A stretch of 64,000 nucleotides of DNA from an uncultured Verrucomicrobiae bacterium (GTDB taxonomy: Bacteria > Verrucomicrobiota > Verrucomicrobiia > Chthoniobacterales > Terrimicrobiaceae): positions 224,001 through 288,000 of the forward strand of contig CAVPOC010000003.1 of NCBI GenBank assembly GCA_963706955.1, in the 5' to 3' direction. The position numbers were made by a program, and so were the translations under genes. Below, one piece after another: positions 1-64,000 of this stretch. The notes beneath the pieces are model-generated. The model ran no database searches, was not told the origin of the DNA, and saw only the letters and a list, made by a program, of their open reading frames with translations. Position 1 is the stretch's first letter, and each line of letters starts with the position of its first letter.

Positions 1-688
1 CTCTTCCGACCCGGAGTTGATGGACATTCTGCAAAGATTCATTTTCGGCGAGGTATTTTATATCGGAAATTTGGACGATAAAACCAGAGAACTCATCACC
101 ATCACCGTTTTGGCCACAAATCAAACGTTGCCACAATTAAAAGCGCACACGAATGCAGCCCTCAACATTGGGGTTACGCCTATTGAGATTAGGGAGGTCG
201 TTTATCAAACCGCCCCTTTCATTGGTTTTCCCAAAGTCTTAAATGCGCTGAATACAATCAACGAGGTTTTTGAAAGCCGGAACATTGAACTGCCTTTGGA
301 GAAGAAAGGAACCATTACGGAGAGCGAACGACTCGAAAAAGGAAACGAACAGCAATATCCCCTTTACGGAAATGCAATGAAACAAAATATGCAAGATTTG
401 CCGGGGGAGTTTGCTGAGGTAATACCGAGAATCTTAACGGAGTTGTGTTTCGGCGATTTCTACACAAGAGATGGTTTGGACATCAAGACGAGGGAGCTAA
501 TGATCTTTTGTGCTTTGGCAGCACTGGGAGGGACTGAAAGACAAATGGCGTCACACGCCGTTGGCAACCTGAAAGTTGGCAATAGTAAGGAAACGCTGCT
601 TTCCGCTATGGTCCATTGTTTTCCCTACATCGGTTTTCCGCGGGTTTCCAACGCGATCAATGTTATCAAAGCGGCAGAGATAAAATAA
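1..688 (+). CDS. Carboxymuconolactone decarboxylase (AhpD-like) family protein, tandem-domain, 5' truncated by window edge
   Basis: Two repeats of the LD.KTREL...H...AL..G...PYIGFP(K/R) motif; the frame stays open to the window start (..SSDPELMDIL). Confidence 0.85.
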   Translation, partial: SSDPELMDILQRFIFGEVFYIGNLDDKTRELITITVLATNQTLPQLKAHTNAALNIGVTPIEIREVVYQTAPFIGFPKVLNALNTINEVFESRNIELPLEKKGTITESERLEKGNEQQYPLYGNAMKQNMQDLPGEFAEVIPRILTELCFGDFYTRDGLDIKTRELMIFCALAALGGTERQMASHAVGNLKVGNSKETLLSAMVHCFPYIGFPRVSNAINVIKAAEIK

Positions 689-1066
689 CGTTGCGGGTAA
701 GATTAAGCTCACGCAGGACTTCATCTCCCTGTCGCCGCTAAACCTGACGAGTGAACGATCTTTTCCGCAGAGAGAAGTTCGGTCATCTGCCTCGGGCGAC
801 TCGAGACAGGGGAACGGACGTTCACTACGAAGTCGGTGATATCGCTTACTGGTCTCCCAGCCTGACGTAGCCTCTTCTATCGCCACGATGGTCAGCAAAT
901 CCTCGAACTCGGCCTCATCCATCATCGCCAAAATCGAGTGCGGCATGGACGATTTGACGCGCCCAGCTCAGTAAAAATGCTAATTGAGACTACAAGATCA
1001 ATACTCCGGCGCACCACAACCATCATGGACGGTGTGAACGCAGGTGATGGAAGGAAAGGAAACTAA

Positions 1067-2050
1067 ATGGAATACACGAAATTAGGAAACACCGGAATGG
1101 ATGTGTCTCGAATCTGCCTCGGTTGCATGGGGTTCGGGGACCCGGAGCGCTGGATTCACAAATGGGTGCTGACTGAGGAAAATAGCCGGCCGATCATCAA
1201 GAAAGCGCTCGAGCTGGGGATCAATTTCTTCGACACCGCCAACGTCTATTCCATCGGGAAGAGTGAGGAGATCCTCGGACGCGCCTTGAAGGATTTCGCG
1301 AACCGGGACGAAGTCGTCATTGCCACGAAGTTGCACGGCAGAATGCACGAGGGTCCCAATGGCGCTGGTCTATCGCGCAAGGCGATCCTGAGCGAGATCG
1401 ACCAGAGTCTCAAGCGGCTTGAGACGGACTACGTAGACCTCTACCAGATCCATCGCTGGGATTACCAAACCCCAATCGAGGAGACGATGGAGGCGCTCCA
1501 TGACGTAGTCAAGGCTGGCAAAGCCCGATACCTCGGTGCCTCAGCCATGTGGGCGTGGCAGTTCCAGAAGGCGCTGCACGTCGCCGAGAAACATGGGTGG
1601 ACCCGCTTTGTCTCGATGCAGGACCACCTGAACCTGATCTACCGCGAGGAGGAGCGGGAGATGCTGCCGCTCTGCCGCGAGGAGAAGATCGGAGTGATCC
1701 CATACAGTCCACTCGCAGCCGGACGATTGACGCGTGACTGGTCGTCGGAGAGCACGCTTCGGTCCGAGACCGATCAGATCGCGAAAAGCAAGTACGATGC
1801 GAGCGCCGAAACCGACCGGCAGGTCGTGGAACGGGTGGCGGAACTCGCGGAAAAGCACGGGGTTCCGCGCGTTCATGTCGCGCTTGCCTGGCTCTTACAA
1901 AAGAAACCGGTGACCGCGCCTATCATCGGGGCAACGAAGATCAGCCATCTGGAAAATGCCGCTGGCGCTCTGTCGGTAAGACTGACCCAGGAAGAGGTGA
2001 CCTACTTGGAGGAGCCGTATGTCCCGCATCACGTCGTCGGTCATCAGTAA
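1067..2050 (+). CDS. Aldo/keto reductase
   Basis: LGNTGMDVSRICLGCM, FFDTANVYS, DYVDLYQIHRWD, IPYSPLAAG motifs; purine-rich RBS upstream. Confidence 0.95.
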   Translation: MEYTKLGNTGMDVSRICLGCMGFGDPERWIHKWVLTEENSRPIIKKALELGINFFDTANVYSIGKSEEILGRALKDFANRDEVVIATKLHGRMHEGPNGAGLSRKAILSEIDQSLKRLETDYVDLYQIHRWDYQTPIEETMEALHDVVKAGKARYLGASAMWAWQFQKALHVAEKHGWTRFVSMQDHLNLIYREEEREMLPLCREEKIGVIPYSPLAAGRLTRDWSSESTLRSETDQIAKSKYDASAETDRQVVERVAELAEKHGVPRVHVALAWLLQKKPVTAPIIGATKISHLENAAGALSVRLTQEEVTYLEEPYVPHHVVGHQ

Positions 2051-2594
2051 ATAGCGACCGGATCATCGGCATCACTCTTCGCTGTTCTCTTCCCAAGAGA
2101 TAAAAGCTTAAGAACTACACCCTATGAGAATTAATATTCCCACGGAAAACGCTTCCCATTCGTAGCATCGCTTTCGCGCTCCTCGTCGGGCGGTGCGCCC
2201 ACACACTTCCGCAACGGTTCTCGAAGTAAAAAGGGCGCACCGCTTTCCCGCAAGAATAAGACAGGCGCCGCAATCTCCCGCGGGCAGGCACCTGGGCTAT
2301 GGCCGATGGTCGGCCAGCTGCAATTGCTCACGCTCGCAGAAAAGCCATCAAGAGGTCGAGGCAGCAACCAGGCTCTCTCCACGCAGGGGCTCAAGAGCAG
2401 TCTTGGATGCACGTCACATCGACGCTCCAATCACTCGCAGACGAGTTGCCTTCATCGTCATCAACAAAAGTGGGAGCGACGACTCGTGCCGTGAGGGAAG
2501 CAGGCGTGCATCGCTGAAGCGATTCGCAACGTCTTTCCTCTCTCAGCGATCTTTTCCGGAAATCTCTTCCGAGAATTGGATTATGTTAGATGCG

Positions 2595-3578
2595 ATGAAC
2601 CAGGCAACGCAGAAAACAATGAAGGCGATCGCCCTCGATCGTTTCGGCGGTCTTGAGACGATGAAACTACAAATGCTTCCCGTCCCCGAGGTCGGCCCCA
2701 ATGAGGTGCTGATTCACGTCGAGTGGGCCGGTGTGGGCCCGTGGGATCCGTTTGAGCGCGAGGGCGGATTCGCCAAGATATTCGGCATCGAGCCAAAGTT
2801 TCCCTACGTGCTTGGCTCCGATGGAGCGGGCACCGTTGAGGAGGTGGGCGATCGTGTGAAGGGCTTTACGCCAGGCGATCGCGTCTACGCTTTCGGCTTG
2901 GTGAATCCCAAAGGTGGTTTCTACGCTGAGTATGCCGCGGTTAAGGCGGAGGAAGTCTCACTCATTCCCGGCAAGCTCACGACCAGGCAGGCAGGCGCGA
3001 TGCCCGTGGATGCCATGACCGCGCTTCGTGGCTTGGATGACACGCTCGGCCTCCAGCCCGGTGAGTCGGTCATGATCTTCGGCGCCAGCGGTGGCATCGG
3101 CCACCTGGCGGTGCAGTTGGCCAAACGCATGGGCGCCCGTGTCTTCGCCGTCGCTTCGGGCAGCGACGGCGTCGCGCTCGCCAAGAGGCTGAGTGCCGAC
3201 GCGGTCATCGACGGTCATAAGGACGACATCGTCGCCGCCGCGCGTCAGTTCGCACCGGACGGACTCGACACGGCGCTGATCACCGCCGGGGGACCCGCGG
3301 CCGACGAAGCCCTTGCCGCCATGCGCGCGGGTGGACGCGTCGCCTATCCCAACGGTGTCGAACCCGAGCCCAAGTCGCCGTCTGGAATTAATGCCAAGGC
3401 CTACGACGGAATGCCCGACCCGCAGGCGATCGAGAAGCTCAATCGCCTTATCGAATCTGAGGGGCTACCGCCGTTCGAGGTCCATGTCGCGCGGAGCTTT
3501 CCGCTTGACCAAGCTACCGAAGCACATCGGGCACTCGACGAGCACTACCTCGGCAAGCTTGCTCTGCAAACCGCTTAG
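2595..3578 (+). CDS. NADP-dependent oxidoreductase (MDR / quinone oxidoreductase-like)
   Basis: P.VLGSDGAGTV, GFYAEYA and GASGGIG motifs; start placed near 2583-2619 rather than the ORF-track start at 2193. Confidence 0.9.
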   Translation: MNQATQKTMKAIALDRFGGLETMKLQMLPVPEVGPNEVLIHVEWAGVGPWDPFEREGGFAKIFGIEPKFPYVLGSDGAGTVEEVGDRVKGFTPGDRVYAFGLVNPKGGFYAEYAAVKAEEVSLIPGKLTTRQAGAMPVDAMTALRGLDDTLGLQPGESVMIFGASGGIGHLAVQLAKRMGARVFAVASGSDGVALAKRLSADAVIDGHKDDIVAAARQFAPDGLDTALITAGGPAADEALAAMRAGGRVAYPNGVEPEPKSPSGINAKAYDGMPDPQAIEKLNRLIESEGLPPFEVHVARSFPLDQATEAHRALDEHYLGKLALQTA

Positions 3579-3729
3579 TTCGACGGGACGTCGCTGACCA
3601 AGTCCGCTGATACTCCGCAGGACCGTTTCGCGACGCAGCTTTTTAAAAGCCGGCAGCGCCGTCCTCGCCAGTCCGGCGATTCTTCGCGGCCAAGTCGACG
3701 CTCATTTAACCCAAACACCGCAGATCAAC

Positions 3730-4125
3730 ATGGAAATTAAAAGAGTTGGCTCACAACCATCCAGCAAAGGACCGGCCGATTGGTTTACCGGCACGGTACG
3801 CATTGATCCCTTGTTCCAAGCAAACCCGCCCGCCCGCGCCATCGGCGCCAGTGTTACGTTTGAACCGGGCGCACGAACGGCGTGGCACACGCACCCGCTA
3901 GGACAAACGCTGATCGTCACGGCCGGATGCGGTCGAGCGCAGCGCTGGGAAGGCCCGCTCGAGGAAATCCGGCCCGGCGATGTGATCTGGATCCCACCCG
4001 GCGAGAAACATTGGCACGGCGCTGCACCAACGACCGCCATGACGCACATCGCCATTCAGGAACAGCTCGACGGCAAGGCGGTCGACTGGATGGAAAAGGT
4101 CAGCGAGGAACAATACCAAGCTTGA
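3730..4125 (+). CDS. Cupin domain protein
   Basis: [33 protein letters not shown] motifs. Confidence 0.92.
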
Positions 4126-4186
4126 TGATCAATTAGGACTAGGTCCGGGATTTTGCTTCCTCTGTTCTCTGTGGTTCCTTCGGAGT

Positions 4187-4756
4187 TCATCCACGCGAGC
4201 GATCAGGCTTCGCGCCGAGAATCAGGTCGTTGGCATCCTGCCACTGCGGGGACTTGCCGGTTGCACGAGCCTCGAAACAGAGCCAATTCGACCCGGCGAC
4301 CTTGAGGAAATAACGCACCTTCGTCTGGTCGGCCCAAACGCTTTGGCGAGTTCCGTAGGCAGCTTTCACTCCGGTGATCGCCCCTGATGTCGAGACGCGG
4401 CGGGCATAGAGCACGCCAGCCTCTGCCGCGAGCGTCTCTGCCAAGGCCCGATCGTTGTCGGGCGGGGACGCGATGCGCCGAAGCGTCACCTCGATATCTT
4501 CCCCGACGAAGCGTGCCAGCGGACCGTTCGCCGAGCTCGCGAAGACCGAATAGCCCCATTTGGTTCGATTCAGCTTCAATGTTACCCCCGCAACATCGAC
4601 ATCCTCTTCGACCTTTGGCAGCTCAAAGGGATAGCTTGAACCCCCTCCAAAGCCCCCGAAGCCTCCGCCTCCCCCGCCTCCACACGCCCCGCCGGCACCG
4701 AGCAAAGGAGCGGAGATGCCACAACAGACCACCAGAGTGACAACACTTCTAAGCAT
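4187..4756 (-). CDS. Hypothetical secreted protein with Gly-rich N-terminal linker
   Basis: 189-aa ORF with a signal-peptide-like N-terminus then GGGGGGGFGGFGGG; no family recognised. Confidence 0.55.
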   Translation of the reverse strand: MLRSVVTLVVCCGISAPLLGAGGACGGGGGGGFGGFGGGSSYPFELPKVEEDVDVAGVTLKLNRTKWGYSVFASSANGPLARFVGEDIEVTLRRIASPPDNDRALAETLAAEAGVLYARRVSTSGAITGVKAAYGTRQSVWADQTKVRYFLKVAGSNWLCFEARATGKSPQWQDANDLILGAKPDRSRG

Positions 4757-5514
4757 ACCTATACCCTAGCGCCAAGCCAAGACCCGCGCAACTCGCAAAG
4801 CAAAATCGGCCATTAAGACTCGCGTTCGCGGTTCTGTCGCCGTTCGCTTAAATTGGAATCCATTTGCGAATTGGTACGCGTCATGCACGCAAGCGTCTGG
4901 GCATTTCCGAGTGGAAAAGAGAGCCTCACTGCACGGTGATTCCGCTAATAACTTGCTTAGCGATTAGCAATATTCTTGAGCACATTTCCCGTCGGTTGGA
5001 TATTGATGTCAGGGCCCTACCCGCCCGATAGCTTTCGGAACGACTCCTAAGTGAACGGCGGCTCAGTATTCCACGACTAAACGTGATGATTAACGCGCGA
5101 ACACGCAGATCAGCAACGTTGTTGAAGAAGAGCACTTCTTCGCCAAAAACCCATTGACTTCCCCAGATCGGGCCGCATAGGTAGGCGTATCCTGGTACGA
5201 TGCGCTCCTCCTCCAGTAATAGTCACTTTATTCAAGATTCACACTGCGATGGCGCTGCGGTAACGTCCAGTCGCTCAACCGAAGATCGGCGAGGAAAGGT
5301 GCCTCTAGAGTATGGAGACACACACATCAGCATCGCCCGGCGTAGGCAGTGTCTTGGCAAGGCCGTCGACCCAGTCCCAAGTCGTCGTGATGCAGAGTCG
5401 TAGCGACACGTTGAGATCCTCTAAACGCCGACAGAGTGCCGAACAGATAAGTCTTGAGCCAGTTACGCGCAAACCTTACAGAGGCATTGCCCACCCCTTC
5501 AACCGAATCTCGCT

Positions 5515-7023
5515 GTGAACAAAGAAGCCCGAATCATCGTCGACTCCGATTTTAACATTTCCCAGCTCGATCGCCGCCTTTTCGGCTCGTTCGTGGAACA
5601 TATGGGACGCTGCGTTTATACGGGCATCTTTGAGCCGGGCCATCCTACCGCGGATGCCAACGGCTTCCGTGGTGACGTTCTCGATTTGGTCCGAGAGCTC
5701 GGCCCTACTATCATCCGCTATCCCGGCGGCAACTATATGTCTGGGTGCAACTGGGAAGACGGGGTCGGTCCGGTGGAATCCCGCCCACGCCGACTGGATC
5801 TCGCCTGGATGAGCACCGAGACGAACGCGTTTGGCACGAATGAATTTATCACCTGGTGCAAACTGGCCAACATCGAACCGATGCTCGGGGTCAACCTAGG
5901 GACCCGCGGACCGCACGAGGCCAGAGAATACCTCGAGTATTGTAATCATCCGGGCGGGACAAAGCTCAGCGATCTGCGGGCCTCCCATGGCTTCAAGGAA
6001 CCTCACGGGGTGAAGTTCTGGTGCCTGGGGAACGAGATGGATGGTCCCTGGCAGATCTGTAAGAAAACGGCCACGGAATATGGTCGTATTGCTGCCGAAG
6101 CGGGCAAGGTCATGAAATGGGTCGACCCTTCTATCGTGGTATCATCCTGCGGTTCTTCGGCCCGCTCGATGCCGACCTTCGGTGCCTGGGAATACGAAGT
6201 GCTCGACCATACCATGGACATTACCGACTTCGTTTCTCTGCACATGTATTACGAAAACCCACTCGGTGATGTGCAGGAGTTCCTGGCCAACGTCGAGCTG
6301 ATGGACCACTTCATCAAGGAGACCATTGCGGTCTGCGATGCGGTCGCGGCAAAGCGCAAATCCCTCAAGCGCGTCATGCTTTCCATGGACGAGTGGAACG
6401 TCTGGTACAAAGCGCGCGCGGGCGAGCACATGGCAAAGCCAGGGTGGCCAGTGGCGCCTCCATTGATCGAGGAAATCTACGACCTGCAGGACGCTCTCAT
6501 GGTGGGAGGAGCTCTCATCACCCTTCTCAACAATGCTAACCGTGTAAAGGTGGCTTGTCAGGCGCAGCTCGTCAATGTGATCGGATTGATCTTCTCCGAA
6601 CCGGGTGGCCCGGCCTGGCGCCAGACGATCTTTCATCCCTTCAAGATCGTGGCCGAGCACGCACATGGCAGCGTGCTTGAGGTAAAGGTCCAGTCCGACC
6701 AGCACGAGACGAAGACCGCCGGGGTTGTCGATGACATTGTCGCCGCCGCCGTGCACGACGTCGCCAAAAGTAAGGTCGCCTTCTTTATCCTTAACCGCGA
6801 AGCAAACGGCGCTGTTGAGGTGTCGCTCGACTTACATGGGTTCCCGCCGGCAACCGGATGCTCCGCCGTGGCGATCTCGGGTCCGGATCTTCTCGCGACC
6901 AACTCCGCAGCAAAGCCAAACAGCATAGTTCCCAAGGAACACAACGAATTTTCCGTAAAAGACGACAAAGTTGTCGCGAAATTGCCTCCAATGTCGTGGA
7001 ATATGCTCTCAATCTCGTACTAA
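5515..7023 (+). CDS. abfA: Alpha-L-arabinofuranosidase, GH51
   Basis: FGSFVEHMGRCVYTG, RYPGGN, WCLGNEMDGPWQ and DEWNVW catalytic motifs. Confidence 0.95.
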   Translation: MNKEARIIVDSDFNISQLDRRLFGSFVEHMGRCVYTGIFEPGHPTADANGFRGDVLDLVRELGPTIIRYPGGNYMSGCNWEDGVGPVESRPRRLDLAWMSTETNAFGTNEFITWCKLANIEPMLGVNLGTRGPHEAREYLEYCNHPGGTKLSDLRASHGFKEPHGVKFWCLGNEMDGPWQICKKTATEYGRIAAEAGKVMKWVDPSIVVSSCGSSARSMPTFGAWEYEVLDHTMDITDFVSLHMYYENPLGDVQEFLANVELMDHFIKETIAVCDAVAAKRKSLKRVMLSMDEWNVWYKARAGEHMAKPGWPVAPPLIEEIYDLQDALMVGGALITLLNNANRVKVACQAQLVNVIGLIFSEPGGPAWRQTIFHPFKIVAEHAHGSVLEVKVQSDQHETKTAGVVDDIVAAAVHDVAKSKVAFFILNREANGAVEVSLDLHGFPPATGCSAVAISGPDLLATNSAAKPNSIVPKEHNEFSVKDDKVVAKLPPMSWNMLSISY

Positions 7024-7060
7024 CCATCTCCGTCAACTTTAACTCAACCCCCAACATTCT

Positions 7061-8368
7061 ATGAAACGACTCCTCTTACACGTGGTCGGATGTCTTGCGT
7101 ATCTGACGTTGGCCCAAGCTGCTCCAGTTGAAATCACTTATTGGGACTTTTTTGGCGGCGGCGATGGCATCCGGATGAAGCAAATAGTGGAGGAATACAA
7201 CAAGAGCCAGCAAGAGGTCCGCGTCACCCAGACGACCCTTACCTGGGGCGAGCCGTTCTACACCAAAGTCCACACCGCGGTGGTGGCCGGGCAGACCCCC
7301 GATGTGATGAGCTATCACCTCTCGCATTTTCCGGCAGGAATCGCTGCGAAAGATCTAAGACCGATTACCGCAGAAGAACTCTCCCAAGCCGGGCTAAAGG
7401 AATCGGACTTCCAGCAATCGGTCGTCGAGAGATCACGCGAGGCGAGCAAGAAGTTTGGACAAAGCGAAGAACTCTTCGGCATTCCACTCGATATCCACAC
7501 GCTGGTTCTCTACTACAATAAGACCGTCTTGCAGAAAGCCGGTGTCTTGGACCCCCAGGGCAAACCGATGGGACTCGAGAACCTCGATGCCTTTAAAAAG
7601 ATGCTCGCCCAAGTGAAGGAAAAGGCTAAGTTAACGCCGATTGCTTTCTCGAGCGCTCCGACCGATCAAGCCTCAACCTGGCGCGCCTGGTACACCTTCT
7701 TCAAACAGCAAAAGGGGGATTTCCTCAAGGACGGACAACTCTCCTTTGCGGATATGCCAAACCAGGGAAAGACATCTCTGCAGACCCTCGTGGACATGGC
7801 CGAAGCCGGACTGATCACGAAGAATACGGCTTACCCTGCGATGGTGGCGCTCTTCAGCTCCGGCCGCACCGCCTTTATGATCAATGGCAACTGGGAGGTT
7901 CCCACCGTTGTTGATTTGCAGAAAAATGGAAAGCTGCCCTTCGACTATGGAATTGTCGCTTTCCCGAAGCTGTTTGACAATCCCGACACCTGGGGTGATG
8001 CGCATACGCTGGCGATTCCAAACAATGCCAAAACTCCGCCAACCCCGGAAAAAGTCGCCGCCGCCCTGAAGTTTATCGCCTATGTCGTCAAGCAACCGGC
8101 CTGGGCGGGCGGAGGCCACATCCCGGCCTATCTGCCGCTTCAGGAAAGCGCGGAGTACAAGCAAATGCAGCCAAACAATCAGTATAGTGCGGACGCTGCG
8201 GCGCACGTGGTCCTCGAGCCGGTCCTGCCGATTTTCGGAGTCGGCAGCCCAACCTTTGGCGCGGTAGCTAATTTCCTCATCCCGACGATCAACGGGCAAT
8301 TGCCGGTCGATAAGGGAATCACCCAGTTTACTGCCGAGCTGGAGAATTTTGCTAAGAAACAGCAGTAA
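7061..8368 (+). CDS. Sugar ABC transporter substrate-binding protein (CUT1)
   Basis: Signal peptide, GGGDG..M, IPLDIHTLVLYYNK, NGNWEV; operon context. Confidence 0.92.
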   Translation: MKRLLLHVVGCLAYLTLAQAAPVEITYWDFFGGGDGIRMKQIVEEYNKSQQEVRVTQTTLTWGEPFYTKVHTAVVAGQTPDVMSYHLSHFPAGIAAKDLRPITAEELSQAGLKESDFQQSVVERSREASKKFGQSEELFGIPLDIHTLVLYYNKTVLQKAGVLDPQGKPMGLENLDAFKKMLAQVKEKAKLTPIAFSSAPTDQASTWRAWYTFFKQQKGDFLKDGQLSFADMPNQGKTSLQTLVDMAEAGLITKNTAYPAMVALFSSGRTAFMINGNWEVPTVVDLQKNGKLPFDYGIVAFPKLFDNPDTWGDAHTLAIPNNAKTPPTPEKVAAALKFIAYVVKQPAWAGGGHIPAYLPLQESAEYKQMQPNNQYSADAAAHVVLEPVLPIFGVGSPTFGAVANFLIPTINGQLPVDKGITQFTAELENFAKKQQ

Positions 8369-8383
8369 GATTCGAGCCGCGAT

Positions 8384-9280
8384 GTGAGTTCGAAATCCGA
8401 CGTTCGGGCTGAGGTGCTTGCGCCTAAAAGACGTTACAAGCTGCCGAGCGCCTGGCTGTTTGTCGCTCCCTTTCTGCTCTTTTACGTCGCATTCCTCATC
8501 TATCCGGCGATTCAGGTTGCCTATCTAAGCTTTACCAACTCCGACATCACCGGACAGGGCAGCTTTGTTGGACTGCAAAACTATATCGAGTTGATACGCG
8601 ACCCTGATTTCTGGGCATCATTGTGGCACACCCTCTATTTTATTCTCCTTACGGTCGTTCCTAATACCGCCGTGGGTTTTCTGCTGGCGCTTCTCGTTGT
8701 CCGGCTAAAACGGTTGCAATTGCCCATTTTGGCGGCCTTTTTCCTTCCCTACGTCCTGCCGGTCAGTGTAGTGACCACGGGCGCGCTCTGGCTGCTTGAT
8801 ACGAACTTCGGCATCATCAACTATCTGACTGGCAGCATGATTTCCTGGTTTCAGGATCCAAATTGGGCCATGCCGGCGGTGGCGATCGTGACCATTTGGT
8901 GGACGGTGGGATTCAATATGCTCCTCTTTATCTCCGGACTGCACAACATCTCCCCGGACGTTTACGAGGCGGCGGCGATTGATGGAGCCAACCGGTGGCA
9001 TCAGTTCCTCTACATCACCTGCCCGCTTATTTGGCCGGTGGCGAGCCTGGTTCTCCTCCTTCAGCTGATCGCTCAGTTCAAAATTTTCGATCAGGTCTAT
9101 CTGCTGACTCAGGGAGGACCATACAACTCCACGGTTGTCGTCCTCCTCTACATGTATCGCCAGGCATTCCAACAGAACCGTGGTGGCTATGCCGCGGCGG
9201 TCGCCGTGGCTCTGCTCATCATTATGCTCATCGGAACGGCCGTCGCCTTCCAGGCCATGCGAGGGAGACGTTCTAAGTGA
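8384..9280 (+). CDS. Sugar ABC transporter permease
   Basis: EAA motif (VYEAAAIDGAN), FDQVYLLTQGGP. Confidence 0.93.
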   Translation: MSSKSDVRAEVLAPKRRYKLPSAWLFVAPFLLFYVAFLIYPAIQVAYLSFTNSDITGQGSFVGLQNYIELIRDPDFWASLWHTLYFILLTVVPNTAVGFLLALLVVRLKRLQLPILAAFFLPYVLPVSVVTTGALWLLDTNFGIINYLTGSMISWFQDPNWAMPAVAIVTIWWTVGFNMLLFISGLHNISPDVYEAAAIDGANRWHQFLYITCPLIWPVASLVLLLQLIAQFKIFDQVYLLTQGGPYNSTVVVLLYMYRQAFQQNRGGYAAAVAVALLIIMLIGTAVAFQAMRGRRSK

Positions 9281-10107
9281 AATCGCACCGCTTTTCTTTT
9301 CTGCGTCTCACTTGCACCGTCTTGACCATCATCATGGCATTGGCGTGGCTCTTTCCCTTATATTGGATCCTGACGACCTCACTTACTGCGGAAAGCGACA
9401 CGATCGCGCTGCCGCCTTCTTTCGTCCCCATACCGCCGAACTTCGAGGCGTTTGCCTATGTCATTGAGAACAGCCCCATCTTCCGCTGGTACTTTAACAC
9501 CGTTCTGGTGGCATCGGTCATCACCGTCGTTTCTATTGTGGTATCACTCATGTGTGCATACGCCCTTTCGATCATGGAGTTCAAGGGCAAGGGGCTGATC
9601 AACGTATGGCTACTCCTCGGCTTCATGATTCCTTTTGGTGCGATGGTCATCCCGCTTTTCATGCTGATGAACCAGATGCACTTGGTGAACTCCCACTTGG
9701 GAGTTATTTTGCCGCAAATTGCGACGCCACTTTCGGTCATTGTTTTCAAACGATTCTTTGACCAGGTTCCTAAGGATTTTCGGGACGCGGCGACGATCGA
9801 CGGCGCCAACGATTTCCACGTTTTATTCAATATCTACATTCCACTCAACTGGAGCATCATCTGGGCGATGGCCATCATCACCTTTATTGGCGCCTGGAAT
9901 AACTTTCTCTGGCCATTTATTGTCACGAATTCGACGCCAATGCTGACAATTCCTGTGGGAATGACACAGGTGCAATCCGCCTATGGTGTGGCCTTCGCGA
10001 AAACATCGGCCGTCGCCGTCATGGCTTCCATTCCCACGGCGTTAGCATACATAATCTTTCAGAAACGGGTCACACAGGGAGTGGTTGCCGCAGCTGGTAT
10101 CAAGTGA
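9277..10107 (+). CDS. Sugar ABC transporter permease
   Basis: DAATIDGA EAA loop, WNNFLWP. Confidence 0.93.
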   Translation: MKSHRFSFLRLTCTVLTIIMALAWLFPLYWILTTSLTAESDTIALPPSFVPIPPNFEAFAYVIENSPIFRWYFNTVLVASVITVVSIVVSLMCAYALSIMEFKGKGLINVWLLLGFMIPFGAMVIPLFMLMNQMHLVNSHLGVILPQIATPLSVIVFKRFFDQVPKDFRDAATIDGANDFHVLFNIYIPLNWSIIWAMAIITFIGAWNNFLWPFIVTNSTPMLTIPVGMTQVQSAYGVAFAKTSAVAVMASIPTALAYIIFQKRVTQGVVAAAGIK

Positions 10108-10172
10108 GTGTGAGCATCTGGAGGGAAGCCCTCAAGGGCAAAGCCACCAATCACGCCTTGCGCGAATCGCAA

Positions 10173-10266
10173 TATAGCGGCGGCGTCCCTGCCGCCGAGT
10201 AGTTGTAGCGACCGTGTCCCCACGGTCGGAAGGCTATCCTCGGCGGTGGGCCCACCGCCCGCTACA
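10173..10266. repeat. Cluster of three GTAG-type REP palindromes between convergent genes
   Basis: tATAG-cggcggc-gtccct-gccgccg; TGTAG-cgaccgtg-tccc-cacggtcg; inverted cggcggtgggcccaccgcccg-CTACA. Confidence 0.8.
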
Positions 10267-10314
10267 ATCGTCAACCGCGAAGTCTTCTGCGGTGAAGACT
10301 CGAAGCTAGACTCC

Positions 10315-10819
10315 CTAAGCCTGCGCCGCGCCGATTTCCGTGGCCGCCGGCACTTCGATCAATTTGCCGGAACGGACGTCGTAAACGTAACCATAAATCG
10401 GTATTGAGCGTGGAACCAGCGGGTGATAACGAATACGAGCGACATCCGACGATACGCTGCTTGTCTCATCTTCGAAGGTGAGCCAGTTGACAAAGTCACC
10501 AGCATCCGATCCGGGACCTCGACCAACATCCTTCCATTCCCCATGATCGATTTGCGCGGTTTCGAGGCTGTTTCTCACATCACACCGATTGTGGAATGGC
10601 CCTACGGATGGCGTCATCGCTTGCGCGGCCGCCAGCATTTCGAATCACGTGCGCGTCTCCCTCACTTAGGCCCGCGTACTTGGCGGGATCAAGTCGAGCA
10701 TCCATGCACGTCAAAATTGCAAACCGCCGCGCTGGAGGCAGAGGGAGATTTCCCTTGGTCCCAAAGTTTTCAACGTAGTTCTTATTTGCTGCGAGGATTT
10801 CACTGAGAATTTGGCTCAC
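10315..10819 (-). pseudogene. Beta-carbonic anhydrase clade D (COS/CS2-hydrolase-like family), internally deleted and frameshifted
   Basis: N-half [10 protein letters not shown]...[13 protein letters not shown] and C-half IYGYVYDVRSGKL are in different frames; the segment that normally carries the HxxC Zn ligands is absent. Confidence 0.75.
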
Positions 10820-10845
10820 AATCAAATGCGGGTTGTTGCGATTGA

Positions 10846-11700
10846 CTATGCCGCAACGTCTGCCGATTCGACAAGCAACCGATCGCGACGAAAGTTGGCA
10901 CCTCTTCCTCGCATTTCTGTGGCAGCAGGGACACCGAGCATTTCTTCTCTCAAAAGATCCATGCAAGTGCGTTTCAGTTTCATGAAATCCTTCGAGACCA
11001 GTGTGTCGATGGTTCGAGGACGCGGAAGAGGCACATCGAAGAGCGCCTTGAGGCGGCCAGGCCGCCGCGTGAGCACAGCGACCCGCGAACCGAGATAGAT
11101 CGCCTCGTCGATATCGTGAGTGACGAACAAGACGGTCATTCCATATTCAGTCCACACTTGCAGGAGCAGTTCTTGCATCATCAGACGCGTCTGCGCGTCT
11201 AGGGAGCTGAAGGGCTCATCCATAAGCATGACCCGCGGCTTGTTCACCAAGACACGCGCCAGACCGACGCGTTGTTGCATGCCCCCGGAGAGCTGGGCGG
11301 GATAATGCCGCCCAAATTCGGAAAGACCGACCTTGCGGAGAATCTCACCAACCATCTGGTAGCGTTGGGCTCGCGGGACGTTCCGGAACTTCAAACCAAA
11401 ATCGACGTTCTGCCACACCAGTTTCCAAGGAAAGAGTGTGGGTTGTTGAAAAACGACGCCACGATCCGGTCCAGGTTTAACCACCTGCTCACCATCGACG
11501 CTTACCTCGCCAGCTTGGGGAGGCTGAAAGCCGGCGATTGTATTGATGAGGCTCGATTTGCCGCAACCGGAAGGTCCGAGGACAGAAAGAAAGTCGCCCG
11601 GACTTAACGTCAACGAGAGGCTTTGCAGTGCAGTGACGGCATTCCGCCCCTCGCCGAAGGCGAGCGTGACGTTCTCCAAAGCGATCGCGCCCCGACTCAT
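10846..11700 (-). CDS. Nitrate/sulfonate/taurine-type ABC ATPase
   Basis: [31 protein letters not shown]; start MSRGAI overlaps the permease stop. Confidence 0.92.
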
Positions 11701-12491
11701 CGTGTGCCCTGATTCTGTTGCCACGGAGTCAGCCGCCTTCCGAGAAAGCGAATTAGGGCACTCGAAGCCATCCCCGACACTCCGATAACCAACATCCCGA
11801 CGATGATGTCGGGATATTTCTGCATGGTGTAAGATTCCCAAGTAAAATAGCCGATTCCGAATTGGCCCGAGATCATCTCGGCGGTGACAACCAAGAACCA
11901 GCAGGTCCCCATGCCGATCGTCAGGCCTGTGACAATCGAAGGCATTGCCCCGGGGAGGACAACTTCACGGAATATCGGCCACGTCCCTGCGCCCAAGGAT
12001 TGGGCCGCGTAGATCAACCTTCGGTCAAGATTCTCCACACCATGGATCGTGCTCAGGAGAATGGGAAAGATCGCGCCGAGGAAACAGATGAAGATCATAC
12101 TCTGCTCGGCCGTCGGAAACATAAGGATCGCTAAGGGAATCCAAGCCACTCCCGGAATCGGGCGTAGAACCTCTATCGGTGTCATGATCACATCCTCAAG
12201 CAGACGCGACCGACCGATCAAAAGACCAAGAGGCACGGCGGTCAACAAAGCCAACCCGAAACCAATCGCCACACGCCGGGCGCTATTCGCGAGGTGACGG
12301 AAAGACTTAGGGGCCTGAGCAAATTCAGTCGTTGAAACTGCGACCACGCTCGGCGCCGGGACATGAGCGAAATTGATCAAGAAGTGGATCCTGTTTGTCG
12401 AGGCAAGTTCCCAAAGGGCGATGAAAGCCGCCAGCGCGAGCAGTCGTGTGATGATCCGCCGGAAGGCATCGAGATTCGCCGGAACCGACAA
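11697..12491 (-). CDS. Nitrate/sulfonate/taurine-type ABC permease
   Basis: LRPIPGVAWIP, AAQSLGA, AEMISG; true start may be ATG 12558 with a frameshift. Confidence 0.9.
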   Translation of the reverse strand: MSVPANLDAFRRIITRLLALAAFIALWELASTNRIHFLINFAHVPAPSVVAVSTTEFAQAPKSFRHLANSARRVAIGFGLALLTAVPLGLLIGRSRLLEDVIMTPIEVLRPIPGVAWIPLAILMFPTAEQSMIFICFLGAIFPILLSTIHGVENLDRRLIYAAQSLGAGTWPIFREVVLPGAMPSIVTGLTIGMGTCWFLVVTAEMISGQFGIGYFTWESYTMQKYPDIIVGMLVIGVSGMASSALIRFLGRRLTPWQQNQGTR

Positions 12492-12575
12492 TTTCGATGG
12501 CTCGGCTGGTGCTAAGTCATCGATCGGGAGAGCTCGGTGTAGTCAGCGGGTTTGCCATAACACTGTTCTGGTAGT

Positions 12576-13025
12576 TTAATCTTCGATTAAATTGCCGCCG
12601 CGCCAGGCGGGAAGTCCCGCCCCAATCCATCCCTGGAGGCCGCCGGCCAGCGACCGCACATTCTTGTATCCCATGCGTTGCAGATTATCGGCCGAGAGGG
12701 CCGCACGATGGCCTGCGCCACAGTAAGTGATTATTTCAATGGCGGGATCGGGAGCGTGCTTTTCAATTTCCAGTTCGAGCGTTCCCCGAGCGAGATGCCG
12801 GGCATTCGGAATGTGTCCGCGCCAAAATTCATCTCGTTCGCGCACGTCGATGACCAGCGCGCCGCGCTTAATTGCGGCGACGGTTTCCTCGACCGATACC
12901 TCTGTGATCCTCGAACGTGCCTCCGCGGCTAGCTTGAGGAAGCGTTGGCTCCGCTTCTCTGCGACCTGAAGTCTAGCGAGCTTGAGCAAGACGCTCGTTG
13001 CCCACGAATTTACGAGCTTCGGCAT
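12576..13025 (-). CDS. Single-domain rhodanese
   Basis: IDVRE..E...GHIPNA, YCGAGHRA active-site loop, LAGG..GW; start uncertain. Confidence 0.88.
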   Translation of the reverse strand: MPKLVNSWATSVLLKLARLQVAEKRSQRFLKLAAEARSRITEVSVEETVAAIKRGALVIDVRERDEFWRGHIPNARHLARGTLELEIEKHAPDPAIEIITYCGAGHRAALSADNLQRMGYKNVRSLAGGLQGWIGAGLPAWRGGNLIED

Positions 13026-14416
13026 ATGTCAGCAGTTTTCCGTTGTTGGCTTGCGCCCATTTCTCGGCGCGAGATTTCTCGAGGAAGGCGGCGATATCGT
13101 TGCCGGTTCGAATGTACCAGACCTTGTCGGCAAAGAGTTTCAGTCCGGTCTCACGATCGTGCACGAAGGCCACGCGAACTGTCTTGTTATCCTTCTCAAG
13201 CTGATCGAGGGCGAGGAAGGTGCTGGGAACGTCCTTGTAGAGGCGCACTTTCTTCTCGCCCTCTACCCAGATTTGACCGGCGTTATTTACATCGATGATC
13301 TCTTCTCCGAGTGACAAAATCTTTCGCCTCAAAGGGCACTGGCGCGTAGTCCTTCAGACGAGCGTCGTAATCGGCGCCAAATTCTTTCGCCGCCTGGCGA
13401 ATATATTTGTCATCCACATATTCGCTGACCTTGATGTCGTGCGATGTCTTTTTAAGGATCTTGAGAGTTTCAGCTGCACCGGCGATGGCCTTCAGGACCT
13501 CGGGTTTGAAAGTATAGTCACGCGTTTGAATGCCGTGGGGACCATGAAACGCATAGAAAACTTCCGCTTCGATGCCCGTCCATTTTTCGTATTGTTCGGC
13601 CAACCCTTCCGGATCCTCCCGCAAGAGGCGATCTCCCTCCAACGCTGACTTCAGATAGGCAACCACGATCTCGGGATACTTCTCAGCGAAGTCCGAACGC
13701 ACCTGGATACCATGGGTAGTCGGCACGCCCGTGCTGCTGCCATCCAGAATTTTGCGCGCGAAGCCGCGAAACGGGAACAACTCCCCGAAAGGCACAAAGT
13801 TCGCGTGAGCATCAATCTGACCTGATTTGAGAGCCGAACCGCCTACTTCTGGTGTTTGTGTGACGATCGTAATGTCCGTTTCGGGATCCCAATTCTGATC
13901 CTTGACTGCACGAAGCAGAAACGCGTGCGCGGTTGAAGCAAAGGGGACCGAGACGGTCTTGCCCTTAAGTTGCGCTATGTCTTGCACACTAGAATCGCTG
14001 GGAACCAACAGGGCATTGCCCGCGCCGTGCAGACCGGAGGAAAGCGACGCGATGTAAACAGTCTTCACCCCATTGTTCTGGGTCAGAAACGCGTCGTGAC
14101 CCACGATCGAGGGGAAATCCGCCATCGAGACGATATCCAGGCGATTGGCGAGGATCTCGCTATTGAGCTGAGCTCCGGTTGGCAGATTCAGCCAAACGAT
14201 TTCATAAGTGACGTCCTTATATTTGCCATCATGCGGAAGATACTTTTCGAGAAGCTTCAATTCGCGCACGACCGGTCCTCCCGCTGCGCAATTGATCGTC
14301 GTATCTTGCGTCCCTATGGCCACGCGAATGGTCTCGCCTGCTTGAACAAGTGTTAGGGTAAACAGAATAAGAATAGATGTTAGTTTCATAACCTTCAGAG
14401 CTGAATGGGTTTTCAT
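12973..14416 (-). CDS. Sulfonate-type ABC substrate-binding protein with C-terminal extension (split by +1 frameshift near 13309)
   Basis: IRVAIGTQDTTINC, VSVPFASTAH, ANFVPFGELFPFRG; KDFVT-(extra C)-GEEIIDV joins ORF 13283..14416 to ORF 12973..13332. Confidence 0.82.
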
Positions 14417-15358
14417 TAGGATTCGATGACGTGCAAGTCTTCTTCGATTGGCGAAGATGGATTATCCGCGCGGCACGATGACGAACTCGAAGCGACGCGG
14501 CGAGATGTCGCGTCCGCGGAGTCCTGCGCTACGACGAGGAACTTTGCCGTACAGGCGCTTGAACGCGCCCGGAGGTGATATTTGCCGGCGACCTCAAGAT
14601 TGATGGTAGCGCGATAGATGGCCCACGGCTGACAGTTCCACCGAAAATGGGATACGAAAGTCTTCCGATTTGGATTGAACACCTCCAGCGACGCACTTTC
14701 ATTGACGCCCAGACTGACGTTTCCCCACGCATCTTCCGCGCGCACCATCACGGGCAAGATGGCCCCAGCGGTCATCGCCGGGGGGGCAATGATGCGCAGA
14801 GCTGACATCGGACCAGGCTGGATAACGATGTGGTCGACAAGATCGGCTTCAAAGCAGGCAGATGTCCCGTCTGGGCAAACGAAGGCCCGCCAGTGGAACC
14901 CCTCCTCAGCGAAGGTTTGCACCCTGGTCCCCCGGCCACCTCTGCGCTTATCGCCGAGGCGGAGATGAATTAGATCCCCGTCGCGGAGATTGCCACGAAC
15001 GACCGTGACCACGATTGATCTCCTTTCGCCAATTCGTTCGTAGGAGACGGCCAGCGCTGCCATCTGAGCGTTGGAAAACGGCCGTTCACTCGAGCCGAAT
15101 TCGACACTTAGATAATTGTCGGCGGAAGGATCCCGCGTTTGAAAATCCGCCCAATCCGAATCGGAGGCGAAAAGTTATGCTTAGGTTGCCATGCTTGGCC
15201 AAGCCCGCGCTACCCACGCAGTAGCTGAGCTGGAGCTCTTGCCAGCTGCCCGCTTCAAGCACAGCCTTATCAACATGCAAGCTTCCCCAGCGACCGGCTC
15301 TTCTCACCGTGCTCAGGTCAGCTTTGGCTAAGCTCTCGGGAAATGCTGTGAGGCTCAT
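14416..15358 (-). CDS. Hypothetical protein resembling the N-terminal region of DUF3604 proteins (split by +1 frameshift near 15165)
   Basis: Removing one base joins ITFRL to DSDWADFQTRDPSADNYL and ORF 14416..15063 (LGD...G.R.QTFAE, RAEDAWGN); family assignment is from recall. Confidence 0.55.
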
Positions 15359-15393
15359 CTGAAAGTCTGATTGGAATTGCTTTGACGTGGATG

Positions 15394-16314
15394 CTAATCT
15401 CCGGAAGCAGCCAGGCGTTCGATGGCGAGCCGGGCGGATTTACGAACTCCACCGTCCTGGTCGTTGCGAAGTGACTCGAGCCGATCGATCCATCTTGGGT
15501 TCTGCGACTCTCCCAAGGCTATGGCTCCGGCCATTCGTAAATCGGCCAAGTCGTGCGTGAGCAGCCTCGCCACAGCCTCGCCACCATCGACCTGGAGTCG
15601 AGAAAGGCCGAGAGCCGCCTCGCGCACCACCTGCCAAGCTGGATCTTCCAGCGTGGCTATGAGAGCGGCCTTGGCGTCCTCACTCGGGAATCGTCCGAGC
15701 GCAAGTGTGGCTTCGCGACGCACCTCCCAATTGCCGTCGGCCAGCGCCGCAACGAGGTCATCGAAGACGAAGGCATCATCGAATTGCGCCACCGCGGCGA
15801 TCGCCACTTTACGGACTGCCGCATTTTCGTCCCGAAGCGCGGAGCGCAACGCCAGCAAGTGATCGCGCCGTCGATAGTTCGCCACGGCAGTTACCGCTTG
15901 CCGTCGAATCTCTGGCTCCGGATCGCTAAGTCGCCGAACCAAGGCGCCCAAGGCCTCCGCTTCCCGGTGCTCTCGCAATGCAATCAACGCCGCCAGACGA
16001 GTTTCCGCAGCAGAACTCTCGAGGGCAGCCACGAGATGTTCGATCGCGGCAGGATCCTGGAAGGACCGTAACACTTCGCTCGCGAGCAGACTGACTTCCG
16101 CATCCGCGTCAGCCGCCGCTCGCAGCAGTGCTGGGATAGCTGCGGGATCGTTCTCAAGTTGAATCACCTCGATGGCCAGACGGCGGATCGAGGTTTCCGG
16201 ATGCTGCAGAGAGGCGACTAGGAGTTTTGTCGGCAAAGGCTGGCCAGCCTCCAGGCTCTCAGCCAAGGTCAGGAAGATCTGCTGCGTTTGTTCGTCATCA
16301 AGGGTGATGCTCAT
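15394..16314 (-). CDS. HEAT/PBS-lyase repeat protein
   Basis: Repeated L.D....VR..A..AL units; ATGA overlap with the ferredoxin stop. Confidence 0.9.
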   Translation of the reverse strand: MSITLDDEQTQQIFLTLAESLEAGQPLPTKLLVASLQHPETSIRRLAIEVIQLENDPAAIPALLRAAADADAEVSLLASEVLRSFQDPAAIEHLVAALESSAAETRLAALIALREHREAEALGALVRRLSDPEPEIRRQAVTAVANYRRRDHLLALRSALRDENAAVRKVAIAAVAQFDDAFVFDDLVAALADGNWEVRREATLALGRFPSEDAKAALIATLEDPAWQVVREAALGLSRLQVDGGEAVARLLTHDLADLRMAGAIALGESQNPRWIDRLESLRNDQDGGVRKSARLAIERLAASGD

Positions 16315-16619
16315 CGAATTAGAAAGGGAATTTTCACGGTTATGGCGTTGGTCGGGCAGTCCACTTCGCAAGCCAGGCAATACCAGCAGTCATCATATTT
16401 CATATGCGACTTGCCCGTGGCTGGATTGATCGCGAGGCAGTCCACAGGACAGGACTCCACGCAGATATGACACCCTTTGATACATCGCTCCTCGTGCACT
16501 ACGACCGGCACATCGAAGAGTCGTGCGACCTGGCGGTTGGGCACGGATTTCGCCACCGAAGCGGCTTCGCTTTCCGAGGCAAATTTCAGCCTTCCGGCAA
16601 CAATAGGTTTCGAGCTCAT
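16311..16619 (-). CDS. 2x[4Fe-4S] ferredoxin (AprB-like)
   Basis: CIKGCHICVESCPVD and CWYCLACEVDCP motifs. Confidence 0.93.
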   Translation of the reverse strand: MSSKPIVAGRLKFASESEAASVAKSVPNRQVARLFDVPVVVHEERCIKGCHICVESCPVDCLAINPATGKSHMKYDDCWYCLACEVDCPTNAITVKIPFLIR

Positions 16620-18352
16620 GCAGCCATCGTTTCGATGCGCAACCGGTGGTAGGAGCGCAGTTCCTCCGCGCCGAGCGGGATCACATAGGGCTCGACGGGC
16701 CGGCGAAAGAGCTTCATTGCGCCGTCCTCGCCTTTCTTCAGGTTGACGTGGACAAACCAGTTCGCGTCGTCCATTTCCGGGTAGTCAAGGCGGTGGTGAT
16801 AGAGTCCCCAGCGGCTTTCCGTGCGGAAGAGCGACGCACGCACAGCCATCTCGGCGCAGTCGCGAATGAAGTCCGCTTCATTGGCACGCATCAGCTCATG
16901 CGGATCGGCCGCTCCCAGTTGTTCCAGCTCTTGGCGTGCGCGTTCGAAATAATCCAACCCCTTTTCGAGCCGAGATGCCGATTTCGGCGGTTGCAGATAG
17001 TCGTTCACGTGCCGCCTAAGCTTGTATTCAAATTGATGAGGCGGAATGCCGTCAGCCTGCAGCAAGGGCCGAAGCGCTCGCTTCCGCTCCGCCTCGACCT
17101 GTCCATCATCCAACCGGCAATCTCGAGCCGAGCGTAGAAACTCGACCGCATTCCGCGCGGAAATCTTTCCGAAGGTGAAGGCGCCGAGCATGTAGCCGTG
17201 GGGGACAGAAGCCATGTCCCCGGCGGCATACAGGCCCGGCACCGTCGTTTCCCCCCGCTCGTTGATCCAGACCCCCGAAGCGCTGTGTCCGCTGCAGAGG
17301 CCGATCTCCGAAATCGACATCTCGATCAAATTGTTGCCGTAATTCACCCCTCTACCGGCGTGAAAGCGCCCGCGGCTTGGGCGCTCAGTGGTGTGTAAAA
17401 TCTGCTCGATCTCGTTCACCGTTTCGGGAGCAAGGTGATCCATTTTCAAGTAAACCGGCCCATTTTCGCTATGCAGCTCGCGGTAGAACTCCCACATCAT
17501 CTGCCCGCTCCAATAGTCCGAAAGCATGAAGCGATTGCCTTTCGCGTTGACCGTGTAGCCGCCGAATGGCCCGCTGACATATGCGCACGCCGGGCCATTG
17601 TAGTCCTTAAGCAGCGGATTGACTTGAAAGCACTCGATGTTCGTCAACTCCGCTCCCGCGTGATATGCCATCGCAAACCCATCGCCGGCGTTCGCTGGAT
17701 TCTCATACGTGCCCATCAGATAACCGGAGGCAGGTAAGCCGAGCCGGCCGCAGGCTCCGCAAGCCAGGATCACCGCTTTCGCTCGAATCACCACGAATTC
17801 CCCGGTCCGGACGTTGAACCCGAGCGCGCCGACGGCTCTCCCCTCATCAAGCAGAATTCGCGTCGCCATCACCCTGTTCTCGACCCGCACGCCTCGCTGC
17901 CGAATCTGCCGGGTCAAAATCTTCTTGATGTCATAGCCCTCAGGCATCGGGAGGACATAACTCCCCTTGTGGTGAACCTTCTTGACGTCATAATCCCCGT
18001 TCGGCGTCTTCTGAAACTTCACTCCCCAGGACTCCAACTCCTGGATCATCGCGAAACTCTCGCGAGCATAGGCCAGCACGGCGCGTTGGTTCACGATGCC
18101 ATCATTCGCCATCGTGATCTCCTTGACATACTGCTCCGGGGTAGCATGTCCGGGCACCACCGCGTTGTTCACCCCGTCCATGCCCAGAGCAATCGCCCCA
18201 CTCCGCTTAACGTTAGCCTTCTCCAGTAAGAGGACCTCGCCCTCAGGCAAAGCTTCCTTGCCCTTGATTGCTGCCACCGACCCCGCTGTCCCACCGCCAA
18301 TCACCAGTAGGTCCACATCGACAGACAAAGCTTTATCAGATTCAACACTCAT
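16616..18352 (-). CDS. FAD flavoprotein of the succinate dehydrogenase/fumarate reductase/APS reductase alpha family
   Basis: IGGGTAG, RSGAIALGMDGVNN, GHSASGVW, GLYAAGD, RTESRWGLYH. Confidence 0.9.
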   Translation of the reverse strand: MSVESDKALSVDVDLLVIGGGTAGSVAAIKGKEALPEGEVLLLEKANVKRSGAIALGMDGVNNAVVPGHATPEQYVKEITMANDGIVNQRAVLAYARESFAMIQELESWGVKFQKTPNGDYDVKKVHHKGSYVLPMPEGYDIKKILTRQIRQRGVRVENRVMATRILLDEGRAVGALGFNVRTGEFVVIRAKAVILACGACGRLGLPASGYLMGTYENPANAGDGFAMAYHAGAELTNIECFQVNPLLKDYNGPACAYVSGPFGGYTVNAKGNRFMLSDYWSGQMMWEFYRELHSENGPVYLKMDHLAPETVNEIEQILHTTERPSRGRFHAGRGVNYGNNLIEMSISEIGLCSGHSASGVWINERGETTVPGLYAAGDMASVPHGYMLGAFTFGKISARNAVEFLRSARDCRLDDGQVEAERKRALRPLLQADGIPPHQFEYKLRRHVNDYLQPPKSASRLEKGLDYFERARQELEQLGAADPHELMRANEADFIRDCAEMAVRASLFRTESRWGLYHHRLDYPEMDDANWFVHVNLKKGEDGAMKLFRRPVEPYVIPLGAEELRSYHRLRIETMAA

Positions 18353-18367
18353 GGATCACAGCGAAAT

Positions 18368-18390
18368 AGCGACTGAACTGATCGTTATTC
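18368..18390 (-). promoter_or_regulatory. Candidate Rrf2 operator (copy 1) upstream of the flavoprotein
   Basis: AGCGAC-tgaactg-ATCGTT-ATTC, matching the sites at 24712 and 29870. Confidence 0.6.
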
Positions 18391-18430
18391 GAGACACGGT
18401 GAAAAGGTCAGCTGGCATGGCGAGCGTGTT

Positions 18431-19168
18431 TTAGGCCGGGATGGTGCCGTCGAGGTCGAGAAATTCCTCGACGAAGGAATTGGCGGGGAGGTCGCGGACC
18501 TCGTCAGGAGTGCCGATTTGCTGGACTTCGCCCTTGTCGATAAGGACGACGCGATCGGCGACTTCAAAGGCTTCGTCCTGATCGTGGGTTACGAAGAGAC
18601 TGGTCAGATGGGTGGTGTCGTGGAAGCGGCGCAACCAGTGGCGCAATTCCTTTCGGACTTTGGCATCGAGGGCACCGAAGGGTTCGTCGAGCAGGAGGAC
18701 CTCCGGTTCGATAGCCAAAGCGCGGGCGAAGGCAACACGTTGCCGCTGACCTCCGGAGAGTTGGCTGGGAAGGCGCTTAGCGAACTCGGCGAGTTGAATG
18801 GTCTCGAGGAGTTGCTCGACGCGGGCGCGGATTTGCGGTTCGGGCGGGCGCTGGCCTTTTTTTCGCACCCGGAGCCCGAAAGCGATGTTCTCAAAGACAC
18901 TCAAATGCTGGAAGAGCGCGTAATGCTGAAAGACGAATCCCGCCTTGCGTTGGTAGGCGTTTTGGGAAGTGACATCGCGGTCGCCAAAAAGGATGCGTCC
19001 CTTGTCCGGAAACTCGAGTCCGGCGATAACGCGCAGCAAGGTGGTCTTGCCGGAACCGCTCGGCCCAAGCAGGGCAACAAGCTCTCCGCTCTCGATGGTG
19101 AAATTCACGTGATTGAGTGCGGGGAACCGCGCGAACTTTTTCGTGATGTCGTCGATTTGGATGCTCAT
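18431..19168 (-). CDS. cysA: Sulfate/thiosulfate ABC ATPase
   Basis: [31 protein letters not shown]; next to cysW/cysT. Confidence 0.92.
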
Positions 19169-19172
19169 GGTA

Positions 19173-20108
19173 TCATCCTTCTGTTCCGGCTGCCTCCCTC
19201 ACCTGCCGTTCGGTCTGCCATTCGGCATACGTTTTGATGATGAGGGTCAAAAGCGCGAGCACCGAAAGGACCGAGGCGACAGCGAAGGCGGCGGCGAACT
19301 GGTATTCGTTGTAAAGAATTTCGATGTGGAGAGGCATAGTGTTCGTCTTATTGCGAATATGACCAGAGACAACGGAAACCGCACCAAACTCTCCCATCGC
19401 CCGGGCGTTGCAGAGTATCAAGCCATAAATAAGTCCCCACTTAATCTTTGGCAGTGTGACGCGCGAAAAAATCTGCCAGCCATTTGCCCCCAGAGTCATG
19501 GCGGCCTCCTCTTCTTTGTGGCCTTGCGCCTGCATCAGCGGGATCAGACCCCGCGCGACAAAGGGAAAGGTCACGAAGATTGTTGCCAGGATGATGCCAG
19601 GCTCGGCGAAAATAACCTTGATGTTGTGATCATAAAGGAAGCGGGCCAGAAAATTGCTATCTAGCGTCTCCTGACTGGGAAAAAAGAGCGGACCCAGCCA
19701 GCCCTGCCGCCCAAAAATGAGAACATAGATGAGACCGCCGATCACTGGCGAGACCCACAACGGAAGATCAATCAGAGAGATGAGCAGGGAGCGCCCGCGG
19801 AAGGTAAACCGCGTGACCGCCCAGGCGGCGAAAAGGCCGAAGATCGCGTTAAGCGGGACGACGATTGCCGCCGTCAAGAGCGTCAACTGCACGGCGTGAG
19901 CAGTCGCCCGATCTTGAAACGTTTTTAAGAAAACCTGCAGACCCTTCGCAAATGCTTCGTGAAAGACGACAAGCAGAGGGAGGACAAGAAACAGCCCAAA
20001 GAAAACGAGAAGAACCCCCACGAGCAGCCTCTTGATCAACGGCGACTCGGCGGTGGCGCGCCGCGGCGCGACCGGTCTCACGGGAAAAGTTGCGACGGCG
20101 CCCGCCAC
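19173..20108 (-). CDS. cysW: Sulfate ABC permease CysW
   Basis: [38 protein letters not shown]. Confidence 0.93.
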
Positions 20109-20935
20109 TAGGCCACCCCCTTTCTCCTGCTGTCCCATGCCTGGAGACCATTGCAAATGAGGAGGATCGCGAACGAAGCCACCAGCATGATAAACCCGAG
20201 CGCGGCCGCACCGCTGTAATCGTACTGCTCGAGCTTCGTGATGATCAAGAGCGGGGTAATCTCAGTTTTGAACGGAAGGTTACCGGAGATAAAAACGACA
20301 GAACCGAACTCGCCCACGGCACGACCGTAAGCCAGCGTGATCCCGGTCAAGATCGACGGCAGCAAAGCGGGAAAGATCACTCTTCGAAAGGTCTGCCATC
20401 GGTTCGCGCCGAGGGTTGCAGCTGCTTCCTCGACATCTGCGGAGAGATCTTGAATGACCGGTTGGACCGTGCGAACCACGAAAGGGAGCCCAATGAAGGT
20501 CAGGGCGACCAGAATGCCGAGTTGGGTGTATGCCACCCTTATGCCGTACGGTTCCAGCAACGACCCGATGGTCCCGTTTTTCGCATAGATAGTGGTGAGG
20601 GCAATTCCCGCGACCGCCGTGGGCAAGGCGAAGGGGAGGTCGACGATGGCATCAAGGACCTTGCGACCCGGAAATTCATAACGGGCAAGCACCCAAGCGG
20701 CGATTACTCCAAAGACCCCGTTGATCAACGCCGCCACGAGCGAAATGCCGAAACTTACATAATAGGAAGCCACGACCCTCGGCTCAGTAATCGTTTTAAA
20801 GAAATGCTCCCATCCCCCGGCAAAGGTCTTTAGCAGAAGGCCGCTAAAGGGGATCAACACAAGAATGCTTAGATACACAAGAGTGTATCCCAGGGATAGG
20901 CCGAAGCCCGGGAGAACACGGCGCGATTTGGCCAT
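20108..20935 (-). CDS. cysT: Sulfate ABC permease CysT (CysU)
   Basis: VLPGFGLSLG, DLPFALPTAVAGI, FVVRTVQPV, KLEQYDY. Confidence 0.93.
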   Translation of the reverse strand: MAKSRRVLPGFGLSLGYTLVYLSILVLIPFSGLLLKTFAGGWEHFFKTITEPRVVASYYVSFGISLVAALINGVFGVIAAWVLARYEFPGRKVLDAIVDLPFALPTAVAGIALTTIYAKNGTIGSLLEPYGIRVAYTQLGILVALTFIGLPFVVRTVQPVIQDLSADVEEAAATLGANRWQTFRRVIFPALLPSILTGITLAYGRAVGEFGSVVFISGNLPFKTEITPLLIITKLEQYDYSGAAALGFIMLVASFAILLICNGLQAWDSRRKGVA

Positions 20936-21750
20936 CAGATATTTTGTGCTTCGGAGATCATCACTTTGAAACGATCCAGAATTGTTTGCACGCCCATGAT
21001 GTGTGCCTCCACCTGCGTATCGAAGGCCGCGTGGTGTGGGGTCTCAAAAACAATCTCGAAGGGCCTTGGTTTCTGCTCGGGAGGAGCTGAGAGGATACCG
21101 TCGTAGCCCTGCTCGATGATTCCATTGTTCGCCTCGAAATTGTCGATGCTCTTATCAAAGTTGCGTCGGAGGATCTGCCCGGCGGCCTCGAGCGCCGGTT
21201 CGAGGACATGCCGGGTCAATTCATGTCCTTTGACGAATCCGTAGAGTCCTTCGCTCGTATCATCACTGTGCAGGGCGATGATCCCGTTGAAGTCGAGGTT
21301 GCGAAGCTGTCGCTCGAGAATCTCAACTTCCGGCTCGCTCGAGCCAGTCCAAAAGAGACGGTTCAAGTCGAGACCGCTCCGCGTCCAGCGCGATCCTTCG
21401 ACGTAAGCCCAAGGATTGCAAACTGGGTAGACGAAGAGCTCGTAGCCGCGTGCTCTCTCGGGATCGGCATGCAAACGTTCCAGCAGTTGGACCGCGGCGT
21501 GAATTCCGCTCTCTTCGTCGCCGTGCACCCCGGCGAACACTCCCACTCGCAAGTAGCTTCGCTTTTCGCCTGGACCGGCGAAAAGATAACGTGGGAGACC
21601 CTGGGCGATATTGAGAGAATCTCCATAGGCCAGGTGTGCCGCAAAGAGGTAGTTGGATCCTCGCGCCAGTTCATCGAGCGGACGCAAAAGCGCTCGCAGC
21701 GATCGACGCTGCTTGATGGAAGGACGGAATGTCGACACGTGAATCGCCAT
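20935..21750 (-). CDS. M14-like metallopeptidase / succinylglutamate desuccinylase-aspartoacylase family
   Basis: AGVHGDE, PVCNPW, DLNR, ALHSD, FETP motifs. Confidence 0.85.
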   Translation of the reverse strand: MAIHVSTFRPSIKQRRSLRALLRPLDELARGSNYLFAAHLAYGDSLNIAQGLPRYLFAGPGEKRSYLRVGVFAGVHGDEESGIHAAVQLLERLHADPERARGYELFVYPVCNPWAYVEGSRWTRSGLDLNRLFWTGSSEPEVEILERQLRNLDFNGIIALHSDDTSEGLYGFVKGHELTRHVLEPALEAAGQILRRNFDKSIDNFEANNGIIEQGYDGILSAPPEQKPRPFEIVFETPHHAAFDTQVEAHIMGVQTILDRFKVMISEAQNI

Positions 21751-21751
21751 C

Positions 21752-22735
21752 TTATTTGGCCTGATAAATCTGATCGAAAAATCCGCCATCCGCGAAGTGC
21801 ACCTTTTGTGCCGCTTCCCACCCGCCGAAAACCTCATCCACGCTCACCAGCTTGATCTCCGGAAAAAGCTCAGCAGTCTCGGCGAGCAGCTTCTCGGATC
21901 GCGGCCGGAAATACGAGTGCACAGCCAGTTTCTGCCCGGCGTCCGACCAGAGATATTCGAGATAGTCGGTGGCCAATTGACGCGTACCGCGTCGGTCGAC
22001 GACTTTATCGACGACGCTGACAGGGGCTTCGGCCAGAATGCTCACCGGCGGATAGATGACGTCAAATTTGTCGGGACTGAAAACCTTGGTGATCTGGAGC
22101 ACTTCGCTTTCAAAGGTGAGCAAGACATCGCCGATTTCCTTTTGCACGAAGGTGTTCGTGGCGGCGCGCCCTCCTGTCTCGAGGACCGGAACGTTTCGAA
22201 AGAGCGCTCTGACGAATTGTTCGGCCGCGGCGCCTCCGCCACCTGGACGCAATTTCGCATACGCCCAAGCCGCCAAATAACTATATCGGCCGTTCCCTGA
22301 CGTCTTCGGATTTGGAACAATTACGGAAACCCCCGGGGCGACCAGATCACCCCAGTCTCTGATGCCTTTCGGGTTTCCCTTGCGAACCAGGAAAACGATC
22401 GTCGAAGTGTATGGAGCCGAGTTGTTCGGCAAGCGGGACTTCCAATCCCTGTCGATCAATCCGGCTTGGACGATGGCATCAATGTCCGTTTCCTGGTTCA
22501 TCGTGACCACATCGGCTTCCAATCCATCGATGACGGCGCGGGCTTGTTTGCTCGACCCGCCATTGGAGAGGTCGACCGTCGGGGTAATCCCGTGTTTGAC
22601 TTGGTAGGCGAGCGCGAAGATTTCGTTATATTGCTGGTAGAATTCCCGCGTCACGTCGTAGGAGACGTTCAGAATATTGGAAGGCGCGGCGACCGCAGAG
22701 GCCGCCAGAACAAGGCTAAGCAGCCAATACTTCAT
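21752..22735 (-). CDS. sbp: Sulfate/thiosulfate-binding periplasmic protein
   Basis: [41 protein letters not shown]. Confidence 0.9.
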
Positions 22736-23586
22736 GTGCCCTTCTCAATCGGCACACGCACGGAGTTTCCCCACTCCGTCCAAGAGCCGTCATAGTTCTT
22801 CACCGCCGGAAATCCCAGAAGGTAGGTCAGCACAAACCAGGTATGGCTCGAGCGCTCGCCAATCCTGCAATACACGATCGTCTCGTCGGCAGGATTTATG
22901 CCCAAATTTTCAATGTAAATTTTACGAAGTTCATCGGCCGACTTGAAAGTGCCGTCGTCGTTGGCGGCGGTCTTCCAGGGAATGCTGCGCGCTCCCGGAA
23001 TATGCCCTCCGCGCAGCACACCCTCCTGCGGGTATTCGGGCATGTGAGTGATCTCCCCTTTGAACTCGCCCGGTGAGCGTACATCGATGAGCGGCCTCCG
23101 CGCTTGGCTCTGCGCCAGCGCGTCTTCTTTGAAAGCGCGAATCTTGCTATCCAGCCGCGCCGCGGGCACCGGGTAGACACTCTCTGCGAATTTCGGAATT
23201 TCTCGCGTGTAAGGGCGACCTTCAGCTTCCCATTTCGACCGGCCGCCGTTGAGCAGCTTGACCTTTTCGTGCCCGAAAAGTCGAAAGACCCAGAGCGCGT
23301 AGGCCGCCCACCAGTTGGCTTTGTCGCCGTAGAAAATTACGGTTGTCTCGGGCGAAATGCCGTGGCGCGAAGCCAGTTTGGCAAAGGCTTCCGGGGTAAT
23401 ATAATCCCGCTGCACGGGGTCATTTAGATCCGCACGCCAATCGATATGAATCGCATTCGAGATGTGGCCGGTCCCATAGAGGAGAATATCTTCGTTGCTT
23501 TCCACGATCCGAATGTCGGGATCATTGAGGTGCTCGGCAAGCCAGGAGGTCTCGACCAGACTGTCGGGAGTTGTGTAGGTGCTCAT
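22732..23586 (-). CDS. Two-domain sulfurtransferase (rhodanese, SseA/CysA3-like)
   Basis: [15 protein letters not shown] active site, [10 protein letters not shown]. Confidence 0.93.
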
Positions 23587-23593
23587 ATTATTC

Positions 23594-23621
23594 TAAGTTT
23601 TAAGTCTTAAGTCTTAGGTTT
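23594..23621. repeat. Short heptamer tandem repeat (TAAGTCT-like x4)
   Basis: taagttt-taagtct-taagtct-taggttt in an AT-rich intergenic spacer. Confidence 0.5.
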
Positions 23622-23670
23622 AAAGCGAGGTCTAGAATACTAAGCTTTAGCTGTGTTCAGAGCGTAGCTG

Positions 23671-24669
23671 CTACTTGTTGGCGGTGGCTCCGCTGTAGAT
23701 TTGGTCGAAGGAGCCTCCGTCGACAAAGTGCTCCTTGGTGGCCTTGGTCCAACCGCCAAAGACGTCATTGATGGTGAAAAGCTCGAGCTTTGGATATTGG
23801 CTCGCGTTTTTGGCAAGGATGTCGTTGTTGCTTGGACGAAAGAAATGCTTGGCGGCAATTTCCTGTCCGGTGTCGCTATAGAGGAAAGTCAAGTACTCCG
23901 TGGCCACTTCGCGCGTGCCGCGCTTCTCGACGACCTTGTCGACCACCGTGACAGTCGGTTCGGCGAGGATGCTGATCGAGGGCACGACGATTTCAAAGTC
24001 GTCGCCACGGAGTTTCTTGACCAACAACAACTCGTTTTCCCAGTTGATGAGAACGTCGCCCAACCCCCGCTCCACAAAGGTGGTCGTCGCACCGCGTGCG
24101 CCGGAATCCAGCACGGGAACGTGCTTGAACAACTCACTAATGAACTCCTTTGCTTTTTCTTGAGAGCCATATTTTTTCAAAGCAAACCCCCAGCCGGCCA
24201 AATAATTCCAGCGGGCGACTCCTGAGGTCTTCGGATTAGGCGTGATCACTTCCACACCTGGCTTGATCAAATCTTCCCAATCCTTGATCCCCTTGGGATT
24301 GCCCTTGCGCACCAGGAACGCCAGGGTCGACTGATACGGAGCGCTATTGTGCGGCAATCGCTCCTGCCAGTCCTGCGGCACCAGTTTGCCGTTTTCATAA
24401 AGCGCATCAACGTCTGCCGCCAACGCCAGCGTCACCACGTCGGCTTCCAAGCCGTCGATGACCGCCCGAGCCTGCTTGCTCGAGCCGCCATGGGATTGAT
24501 TGATCGTCACCGTATCCCCGCTCTTCTCCTTCCAGTGTTTCGCAAACGCCTCGTTGTAATCCGCGTAAAACTCCCGCGTCGGATCATACGACACGTTCAG
24601 CAAGGTGGTCTCGCCAGCCTGCACTACCCCCACGAAAACCACCGACACCCACACCCAAAACAGTTTCAT
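23671..24669 (-). CDS. sbp: Sulfate-binding periplasmic protein (second paralog)
   Basis: [48 protein letters not shown]. Confidence 0.93.
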
Positions 24670-24676
24670 CCGCGCC

Positions 24677-24704
24677 ACCATATAAGCCGACTTGCGGGCG
24701 TCAA
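24677..24704 (-). promoter_or_regulatory. Putative sigma70-type promoter for sbp (possibly leaderless)
   Basis: Minus strand TTGACG-N16-TATGGT-N7-ATG. Confidence 0.45.
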
Positions 24705-24711
24705 CCAGAAA

Positions 24712-24734
24712 AACGACTAAACTTGTCGTTATTC
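24712..24734 (-). promoter_or_regulatory. Candidate Rrf2 operator (copy 2), perfect palindrome
   Basis: AACGAC-taaactt-GTCGTT-ATTC upstream of the sbp-cys operon. Confidence 0.65.
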
Positions 24735-25020
24735 CAAGAAGGCACTCTCAGTGGGCCTAATTCCCAACGTGTTTTTTGGCCATGGGTGCCTGACACCGCG
24801 AGGTGCTTGACTAGGGAGAAGGGGTTTTGGATTACTGCCTAGCTGTCGTCCAGTTGGGATGCTTGAGACCTTCCTGCGTGATTGACCGCAAAAATCGCTA
24901 GTTGCCGCGCTTTGAGCACGTTGAGCCAACTCGCCAGTCAGGACAACCAGATGTTCGCTGAGGGCTTTCCGAATGCGAGAGGGGCCTGAGGCGTATGCGG
25001 AAATTCTTTTTATGGCAGGG

Positions 25021-25660
25021 CTACAAGCGGGAATTGATTTCCGAGCGAAGCGAAGACATTGAAAGTGCGAGGACGAGCAGCGATATGGCGATGATCCAGG
25101 AGCCGAGGACGCGCACGCCTATCCTTACCCAACGAGCTCGCATCGCCAGAGAGGTGTAATAGGCGACGTCGAAAAGTAGAAAAATAACCATCCCCCAGGT
25201 TCCAAGCAACGCCTGGACAAGAAGCCCAGGTGAACCCGCTTCCGGGTTTGAATCAAGCCCGATGGCGAGCGCCGCGGCGAGAAAAAGCAGGCGAGAGGCG
25301 AAACGGGGGATCGACTTCTCCATCGCTACAGGTATGGCGGCACAAAGAGCCAGGGCTATGAGGATCGGCTGATAGACCATGGTGATTTGTCCAGTCGAGG
25401 TGAGAAGGAGGGCAAAGGTCAAACCGGGGACGAAAACCGCGAAGGGTGTCTTTCAAGTCCAAGGGTAATTGTTGTCCAACGAGGAGCCCCAACGCGAGGA
25501 GGACGAGCAGATGAGCAGGAGTTGTCAGAGGGTGCAGGATTCCCGCCGCCAGTCCTTCCAGGCCTTTGATGGGCGTATGAGCGTTAACCGTGGCCGGAAA
25601 GCAGAGAACCAACAACAGGGTGCTTGGCAGCACACTGCCGCGCGACCGGCCGCGCGGCAT
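25021..25660 (-). CDS. HupE/UreJ family membrane protein (split by +1 frameshift near 25450)
   Basis: AH...G..HP....AHLL motif; DLK-(extra base)-TPFAVF joins the two ORFs; C-terminal RVLGSWI. Confidence 0.78.
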
Positions 25661-25662
25661 CC

Positions 25663-26339
25663 TTAGAAGACGTTGAGAAGAAACCCGAGGCCACCGCAGC
25701 GGTAACCGCTCCTCCGGTTCTCACGGCGAGCTTGCCCCAAGGCCAGCGTGCGAGCAGGCCGATCGCAATTCCACTGAGGTGCAGCAAGCCGGTCGCGATG
25801 ACGAAGCCCGCCGCATAAGTTATCACACTCGCTGCCTCGGGAAGTTCCGTCCCGTGCGCATGGCCGTGAAAAATAGCGAAGATTCCTACGATAGCGCCGG
25901 CGATTTTCAGAGGGGGCTTTGCGGCAAAAGCCACCATCAAGCCCAGGATCACGCCCGAAAGTGCGATTCCCGTTTCAACCCCCGGCATAGGAACGCCGAG
26001 CACGCCGAGAACTCCTCCTACCGCCATGACGAGCGGAAAGACAACCGGCAAAATCCAGATCGCGGGAGCGCCCAAGAACGCTCCCCACAATCCCACTGCC
26101 ACCATGGCGACCACATGATCCAATCCAGTCAAGGGATGCGCAAAACCACTAAGAAATCCTCCAATGGCACCACCTCCGGTATGTGCGTTCGCTGTTGCCG
26201 CAGATAGGGCGAGCAGTAGACAGAGGAGAATCGAGGTTGCCGGTCGAGAGTCGTTAGCTTTTCCGGAATTTTTTTCCTGCGAGAATTGCGTTTGAGCAGC
26301 CACGGATACGACGCTATGTGCGCGGTTTTCTCGAGTCAA
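25663..26339 (-). CDS. HupE/UreJ family nickel/cobalt transporter
   Basis: AHTG, GFAHPLTGLDHVVAMVAVGLW, FHGHAHGTE, TGLLHLSG; probable 1-nt error near the 3' end; start uncertain. Confidence 0.88.
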
Positions 26340-26829
26340 TTGTTTAGAGGGTTGCTTACGAGATCTGGCTGCCGGCTCGTGCGCAAAATCGCCTTGCCGC
26401 CATACAAATAGGACAAAGATGATGCTTTGCTTTCTTAAGAAGCGGTCTGTCGTGCAAATTGCTGGAGAGGGAGGAAGCCTTCCGTCAATGAGCGGCCGAA
26501 ATAGAAGTGCATCGCGGTGATGGGTCAGGCCTTAGTCCGACCCAAGCTCGAGCTTGCCGAGACCAGAGGGGTGCACTAAGCATACGGGATCGCGGACAAT
26601 TGCTTATGGTCGATGCGAAAAGACTTTCGTATATGCGCGCCGAGGTTAAGCGAGATGATTGGGAGGATGCCGTGGGCGAGAACGACCCAAGGGTGCCAAT
26701 GTCAGGAAGGAGCGGATTCAGGAGAAAACGGCAGCCAAATCGATGCCGCGCTCTCCCGAAACGTTCCGATGACGAACACTTCTCCGCGCGGACGCTGCTG
26801 CGGAACCTTGGAGTTTTTTCAGAGATAAG

Positions 26830-27600
26830 TCAGTTGAACGTTCCGAGACCCCAGCGGCGGCGGAGGAAATTTTCCCAAGGGGAGAAGAGGATGCGATCGG
26901 CGACCAGGCCGATGACGACGATGACGATCATGATGGCGACGACCTGGTCCATGGCATGAAGTTCGCGCCCATAGTGGAGGAGCTGACCGAGACCAAAGCC
27001 GGTGAGGATGGTGACGAAGATTTCCGCAGCCATGAGCGAGCGCCAGGCGAAGGCCCAGCCTTGTTTCATGCCGCCGACGAGGTAAGGCAGCGACGCCGGC
27101 AGGATGACTTTTATCCAGGTATGCAAGCCTTTGGAGCCCATGGTGCGAGCGGCGCGAAGATACGTGGGCGGCATCGTGCGGACCCCGTTTTCGGTTGCGA
27201 TGATGACGGACCAAAGGGTGCCCATCACGACGATGAAAAGCATGGCTGCTTCCGTTTGACCGAACCAGAGGAGGGCAAGCGGAACCCAGCAGACACTCGG
27301 AAGCGTTTGGACTCCAAGAGCCAGTAGGCCAATCGTGTCCTGGAAAATCTTTAGACGGGCGGTGAGCAGCCCAAGAGGCACACCGAAGAGTATTCCAATG
27401 AGGTATCCGACGATGAGGCGGCGCATCGTGACGAACGTGGCCGTCAAAAGCGTGCCATCTTGGGCGGACTGCCAGAGATACTCACCGACGAAGAGGGGCG
27501 AGGGCAGAAGAACGGGCGAATACCAACCGGTGCGTGAAAGCGCCTCCCAGAGGACGATGAGCAAGACAAAGAATAGCATCGAGGTGGCGGCACGTTTCAC
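26830..27600 (-). CDS. Sulfonate-type ABC permease (SsuC-like)
   Basis: QTLPSVCWVP, AARTMG, WAFAWRSLMAAE. Confidence 0.9.
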   Translation of the reverse strand: MKRAATSMLFFVLLIVLWEALSRTGWYSPVLLPSPLFVGEYLWQSAQDGTLLTATFVTMRRLIVGYLIGILFGVPLGLLTARLKIFQDTIGLLALGVQTLPSVCWVPLALLWFGQTEAAMLFIVVMGTLWSVIIATENGVRTMPPTYLRAARTMGSKGLHTWIKVILPASLPYLVGGMKQGWAFAWRSLMAAEIFVTILTGFGLGQLLHYGRELHAMDQVVAIMIVIVVIGLVADRILFSPWENFLRRRWGLGTFN

Positions 27601-28403
27601 TCGGCCACCTCCTCTCCCTCAGTGAAGCCCTTAAGAGCTGCAGTGATTTCGCTGGAGTATTGGGCGAGCCCTACGCTGTTGATATCGCGTGGGCGCTCAA
27701 GGGTGATCTCGAACTCGCGGCGGATGCGCCCGGGATTTGGGGAGAAGAGCAACACACGATCTCCCAGGCAGGCAGCTTCTCGCACGTTGTGGGTAACGAA
27801 GATGATCGTCTTCCGGCGGGCTTCCCAGATGCGCTGAATATCTCCATAGAGCTGTTCGCGAGTAAGGGCATCGAGAGCGCCGAAAGGCTCGTCCATGAGC
27901 AGGACGCGAGGATTCGGCGCCAGGGCCCGCGCGAGGGCCACACGTTGTTTCATGCCACCGGAAAGCTCATGAATATTGGAATGGGTGAAGCGCTCAAGGC
28001 CAACGAGCTTGAGATAGTAGCTGGCCACTTCGAGGCGTTCCTGAGAATTGAGCCCCGGCTTAAGATTCAGCCCGAAGAGCACATTGCCCATCACGTCGAG
28101 CCAGGGAAAGAGAGCGTGCTCTTGAAACATCATCATGCGATCGCGGCCCGGCTCGACGATCGGCACCCCGCTGGCCAGGACCCTGCCGTGATCCGGCTCC
28201 TCCAGACCCGCGATGATGTTGAGGAGCGTCGATTTGCCGCACCCGCTCTTCCCAACCAAACAGACGAACTCACCTTCGGAGACGCGCAGACTGATATTCT
28301 CCAGTGCCGCCAGGGTGCCGCGTTTGGTCGTAAAGCTTTTGCTAACGTCGAGGACTTCGATGCGGTCCGGCTCGACGTTGGCAAGTTCCTGTTCGAGGCT
28401 CAT
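27597..28403 (-). CDS. Sulfonate-type ABC ATPase (SsuB-like)
   Basis: [27 protein letters not shown]. Confidence 0.92.
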   Translation of the reverse strand: MSLEQELANVEPDRIEVLDVSKSFTTKRGTLAALENISLRVSEGEFVCLVGKSGCGKSTLLNIIAGLEEPDHGRVLASGVPIVEPGRDRMMMFQEHALFPWLDVMGNVLFGLNLKPGLNSQERLEVASYYLKLVGLERFTHSNIHELSGGMKQRVALARALAPNPRVLLMDEPFGALDALTREQLYGDIQRIWEARRKTIIFVTHNVREAACLGDRVLLFSPNPGRIRREFEITLERPRDINSVGLAQYSSEITAALKGFTEGEEVAE

Positions 28404-29348
28404 GGCGGATTCCAGACGATGTTGGAAAGGTCGATCTTCGCGCGCAGGAAACCAACCAAGCGAGCCTGATCCAGAAAGGTTTGAAACGGCTCGGCGGAGA
28501 TCGTGTCGTCGAAGCGGAGACGCGTCCAGGCCTGCTGAACCAGGGCGAGCGAGATTTCCTTACGTGTGAGGGCAGAGAGTTCATCGCGGACACGGCGTTG
28601 CGCCTCCTCGGGGTGGTCGCGAATCCAGCGTGTGAGCTCCTGGTGGGCCGCCACCAACTTCCGAGCCACCTCGGGACTTCTCGTCAGGAAGTCTTCACGC
28701 GCCGCCAGCACTGTTGTCACGGTGCTTTCTGGCTCGAGAAAGATGCGTCCGCCGGCTTCGCTCGAGAAGTCTGCTGACCCACGGCTCAACCGTCCAAGCG
28801 GCATCCAATTTTCCTTGTTGAAAGAGCAAGAGAATGTCTGGATTGGCCGTCGGGAGGACGCGCGCGTCGCCGCCGACCAGGGTGACGCGGATCCCATTGT
28901 TGATCAGCCAGGCTCGGCACTCGACATCCTGGGTATTGCCCAATTGAGGTGTGGCAATCGTCTTGTCACGAAAGTCCTCGACCTTCGTGATGGTGTCTCC
29001 GCGGACGACCAGCGCCTCGCCGCCTCGCATCGCCCCTGCCACGACCCGTATGTCCCGACCGTTGGCCCGGGCATACGCGTTGACCGTAGGGCTTGGCCCC
29101 ACGTAAGTGAAATCGATCGAGCGGGCAAAAATCGCCTCCATTGCCGACGGCCCAGCGTTGAAGACGAACCATTCAATCGGCAGGCCGACCCGTTCCTCAA
29201 ACCAGCCCCGCCCCTCTCTGCTAAAACTTTTTGCCACGAGCGCATGGGCATGCGTGACGTTAGGAAAAAGCCCAATCCGCAAGCTCTCCGCGGCCGGCGC
29301 GAATGACGACACGGCCAACAGAATCGCCAGGCATACGACGGCTTTCAT
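28400..29348 (-). CDS. Aliphatic-sulfonate-type substrate-binding protein (SsuA-like), split by +1 frameshift near 28761
   Basis: FPNVTHAHAL, FNAGPSAMEA, ATPQLGNTQD, EPWVSRL-(extra base)-EAGG. Confidence 0.85.
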
Positions 29349-29398
29349 TCATCCATCTTGCCCGCTTGAAAAAGGAGAGCAAGGATCGCTTCCGGTCT

Positions 29399-29863
29399 CT
29401 AAATGCCCTCTCCGTAGATGCCTTGAATCGCCGCAACTTCCGAGTCGGTCACCGGATTGCCGCGCATGACATCGGCCAGGCTGGAGCGATCCATCAACAC
29501 GGCCACCATGTTACGTGCTTGCAGCAACACGCGGCGAAATCGGCAGACGGGCTCCTGGGAACAACGCTTATAGTCGCTGACCGAAACACACGCAATTGGC
29601 GCAAGATAGCCATCGAAGTGGCGGACAACCTCGCCCATCGTAATCTTTCCCGGATTTTTGGCGAGGAGATAACCACCGCGCTTCCCAGCAACGCTATCAA
29701 CCCAGCCGCGCTCCTTCAGGTCTAGCATGATGTGTTCGAGAAAGCGCTTCGGGATATCATTGCGCCTCGCCAGCTCCATGATCGGAATGGGGGGTCCGCC
29801 GTGGTTCTCGACCAGGGTAAAAAGCGCCCGAAGCGCATAGTCGGTTCGCATCGACAACTGCAT
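29399..29863 (-). CDS. Rrf2 family transcriptional regulator with three C-terminal Cys
   Basis: TDYALRAL, FLEHIM, G.RGGYLL, ACVS....RC....C. Confidence 0.93.
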   Translation of the reverse strand: MQLSMRTDYALRALFTLVENHGGPPIPIMELARRNDIPKRFLEHIMLDLKERGWVDSVAGKRGGYLLAKNPGKITMGEVVRHFDGYLAPIACVSVSDYKRCSQEPVCRFRRVLLQARNMVAVLMDRSSLADVMRGNPVTDSEVAAIQGIYGEGI

Positions 29864-29869
29864 CGAAAG

Positions 29870-29898
29870 CACGATAAAGGAAATCGTCATTCAGTCAA
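29870..29898 (-). promoter_or_regulatory. Rrf2 promoter with overlapping candidate operator (copy 3)
   Basis: Minus strand TTGACT-N16-TATCGT-N7-ATG; the palindrome ACGAT-N7-ATCGT overlaps the spacer and -10. Confidence 0.6.
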
Positions 29899-30054
29899 AG
29901 CAGAGAAGCGCCTGCGCTTCGAGCCTTCAGCGCTGCGTCTGTTTTGGATGCATGATATCTGGGACGGTTCTCGGGGCTATCTGAGGCGCGCCACTGGCGC
30001 TTACCTCTCAGCTGCGACAAAAGGAGGCTGCGCTGCGAGCGCATTGGTATTTGT

Positions 30055-30134
30055 GGGGCGGACGCGTCATGCGGCCATTCCGGCGTCTCGCCGGATGGGC
30101 GAGACGCCGAACACCACACGCGGGCGCGTGCTCC
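30055..30134. repeat. Free degenerate copy of the recG-RAYT flanking palindrome (REPIN-like)
   Basis: ggggcggacgcgtc...ttccggcgtctcgccgga-tg-ggcgagacgccga..cacacgcgggcgcgtgctcc aligns to 45854-45948. Confidence 0.8.
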
Positions 30135-30184
30135 GGGCTGGCAATCGCTGCCCACCTAGGCGCAGTGGCCACGCCGCCACGAGG

Positions 30185-30800
30185 CTAGTCCCCGACTGTG
30201 ACTGGAGTTCCGATCCTGACGCGGTCGTAAAAAAGTCTGGCGATCTCCTCGGGCAGGCGAATGCAACCATGCGAAGCGGGATAACCCGGCAAGATGCCGG
30301 TATGCATCCCCACTCCACTGGGACTAAGCCGCATAAACCAGCGCATAGGCGCGCCGCGATAAACAGTTCCGCTGGGCGCCGAGTCGATGCGCGTGCTGAT
30401 GCCTGCGCGCACGACTCTGCCGGTGCGCGGGTTGACAAAATCTCCGTAGATGTTGGACCGATGGTCGGCATCCTTTTCCAGGATCCTGTAGTTGCCAGGC
30501 GGAGTCATTCCCGCTCGTTTGCCGGAGGAGATCGGAGAATCAACGGCGATCTCCTCGTAAACCCGGAAGTAAGCGCGTTGCTTACCCAGCGAGATATAGA
30601 TCGAGACGTTGTCCGGAGTCGCCCGCTCAAGGACTCGCGGGATGACCATCGGTGGTTCCTGTTTGCGAATGAGCTCGGCAGCTCGCTTCTGCTTTTTTCG
30701 GGAAACCGAAGGGAATCTGTTGAGCAAGAACACTGCAGACCAGTAACCCCATGGCCGACGCGAACAGCACCACGAGCACGCCAAGCTTGAGTCCGCGCAT
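30185..30800 (-). CDS. L,D-transpeptidase (YkuD) family, frameshift in a homopolymer near 30695
   Basis: SPISSG, H.G.LPGYPASHGCIRL; the signal peptide MRGLKLG... lies in an adjacent frame joined at an A6 run. Confidence 0.85.
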
Positions 30801-30877
30801 AGGAAGAGCCGTGGTCATTCTATTTCCCGAGTGGACATCCGCTTAATCGCTGAGATGATTTTTCGCAACGAGATTCC

Positions 30878-32684
30878 ATGAGGGGTTGCCGATACTTGGT
30901 TCTGCTCGCGCTGCTCGCAGGCGCTTCCCTGCAGGCTGAGCCCCAGGATCCGCCCCTCGTGCCTCCCCCGATGGCCCAGCCGCAAGCCCTTTCGATTTTT
31001 CGCGGGGACAATATCGAGGTGCCCTTGCGGGCTCAAGGCCGCGCACCGAGTCAACTGAAATTTCTCATCCGCTCGAATCCTTCGAAGGGACGGCTTGGTG
31101 AAATCCGCCTGACCGGAGCCGAAGTCGGCGGAAGTCACTTACTTTCACGATGGAACCAGCGAAGGAAGCGATGCCTTCACGTTCGCCGTCCAGGCGATCG
31201 ACAGTCCAGTATCCGCGGCAGCTCCGATCACCATCAGCATCTCCGAAGAACCCCCCACGCTTTCGGTTGTAAACTCCCTTGACTTCGGCACGATGGAAGT
31301 CGGGACGACGCGTGAAGAGGAGATCATCCTGCGAAATAGCGGAGGAGGAGAACTGAAAGGAGAGATGGAGGTTCCGCCCCCGTGGAGAATCGTCGGTTCG
31401 AAGGAATACCGCCTCGGCCGCAAGCAGGAAGCCAGTATACAAATCATCTGTGCGCCCAGCGAACCCGAGGAGTACGCGGAGAAACTCGTTTTCTCGCACG
31501 ACGCCCGCGTGGCCGTCGATCTAACCGCGAATGCCATCTCTCCCTTCGAACTGAGTCCCGCAGGGGAGATCGAGCTCGCGAGTCAGGAAGGTGGAACTTT
31601 GCGTTCCGCTGAGGTGGCCATACGAAACCTCACGCCGCGTGATCGCACGTTGCGAATCACGGTGCCAGCGGAACTCGCCGCACCAGACCAAATGGTCATC
31701 CCCGCCGGAGGGGTGCAAAGAATTACTCTCCAGACAAAGCCCGCTTTTCTCGGCCCCTTCGAGACCACGATGACGCTGGAAAGCGAAGGGTTCAAGGCAA
31801 GACCTGCCCGTGCGCGTTTTTGCGCTGCCAGCGAGCCTGCACATTGAACCGCGGGAAGGTTTGGACTTTGGAGAGATCGAACCTCGCCAGCGCTATCGCG
31901 GGATTTCTTCGCGTGAAGAACGAGGGGGGAAGCGCCGCCCGATTGCAAACGAAGGTTCCGTCGGAGGTCTTGCTTGTGCCCGATCCCAATTCGGCGGTGC
32001 TTCAACCCGGACAAACCCGGGTCTTCGAAGTTGCTTTCGAAGTCTCTTCCCCAGGGAGTTATCGATCTGCCATTACGATTGCCTCAAGCGGTGCGAACAC
32101 CGGTCACGATCCCCGTTGTCGGTAATGCCGTTATTCACGCTGGTCAGGCCAAAAAGATTTCCACGGAGGCGCTGAGTTCGGCGATGCAGCCAAACTCATC
32201 GGCTAACGAAGCTGAGCCTGCATTGGGATCAGGTCCGGTCAAGGAAGTGCGAATTCTGAGAGCGAGCAGCCGTGTTTTTGAGGTTGGCTGGGATAGGCCC
32301 GAGCCCGACCCGGTGGCTTGGATTATCCAACAACGGCACTTGGAAATGACGAGCGCCGGTCCGCCGAAGCCGGTGTGGCGAGACCTTAAGAATGTGCGGT
32401 TCTTTGAGCAGGGCAGGCTGATCGGAGCGCGCTTCGAGAATCTTGCGCCCGGCCAGATCTGGTTCCTGCGCATTATCTCGATCGACGAACAAGGCCGGCG
32501 GTCAGCTGCCTCTCCAACCTTCATGATGACCAGCCCGCCGGCAAAGAACCAGATCTTCGGCCGAACGCTGCTCGTGATTCTTGCCCTGGGTGCCGCGGTT
32601 CTCGGCGTGCTCAAGTTTCGACAGCGCCGGCAGACAGAAGCCTCTGCGCAGGCGGAACAGATCGCACGCCTCGAAGGCCGTTGA
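30878..32684 (+). CDS. Secreted, membrane-anchored Ig-like-repeat protein with FN3-like domain (four apparent +1 frameshifts)
   Basis: Signal peptide, repeated LDFG..E...I.N.GG units, L.PG......RI...D..G FN3 motif, C-terminal TM; ORFs 30878, 31293, 31810/31820 and 31974 join with single-base removals. Confidence 0.65.
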
Positions 32685-32757
32685 AAATCTCCCCTTAAAT
32701 CTTGTTGCTCCCGAAGTGCGCCGCCCTCACACTCCGCGGTTGGAAATCCCACTCCTC

Positions 32758-33771
32758 ATGCAACTCGGAATGATCGGTCTCGGCAGGATGGGCGCCAACA
32801 TGGTTCGGCGTCTCATTAAGAATGGTCACCAATGCGTCGTCTTCGACGCAAACCCACAAGCGGTGAAGCAACTCGCCGGCGAAGGCGCGGTCGGGACCAA
32901 CTCACTCGCCGACTTTGCCTCGAAACTGACCGCTCCCAGAAACGCATGGATCATGGTGCCTGCCGCCATCACCGACAAGGTCGTGGATGAACTCGCCAGT
33001 CACCTTCAGTCGAACGACACCATCATTGATGGCGGCAATTCTTACTTCCGGGACGATCGCCGACGCAGCGCCCATCTCAAGAAATCGGGTATCCACTACC
33101 TGGACGTCGGAACGAGCGGCGGCGTCTGGGGACTCGAGCGAGGCTACTGCATGATGATCGGCGGTGATAAGGAAGCCGTCGATCGCATGGATCCAATCTT
33201 TAAGACACTCGCTCCCGGCCGCGGCAGCGTGGAACGGACGCCCGGACGCGATAAACTCGGCGGCACGTCCGAAGATGGCTATCTGCATTGTGGGGCTTCC
33301 GGGGCCGGTCACTTTGTAAAGATGGTCCACAACGGAATCGAATATGGCCTCATGGCGGCCTTCGGCGAGGGTTTCGACATTCTCGCCAGCGCAAATGCCA
33401 GTCTGAAAAAAGGCCAAGTCGACGCGGAGACGGCGCCGATCGGAGATGACTATGTCTATGACATTAACCTGGCTGACGTTGCCGAGGTCTGGCGCCGTGG
33501 CAGCGTCGTCAGTTCCTGGTTGCTGGACTTAGCGGCAACGGCCTTCGCCGAGAACCCCACCCTCTCAAACTTTTCGGGCCGTGTCTCCGATTCCGGCGAG
33601 GGCCGCTGGACCATCATGGCGGCCATCGATGAAGCGGTCGAGGTGGATGTTCTCAGTGCCGCGCTTTTCGCACGCTTTCGCTCGCGCAAGGATCACACGA
33701 TGGCAGAAAAGGTCTGCTCCGCCATGCGCTTTCAATTCGGCGGACACCTCGAGCGGGCGGCCGGCGGCTGA
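32758..33771 (+). CDS. gnd: 6-phosphogluconate dehydrogenase, decarboxylating (short type)
   Basis: [44 protein letters not shown]. Confidence 0.95.
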
Positions 33772-33804
33772 GGATTGACCAACGCCAGCGCTTGAGCACG
33801 ACAG

Positions 33805-35073
33805 ATGGCAAGGGCCTTGTTCGATGTCGTGGTGATTGGTGGGGGACCTGCCGGGAGCATCGCTGCAACCTCATTGGCACTCTCTGGGCGGACCGTAGCC
33901 GTCATCGAGCGTGAAAAGTTCCCCCGTTTTCACATCGGAGAGTCTTTGCTTCCCTTCAGTATGGACGCGTTCGAGCGCCTCGGTATTCTCCGGAAGCTCG
34001 ATGCGGCGGGCTTCATTCGTAAATACGGCGCTGAGATTACCTCGGGCTGCGGAAGTGGAGAGATCCGCTTCTATTTCAAAGATGGATTCCGCTCGAAGAC
34101 AGCCACTGCCTTTCAAGTTGAGCGCTCAAAATTTGACAAGATCCTCTTGGATCATGCACGCGAATGCGGCGCCCATGTGCGCGAGGAGACCAGCGTGGAA
34201 GACATCGCTCTTTCGCCTGGGCGTCCCAGACTGACCATCAAGGCCAAAAGCGGTTTGCTGGAGGAAATCGACGCGGAATACTTGCTCGATTGCAGCGGAC
34301 GCCACTCGGTGCTGGGCACTCGACTTGGGCTGAAACGCGAGTATGCCGGGCTGCAAAAGTTCGCGGTATACGCCCACTACGTCGGAGCGCAGCAGCCGAG
34401 CGGGATCGACGGGACGCTTACGAGAATGGTCCGCGCGCAGGACCATTGGTTTTGGATCATCCCCCTTTCGCCCGAGAAAATCAGCGTTGGAGTGGTGATG
34501 GATACACACCGCTACCGGTCGCTTCGCCGGGATCCGGCAGAGATTCTCGATATGTTTTTGGCGGAACAGCCGATCATGCGTGAGCGCTTGCGTGGGGCAC
34601 GGCGGGTGAGCAAAGTCTACGCCAGTGGCGATTATTCCTATCGAAATTCCTCCCTTCATGGCGACCGATGGCTCATGGCCGGTGACGCCGCCGGCTTTAT
34701 CGACCCGATTTTCAGCAGTGGCGTATTTTTAGCAATTCTCAGCGGTGAAAAAGCCGCTGAGGCGATTGACGGAGCGCTGTCGGCTCCGCATCAGGCAAGC
34801 AAGTTGTTCGCTCGCTACGAACGGCATCTGGCCAAGATCATGCGGCTGTATCTTAAGTTCGTTTACTCCTGGTATCGGCAGGAGTTCGTCGAGACAGTTC
34901 TCGCTCCGCGTGAGTTCTTGCAGGTTGTGCCGGCGGTTAATGCGGTGCTTGCCGGCAATGTCGGCCGCTCGTTTGCACTACGGTGGAGGATTTGGCTGTT
35001 CCACTTAATCGTTGCGGTGCAGCGCCGCTTTCATATCTTTCCGCGACTTTCTCTCGCACCAAAGATTTCATGA
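33805..35073 (+). CDS. FAD-dependent halogenase-like oxidoreductase
   Basis: GGGPAG, FPRFHIGESLLP, F.RK.G, WFWIIP, GDAAGFIDPIFSSG. Confidence 0.85.
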   Translation: MARALFDVVVIGGGPAGSIAATSLALSGRTVAVIEREKFPRFHIGESLLPFSMDAFERLGILRKLDAAGFIRKYGAEITSGCGSGEIRFYFKDGFRSKTATAFQVERSKFDKILLDHARECGAHVREETSVEDIALSPGRPRLTIKAKSGLLEEIDAEYLLDCSGRHSVLGTRLGLKREYAGLQKFAVYAHYVGAQQPSGIDGTLTRMVRAQDHWFWIIPLSPEKISVGVVMDTHRYRSLRRDPAEILDMFLAEQPIMRERLRGARRVSKVYASGDYSYRNSSLHGDRWLMAGDAAGFIDPIFSSGVFLAILSGEKAAEAIDGALSAPHQASKLFARYERHLAKIMRLYLKFVYSWYRQEFVETVLAPREFLQVVPAVNAVLAGNVGRSFALRWRIWLFHLIVAVQRRFHIFPRLSLAPKIS

Positions 35074-35549
35074 AGCGCGCTCTGGTCGTATGTTTTGCCT
35101 TCCTCATGGCCGGTTGTGTCGCCACGCGTGAACTTACCGCATTTCAGGCGGATTCATCAGAAAAAGCCCTTATTCGGTGGCAGCGGAAAGGCAGGTCCCT
35201 GGTCTACGATGCCGTCTGCGCTCGTGCTCGAGACGGTTCAGTCTCAGTTCGGCTATACAAGCAAAGCCCTATGCCGCTCGCCGAGTTTCGGCTCGGATCG
35301 GCGAATTTTTTCGAGGCAAGCGGCCGTCTCGCCGGACGAGGCTGGTCCGGACCAGCTGCCGACGCCCCGCCTCCTTTCTCAACCTGGCTCTGGTTTTTGA
35401 GTGCCTACCAGAAATTCGCCCAATCAGGCTCTCCGTCACTGCAAAGCGAGACCATGCGGGTGACTTCTACGAAGTCCGGTGACAAATTGAAGGTGCTGAG
35501 TGTCTCCAACAGCAAGACAGGCGAGGTGATATCGGCGATTTTCAATTGA
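35070..35549 (+). CDS. Hypothetical lipoprotein
   Basis: MKRALVVCFAFLMAG-C lipobox; ATGA overlap with the upstream gene. Confidence 0.7.
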   Translation: MKRALVVCFAFLMAGCVATRELTAFQADSSEKALIRWQRKGRSLVYDAVCARARDGSVSVRLYKQSPMPLAEFRLGSANFFEASGRLAGRGWSGPAADAPPPFSTWLWFLSAYQKFAQSGSPSLQSETMRVTSTKSGDKLKVLSVSNSKTGEVISAIFN

Positions 35550-35600
35550 AATGCCGCCGGAGAGTTCATCCGCCGTCGTTAGCGGCTGGATCGACCATCG

Positions 35601-35984
35601 ATGAGTGCGTCGGAACTTTATCCCTCCGATGCGAAAATGCAGCTGGAGGAAATCACCACCGCGACACGACACCTGTTTCTCTGCGTCGGTCCCGATTGTT
35701 GTGATTCAGCCGTGGGCGAAGCTCTTTGGAGTGTCCTCAAGACCGAAACCCGAAAACTTTCCGTGCCTGTGCTTCGCACTAAGGCAGCCTGCCTGCGCGT
35801 CTGTAGAGGTGGCCCGTGGTTGGTTGTCTATCCCGACGGAATTTGGTATGGCGCACTCACTGCCGAGAAGCTGCGCCGCATCCTCAAGGAACACATCGAA
35901 GAAGGCGCGCCAGTCCGCGAGTGGATCGCAGCGGAGATGCCCAAGCTGGCGAAACGGAAAGATGCGAACGGAAGATCAGAGTAA
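35601..35984 (+). CDS. Thioredoxin-like [2Fe-2S] ferredoxin
   Basis: HLFLC...CC, CLRVC.GGP..VVYPDGIWY. Confidence 0.88.
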   Translation: MSASELYPSDAKMQLEEITTATRHLFLCVGPDCCDSAVGEALWSVLKTETRKLSVPVLRTKAACLRVCRGGPWLVVYPDGIWYGALTAEKLRRILKEHIEEGAPVREWIAAEMPKLAKRKDANGRSE

Positions 35985-36003
35985 GTCGAACGGCAACGGC
36001 TGG

Positions 36004-36444
36004 TCATGCGCCGGTCGGTTTTTCAAACTTCTTAGCGACTCCGTTGTACAAGAGTAATCCGCTTCCCGCGCCGACGAAGAGCAAGGCAGCTAATAGATGC
36101 CACCCACTGATGTGACCGCTCATGACAGCTCCAAAGCACCCACAGGATATGTCGAGCCCACGCCACCACGCCGAGCCGACTGCGACCGTAAAGGTCATCC
36201 CTAGAGCGCAGACCGAAAGCAGGGCGCCCAGATAGAGCGGCGTCGAGAGCAACCCGACGGCTGTCACTAGTTCGAGCCAGGGTAGAAAGTAGCCCAGGAC
36301 GACTGACAGCAACCATGGCGTCAATTGGAAGCGGTCCACCTCCACGGCAAAATTCTCTGGCTGGAAAGCCTTGGCCGCGCCAGCGACCAGCAGGGCTAGC
36401 GCTAGCAGCGTGCGAAGGCCCCACTCCACTACCTGGCCCGCCAT
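36004..36444 (-). CDS. MauE/DoxX family membrane protein
   Basis: LPWLEL, RGLDISCGCFG. Confidence 0.85.
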   Translation of the reverse strand: MAGQVVEWGLRTLLALALLVAGAAKAFQPENFAVEVDRFQLTPWLLSVVLGYFLPWLELVTAVGLLSTPLYLGALLSVCALGMTFTVAVGSAWWRGLDISCGCFGAVMSGHISGWHLLAALLFVGAGSGLLLYNGVAKKFEKPTGA

Positions 36445-36863
36445 GCCTCGTAGCCTCCTTTCAGCACCCAAACATTCTCGATCGCGGACTCCTCGCGAAG
36501 GCGACTCGCCACTTCATAGCCGTTGTCTGAGTCAGCTTCCCCATAAACGACGACCTGGCAGCCTGGCTGCCACTGATCATAGAACTTCGAGACAAGACTG
36601 TCCCATTCTGCCTGGTTCAGAAGAACTGCTTCGGGAATATGGCGGCTCTCGAACTTGGCCTTCGAACGTGCGTCCACCCACAGTATCTCGGGAGCGCCCA
36701 TGGAACTTAAAACTTGCAAATCGACCTCGCCGGCGGCGAGCGGTTCGGAGGGCCTCGTTTTTCGAAGCGCCCAGGAAAGAGACGCAAACAAAACAGCGAA
36801 CAGGATCAGCCAGCTGAGCTGACGCACTGCTGTGGCTAGGACCTGCCGAAGACGCCTGTGCAC
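36429..36863 (-). CDS. Rhodanese-like domain protein (no catalytic Cys seen)
   Basis: WVDAR...F...HIPEA, LKGGYEAW; VVYG in place of the usual VVYC. Confidence 0.8.
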   Translation of the reverse strand: MHRRLRQVLATAVRQLSWLILFAVLFASLSWALRKTRPSEPLAAGEVDLQVLSSMGAPEILWVDARSKAKFESRHIPEAVLLNQAEWDSLVSKFYDQWQPGCQVVVYGEADSDNGYEVASRLREESAIENVWVLKGGYEAWRAR

Positions 36864-36871
36864 GGCGGAGA

Positions 36872-37558
36872 CTACTTGACGCGGACATGCAACGGATAGC
36901 TCTTCGGCGCATCAGGCGGATAGTCCGTCTCTATGGTCACGACCGTGGAGAGTTTTTCCGCTGTGTCGGCCGGAGCCACCGTCAGGGTATAGTCAGACGC
37001 CTCTGTGTTGACGTGGAGCTGAGTAGTCACGCGCGGGCTCGACGACGTGATAGAGCGAATCTTAACCGGAACGTCTTTTGGCGCTGTCAATTGCACCATC
37101 TTTGGAGTGGCGCTTTCGCCAACCCGCCAAAGTAGAAGGCCTGGTCTGACCGTCAGAGGTTCGAGGATGGCAACGTTGAGTCCAAGCTGTTTCTCGGTGC
37201 CGTCGCTCAGTCCCACGGTGATCACTTTTCTCTGGAGACCCTTCCGACTCCCAAAGGTGAAGCGGGCCGTGATTTGCCCGCTCTCGCCTGGCAGATAGGT
37301 CTTTTTGTCAGTTTGCGCTACGGTGCACCCGCATGAGGAACTGACGCGCACGATCATGACAGGGCTCGAACCCGCATTCTTGAAGGCATAATGGGCTTCG
37401 ACCGACTCGTCGGCGGGGACGCGCTCGAATTCCTGGATGGGATTCTCCCAAACTAGTTGTCCGAGCGCGGAGACAGCCGTGGCAAGAATGGTGCTGGCGA
37501 GGATTATGCCACGCCTCTGGCGAGATAAGGTAATCATCCTAGGCTTAGGGTCGATCAT
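36872..37558 (-). CDS. DUF1573 domain secreted protein
   Basis: F.N.G..PV.I..V.SSCGCT...PGESG motif. Confidence 0.85.
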   Translation of the reverse strand: MIDPKPRMITLSRQRRGIILASTILATAVSALGQLVWENPIQEFERVPADESVEAHYAFKNAGSSPVMIVRVSSSCGCTVAQTDKKTYLPGESGQITARFTFGSRKGLQRKVITVGLSDGTEKQLGLNVAILEPLTVRPGLLLWRVGESATPKMVQLTAPKDVPVKIRSITSSSPRVTTQLHVNTEASDYTLTVAPADTAEKLSTVVTIETDYPPDAPKSYPLHVRVK

Positions 37559-37717
37559 CTAGGGTTGAGAGTATGGTCGACGAAGCCGGTTTTTTTCAAG
37601 CACCCCGCGTATTCTTTGATCCAAAGTCTACGTGATTCCACAAATTGCACGGTTCTAGCAAAGGGTAGGGACGCCGCTAGTTGAGAACAACGCGAGGCGC
37701 CTCAGTCGTCTTGGTCT

Positions 37718-38314
37718 TTAGCGAAAGCGCACTTTGTCGGATGTCCTGGTATCCGCTTTGAGTCGCTGGGTCATGTGGTCCAGGGCAAATCGATATTGGC
37801 GCTTGGTCTCAGAGGCGATGCAGTCGCAAGGCACGACGACATTGAAATCTCGCATGTAGGCGTCGTTGGCCGTATACAAGACGCAAATGTCGGCGGCGAA
37901 CCCGGTAAGCACGAGACGCTGAATTTGGAGCCGCTCAAGGAGCACCTCGAGTGTCGTCGAGAAGAAGGCCGAGTGCATCGGCTTAAGAACAAAATAATCA
38001 TCTTCATCGGGCTTCAGGAGTTCGACGATGGTTCGGCCTGGCCGCTTTTCCGCCATGCAATGTTCTATTTGCTGGTGGAAGTCTGATCGCCACCGTCCGA
38101 AGTTGTCATTCGCATAAATGACGGGAACGCGGCTCCGTTTGGCACGTCCCTTCAGCGTCGCGATCTTGCGAGAGGCTGGCAAGGCGTAACGCAAGAGCTG
38201 GTCGGCGCGGGGAAAGTCAAAATCATTGATCACGTCGATCAGAATCAGCGCCTGGCCAGGCCGTTCCTTCGTAACAGCCTTCTTCTGCTTGGCAGTTTTA
38301 TTTGTCTGCTTCAT
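37718..38314 (-). CDS. Isochorismatase family cysteine hydrolase
   Basis: ALILIDVINDF, KPMHSAF..T.L, TGFAADICV. Confidence 0.92.
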   Translation of the reverse strand: MKQTNKTAKQKKAVTKERPGQALILIDVINDFDFPRADQLLRYALPASRKIATLKGRAKRSRVPVIYANDNFGRWRSDFHQQIEHCMAEKRPGRTIVELLKPDEDDYFVLKPMHSAFFSTTLEVLLERLQIQRLVLTGFAADICVLYTANDAYMRDFNVVVPCDCIASETKRQYRFALDHMTQRLKADTRTSDKVRFR

Positions 38315-38394
38315 AAACCTACTCCTTCTTCAACGATGCCGTCCTTCCGAGAGCCCAAGCAAGAAGTGGAGCAGATGACTTGCGTCTGTTGCGC

Positions 38395-39702
38395 CTACAC
38401 TTGCGAATGAAACGGCAGCATCACCCATTCGACGAATCGGTCCCATAACGATCGTTTCTCGAAGTCTTCCAGCGTGTAGCGCCTCGAGCGCAGCAAATCG
38501 CGCTCGAATACCTCCTGCATCTGGCGGCCAAAGGCGCGATCATAGACGGTGATGTCCAGTTCCTCATTAATTTGCGCGGAGCGGGCGTCAAAATTTGATG
38601 AACCGAGCACTGAGAATATCCCATCGACCACGATGGTCTTGGAATGAATCATCGTCGGGCTGTACTCGTAGATTTGCACGCCGGCCTCGAGCAACTCGCC
38701 GTAAGCTGTGCGCCCGGCGGCCTTGGTGGCAGGCTGGTCGTTGTGTTTTCCCGGAAGCAGCAGGCGGACATCGACACCGCGTTTGACCGCCGCAACCAGC
38801 GAGCGAGTCTGACTGCTGCTTGGGGCGCAGTAAGCGTTGGTAATATAAATGGACTTCTGGGCCGCCGAGAAGGCGACTGCCTGCACAAGAGAGAGGGGCG
38901 CGGTTGAAAAAGAGTGACTGGGGACAACCTGGGCACGGAGATTTCCAGCCGGAGGCAATTCGGGGAACTCTCCGCTTCCGCTAAGCGTTTCTCCGACCTC
39001 CTTGAACCAATGTTCTTGAAAGGCGGCCTGTAGTTTGCCGACGATTGGACCTTCCAAGCGGGCATGAACCTCACGCCAGTGATCGGGCGCATCAGCGTCG
39101 CCCAACCACTCGTCAGAAAAACCGACTCCTCCGGTAAAGCCGACACGGCCATCGACTACCAGGATTCGGCGGTGCGTGCGCCGATTCACACGGTCAATTC
39201 GCCACGAGGCGATCGGATGATAATAGGCGAACGCACACCCGGCTTGCATGAGTCGCTCGAGATCTGCCTTGTCCAAAGCCAAGCCGGAACCGATGCCGTC
39301 GAGCAACACGCGCACCCGCACACCAGCGCGCGCGCGCTCGGCCAGCGCATCGCAAAACTCGGTCGCAACTTGACCGGAGTGAAACAGGAACGCCTCGAAG
39401 TTGACACTTTCGCGCGCGCCCTTGATGGCTTCCAGCATGGCCGGAAAGATCATTTTTCCGTTATGGAGAAGCTCAATTTTATTCCCAGCAATCGCCAGTG
39501 GATCCGCCAAGGCATGAGCGGAGGGAAAAAACTCCGGGTCATCGACCGTAAACTTGTGATCGAGATAATACTCGACCGTGTCGCGGCGGATAAAGAGAAC
39601 ACCGAAGACGATCGCTGCTCCCAGGAAAACCGCCAACGCCAGGAGCCAGGCAGGTGCCTGTCGCCGGAACCAGCCTCGATTCTGCGCTCGCTTCTTCGCC
39701 AT
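38395..39702 (-). CDS. Cardiolipin synthase / phospholipase D family
   Basis: HRRILVVDG and HSKTIVVDG HKD-type motifs, GSSNFD. Confidence 0.9.
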   Translation of the reverse strand: MAKKRAQNRGWFRRQAPAWLLALAVFLGAAIVFGVLFIRRDTVEYYLDHKFTVDDPEFFPSAHALADPLAIAGNKIELLHNGKMIFPAMLEAIKGARESVNFEAFLFHSGQVATEFCDALAERARAGVRVRVLLDGIGSGLALDKADLERLMQAGCAFAYYHPIASWRIDRVNRRTHRRILVVDGRVGFTGGVGFSDEWLGDADAPDHWREVHARLEGPIVGKLQAAFQEHWFKEVGETLSGSGEFPELPPAGNLRAQVVPSHSFSTAPLSLVQAVAFSAAQKSIYITNAYCAPSSSQTRSLVAAVKRGVDVRLLLPGKHNDQPATKAAGRTAYGELLEAGVQIYEYSPTMIHSKTIVVDGIFSVLGSSNFDARSAQINEELDITVYDRAFGRQMQEVFERDLLRSRRYTLEDFEKRSLWDRFVEWVMLPFHSQV

Positions 39703-40707
39703 CTAAAAGGAGGTCTGACCCGTGGAAGAAGTCTCGAGCGCGAAAGGGCGGTGCGCCGCCCAGCGTTGTGCCAAGAACGCACAAACCATCAATTGGATCT
39801 GGTGAAAGAGCATCAAGGGAAGAATCATTGGCCCGACAATGCTCCCCGCAAACAGCACATTCGCGATGGGCACTCCCGTCGCCAGACTCTTCTTCGAGCC
39901 GCAAAACAGAATGGTAATTCGATCCGCGCGATTGAAACGAAACAACGCGCTGGATAACCACATCGTCGCCATGACGATCGCCAAGAGCAGGCAATCGATC
40001 ACGAGAACTCCGACGAGGACTCGCCAGGGGGTTTGCCGCCACAATCCCTCGACAACAGCTCCGCTGAAGGCCACGTAAACGACCAGCAATATCGAGCCGC
40101 GATCGACGAGGCTGGTGAGTCGGCGCCGGCGCTCGACCCACCCACCAATCAACGGCCTGACCGCATGACCGAATGCAAAAGGAACAAGAATCTGCAAAAC
40201 AATTTCCCAAAATGAACCGGACATCGAAACTCCGGCGCCCTCTCGGGCAATAAGCACCCCGACCAAGATGGGTGTCAGAAAGACTGCGAATACATTTGAG
40301 GCTGACGCACTGCAGACGGCTGCAGGCACGTTCCCACCGGCGATCGAGGTAAATGCGATGGACGACTGCACCGTGGAAGGCAGCACGCAAAGAAAGAGGA
40401 TGCCGAGATAGAGATCCGGAGTGACCACCAGAGAACCGAGTGGCCGGAGAAGCAATCCCAAAAGAGGAAAAAGCACAAAGGTGCCGAAAAACACCAACGC
40501 GTGCAGACGCCAATGTGCGGCTCCCGCAATGATCGCTTCCCGCGAAAGTTTTGCGCCATGGAGGAAAAACAGGAGAGCGATGGCGGCACTGGTAATAACC
40601 GCAAACGCTCCCGCAACCTTTCCTCGGCAGGGCACCACTGTGGCCAGCAGAACTGTAAAGAGTAGCGCAATCGTAAATGAGTCGACAAACCGGCGCACGC
40701 TGCCCAT
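39703..40707 (-). CDS. Bile acid:sodium symporter family (YfeH-like)
   Basis: LFFLHGAKL, LPSTVQSSIAFTS, FCGSKKSLATG, FHQIQL. Confidence 0.92.
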   Translation of the reverse strand: MGSVRRFVDSFTIALLFTVLLATVVPCRGKVAGAFAVITSAAIALLFFLHGAKLSREAIIAGAAHWRLHALVFFGTFVLFPLLGLLLRPLGSLVVTPDLYLGILFLCVLPSTVQSSIAFTSIAGGNVPAAVCSASASNVFAVFLTPILVGVLIAREGAGVSMSGSFWEIVLQILVPFAFGHAVRPLIGGWVERRRRLTSLVDRGSILLVVYVAFSGAVVEGLWRQTPWRVLVGVLVIDCLLLAIVMATMWLSSALFRFNRADRITILFCGSKKSLATGVPIANVLFAGSIVGPMILPLMLFHQIQLMVCAFLAQRWAAHRPFALETSSTGQTSF

Positions 40708-40852
40708 GGAAAGCCGCAGCATAACAGAAGTTAAGGCTGAGCAGAGAAAAAAGCAGGCGCCTGAGCACCCGCCCTTCATTCGCCCTGATCAAAAGCTAGC
40801 GATTTTTGCCTGGTTCCGGAGCAGGGTTTCTATGATCTTTTCGCGAGCAGCC

Positions 40853-41368
40853 ATGAGTGAGGTCGAGACTCATCAATTTCCCGACGGAGGCGAGATACCG
40901 AACAATCCAAGATTGCCTTTGCTTATTTACAAAGGGGCCGTCGCGGCGCGGGGAGAAGAGGCCGCAGAGCTGATCGAGGCGCTTTACGCCAGGAACGAGT
41001 GGCGAGCCGCCTGGCGCTATGGCGTATATCCGTTTCCCCATTACCACAGCACCGCGCACGAGGTGCTGGGTGTCTATCGTGGGCATGCTTTGATTCGCCT
41101 TGGCCATACAGTCGGCATTAGTGCACACGTCGAAGCGGGCGACGTGATCGTCATTCCAGCTGGGGTAGGGCACCAGAACCTTGGCAGCAGTCCAGACTTT
41201 CACGTCGTCGGAGGTTATCCGATCGGTCAAAGTGCCGATCTCTTGCGGGGTAACCAGGGCGAGCGACCGGCCGCTGACGATCGCATTCTCGCTGTTCCCC
41301 TGCCAAAGGCTGATCCGGTGGAGGGTGTGAGCGGACCTCTCGCTAAACTCTGGGGCGCTCGGCGGTGA
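40853..41368 (+). CDS. Cupin domain protein (YjlB-like)
   Basis: IPNNP.LP, HYHSTAHEVLG, PAGVGH, VVGGYP. Confidence 0.88.
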   Translation: MSEVETHQFPDGGEIPNNPRLPLLIYKGAVAARGEEAAELIEALYARNEWRAAWRYGVYPFPHYHSTAHEVLGVYRGHALIRLGHTVGISAHVEAGDVIVIPAGVGHQNLGSSPDFHVVGGYPIGQSADLLRGNQGERPAADDRILAVPLPKADPVEGVSGPLAKLWGARR

Positions 41369-41416
41369 GTTTTCTCGAGCTACCACGGGCGAGCCCAACA
41401 AGCTATTCTTCGAAGT

Positions 41417-42028
41417 ATGGAGACGAGGGATACTGAAGCACCGGCCACTCACGACAGCATCAAGCCCGCGGAGGCAAGCAGAGCCTTTTCGGTCTGGCTA
41501 CTCATGCCGATTGCGTTTCTCGCGATGGGGATCCTTTGCCTTTGGATGGGTGCGCTCATGAGCGTTCGTTGCGAGCGCGCCAAGTCGGCTGCGAGCGATG
41601 CGCCGCGGGCGCACATGGCCAGCGTCACCGTCGAGCGCAGCCTTCTTGGCGTAATTCCAATTTCAAAAACTACGCTGCCCAATGTCGTCGGGGTGGTTTC
41701 TGTTCATGGCTCTTCGGCGCAAGCTCAAGTCGCGCGCCCTCAAATCGATGCGGTCTTGACGCTGCGACTGGCGGATGGGCGCATCTGGAATGCGCCGCCG
41801 GCCTATGCCCCGCTGGGAACCCCGCCGTGGAAGATGGCCAGGCAAATCACCCAGTTCATCGACAATCCTTCCGCTCCACCGCTCAGCTTGTGGTGCGTGT
41901 CGTGGATGCTGCATCTGGCGGCCACGCCTTTCTTATTGGTTGGCGTATTTTCGGCGTATTTTGGCGTGAGATCGCTCATTCGCCTTAGAGCTCAGCTTAG
42001 ATTAGCGCGGCCGAGCGGCTCGCCATGA
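41417..42028 (+). CDS. Hypothetical membrane protein
   Basis: 203-aa ORF with two hydrophobic segments, co-oriented with its neighbours. Confidence 0.6.
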   Translation: METRDTEAPATHDSIKPAEASRAFSVWLLMPIAFLAMGILCLWMGALMSVRCERAKSAASDAPRAHMASVTVERSLLGVIPISKTTLPNVVGVVSVHGSSAQAQVARPQIDAVLTLRLADGRIWNAPPAYAPLGTPPWKMARQITQFIDNPSAPPLSLWCVSWMLHLAATPFLLVGVFSAYFGVRSLIRLRAQLRLARPSGSP

Positions 42029-42068
42029 ACCCGACAAGCTGCAATCTTAGGCGTTTCCGGCTGAGGAT

Positions 42069-42791
42069 ATGAATTCGTGGATTGGTACCTCTGGCTTTCA
42101 GTATCCGGAATGGAAGGGCCATTTCTACCCGGAAAAGTTGCCTGCGGCGAAAATGCTGCCTTTTTACGCCGAGCGATTCCAGACCACCGAGATCAACTAC
42201 ACTTTTCGGCGGACCCCAAGCGGCAAGACTATTGAAAACTGGTGCGAGCTAACGCCTCCACGATTCACCTTCAGTCTGAAGGCGCCTCAGCGCATCACGC
42301 ATTTCGCCAAGCTCCAAAATTGCAGCGATAGCCTGAATTTTTTCTTCGGTGCGATTCAAGGGCTCGAAGACAAACTTGGACCCATTCTTTTCCAATTGCC
42401 TCCCTTTTTCAGGAAGGATGCAGGGATCTTGGCGGCCTTTCTCGGGCAATTACCCGACGGCGTTCGGGCTGCCTTCGAATTTCGGCACAGGTCCTGGTTC
42501 GACGATGAGATTTTTGCGAGCCTCCGAAAGCACAACGCCGCGCTTTGCATCGCCGAGAGCGCCGACCTTAGCACGCCGATAGAGGCGACCGCCAACTTCG
42601 GCTATCTCCGCTTGCGCCGGGAAGACTATGGTCCGGAGGATATCGCCCGGTGGTCGGAAAGGCTACGCTCGCACACTAGCAAATGGAGCGATGCCTTCGT
42701 CTATTTCAAACACGAAGAGCAAGGGATGGGACCAAAGCTTGCCACGCAATTGATAAATTCTCTGCTCTCAAGCAACTCGAGTCACGACTAA
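42069..42791 (+). CDS. DUF72 family protein
   Basis: IGTSGF.Y..W...FYP, EINYTF, LFQLPP, EFRH.SW, YLRL. Confidence 0.92.
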   Translation: MNSWIGTSGFQYPEWKGHFYPEKLPAAKMLPFYAERFQTTEINYTFRRTPSGKTIENWCELTPPRFTFSLKAPQRITHFAKLQNCSDSLNFFFGAIQGLEDKLGPILFQLPPFFRKDAGILAAFLGQLPDGVRAAFEFRHRSWFDDEIFASLRKHNAALCIAESADLSTPIEATANFGYLRLRREDYGPEDIARWSERLRSHTSKWSDAFVYFKHEEQGMGPKLATQLINSLLSSNSSHD

Positions 42792-42933
42792 CACGCACCA
42801 ACCCCGAGGACAGACGGTTCGAGCGCGCGTTGTCTTCACAATGACCACGGCTGGCGAGTCCACCGGCGCGTGATTCTCGCCGCTCGGAAACAGTCTGATT
42901 GATGCGGCGCCGGAAAGCCCTAAGATCCCGAGG

Positions 42934-44622
42934 ATGCAACGGCAATGGATCTTCCCAAGCCTGGATGAGGATGAGGCCGTTGGTCGGTTGAGTAACGAGC
43001 TAAGCGTGCCGCTCTTCCTGGCACGCGTCCTGATGCGCAATGGACTTGGGGATTTCAACGCCGCCACAACTTTTCTTGAGCCGCGTCTTCGCCAACTCCA
43101 GGATCCTTTCCTGATTCCCGAGATGGAGGAAGCGGTCGCTCGCATCCGTCATGCCATCGACTGCCGCGAAGGAATTGTTCTCTATGGGGACTATGACGTC
43201 GATGGAGTTGCCTCGCTGGCGCTCCTGCAACGCATTCTCACGGCGATGGGCGCGCGGGTCAGCTGCTTTCTGCCTCTTCGTGCCGAGGAGGGTTATGGAC
43301 TCAGCGCCTCAGGAGTCGAACGCTGTTTCCAGCAATACTCTCCGGAGCTTCTCGTCGCCGTGGACTGCGGGACCAACTCGGCGCGCGAAGTGGCCGTGAT
43401 TCGTCAGCGCGGAGCAGACGTGATCGTTCTCGATCATCACGAAGTCTCCAGCGAAAGGCCTGATTGCGTGGCGCTGATCAACCCTAAAACCGATGGAAGG
43501 TTTCATTATCTTTGCAGCGCAGGAGTAGCCTTTAAAGTCGCCCACGCGTTGCTCAAGCGATGGCCGAACCCCGGCATCGATCTTAAGGACTATCTGGACA
43601 TCGTCGCGCTGGCCACCCTCGCCGACCTGGTTCCCTTAGTCGGCGAAAATCGGATCCTGGTGCACCGAGGTCTCCAGCAGATGGCACGCACTCGGTGGCC
43701 AGGCCTGGCTGCATTGATGACAATTTCCAATGTGCGTGCGCCGCTTCGGGGAAGCGACATCGGCTTCCGCCTCGGACCGCGCATCAATGCCTCGGGGCGT
43801 CTGGGCACCGCGCTAGAATCGCTCCGGCTCCTGCTATGCGACGACATTCGCGAAGCAACCCAGGTCGCGGAAAGCCTGGATCGCCAGAATCGCGCCCGCC
43901 AAAGCGTTGAAAGAGACCTGATCCTGGAAGTCGAGCAATGGGTCGAAGAACACTACGATGCTACCTGCCACGCAAGCATTGTTGCCGGCCGTCGTGAGTG
44001 GCACCATGGAGTGCTCGGGATCGTCGCCGCGCGCGTCATGCGCAGACATCATCGGCCAACACTATTGGTGGGATTCGACGAAAGCGGACTTGGCAAAGGC
44101 AGCGGCCGGAGCATCGAAGGCGTTTCGCTGGTGGACGCGCTGCGGCAATGTGCCGGTCATCTCGAAAAATTTGGCGGACATGAGATGGCTGCGGGCGTGA
44201 CCGTCCACCAGGATCGATTCGAAGAGTTTCGCCGGGCGTTCGAGGTTTCCACGCGCGCGCGGGTCAACGACGATATCCTCACGCCCAAGCTGCGACTCGA
44301 TGCCGAAATGCCAATGGAAGACATTTCATTCTCCCTCCTCCAGATGCAGGAATTGCTCGAGCCTTACGGAATGGGCAATTCCCAGCCCGTCTTCGCGGCG
44401 CGCAGGGTGACTCCGACGAGCGTCCCCCGAATTCTGAAGGAACGGCATTTGCGGTTCGACTTTCGCGCGGGAGGCCGCATCATCCAAGCCATCTACTTCC
44501 GAGGCGCAGAAGAAGCGCTGCCTGGCCCACCATGGGATGTTGCCTTTACCCTCGAACGCAACGAATTCAACGGGCGTATCGATGCCCAAATACAAATCGT
44601 GGGCATTCGCGCCGCCGCCTGA
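42934..44622 (+). CDS. recJ: ssDNA exonuclease RecJ
   Basis: YGDYDVDG, DHH, PRINASGR, GSGRS, FGGHEMAAG. Confidence 0.96.
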   Translation: MQRQWIFPSLDEDEAVGRLSNELSVPLFLARVLMRNGLGDFNAATTFLEPRLRQLQDPFLIPEMEEAVARIRHAIDCREGIVLYGDYDVDGVASLALLQRILTAMGARVSCFLPLRAEEGYGLSASGVERCFQQYSPELLVAVDCGTNSAREVAVIRQRGADVIVLDHHEVSSERPDCVALINPKTDGRFHYLCSAGVAFKVAHALLKRWPNPGIDLKDYLDIVALATLADLVPLVGENRILVHRGLQQMARTRWPGLAALMTISNVRAPLRGSDIGFRLGPRINASGRLGTALESLRLLLCDDIREATQVAESLDRQNRARQSVERDLILEVEQWVEEHYDATCHASIVAGRREWHHGVLGIVAARVMRRHHRPTLLVGFDESGLGKGSGRSIEGVSLVDALRQCAGHLEKFGGHEMAAGVTVHQDRFEEFRRAFEVSTRARVNDDILTPKLRLDAEMPMEDISFSLLQMQELLEPYGMGNSQPVFAARRVTPTSVPRILKERHLRFDFRAGGRIIQAIYFRGAEEALPGPPWDVAFTLERNEFNGRIDAQIQIVGIRAAA

Positions 44623-44740
44623 TTCGTGGCGATCTCCGATGAGCGATCGGCTGGCTTTTCCACCAACCCGAGATCCAACTGTCGCAGTCTTCGCCGCAGC
44701 AGGACCAGTAGCGTGCTAGGGCTTTCGTGTTTGTGCCACA

Positions 44741-47498
44741 ATGAGTGACATTCACTCAATGAGCTTGGCCTTACTCCGGCCGGAAACGCCACTAGGCGAA
44801 CTCGATTGGGTCCCTCGCGCAAAGCTGGCCCCACTGAGGCGACTGGGGCTGGAGACACTCGGCGATCTGCTCAAACACTATCCCAGGCGATATGAAGATC
44901 GCAGACGGTTTGACCGGTTCCCCGATGATGAAATGATCCAGCCCGTCTGCCTTTTCGGTTTGGTCACCCGAACGTCGCTCAAGCGAATCGGCGGATGGCG
45001 GAGAATGTTTGAGATCACGTTGGAAAACGAGTCCGCCGGCGTGCTGAGCGAACCGGTGACCTGTCGCTGGTTCAACATGCCGTACATGCAGAAGTTGATC
45101 GTCACGGGCCAGCACCTGGTGATCTTCGGAAGACCGAAGAAGAAAGGTCAAAAGATTTTCATTGATCACCCGGAATTCGAAGGCGTGGAAGAAGACGAGG
45201 AGACTTCCATCCACATGAATAGGATCGCTCCCGTGCACCCTGCCGGAGACGGGGTGTCCCCACGATTGCTCAGAGCATTGGTCTTTCAAGCGCTCGCCAA
45301 CACCGATCTTGCCACAGTGCCTTCGCTGCTCCCGACATCGCGCGTCGCGGCGCTCCGCGACATTCATTTTCCGCTCACGTTCGAACATCTGGAGGATGCC
45401 AGGCAGGAGTTGGTGCGTGAGGAATTTTTTTCCATGCAGTTGCTGATCCATGCTCGCCGAGCCGACTGGCAGAGGCTGCCCGGAGTCGCCAAGAACGGCA
45501 AGGGCGAGCTTCTCGAGAACCTCTTACAAGAGCTCCCGTTCCCCCTAACCAGTTCGCAATTGGAAGTCATCGGCGAAATTCGTCGTGACCTTGCGGCGCC
45601 GAAGCGGATGAATCGCCTGCTTCAGGGCGATGTCGGATCCGGAAAAACATTGGTGGCCCTGGCAGCGATGCTGCTGGCGGTGGAGGCCGGCTGGCAGGCT
45701 GCCCTCATGGCTCCAACGCAGATTCTCGCGGAACAGCATTATTTGAACTTCAAGAAATTTCTCGAGCCGCTCGGCATTTCGATCGCCCTCCGCACGGCCG
45801 ATCGCAACGAAGATACTGCCCCGCTGCCCCTCTTCGCGCGTGCCGCGGATCGAGGAGCATACGCGTCCACGGGTGCGGTTTCCGGCGTCCCGCCGGAAAA
45901 CCCTGCTCGGCGGGACGCCGACCAGCACACGCGGGACGCGTATGCTCCCCAGGAATCGCGTTGTTCGAAGCGCAATTTGCCGCACTTCGAACGACCGTGG
46001 GCGAAGGTACGTCGTTACCTTTACCACCCGAGAACGAACGGCTCTCACGCCTGAGGAGCGCGATATCGTTCTCAACGCCGTGCTACATGAGCGTATACGC
46101 TTCACGCTTTACGCCACCTGCGTGATGCCTGATCACGTCCATCTGCTTCTCGAGCCGGCGATCAAAGAGGAGGACACCGCTGGAGCTGCAATCTTCTTCT
46201 CCCTCACCGAAATACTTCACTCCCTGAAGTCGTTTACGGCCCATGAGATCAACAGAGTTAGAGGCAAGAGAGGACCCGTTTGGGAAAAGGAATCATTTGA
46301 TCGGCTGATCCGCTCCGAGGAAGACCTGCAGGAGAAGTTTCATTACATAACTCGCAATCCATGGGACGCGGGCGTGGTAGGCGCAAACGAGGAGTATCCG
46401 TGGGTTTGGTTTCCAGGTTGCGCAAAGGATCGGGGAGCGCACCCGTCCCCGGGTGCAGTTTCCGGCGTCCCGCCGGAAAACCCTGCTCGGCGGGACGCCG
46501 ACCAGCACACGCGGGACGCGTATGCTCCCCAGATCATTGTCGGCACGCATGCGCTTCTTTATGAAGCGAGCGGATTCAACGATCTCGGCCTTATCGTGAT
46601 CGATGAGCAACATAAGTTCGGCGTGCTGCAGCGAACGGGTTTGATCGCCCGGGGCGATTCCCCTGATGTCCTCGTCATGACCGCGACGCCGATCCCGCGC
46701 ACGCTCACGCAAACCATTTACGGCGACCTGGATGTTTCTCTCCTCCTGGAAAAGCCGGCCAATCGCGGAACGATCGCCACGGTAGTGCGTGAGACAGTGA
46801 AACTGCCCGAGGTGATTGAATTTGTAAAAAAGCAGATCGCCAGAGGACGCCAAGTATACATCGTTTACCCATTGGTTGAGGACTCCGAGAAGCTCGCGGC
46901 GAAGTCTGCGACTGCGGAGTTTGAAAAGTGGGGGCCTCTCCTGGCGCCGTACTCTGTCGGGCTTCTTCATGGCCGGATGCCCCCGGGCGACAAGGAAGAG
47001 GTGGTCGCCAAGTTTCGCACGGGGCGACTGGCCGCGCTGATCGCTACCACGGTGGTCGAGGTCGGAGTTGACGTTCCCAATGCCAATGTGATGGTCGTGG
47101 AGAACGCGGAGCGTTTCGGATTGGCACAACTCCATCAGCTTCGCGGCCGTATTGGTCGCGCCGAGCACAAGTCGTTTTGTATTCTACTCCACGACGCCAA
47201 AGCCGACCAACTGGCCTTGGAGAAGCTTGCCGTCCTCGAGAGGACTTCCGACGGGTTCGTGATCGCTGAAGAAGACCTTCGTCTGCGTGGCCCTGGCGAT
47301 TTGCTCGGAACCGCTCAGACCGGCTTGCCTCCTCTGAAGCTCGGAGATCTTTTTCGCGACACGCAGCTGATGAAGGAGGCCGCGGCCCTGGCCGCTAAGA
47401 TTTTCGCGAATGATCCCCAACTGCAAAAGACCGAGCATCGCGCTTTGCGTGATTTCCTGGCGCGATCAACGGCGAAAATCGCTGCCTCAGCTGGTTGA
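44741..47498 (+). CDS. recG: ATP-dependent DNA helicase RecG carrying an internal RAYT insertion (one extra base at 46006-46007)
   Basis: YPRRYEDR wedge, QGDVGSGKT, APTQILAEQH, then the insert, then IIVGTHAL, DEQHKFG, MTATPIPRT, QLHQLRGRIGR, DLRLRGPG; 918 aa if one base is removed, ~690 aa without the insert. Confidence 0.93.
45847..45952. repeat. 106-bp palindromic direct repeat, left copy (coding REPIN-like element)
   Basis: Nested inverted repeats GGAGCATACGCGTCC/GGACGCGTATGCTCC (15 bp) and CGGCGTCCCGCCG/CGGCGGGACGCCG (13 bp); 100/106 identical to the right copy. Confidence 0.95.
45953..46427 (+). mobile_element. REP-associated tyrosine transposase (RAYT; IS200-like Y1/HUH) domain embedded in recG
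   Basis: KRNLPHF..., YVVTFTT, CVMPDHVHLL (HUH at 46134-46142), LKSFTA..IN, WEKESFDRLIR, YITRNP (Tyr at 46344), YPW. Confidence 0.92.
46427..46532. repeat. 106-bp palindromic direct repeat, right copy
   Basis: Last 75 bp identical to the left copy; translated in the same register (DRGA...GVPPENPARRDADQHTRDAYAPQ). Confidence 0.95.
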
Positions 47499-47551
47499 GC
47501 GCTCGAAATCGCACTTGATTTCAGAATTAACCGCTCGTTAATTGCGCCAAA

Positions 47552-48922
47552 ATGGCGCTCGATAAGACTCTTCTAATCGTAGATGACGAGAAGAATACCC
47601 GCGATGGGCTTCGAAATGCCCTGCAGGACCATTACGAAGTCTACGCGGCTGCGGATATTGCCGGCGCGTTTGCGGCTTTGGAAACGGAGCCGGCGGACGT
47701 GCTGATCACGGATTTACGACTCGGCGGCGAAGACGGTATGGAGTTGATGGAAAAGGCGAAGAAGCTGCCGAAGCCTCCCATCTGCATCATGATGACCGCC
47801 TACGGCAGCGTGGATACAGCGGTGGAGGCGATGAAGCGCGGCGCTTACGACTTCGTGACCAAGCCGGTGAATATCGATCGGCTCGAGTTGTTGATTCAGC
47901 GCGCCCTGCGGGAGCGGGATACCCGGCGCGAAAACGTGGAACTTCGCCAGCAGGTCAGCCGACGCGCGGGACTGGAAAGCATGATCGGCCATTCTCCGGC
48001 TATGGTCGAGGTCTTCGAAACAATCAAGCAAGTTGCTCCGTCGAAGGCTACCGTGCTGATTCAGGGCGAAACCGGAACCGGCAAGGAGCTTGCCGCGCAC
48101 GCTATTCATGCCCTCAGCACCCGAGCAGAGAAAAAATTCATCGCCGTGCACTGTAAAGCATTTTCACCACAACTTCTTGAAAGCGAGTTATTTGGTCATG
48201 AGAAGGGCGCCTTCACAGGGGCATTTGAGCGACGCATCGGTCGTTTTGAACAGGCGGCGGGCGGAACGCTCTTTCTCGATGAGATCGGCGAAATCGATGA
48301 GAACACCCAGGTCAAAATCCTTCGCGTCCTCGGTGAGCGCACCTTCGAACGGGTCGGCGGCAACCAGACACTGAATACCGATGTCCGCCTGATCGTAGCA
48401 ACCAACAAAGACCTCGCCACACTGGTAGGGGAAGGAAGGTTCAGGGATGATCTCTATTTCCGACTAAACGTCGTGCCCTTGACGATGCCACCCCTGCGTG
48501 CACGTAAAGAAGATCTGCCCCTCCTGGTGCAGGCGTTCCTCCGAGAGTCGGCCAAGGAAAACGCCAAACCGATCCGTGAAATCGCCCCCGAGGCGATGGC
48601 CTGCATTCTCGAGTATAACTGGCCAGGAAACGTCCGCGAGCTGCGGGCCGCGATCGAACATGCTGTCGTCATGTGCAGCACGCCGAAGATCGGCGTCCGT
48701 GATTTACCCGCCAGTGTCCGCCGCCCGCTGCAAATCCCGGAAGGTCCCCCAGAAGAGTCCCACGGATTAAATTTGCACCAATCGGAGCGAAACCTTATTT
48801 TCCGAGCCCTTGAAGAAAGCGGCGGCAATCGCACCGAGGCGGCCCGGATTCTTGGAATCAGTCGTCGAACGCTGCATCGTCGTTTGAAGGAACTGAACAT
48901 CACAAAGGACACGACCATTTGA
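47552..48922 (+). CDS. Sigma54-dependent response regulator (NtrC/AtoC family)
   Basis: REC domain, GETGTGKE, ELFGHEKGAFTGA, WPGNVREL, Fis HTH. Confidence 0.95.
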   Translation: MALDKTLLIVDDEKNTRDGLRNALQDHYEVYAAADIAGAFAALETEPADVLITDLRLGGEDGMELMEKAKKLPKPPICIMMTAYGSVDTAVEAMKRGAYDFVTKPVNIDRLELLIQRALRERDTRRENVELRQQVSRRAGLESMIGHSPAMVEVFETIKQVAPSKATVLIQGETGTGKELAAHAIHALSTRAEKKFIAVHCKAFSPQLLESELFGHEKGAFTGAFERRIGRFEQAAGGTLFLDEIGEIDENTQVKILRVLGERTFERVGGNQTLNTDVRLIVATNKDLATLVGEGRFRDDLYFRLNVVPLTMPPLRARKEDLPLLVQAFLRESAKENAKPIREIAPEAMACILEYNWPGNVRELRAAIEHAVVMCSTPKIGVRDLPASVRRPLQIPEGPPEESHGLNLHQSERNLIFRALEESGGNRTEAARILGISRRTLHRRLKELNITKDTTI

Positions 48923-49077
48923 TGCTCCCAGCGACGCCCGCGTTCTAAGCCCTCGTGCATCCACTCGAGCCAGAGTGTTCGTTATCTTCCTCAACAGGGC
49001 GACATCTGTCGTCCTATTGACCGATCCATCGTGGTTTCCGATCGTCGGCGTTGGAAGCCGACCCACATACTAGCACC

Positions 49078-49338
49078 ATGAGCGACAAGGAGGCCGTTGC
49101 CGTCGAACTAGTCTCCATCGAACAAGCGATGGAGAGGTTGGAGAATTTGGTTCGCGAGATGGAATCTGGGCAACTGCCTCTGGAGCAGCTCATCAGCAGC
49201 TACGAAGAAGGGGTTAAGCTGGCCAGCCAGTGTCAGGAAAAACTCGACGCCGCCGCAAAAAAAATTCAGGTTATCACCAAAAATTCCTCTGGACGAACCG
49301 TTTTGGAGGACTTTCCTCTTGCTGCCGATGAATCATAA
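49078..49338 (+). CDS. xseB: Exodeoxyribonuclease VII small subunit
   Basis: EQAMERLE.LV..MESG.LPLE.....YEEG..L...C..KL; directly upstream of dxs. Confidence 0.9.
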   Translation: MSDKEAVAVELVSIEQAMERLENLVREMESGQLPLEQLISSYEEGVKLASQCQEKLDAAAKKIQVITKNSSGRTVLEDFPLAADES

Positions 49339-51229
49339 GCCGTTTCTGCCAACCATTCACTCCCCTGCGGACGTGAAGGCCCTCGAGGAAAAGGATCTAC
49401 CTTTCCTGGCCGAAGAGGTGCGCGCTGAGTTGATCCGCGTGCTCTCGCAAACTGGTGGCCACTTGGGGCCCAACCTCGGCGTTGTAGAACTCACGATCGC
49501 CCTGCACCGGGTTTTCAATACCCCAAGAGACAAGTTCGTCTTTGACGTAAGCCATCAAGGATACGTTCATAAGCTCTTCACCGGCCGGCGTGAGCGCTTT
49601 TCCTCGATTCGACAGTATCAAGGTCTCAACGGCTTTCTCCTGAGGACGGAGAGTGAGCACGATTGCTACGGGGCAGGGCACGCGGGCACGGCGCTATCGG
49701 CGGCGCTAGGAATGGCGGCCGCGCGCGACATGCTTGGAGGCGACGAACATGTTGTCTGTGTGGCCGGGGACGCCGCCTTTACCTGTGGGGTAAGCTTCGA
49801 GGCTCTCAACAATCTCGCAGCCACCACGAGGCGGCTGATCCTCGTGCTAAACGACAACGAGTGGTCAATTGCCAAGAACGTGGGCGCGGTGGCTGAGTAT
49901 CTGAACCGCATCGTCGCCAATCCTGCATTTGCCCACTTGCACGACAAAGCCGGGCAGTTCGTCGAGTGGCTCGCCGGAAAGCAGGCGCGACATTTCGCCC
50001 ATAAGGTGGAGGCTGGCGTCAAGAACCTGCTGGCGCCGAGCGTGATCTTCGAGGACCTCGGCTTGCGCTACTACGGCCCGATTGATGGGCACGATATCCC
50101 GCTCCTTATCCGAACGTTCGAATTCCTTAAGACCCAGAATGAGCCGGTTATCCTCCATATTCTGACGAAAAAGGGCAAAGGCTATGCTCCTGCCTTGGAG
50201 AAGCCCGACAAGTTTCATGGGCTTGGCAAGTTTCACCTTGATACGGGGGAGACCGCGGCTTCGGCAAAGCCGACCTATTCCGAACTTTTGGGGAAGACGC
50301 TTGCCGATTTTGCCGATCACAACAACAAGATCGTGGGCGTAACTGCTGCCATGCCCAGCGGCACAGGACTGGTCCATTTCTCAAAGCGACATCCGAATCG
50401 CTGTTTCGACGTCGGCATCGCCGAAGAACATGCCGCCCTCTTCGCCTGCGGACTCGCCGTTCGCGGCATGAAGCCCTTTTTGGCCATTTACTCGACGTTT
50501 CTACAGCGCGCTTACGACATGATCATCCATGATATCGCGCTGCAAAACCTGAACGTCGCGCTTTGCATGGATCGTGCGGGGCTCTCCGGCGACGATGGTC
50601 CTACTCACCACGGTCTCTTCGACATCGGCTATCTTCGCCCGGTTCCCGGAATCGTCCACATGCAACCAAAGGACGAAGATGAGTTCTGCGACATGCTTTG
50701 GACGATGGCGAATTATCATCCCGGCCCCATCGCCATTCGCTATCCGCGAGGAATGGGCACGGGCGCCGAGCCTAAGGAACGTCCAGTGATCCTGGAGATA
50801 GGAAAGGCCGAGGTGCTCTGCCATGGTTCACGCGTGGCCATTATCGCTCTCGGAACGATGGTCGAGGTCGCGTTGGAAGCGGCCACCAAGCTTGAAGAAC
50901 AAGGCATCTCGACCGCGGTAATCAATGCCCGCTGGATTAAACCGCTCGATGTCACCACGATCGAGTTCTTCGCGCGGGGATGCGAGGTGGTCTGCACGAT
51001 GGAAGACCATGTCCTTCACAACGGATTTGGATGTGCGGTGATGGAACACCTCGCCGAGCTGAGGATTACCACTCCGGTCGTCCGGGTCGGCTGGCCTGAC
51101 CAGTTCATCGAGCATGGGAGTGTGCCGATCCTCCGTAAGAAGCATGGCCTCACTGCTGAGGCCACCGTGGAGAAGATCGTGACGGCACTTCCGGTGCGCA
51201 GAGGCATTCGCGTCAAGTCGGCCGCGTGA
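49328..51229 (+). CDS. dxs: 1-deoxy-D-xylulose-5-phosphate synthase
   Basis: GGHLGPNLGVVELT, DVSHQGY.HK, GPIDGHD, DVGIAEEHA, DGPTHHG. Confidence 0.97.
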   Translation: MNHKPFLPTIHSPADVKALEEKDLPFLAEEVRAELIRVLSQTGGHLGPNLGVVELTIALHRVFNTPRDKFVFDVSHQGYVHKLFTGRRERFSSIRQYQGLNGFLLRTESEHDCYGAGHAGTALSAALGMAAARDMLGGDEHVVCVAGDAAFTCGVSFEALNNLAATTRRLILVLNDNEWSIAKNVGAVAEYLNRIVANPAFAHLHDKAGQFVEWLAGKQARHFAHKVEAGVKNLLAPSVIFEDLGLRYYGPIDGHDIPLLIRTFEFLKTQNEPVILHILTKKGKGYAPALEKPDKFHGLGKFHLDTGETAASAKPTYSELLGKTLADFADHNNKIVGVTAAMPSGTGLVHFSKRHPNRCFDVGIAEEHAALFACGLAVRGMKPFLAIYSTFLQRAYDMIIHDIALQNLNVALCMDRAGLSGDDGPTHHGLFDIGYLRPVPGIVHMQPKDEDEFCDMLWTMANYHPGPIAIRYPRGMGTGAEPKERPVILEIGKAEVLCHGSRVAIIALGTMVEVALEAATKLEEQGISTAVINARWIKPLDVTTIEFFARGCEVVCTMEDHVLHNGFGCAVMEHLAELRITTPVVRVGWPDQFIEHGSVPILRKKHGLTAEATVEKIVTALPVRRGIRVKSAA

Positions 51230-51233
51230 CAAT

Positions 51234-51320
51234 GGGAAGTGCACGCGTCCCCGCGTGCAATTTTGAGCGTCCCGCCGGGAGACCGGGTGCGGCGAGACGT
51301 TGCGGAAACCGCCGGACGGC
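51234..51320. repeat. Degenerate free copy of the recG-RAYT palindrome between dxs and glyQS
   Basis: gggaagt-GCACGCG-tccc-CGCGTGC...gcgtcccgccgg...cggcgagacg..ggaaaccgc. Confidence 0.65.
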
Positions 51321-51356
51321 CCGCGTCGGCGTCTCTATTCTGTAGCTATTGTTCTC

Positions 51357-52721
51357 ATGTCGAAAGATTCCGCCCTCAATCAACGCATGGAAAAGATCGT
51401 CAGCCTCTGCAAGCGCCGGGGCTTCATTTTCCAATCCTCTGAAATTTATGGAGGGCTGAATGGCTTTTGGGATTACGGCCCCCTCGGCGTGGAGCTCAAA
51501 CGCAACCTCAAGGATTTCTGGTGGCGCCGAAATGTTCGCGAACGTGAAGATATGGTTGGCATGGATGGGTCGATCATCATGAACCGAGCTGTCTGGAAGG
51601 CTAGTGGACACGAGGATACTTTTAGCGATCCAATGGTGGACTGCCGTTCGTGCAAGTCGCGCCATCGTGCAGACCAATTGCCGCTCAAGGATGGCGTGAA
51701 GTATTGCCCAAATTGCGGGAGTCGGGATCTGACCGAACCGAGGGCATTCAACCTGATGTTCAAAAGCTTCGCCGGCCCACTCGAAAGCGACGAGAATTTG
51801 GTGTATCTGCGGCCGGAGACCGCCCAGGCGATCTTCGTGCAGTTCAAGAACGTCCTGGAAACTTCGCGTCAAAAGCTTCCCTTCGGCATTGCGCAAATTG
51901 GGAAGGCCTTCCGCAACGAAATCAACCCACGCAACTACACGTTTCGCTCTCGCGAATTCGAACAGATGGAGATCGAATATTTCTGTCGTGGGGAGGAAGG
52001 ATTGCGTCTGACCGACTATTGGCTGGAGGAGCGTCTCAGGTTTTATGAGGATATCGGCATCCCCCGCGCAAAGATCCGCGTTCACGATATTCCCGACGAG
52101 GAACGCGCCTTCTATTCGAAGAAGACATACGATCTCGAATACGACTTTCCTTTCGGAGTCAGCGAGCTCGAAGGGATTGCCTACCGCACCGATTACGATC
52201 TCTCCCGGCATATTGAATGCAGTGGCAAGCCGCTCGAATACTTCGACGAGGAGACAAAGCAAAAGTTTGTGCCCCACGTTGTCGAACCGAGCGCGGGCGT
52301 CGACCGAACTGCCCTGGCCCTACTTTGCGAAGCTTACGATGAAGAGGTGGTTCCGGCAGAGAACGGCAAGAGCGAGATGCGGACCGTTCTCCGTTTCCAT
52401 CCAAGAATGGCTCCCGTAAAGTGCGGTATCTTTCCGCTTCTGAAAAACAAACCCGAACTGGTCGCCAAGGCGAGGGAGATCGCCCGCGCATTGCGACCGC
52501 TCATGGCGATCTTCTACGATGAGGCCGGGGCGATCGGGCGGCGCTATCGCCGCCAGGATGAGGCTGGCACACCCTTCGGTGTCACCGTCGACTTCGATAC
52601 CATCGGCGAAAACGGACCGGCAAAGAAAGACACCGTGACTTTGCGCCATCGCGACAGCATGAAGCAGGATCGAGTCGCCATCTCCGACCTCAAAGATCTT
52701 CTGCAGGAAGCGATCGCCTGA
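51357..52721 (+). CDS. glyQS: Glycine--tRNA ligase (homodimeric type)
   Basis: EIYGG...WDYGPLG, LRPETAQ, FRNEI.P, REFEQME, IGRRYRRQDE. Confidence 0.96.
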   Translation: MSKDSALNQRMEKIVSLCKRRGFIFQSSEIYGGLNGFWDYGPLGVELKRNLKDFWWRRNVREREDMVGMDGSIIMNRAVWKASGHEDTFSDPMVDCRSCKSRHRADQLPLKDGVKYCPNCGSRDLTEPRAFNLMFKSFAGPLESDENLVYLRPETAQAIFVQFKNVLETSRQKLPFGIAQIGKAFRNEINPRNYTFRSREFEQMEIEYFCRGEEGLRLTDYWLEERLRFYEDIGIPRAKIRVHDIPDEERAFYSKKTYDLEYDFPFGVSELEGIAYRTDYDLSRHIECSGKPLEYFDEETKQKFVPHVVEPSAGVDRTALALLCEAYDEEVVPAENGKSEMRTVLRFHPRMAPVKCGIFPLLKNKPELVAKAREIARALRPLMAIFYDEAGAIGRRYRRQDEAGTPFGVTVDFDTIGENGPAKKDTVTLRHRDSMKQDRVAISDLKDLLQEAIA

Positions 52722-52831
52722 CGCTTACGCCGTCCTGCTCAAGGTTGTTCTCTCCCGAACCCACACCAAAAAATTCATAAAAAACGCAAGATTTTCGGAT
52801 ACTCCGGGAGGGCAGGCGTGTTCAATGGTGT

Positions 52832-53116
52832 ATGAGAGCACGTTCCTTTGCAATTTTGATGGCGGCGTTCGTGGGCGCTTTCGCCCTGTTCGCGACTCCG
52901 GCTGAGGCTGGCGGAAGGAGATATTACAAGAACTACTACAACGGTGATTGCTACCGTGGCGGGGGCTATCGCGGTGGCCACGGGTATTACAACCGAGGAT
53001 GGAACCGAGGATATGGGTATTATCGCCCGGTGCGGTACTATCGACCCGCCTACTACTTTCCACCCCCGGTCTTTCAGATCGGCTTCTCCTTTGGCGGCGG
53101 CGGCTACTGCCGCTAG
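52832..53116 (+). CDS. Small secreted Gly/Tyr/Arg-rich protein
   Basis: Signal peptide ending AEA, then YRGGGYRGGHGYY... low-complexity sequence. Confidence 0.65.
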   Translation: MRARSFAILMAAFVGAFALFATPAEAGGRRYYKNYYNGDCYRGGGYRGGHGYYNRGWNRGYGYYRPVRYYRPAYYFPPPVFQIGFSFGGGGYCR

Positions 53117-53255
53117 GCCGCACGACAATTCCGTGGGAGGGTTGAAAGCGCCCGAGCGCACGGACTCGGGCGCTTTCTAGGGTCTTGGACTGACCATGCC
53201 GCCCCGCGGGCGCGTCGCGCCAGCGTTGCCTTTGGCCGCCACGTTAAAGGCTCAT

Positions 53256-53347
53256 TGTAGAGACCGTGCCCCAACGGTCGAGGGGCCGTTGTGGCGACCA
53301 TGTCCTCATAGTCGGAGGCCCCTGGCGGCGGGGACGCCGCCGCTACA
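53256..53347. repeat. Cluster of three GTAG/GTGG-type REP palindromes
   Basis: TGTAG-agaccgtg..acggtcg; TGTGG-cgaccatg..catagtcg; ggcggcggggacgccgccg-CTACA; same unit types as 10173-10266. Confidence 0.8.
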
Positions 53348-53429
53348 GTCGAGCGCTGCTGGAAGTTTTCTGCGAGAGCGGATGTAATCGGGCTTTTCAA
53401 GCGAGAGCGCTTCGCGAGAATGCGCGCCC

Positions 53430-54152
53430 GTGCCCTTAAGGAAAAAGTCTAGACTTGTTCGGGCAGCGCAAGTGCTCCTTCTTGCGACTCTCGTCATAAT
53501 GACGATTCCGCCGGTGCAAGTTGCCCTGGCGACCGTTTGGAACCCTCCGTTGGTCCCAATGCAAATCCAAAGGAAACTCGAGGCTTGGCTTACGGGACAG
53601 TCACTTGAGGAAGCTCCAACTAGGTGGGTACCGCTGAAGGAGATCCCCGAGCGGTTCATTCACTTTGTGTGGGCTTCCGAGGATCAGCAATTCTTCCAAC
53701 ACCATGGCTTCGACGTCCGACGCATCCGCGAAGCGATCGAGGAAGCGCAGGATCGAAATGACGAACCGCGCGCGGTGTCGACGATTACCATGCAATGTGC
53801 GCGCACGCTCTTTCTATGGCAGGGGCGATCCTACCTGCGCAAAGCGTTGGAAGCATATTACACCCTCTGGATGGAGCTCCTGATGAGCAAGCAGCGCATC
53901 CTCGAGCTCTATCTCAATCACATTGAGCTTGGTCCTGGAATTTACGGAATCGGTGCCGCGGCGCACAAATACTTCGACACCCCACCGAACCAACTGTCTC
54001 GCAGTCAGATGGTTGCATTAGCCGCAATTCTTCCCAACCCCCTGAAATGGTCGCCGACACACCCGAGTAAAGCGGTGGTTCGCAAGATCCGCCGTGTTGA
54101 GCGTCTTGCATCGCAAGCGCCGTTCCCCAGTGAGCAATTACAGCGTAAATAA
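53430..54152 (+). CDS. mtgA: Monofunctional peptidoglycan transglycosylase
   Basis: ASEDQ.F..HHGFD, STITMQ.AR, RKALE, KQRILELYLN..E. Confidence 0.93.
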   Translation: MPLRKKSRLVRAAQVLLLATLVIMTIPPVQVALATVWNPPLVPMQIQRKLEAWLTGQSLEEAPTRWVPLKEIPERFIHFVWASEDQQFFQHHGFDVRRIREAIEEAQDRNDEPRAVSTITMQCARTLFLWQGRSYLRKALEAYYTLWMELLMSKQRILELYLNHIELGPGIYGIGAAAHKYFDTPPNQLSRSQMVALAAILPNPLKWSPTHPSKAVVRKIRRVERLASQAPFPSEQLQRK

Positions 54153-54196
54153 CCACCCTTGCCACGGTTTCATGTCCCACCTAGTGTCGCCCAGCG

Positions 54197-54880
54197 ATGC
54201 CCGGAGACCTGCGCCTAGATCTGAAGCCGCTCTTTGATTACAATCGGAGCTGGGCGCTCGGGATGCGCGAGAAGCAGCCACGGTTCTTCGAAAATCTCGC
54301 CCAACAACAGATTCCAAAATTCCTGTGGATCGGCTGTTCGGATAGTCGTGTGCCCGCCAATGAGATCGTCGGCCTGCAACCGGGCGAAGTCTTTGTCCAT
54401 CGCAACGTTGCCAACATCATCTCCCTGACCGATTTCAATTGTCTTGCGACGGTGCAATACGCTGTCGATGTCCTCAAGGTGCTCCACATCATTGTTTGCG
54501 GACACTACGGGTGTGGCGGGGTTCAGGCGGCGCTCGGGGGAACTGCCGTTGGGCTCGTCAACAATTGGCTTTGGCCGATTTCCGAAGCCTTTGAAACCTT
54601 CCGTGAGCAGATCGAAACAATTGAAGATCCTGCCGGGCGGGCAGAAAAACTCTGCGAGATAAACGTGATCCTCCAGGTTCGGAACCTATGCCGTTCCGCG
54701 CTGCTTACAGAGACCTGGCGCAATGGCCGCGATTTGGCGGTGCACGGGCTCATCTATGGGCTTCACGATGGAATTCTGCGCGATCTTCAGGCCAACATCG
54801 TCAGTCTGGCAACGGCAGAGGCGGTCTGTCACATCGCGCTCCAACGTATTCTCGAGACGCAAGGTCGCGTGGTCTCTTGA
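54197..54880 (+). CDS. can: Beta-carbonic anhydrase (Can type)
   Basis: WIGCSDSRVP, FVHRNVAN, GHYGCGG. Confidence 0.93.
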   Translation: MPGDLRLDLKPLFDYNRSWALGMREKQPRFFENLAQQQIPKFLWIGCSDSRVPANEIVGLQPGEVFVHRNVANIISLTDFNCLATVQYAVDVLKVLHIIVCGHYGCGGVQAALGGTAVGLVNNWLWPISEAFETFREQIETIEDPAGRAEKLCEINVILQVRNLCRSALLTETWRNGRDLAVHGLIYGLHDGILRDLQANIVSLATAEAVCHIALQRILETQGRVVS

Positions 54881-54886
54881 CGGGCC

Positions 54887-55541
54887 ATGTCGTCGGTCGA
54901 ACTCTCCCTGGAGCCTAAATACACGCGCGGCGAAGAGATCGCGAACACGTTGTCCGCTGCAGCCGGCCTTGTCCTCTTTCTCGGAATCTCCCCTTTTCTC
55001 ATGGCCGCCGCGTCGGGCAGCGAGCGACCTTTGGCGCTCGGCAGCACTGTCGTGTTCCTCGCATCGATGCTTGGATTGTACCTGAGTTCAATGCTCTACC
55101 ATGCGCTGGCGCCTTGCCCGATGAAGCGCATCGTCCGAATCCTCGATCATTCGGCGATCTTTGTTCTGATTGCGGGGACCTACACACCCTTCGCACTTGG
55201 GCCGCTCGCCGCGAGCGGCGGATTCGTCCTCGCGATCATCGAGTGGACGATGGCGGTGTTGGGCATTGCCTTCAAATGGGCGCGGCGGCATTCAATACAG
55301 GCGCTTGTCAAACCTGATCTACTTGTGCATGGGCTGGCTGGGAATTTTGTGGATCCGACCGTTTATCGAGAGTGTTGGTTGGTCCGGATTCTTTTTGGTG
55401 CTTTCGGGGGGAATCGCCTACACTGTCGGGATCACCTTCTACGCCGCGAAACATCGCAGCTACGCGCATCTCGTCTGGCATCTGTTCGTCATCGCAGGCT
55501 CTCTCTGCCATACCATCGCCATCTGGAGGTATGCAATTTAG
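54887..55541 (+). CDS. Hemolysin III / PAQR family membrane protein (split by +1 frameshift near 55279)
   Basis: EEIAN, SMLYH, DHSAIFVLIAGTYTP, then YLCMGW, HLVWHLFV..G..CH in the next frame. Confidence 0.85.
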
Positions 55542-55596
55542 GCGGACGTAGATAATGCTTCCCGCGGGAGCTGAGCAGATTACATTAAAAATCCCT

Positions 55597-56046
55597 ATGG
55601 AAACCTCTCTCCTCCTTTTGAAGCCTGATTGCGTGGCGGGCCGAAAAGTCGGCGACGTGATCAAGCGCTTCGAAGACAACGGATTTCAAATTCGCGGATG
55701 CAAGATGTTCAGCGCATCACCAGAACTCTTGAAGGAACACTATTCCCATCTGCTCGACAAAAGCTTCTTCCCTCAGCTCGAGGCATTCATGCAATCCACT
55801 CCGGTCATCGCGCTCGCACTCACCGGGAAAGACGCCGTCGACCGGGTCCGGACGATCATCGGCCCAACCGACTCGCGAAAGGCGGAAAAGGGAACGGTTC
55901 GCGGTGACCTGGGCATCGATGTGATGGTAAACATTGTCCATGCTTCCGATTCACCCGAAAATGCTGAGATTGAACTCCAGAGGTTTTTCGAGCCCAACGA
56001 GCTTTTTTCGTATGAGATGAATTACAGCACCGAGGTTCGGAAATAG
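55597..56046 (+). CDS. ndk: Nucleoside diphosphate kinase
   Basis: LKPD, GTVRGD, NIVHASDS. Confidence 0.95.
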   Translation: METSLLLLKPDCVAGRKVGDVIKRFEDNGFQIRGCKMFSASPELLKEHYSHLLDKSFFPQLEAFMQSTPVIALALTGKDAVDRVRTIIGPTDSRKAEKGTVRGDLGIDVMVNIVHASDSPENAEIELQRFFEPNELFSYEMNYSTEVRK

Positions 56047-56105
56047 GCTTGGTCTACGCGAGAGTTGTAAATTTCGAATCCATCGAGGGCCTCGGATCGC
56101 GATAC

Positions 56106-56726
56106 TTAATGCGTGACCGTGACCGGTGTTCCTGAAGGTGCGTTCGCGTAGAAGAGTTGCGCCATTCTCAGCGGCATGCGGATACACCCATGAGAATCAG
56201 GAACTCCCGGGAGGTAGCCTGCGTGCATCCCGACGCCACTGTAAATCCTCATGAAGTACGGCATCGGCGCCCCTCGAAAGCGGGTCCCCGGCGGTTTCGG
56301 ATCCTCCACAATGCCGACATTTCGCACGACGACATTGCCGGAGGCGTCCACGTAGTCTCCGTAGAGGTTGGAATGATGATCCCGGTTCTTTTGAAGGATT
56401 TTGAATCTTCCGGTAGGAGTTCGGTATCCCTCGCGTCCGCTTGAAATTGGGGACATGCCGACCACCTGTCCCGATCTGTAGAAATATGCCCTTTGATTAC
56501 CGAGGTCGATGACGATGGAAGGAGCGCCAGCCACCTCATCGCCGCGCCAATACCCCTCCTCCTGAGGTCGCGAAGCCTGCGTCTGCCTGGTCACGACAAC
56601 GCCATCCTCCCCGAGGTAGAGAGTGGCATAGCTATCATTGAGATAGCGAGCCTGCGGCGGCGGGGGCGGAGTGCTCGAACACGCCGCCAACACAGCCGAA
56701 CTGACCAACAGGAAAAATTTTCTCAC
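56106..56726 (-). CDS. L,D-transpeptidase family lipoprotein
   Basis: LAAC lipobox, SPISSG, HAGYLPG.P.SHGCIR. Confidence 0.9.
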   Translation of the reverse strand: MRKFFLLVSSAVLAACSSTPPPPPQARYLNDSYATLYLGEDGVVVTRQTQASRPQEEGYWRGDEVAGAPSIVIDLGNQRAYFYRSGQVVGMSPISSGREGYRTPTGRFKILQKNRDHHSNLYGDYVDASGNVVVRNVGIVEDPKPPGTRFRGAPMPYFMRIYSGVGMHAGYLPGVPDSHGCIRMPLRMAQLFYANAPSGTPVTVTH

Positions 56727-56810
56727 CTCTCTTTTAAGTAGCGCGAACTGTGTCTAGCGAAAAGAGACAAAGTGGCTTGCGGGAGCGCCTACCATAGGAT
56801 CAATTGGCTC

Positions 56811-57326
56811 GTGAAAGAAAAGGTGCAGGAGATGGAGATGGAGGTGCTTCCTCCCGAGTCCAAGGCTCAAAAGGAAGAGTTTTCCCGCATGCTCGCCTAC
56901 ATCCTTGATGACCTTATTCCCATTCCGGGAACAAAGTATCGTATCGGTCTAGATCCCCTCATCGGTCTGATTCCTGGGCTTGGAGATACTTCCACTGCCG
57001 CGTTCTCGTCGTTGATCTTGGTTCACGGCGTTCGCGCAGGAGTTCCTCGGGTCGTCCTGCTGCGGATGGCGCTAAATATCTTGATCAACTCGATCCTCGG
57101 AGCTCTCCCGGGCCTTGGCGATTTGTTTTCTGCGTGGTTCAAGTCCAACCAGCAAAATTATCGCCTCTTGAAGCGTCACTCGGGTGGCGCTCGGGTTTCG
57201 ACAAGTGGAGACTGGATTTTTCTTATCGTGCTGATCACGCTCATCTTAGCCATCGCGGTGACGATCGCACTTGCGGTCGGCTACCTGGCCTTTCGGATGA
57301 CTTCGGTGCTCTTTGGCGGATCGTGA
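56811..57326 (+). CDS. DUF4112 family protein
   Basis: LDD.I.IPGT..RIGLDP.IGLIPG.GD, RM..N, GDLF...FKSN; start uncertain. Confidence 0.85.
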   Translation: MKEKVQEMEMEVLPPESKAQKEEFSRMLAYILDDLIPIPGTKYRIGLDPLIGLIPGLGDTSTAAFSSLILVHGVRAGVPRVVLLRMALNILINSILGALPGLGDLFSAWFKSNQQNYRLLKRHSGGARVSTSGDWIFLIVLITLILAIAVTIALAVGYLAFRMTSVLFGGS

Positions 57327-57946
57327 GCGCGCTGCGCGTGCATCTGCAGGCGCTGGCCAACTGCCGCCGATGCCCGGGCATGCATAAACCTGTTGTCGTT
57401 GGACGCCCTGTGCCGAGCCAGATCCTCCTCATCGGACAGGCTCCGGGCGGTAAAGAACCGGTCCTTGGTCGTCCGTTTGCCTGGACGGCGGGCAGGACGC
57501 TTTTCCGGTGGCTTGAGTCCGCACTCGGGTGGGACGAGGAAACGGTGCGCAGCCAAATTTACTTTGCGGCGGTCTGCCGTTGCTTTCCCGGAAAAGATCC
57601 TCGCGGTGGCGATCGTGTTCCAAGCGATCTGGAGATTCAGCAATGTTCTCACTGGCTGCGGCGGGAGTTTGAGCTTCTCCGACCCGAACTGGTCCTCCCG
57701 GTGGGACGATTGGCGATAGCACAGTTTCTGCCATTTGACTCGCTGGCCGATGTGGTCGGCAAATGTTGGACGGTCAACTTTCATGGAGCGAGACGAGACT
57801 TCATTCCGCTGCCACACCCCTCCGGCGCTTCAACATGGCATCGCACCGAGCCGGGGAGGACTCTTCTTGAGGATTCGCTTCGGCTGATTGCCGGCCATTC
57901 GGCGATACGCCGCCCAGCGAGATGCAAGCTCGGCCGCCCATTGTAG
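57323..57946 (+). CDS. Uracil-DNA glycosylase superfamily protein
   Basis: C.RC, IGQAPG, RPFAWTAG, CRCFPG, LPHPSGAS; GTGA overlap with the upstream gene. Confidence 0.9.
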   Translation: MSALRVHLQALANCRRCPGMHKPVVVGRPVPSQILLIGQAPGGKEPVLGRPFAWTAGRTLFRWLESALGWDEETVRSQIYFAAVCRCFPGKDPRGGDRVPSDLEIQQCSHWLRREFELLRPELVLPVGRLAIAQFLPFDSLADVVGKCWTVNFHGARRDFIPLPHPSGASTWHRTEPGRTLLEDSLRLIAGHSAIRRPARCKLGRPL

Positions 57947-58000
57947 GGTCGGCCGTGACAACCGCCTGACGCCAGGACCTTGGCACAAGGACCCGCTACA
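57942..58000. repeat. Inverted GTAG-type REP doublet
   Basis: TGTAG-ggtcggc...gcctgac and ggaccttg-gca-caaggacccg-CTACA; its TAG is the UDG stop codon. Confidence 0.65.
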
Positions 58001-58106
58001 ACCCTTCAATTGCAGACTCGGATCAAGCAGGGACCATCTCCCGCTCACTTTGGCGATCTTCGCTGAGCAAGCATCAGGGACCAGCCTTTCTCCGGCTCTG
58101 CAGACC

Positions 58107-58454
58107 TCAGAACGCCGCCTGCCATTCAGGAAGCTTGAATCCCACCAGTCGGACACTCTCGCCGATCAAGAACGGACGTTTGACGAGATTTCCATTTTTC
58201 GACAGGAGTCCGAAGACCTCTCGCTCGGACATACCTGGCAATTCTTCGCTTAGCTTGAGCGCCTTGTAGTCCGAGCCTGACGAGTTGAAGAGTTTACGAA
58301 GGTCACCGTAAGCCATGGCCATGGCCTTCAACTCTGATTCGGATGGCGGGGTGTCGCGAATGGAAATCTGATCGAAGGTGACGTTGCGCTCACGCAGGAA
58401 TTTTAAGGCTCGCCGGCAGGTGTCGCATTTCGAGTAGGTATAGATCCTTAGCAT
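58107..58454 (-). CDS. ArsC/Spx family protein (YffB-like)
   Basis: Y..CDTCRRA, LFNSSG..YK, LVKRP. Confidence 0.9.
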   Translation of the reverse strand: MLRIYTYSKCDTCRRALKFLRERNVTFDQISIRDTPPSESELKAMAMAYGDLRKLFNSSGSDYKALKLSEELPGMSEREVFGLLSKNGNLVKRPFLIGESVRLVGFKLPEWQAAF

Positions 58455-58505
58455 TGGCGTGATCTCTGCCGCCGCTGGGCATGACAGAATGCTGTTAGCC
58501 GAGGC

Positions 58506-59204
58506 CTAAGGTTTCCGGATTCGGTCCCGAAGGGCAAGAATCCGCTCACGCTTTCGGTCATATTCGAGAGCGTGAAACAGCCGGATCTCTTCGACGCGTC
58601 TCGAGGCGGCCAGGCTCTCAAGGTAGCGCGTGTAGGATTGCGCCAAATAGGTCGTCTCCGCATAACGCGCGGAAATTGTCTTGTCGCGAAATGAGCGACT
58701 GAGTCGCGATTCAAACATGTGAAAGCGCAGCCAGCGACGATCCGCGCGCGTAATCTTCCCTGGCCTGCGGAAGAACGCCACGAAGAGCAGCAGCACCAGA
58801 TAGGTATCCACCTGTGCCTGCAGCTCCAAGTTGCGGGCATACGCCTCATCGTAGGTCGGCGCCTCGCCTCGTTGAAACTTCAATGCGGCATGCAAAGCAT
58901 GGTTGATTTCTTCGACGAAGGCGATGAGCGCGTTGATATTAGCATCGCTCAACCCGGAACGCGGATCGTGTATCTCGAGCTGTTCGATAAGCCAGACCGA
59001 ATAGTAAATTCCAACACGCAAGCGACCGTCGGCAGCGCGAAGAAAGGTTCGGGCGAGCATGCTCAACTCGGCGGCCTGCGCGCCAGCAAGGGCTGAGAGC
59101 TGGGTGCATCGCCGCCGGTCAATCAGACATTCCTCGAGATTCACCCCGACGCTGGCATAGGTGCGCTCGAGTAAGCGCTGAATTTCACTAAAGAGTGTGC
59201 TCAT
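58506..59204 (-). CDS. Conserved hypothetical protein, possibly zincin-like
   Basis: 232-aa ORF with EEINH..H and LELQAQVD; ATGA-coupled to the upstream gene. Confidence 0.7.
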   Translation of the reverse strand: MSTLFSEIQRLLERTYASVGVNLEECLIDRRRCTQLSALAGAQAAELSMLARTFLRAADGRLRVGIYYSVWLIEQLEIHDPRSGLSDANINALIAFVEEINHALHAALKFQRGEAPTYDEAYARNLELQAQVDTYLVLLLFVAFFRRPGKITRADRRWLRFHMFESRLSRSFRDKTISARYAETTYLAQSYTRYLESLAASRRVEEIRLFHALEYDRKRERILALRDRIRKP

Positions 59205-59896
59205 GTCGCGATGATCAGCGCCGAAGGAGCGTCCAGATGGAGAAGACGGCTCGCCAGATCGTTCAAGGCCAGGCGCACCTCCCTGAAGCCACCAGCCAGT
59301 TCTTCATAGATGGCTTGCAACTTGAAGCGCTTGGCTTCGCGGTACTCCGAAGCCGCCCGATAATTCATCTGGCCAACCGCCTCGTAAAACGAAAGGTCGG
59401 GTGCCCCGCGTTGGCGTGTCCGCATCTCGACGTTGTCCGCAAAGATCCCGCTGATAAAGAGTGCATAGTTCGCCGCGTGCGAACGCAGCAGGAACGCCTC
59501 TCGGGTGCCCGCGTTATTCATCGCGCGCATGATGTCGGAGAGATATTGCATGCTGCGCATGCCCGTTTCGTCCGAAACTTCCATCCGTGCTGTTCTCATG
59601 AATCCTTCGAGCAGCGAGGCCACGAAGTCCGCCGCTTCGCGGCTCTTGACGGGCGTCTCGCGAAGAACCTTGCGGCAAAGGACGTAAAACAACAGCTGGG
59701 GAGAGATCGGAAGACGTTGCGGAGACTCAAGAATGGCTTTGGCGAGCAGTTCATGATCCAGAATCGCATCCCGGGTATCCTCGTCAACGAGTAGCTTCAC
59801 CAGCGAAACGTGGTCAGTTTCGCTTCTCGACAGGACTTTGACGACGAACGTGAAGTCGTCGGCCGTCAGCCGTATCCGACAATTCGCATGGATCAT
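59201..59896 (-). CDS. Conserved hypothetical protein
   Basis: 231-aa helical ORF with ANYALFISGIF.D and FYEAVG..NY..A. Confidence 0.75.
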   Translation of the reverse strand: MIHANCRIRLTADDFTFVVKVLSRSETDHVSLVKLLVDEDTRDAILDHELLAKAILESPQRLPISPQLLFYVLCRKVLRETPVKSREAADFVASLLEGFMRTARMEVSDETGMRSMQYLSDIMRAMNNAGTREAFLLRSHAANYALFISGIFADNVEMRTRQRGAPDLSFYEAVGQMNYRAASEYREAKRFKLQAIYEELAGGFREVRLALNDLASRLLHLDAPSALIIAT

Positions 59897-59911
59897 CGGG
59901 ACTTATCGTTG

Positions 59912-59927
59912 AGCATTACACGTGCCA
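59912..59927 (-). promoter_or_regulatory. Putative sigma54 (-24/-12) promoter
   Basis: Minus strand TGGCACGTGTAATGCT with GG-N10-GC spacing, 15 nt upstream of ATG 59896. Confidence 0.65.
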
Positions 59928-60057
59928 ACATTCTTTGGGGGGTTCTTGGCAGGACAACGGCCATCATACTCTCTCCTTGAATTTTACTCAAGGTTCTTCG
60001 TCACCTCGTGCTGTTCCGGATGCCCGGTCGACGATGCCGGGGTCCGATGCCAGCAAG

Positions 60058-61422
60058 CTACTTAATGAGAGGGGCAAGGGAGTCGATCACGCCCTTGGCA
60101 CCGTCCTTGGCAGCATTTGGAAGATCCTCGATGAGGCGTCTGCCTTGATAGATGGTTTCATCGCGAACGGCGGCTGCCAGGCGGGAAGAGAGATCTTCCT
60201 GGGGATTTTGAAGCGAGCCGCCAATTCGAACGTCCGTCCAGACGTAGCCATTCTGGGCTACAGTGAAGACCCGCTCGCGCGAGCCCGGTAGCCATTGAAG
60301 AGTTTGGGGAGCAACGCCGACGCGAAGCGATCCATTGAGCCGTCCCCCTTCCGCGATGGTGCATGCTCCCTCGAGGCGCAAAAGCCCCTTCGATTCGGCC
60401 ACCAGGTTGGTAATCTTTAGAAGATTCCGGGTCCATTCATAGTTTCCTGAGAGTTCCTGAAGGGGCATCCTCCGAAACTGCGGGGCTCCCGTGAAGGTGG
60501 CCACCTGGTCGAGCATCTCGATGTTTTCGGCGACGCCATCGGTCAGCCGAAAATTTCCGACCGCCCTACCGGCGGTGATGCCGGATTCGGGCCAGTCGAT
60601 CGAGGCGCTGCCGGCTAGGAAGCCATCGAGACGCGAGCGCCACGGCTCCTCGAGAAATGGGTCGATATCGACCTGGCTCCATTCGACGCGAAGCTTCGAG
60701 TTATCGCTAAACTCGCCCGAAGCCGATATTTTGCCCGTCTCGCCAAGTCGAAATTCGCCGTTCGTGAGAAAGAACATGTCGCCTTGCGTTCGCGATCGAA
60801 AGCTAACCACCTTCAACGCAGGGAGTTTGGAGACCGAAAGAAGTCCTCCTTTGCCGTCGATTGCCCAACCCGCGCCGTCAGGATAGATATCCAAGGCGGT
60901 ATTCTGCAGGGAGGCCATTTCAGCGCCGCGTTGGCTGCGAAAATGAAGGCGAGCCCGCCCGATGTCGAGTTCGCCGACTTCAAAACGGGTCGGGAGCCAT
61001 GAGGCGATGCCCTTTCTTGGCGGCGGCCGTCGAGACACTTCCACCGATTCCTTTGGAACGATCGACCCGGGACGGAAGGTTGCGTCAAAACTGACGACTT
61101 GAATCTGGTCAACTCTCCAAGCACCTTGAAAAATCGCCCGCCAATTGACATCGGCCCGCACCTGATCGGCACGCAAGCTTTCCACGATAGAGCCTTCCAA
61201 GCCGGTAGCTTGGAGCGAATCAACAAACATCGAGGAACCAGACCACCGCAACGGGCTGAAGGTAGCGTCGGAGTAGAGCGCCTCCCCGGTCTTGGCCCCC
61301 ATCAGCTTGCGAAAGGCTTCGCTCCGCAGGAATCGACTGATCATCAGGGAAGCGGCCAAGGCGCTGAGGACGATGAGCACCAGCACCGACGCCAGAGAGA
61401 TCCAGAGCACTCGGCTGTTCAT
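60058..61422 (-). CDS. AsmA-like envelope protein
   Basis: N-terminal TM anchor, beta-rich body, C-terminal V.IGGSL.NP.EDL. Confidence 0.7.
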   Translation of the reverse strand: MNSRVLWISLASVLVLIVLSALAASLMISRFLRSEAFRKLMGAKTGEALYSDATFSPLRWSGSSMFVDSLQATGLEGSIVESLRADQVRADVNWRAIFQGAWRVDQIQVVSFDATFRPGSIVPKESVEVSRRPPPRKGIASWLPTRFEVGELDIGRARLHFRSQRGAEMASLQNTALDIYPDGAGWAIDGKGGLLSVSKLPALKVVSFRSRTQGDMFFLTNGEFRLGETGKISASGEFSDNSKLRVEWSQVDIDPFLEEPWRSRLDGFLAGSASIDWPESGITAGRAVGNFRLTDGVAENIEMLDQVATFTGAPQFRRMPLQELSGNYEWTRNLLKITNLVAESKGLLRLEGACTIAEGGRLNGSLRVGVAPQTLQWLPGSRERVFTVAQNGYVWTDVRIGGSLQNPQEDLSSRLAAAVRDETIYQGRRLIEDLPNAAKDGAKGVIDSLAPLIK

Positions 61423-61537
61423 GAGAAGCTGGAGCGAAGCTAGCCTAGAGAATGGCCGTCGCCAATAGTTGAAATGCGCCGTTAACGAAATAGGATTCTC
61501 AGGGAATGCAAGTCAGAGCCTGTATGTTGAGCCGCCC

Positions 61538-63331
61538 ATGAGCGCAACTGTCGCATCTGCCCCCGCTCGCAAGCAGATGATCTCCGAGCGCCAAAAGCGT
61601 TCGGCTGTTTGGCGACTGATCCACGTTTTCGGATCGCTGCAACTCGCGCTCATCCTGCTGGCTACCATCGCCATCGCCTGCGCAATTGCCACCTTCACTG
61701 AGTCAAATTTCAACACGAAGATCGCTCAAACCTACATTTACAAGGCGCCATGGTTTACCCTTTGGTTGGCTCTTCTATGCGTCAACCTCTTCGCGGTGAC
61801 CCTGACGCGTTGGCCTTGGCAGAAGAGGCACATCGGGTTTGTGGTCACTCATTACGGAATAATTACGCTCCTTCTCGGCGCGATGATCGGAACGCAAACC
61901 GGCTTCGAGGGCAACGTGACACTTCGCAAGAACGCTCCACCGGTAAATCGGATCACCACCAATCGAAGCATTATTCAGCTCGAAAGTCCGGCAGATTCCG
62001 CACTTTATCTCATGGGCTTTGACGCGGAGGCCACCCCTCCAACCGCGCGCCATCCACGAACGTTTCCGGTTCCAAAGACAGATCTCAAGGTGGTCGCGGA
62101 TGACTTCAGTCCAAACCTCGTCCGCGACCGGAGATTTGTTTCCGCAGAGGCAGCCGATGCCGGACCCGCGGTCCGTCTAAGTCTTTCCAGCAAGATGGCA
62201 GGCCAGACCGTCGACGTTCTTTTGTCGCTTTCGCCGGGTCAGGAAGCCGAGTCCGACTTTTTCGGGCTGGCTCGGATTTCTTTTCATCCTGAGTTGGCGC
62301 AACCCCCTTCCTCAAGTGCCCCTGAGACGCGGGTGATTTTTGCCCATTATGCGCCGATTAGCCAGACCGAGAGTCCATCCGACGTCATCGTGCGGCTGAG
62401 CGAAGATGGATCGAAGGTGACGATTCTGTCTAGTGAGGGATCAGGCGCCACCTATTTGCGCCGCGAGATCATGAATCGACCGATCACCGAGGCGGGCGCG
62501 ATCATTTTGGTAGAGAACTACTGGCCGGATTTCGTCATGAACGCGGGGCGTCCTGAAACGAAATCACAATCGCCGAACAACCCGGCAGCCCTGGTCCGCA
62601 TTTCCAAGTTGACCGAGCAAGGAGATGCCAAACCCTCCCTTCAACTTGCGCCGGCCGACGACGGGGTTGCCTATCAACTTCGACGCGGCGAACAAGTAAT
62701 CGGCAGCGGAAAGGCAAAGGTGGGGGAGTCCTTTGCGCTCGGCTGGGCCGACTGGCAAGCCGAGGTGATGCAATCTCTCGCCAAGGCCGAATTGATCACT
62801 GAAACCAAACCGAGGCCACCGCTCGCAAACGGGGAACACGGTTTGCCGGGCTTTCGCGCGCGGCTAGAATCCAGCGACGGCAAGCGGGGGCCTGATCGAT
62901 GGATCGAGTCAGGACAAGTCACTGCGTTGAGCGAAGGCAGCCGAGTCATCCGAATCGGCTACGGGCTTGAGACAAAGCCAATTCCTTTCACACTCCGATT
63001 GATCGACTTCCAAGTACCCCGCGACGAGGGAACCGATACTCCCTCCAACTTTCTGGCAACGATTGAGTTTCGAGATGCCAGCACGGGAGACAGCAAGACC
63101 GGGGTCGCCAGGATGAACCATCCTGCGAGCTTTCCGGGCACCCTCGCAGCGAACCTTACCGGTATTAACTACAAGTTCTCGCAGGCGGAGTGGAATCCGC
63201 GAAACCTGGAAGAAACCACCCTGCAAGTTCTTTACGATCCTGGCTGGCTCTTGAAATGGATTGGATCTCTTGGCATCTGCATCGGTATTGCAATCATGTT
63301 CTACTTGCGGCCTGGAGGCCAACGTGACTAA
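61538..63331 (+). CDS. ResB/Ccs1-like cytochrome c biogenesis protein
   Basis: SLQLA, IY.APWF, GFVVTH.G..LL.G, L.DF, MNHP, V.YDPG..W.G. Confidence 0.82.
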   Translation: MSATVASAPARKQMISERQKRSAVWRLIHVFGSLQLALILLATIAIACAIATFTESNFNTKIAQTYIYKAPWFTLWLALLCVNLFAVTLTRWPWQKRHIGFVVTHYGIITLLLGAMIGTQTGFEGNVTLRKNAPPVNRITTNRSIIQLESPADSALYLMGFDAEATPPTARHPRTFPVPKTDLKVVADDFSPNLVRDRRFVSAEAADAGPAVRLSLSSKMAGQTVDVLLSLSPGQEAESDFFGLARISFHPELAQPPSSSAPETRVIFAHYAPISQTESPSDVIVRLSEDGSKVTILSSEGSGATYLRREIMNRPITEAGAIILVENYWPDFVMNAGRPETKSQSPNNPAALVRISKLTEQGDAKPSLQLAPADDGVAYQLRRGEQVIGSGKAKVGESFALGWADWQAEVMQSLAKAELITETKPRPPLANGEHGLPGFRARLESSDGKRGPDRWIESGQVTALSEGSRVIRIGYGLETKPIPFTLRLIDFQVPRDEGTDTPSNFLATIEFRDASTGDSKTGVARMNHPASFPGTLAANLTGINYKFSQAEWNPRNLEETTLQVLYDPGWLLKWIGSLGICIGIAIMFYLRPGGQRD

Positions 63332-63346
63332 GCCGCTCCGCATCGG

Positions 63347-63365
63347 TTTGTAGCGGCGCTACAAA
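63347..63365. repeat. Minimal palindrome of two abutting REP ends
   Basis: TTTGTAGCG-g-CGCTACAAA. Confidence 0.55.
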
Positions 63366-63610
63366 GGACGCGTTGTTAGACAGGTATACTACTATCCATT
63401 ACCATCTTGTAGACAGTAGAGCCTTTCGACTGGCAGGTGCTCTCGCAAATGGCTAACTATTTCGGGTTGTGCGGTTCCTCTCGATGATCTCCTCGCTCAG
63501 GATTCCCCAATTCATGTCAGGCATTTTGACCGCCCGGCGTGGCTCCGCCTTCAAGAAGGTTCAACCGTGCCCTTGGCGAGGCTCCCCGAAGCTGGACGTC
63601 CTTCAGTCTC

Positions 63611-64000
63611 ATGAAAAAACTCATTAACAATCCCGAAAACGTCGTCACAGAAGCGCTCAAAGGAATGGAGTTGGCCTATCCGGACCTGATCAAGGTGCAA
63701 TACAACCCGAATTTCGTGATGCGCGCCGACGCGCCAGTGAGAGACAAAGTCGCGTTGATATCAGGGGGTGGAAGCGGGCATGAACCGATGCACGGAGGGT
63801 TTGTCGGCAAAGGCATGCTCGACGCCGCGTGTCCTGGTGCCGTCTTCACAAGCCCGACTCCTGATCAGATGCACGCCGCCACGAAGGCGGTCGCAGGCCA
63901 GAAGGGCGCTCTGCATATCGTGAAAAATTACACCGGTGATGTCATGAATTTCGAGCTCGCCGCCGAGATGCTGCGAGCCGAAGACATTCCGGTCGAAAGC
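63611..64000 (+). CDS. dhaK: Dihydroxyacetone kinase subunit K (3' truncated by window edge; not in the ORF track)
   Basis: [52 protein letters not shown]. Confidence 0.95.

Follow-up and report, generated by a model that had tools for sequence, protein, structure and literature searches.

Can a transposase domain flanked by palindromes reside inside a housekeeping gene without breaking it, and by which means? RAYTs are generally regarded as free-standing, single-copy and immobile, and both their benefit to the host and the mechanism by which REPs spread are debated. The window, as we call the 64,000-nt stretch of DNA from an uncultured Verrucomicrobiae bacterium (genome G000) that we analysed, raises this question in its recG gene. 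The gene (44741-47498, plus strand) occupies two overlapping frames, with ORFs of 437 and 552 aa, and contains a cassette of 685 nt (45848-46532), organized as REPIN-RAYT-REPIN, between motifs Ia and Ib, i.e., between APTQILAEQH and IIVGTHAL (Table 1). ORFs, repeats and profile matches confirm this anatomy, which the initial annotation had proposed. Both halves of recG matched RecG models in the Pfam and NCBIfam scans, and the wedge domain, the SF2 motifs and the C-terminal domain 3 of RecG are all present. By simple arithmetic, the ORF has 918 codons once one G at 46006-46007 is removed and 690 if the cassette is removed too, in agreement with the sizes given at the outset.

Table 1. Features of the recG locus and its cassette (positions in the window).
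Feature	Coordinates	Strand	Evidence or remark
recG N-terminal part (wedge domain, motifs I and Ia)	44741..45847	+	RecG_wedge, DEAD and RecG NCBIfam matches
Left REPIN-like palindrome, 35 aa when translated, made of two inverted REP arms	45848..45952	+	Repeat and folding; disordered in the model of a relative
Each arm of the left palindrome	within 45848..45952		GGAG foot and two small hairpins
RAYT (TnpA-REP, HUH/Y1) domain of 158 codons, lacking its own start and stop	45953..46427 (475 nt)	+	NF047646; 4ER8
One surplus G, assembly error	46006..46007	+	Absent from X5/X6 contigs; continuous proteins of 912-918 aa
HUH motif (H-V-H)	46134..46142	+	Sequence; aligned with the HUH of 4ER8
Putative catalytic tyrosine (FHYITRNP)	46344..46346	+	Aligned with residue 115 of 4ER8
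Right REPIN-like palindrome, 35 aa when translated, repeating the left one in direct orientation (94%)	46428..46532	+
recG C-terminal part (motif Ib onward, Helicase_C, RecG_dom3_C)	46533..47498	+	Pfam/NCBIfam matches

The profile scan that the initial annotation had suggested, which recovered RecG on both sides, also identified the inserted domain: it passed the RAYT profile NF047646 (81.1 bits for a cut-off of 80) and fell just under the cut-off of Pfam Y1_Tnp (21.9 bits for 23). Its best solved relative is 4ER8 (E 1.4e-4), whose Y115, numbered by counting along the alignment, we take to be the catalytic tyrosine. The HUH and tyrosine motifs that had been described as intact are present and conserved, the two histidines in 84/85 and 85/85 of the aligned rows and the tyrosine in 84/85; our search patterns included the His motif, which partly selects for the histidines, and not the tyrosine. 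One same-genus copy (L058) has lost the tyrosine. G000 has no member of this clade other than the recG domain, which is also the only RAYT of this genome flanked by these arms; further RAYT-like genes (L001-L005) lie in short frames, the nearest arm of this family being ~5 kb away. The element does not fit IS200/IS605, since Y1_Tnp remains below its cut-off, the clade has one copy in G000 and the cassette contains no TnpB. Splicing elements, of which no feature had been seen initially, were not detected in profile scans either: no intein family matched in the Pfam scan at E<=0.001, and no group I or II intron model of Rfam matched at E<=1 over 45500-46900, where there were only five sub-threshold hairpin matches. 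The junction peptides differ in frame and in residue between loci and include no conserved splice-junction residues.

The window copy of recG is frameshifted, which could be taken for an insertional knockout or a misassembly. The initial annotation regarded one extra G as the sole break of the frame, and independent data bear this out. The base at 46006 is absent from every covering contig of two runs from two different studies, X5 (one contig; 2.9 of a depth of 2.9 without the surplus base) and X6 (two contigs; 13.7 of 13.7), and the longest of these contigs are otherwise identical to the window over 264 and 302 nt. Protein P0018 is continuous over 912 aa and 99% identical to both window halves (413/415 and 494/496). 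It is possible to see further signs of a knockout in the window's protein cluster, whose 13 members are the two pieces of the window, four continuous proteins (912-918 aa) and seven truncated ones, the latter being 7/11 of the non-self members. They are truncated at seven different places, which we attribute, without being able to prove it, to assembly errors or to the ends of contigs. Among all non-self members, seven are in frame at codon 422, and each of them continues past it. The extra G stems from an error of assembly, because the X5 and X6 contigs lack it and four near-identical proteins are continuous. Other conserved genes of G000 have frame breaks, namely valS (C7:64319-66950, in a G run), carB (C7:75032-78347), a gene that presumably encodes a YchF-like GTPase, as named from its motif (C1:67328-68546), and the end of thrS (C3:588009-590000), which points to residual indel errors in this assembly. 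A knockout or misassembly of recG is thus largely refuted already, and hardly credible. We also ruled out a programmed frameshift at 46006-46007, since other alleles are continuous there. Among the other read data, run X1, of which ~62% was read, covered neither the RAYT interior nor the core of recG, and the RNA-labelled run X15 gave only scattered short contigs. An excision joint was found in none of four runs, whose contigs break inside the repeat (45907).

The initial annotation had called for a search of relatives for recG with and without the insert, and both were found. Intact RecG::RAYT fusions occur in 7 of the 60 relatives searched, with open frames of 894-1044 aa, three of them in the genus of the window (G004, G009 and G015) and four outside it (G028, G040, G043 and G054). 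None of the outcomes named beforehand as fatal to the annotation (a real frameshift, no in-frame relatives, no match to a RAYT profile) was observed, and its core proposal, an intragenic and frame-preserving REP-RAYT element that uses a housekeeping gene, is supported by the intact relatives and the RAYT profile match. The RAYT-bearing recG was the only recG found in the five genomes tested for this (5/5). Within the genus, 14 of the 18 genomes comprise three with the RAYT, ten with one palindrome only and one with a collapsed hairpin. The one-palindrome alleles (~725 aa) thus outnumber the full cassette within the genus, and they include the window's nearest RecG relative (88% identical), which lacks the RAYT domain. 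The RAYT of the window is 80, 84, 76 and 71% identical to those of L056, L057, L058 and L059, respectively, for host parts that are 69-85% identical. As RAYT and RecG diverge in step, and as these five RAYTs form a starred clade on the RAYT tree, we read the cassette in this genus as an old insertion that was inherited and repeatedly lost, leaving one direct repeat behind. At the same site, L022 and L008 (left palindrome) have the palindrome in the opposite orientation, which leaves the frame open, and L018 has it collapsed to a 22-nt hairpin.

Removal at the DNA level, one of the initial proposals, is therefore correct over evolutionary time, as indicated by the one-palindrome alleles, but nothing indicates that function depends on it. 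A regulated excision restoring a working gene, in the style of skin or nif elements, would account for the one-palindrome and collapsed alleles of the genus. Yet, these alleles are fixed ones that belong to other species, the full cassette itself keeps the frame, and an essential gene, alaS, carries it as the only copy found. This makes such an excision very improbable.

Other essential genes of Verrucomicrobia from soil carry the same element. A profile built from 10 embedded RAYTs, and searched regardless of flanks, confirmed at least 576 of 603 candidate stretches in GTDB; the best 80 of these gave 78 loci, nearly all titled Verrucomicrobiota. Judged by motif, 76 of these best 78 loci are in the reading frame of a host gene: AlaRS (37, at three sites), MetH (15, at two sites), RecG (14), ThrRS (9) and CarB (1), host names having been checked by NCBIfam for 30 of the 78. 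The two others are free-standing, with a Met of their own. The frame is open over at least 100 codons upstream in 73/74 testable loci and downstream in 72/75, and a Met lies within -45 to +12 residues of the RAYT start in only 14/77 loci, i.e., there is no conserved internal start. Among 201 genomes of the order, 52/57 full-length strong matches lie in open frames of at least 734 aa (51/56 without the unpublished genome G200); the five others are four short frames and the window itself. All five genomes tested had the RAYT-bearing alaS as the only alaS found. AlaRS is essential, and these alleles must therefore yield a working enzyme. Among proteins, 2125 clusters of at least 269 aa match the domain at E<=1e-20, and the automatic JGI names of many among the 120 listed clusters join both parts, as in 'RecG-like helicase/REP element-mobilizing transposase RayT'. 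Several representatives are short free forms of 227-266 aa. Embedding in genes is thus the dominant habit of these RAYTs, but it is not obligate, since free-standing members and short free forms exist.

This diversity of hosts bears on the function of the fusion. Relaxase-helicases (TraI/TrwC) have an HUH nuclease and a helicase in one chain, and the initial annotation described the insert as a tolerated loop insertion reminiscent of them. The tolerated insertion is the part that we favour; the resemblance did not hold, because the same clade is found in AlaRS, ThrRS, MetH and CarB. Here, the HUH domain interrupts an SF2 RecA-like domain; it is dispensable and also turns up in hosts that are not helicases. 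A domesticated nuclease-helicase chimera with a joint function could explain why the RAYT evolves as slowly as RecG and why the RecG site is occupied across several families. It would be extremely improbable given the other hosts, which extend to PriA, BirA, PurH, Hsp70 and others among the protein representatives, and given that the nearest RecG relatives of the window lack the domain.

What is conserved in the flanks of the domain is DNA structure. The two 105-nt repeats of the window (45848-45952 and 46428-46532) are 94% identical and fold better than shuffled sequences (z of -7.3 for the left and -6.8 for the right). Left and right REPINs have identities of 0.95, 0.86 and 0.98 within loci, and of 0.80-0.95 between loci. 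In the RecG register the two repeats of the window read DRGAYASTG... and DRGAHPSPG..., 35 aa each with differences at 4/35 residues, so the claim that both are stop-free stands, whereas the claim that they encode the same peptide is only nearly right. The palindromes of the window lack stops in all six frames, and arms at other loci are read in all three forward frames, which indicates that the DNA hairpin is conserved rather than the peptide. So selection acts on the structure of the arm DNA and on the absence of stops. Inverted arms across the RAYT occur in 71/78 loci and in 0/74 control stretches, with the layout arm-RAYT-inverted arm at most loci, while the genus of the window has a full two-arm REPIN on each side. 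We aligned 52 left arms, the window's and 51 of the 61 found (ten were dropped as mispicked, atypical or duplicate): 91.7% of the cells pair, 12 of the 16 pairs change on both sides, and such both-side changes amount to 106 cells against 24 in shuffles, slid controls pairing at 53% or less. The foot of the aligned arms is GGAG, not the GTAG/GTGG of REPtrons; the form GGTAGC was found nowhere in G000 and is present at one locus, L121. Across G000, the REP family comprises 59 arm matches in 41 loci, against none in the reversed-genome control, and recG alone among these loci has an open frame exceeding 124 codons on both sides. The window contains two further arms of the family, at 30098-30130 and at 51234-51278, the latter in the gap after the ORF at 49319-51229.

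The pairing of the arms could also serve to remove or bypass the cassette on the mRNA and thereby give a normal RecG, given that the outer arms of the cassette are perfectly complementary over 15 nt (I11) and that most loci have inverted arms on the two sides of the RAYT. However, no intron model matches, the junction peptides vary freely in length and frame, and a removal from mRNA has no need of the stop-free, in-frame downstream junction that is open in nearly all testable loci. Covarying hairpins are also precisely what RAYTs require in single-stranded DNA. We thus consider removal from the mRNA improbable.

The explanation that we favour, on the basis of sequence comparisons, is that the cassette is probably translated as a tolerated inserted domain, with the RAYT still acting as an enzyme on single-stranded REP arms. 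A REPtron would have inserted into a loop of RecG domain 1 that tolerates it, borrowing the promoter and start codon of the host. Translation would then give a protein of 918 aa with, in order, the host N-terminal part, a REP peptide, the HUH/Y1 domain, a second REP peptide and the host C-terminal part. The host is not broken, since neither the arms nor the RAYT contain stops and both preserve the frame. The fusion itself would be the mature protein, and its embedded domain may still cut single-stranded REP hairpins and feed the REP family of 41 loci. One-palindrome alleles would arise by deletion between the direct repeats, and the cassette would occasionally move to another REP-bearing loop.

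Structure prediction is consistent with a tolerated insertion. An alignment-based AlphaFold model of the intact fusion of a relative (911 aa) has a mean pLDDT of 78.7, with confident RecG and RAYT domains and with REP peptides (348-410 and 558-586) that are predicted to be disordered (pLDDT <50). Its best solved match is the RecG structure 1GM5 (E 9e-37), and Foldseek with the whole model retrieved only helicases. Such disordered linkers might instead allow the release of the RAYT from the fusion, by proteolysis or a new type of protein splicing, and many hosts are indeed cut at domain linkers, with MetH being a gene split at the RAYT-bearing linker in three loci. The RecG site, in contrast, lies within one RecA-like domain, there is no intein family in the profile scan, and junctions lack conserved residues, with arms read in different frames. 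Release from the protein is accordingly unlikely. Inteins, and group I/II introns with homing endonucleases, place a selfish nuclease in conserved essential genes and use their expression; the present cassettes differ in showing no splicing features, in occupying variable loops and linkers instead of conserved motifs, and in that the insert appears to be kept in the mature protein. Activity of the RAYT as a single internal domain is plausible since the TnpA-REP of E. coli is monomeric and differs in this from IS200/IS605 transposases, according to PMC3479197.

The embedded RAYTs evolve under purifying selection: dN/dS is 0.03-0.13 in 15 of the 16 estimable pairs and 0.25 in the other (22 close pairs were picked from the tree, of which six were saturated). 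This constraint could partly reflect the need to fold inside the host protein. Site labels require 19-20 changes on a quick tree of 153 columns, for a minimum of 8 and a mean of 54.5 after shuffling. The RAYTs at AlaRS site 1 were rejected as a clade (p-AU 0.003), as were those at site 2 (p-AU 0.00004), under LG+G4, a model that rejects some true clades. Closely related RAYTs (89% identical) are found at different alaS sites. These patterns would fit mostly vertical inheritance, with more than one origin per site and occasional relocation. Changes of site could result from gene conversion or recombination between REP-bearing sites instead of transposition. A bolder version, which we hold tentatively and would not yet bet on, is that the cassette is a self-mobile transposon embedded in proteins: the RAYT would be active as a domain of RecG, AlaRS, ThrRS or MetH and would copy the arm-RAYT-arm unit into loops marked by one palindrome, so that it homes to one-palindrome alleles and hops from site to site, and the GGAG foot would spare the arm a stop. 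The idea is that GGAG replaced GTAG, removing the one stop codon of the arm; under the guide model in the available portion of PMC8266576, the kept A3G4 would still select CT.

How do these cassettes compare with known systems? The enzyme is a RAYT and the element works like a REPtron (E. coli TnpA-REP, 4ER8; NF047646); the extragenic free-standing gene and the GTAG foot are both missing. The likeness, judged from sections of PMC3479197 and PMC8266576, includes the HUH and tyrosine motifs, the size, the inverted hairpin arms, a tetranucleotide foot, a dispersed REPIN family of ~100 nt and mostly vertical inheritance. Described RAYTs are free-standing and extragenic, with no evidence of self-transposition in the accessible part of 10.1101/2021.07.10.451892, whereas the present ones lack start and stop, reside inside essential genes, occupy at least eight sites in five host genes, and have arms with a foot of GGAG instead of GTAG. 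Palindromes translated in frame in housekeeping genes were described for intragenic REPs and Rickettsia palindromic elements, as far as the excerpts of PMC3733652 and PMC3184786 go; those inserts are non-autonomous peptides of 20-80 aa, whereas the present genes contain the transposase domain itself. The same portion of PMC3733652 reports most intragenic GTAG REPs in Opitutus terrae, another member of the Verrucomicrobiota. In the TnpA-Y1 subclass 2.4 of PMC6006769, seen in extract, REPs are translated in frame within the RAYT gene, while here the RAYT is within the host gene; the extract also states that unexpectedly long proteins were discarded as fusions or annotation errors. The top listings of a full-text literature search gave no description of RAYT domains inside host proteins, and the supplements of PMC3733652 and PMC6006769 might list cases; PMC5581495 is cited among the RAYT/REP literature, here in partial text.

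A RAYT clade that occupies several sites as an internal domain of essential proteins under purifying selection provides a natural series of full, one-palindrome and empty alleles for the study of RAYT mobility and cleavage. It suggests how a mobile element can reside in essential genes with no need for splicing. The cassettes also mark loops in RecG and in aminoacyl-tRNA synthetases that accept a folded insert of 200 aa, and account for mis-annotated long 'transposases' and long synthetases in genomes of Verrucomicrobiota. If the self-mobile version were true, these would be the first RAYTs known to mobilize themselves, and they would require no splicing to hide in essential genes.

Several minor observations extend this picture. 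A second RAYT subfamily in the same order, whose palindromes differ and whose first strand is followed by a longer insertion, is found in frame in ValRS (L039, L040), LeuRS (L041, L043, L045, L046), CarB (L044), a restriction-modification-like protein (L042) and, at the C-terminus, a cation-efflux-like protein (L054). More distant RAYTs lie inside PriA, BirA, PurH, Hsp70, a glycyl-radical enzyme, Ham1 and DNA methylases (P0211, P0221, P0244, P0255, P0273, P0169, P0302, P0239). The AlaRS of L069, L108 and L127 have two RAYT domains each, seen as two NF047646 stretches. Finally, the free-standing members at L100:4075-5019 and L117:4294-5019 have a left arm immediately preceded by a Met and a right arm that ends with a stop, and they lie in an operon whose genes we take to resemble those of type IV pilus assembly.
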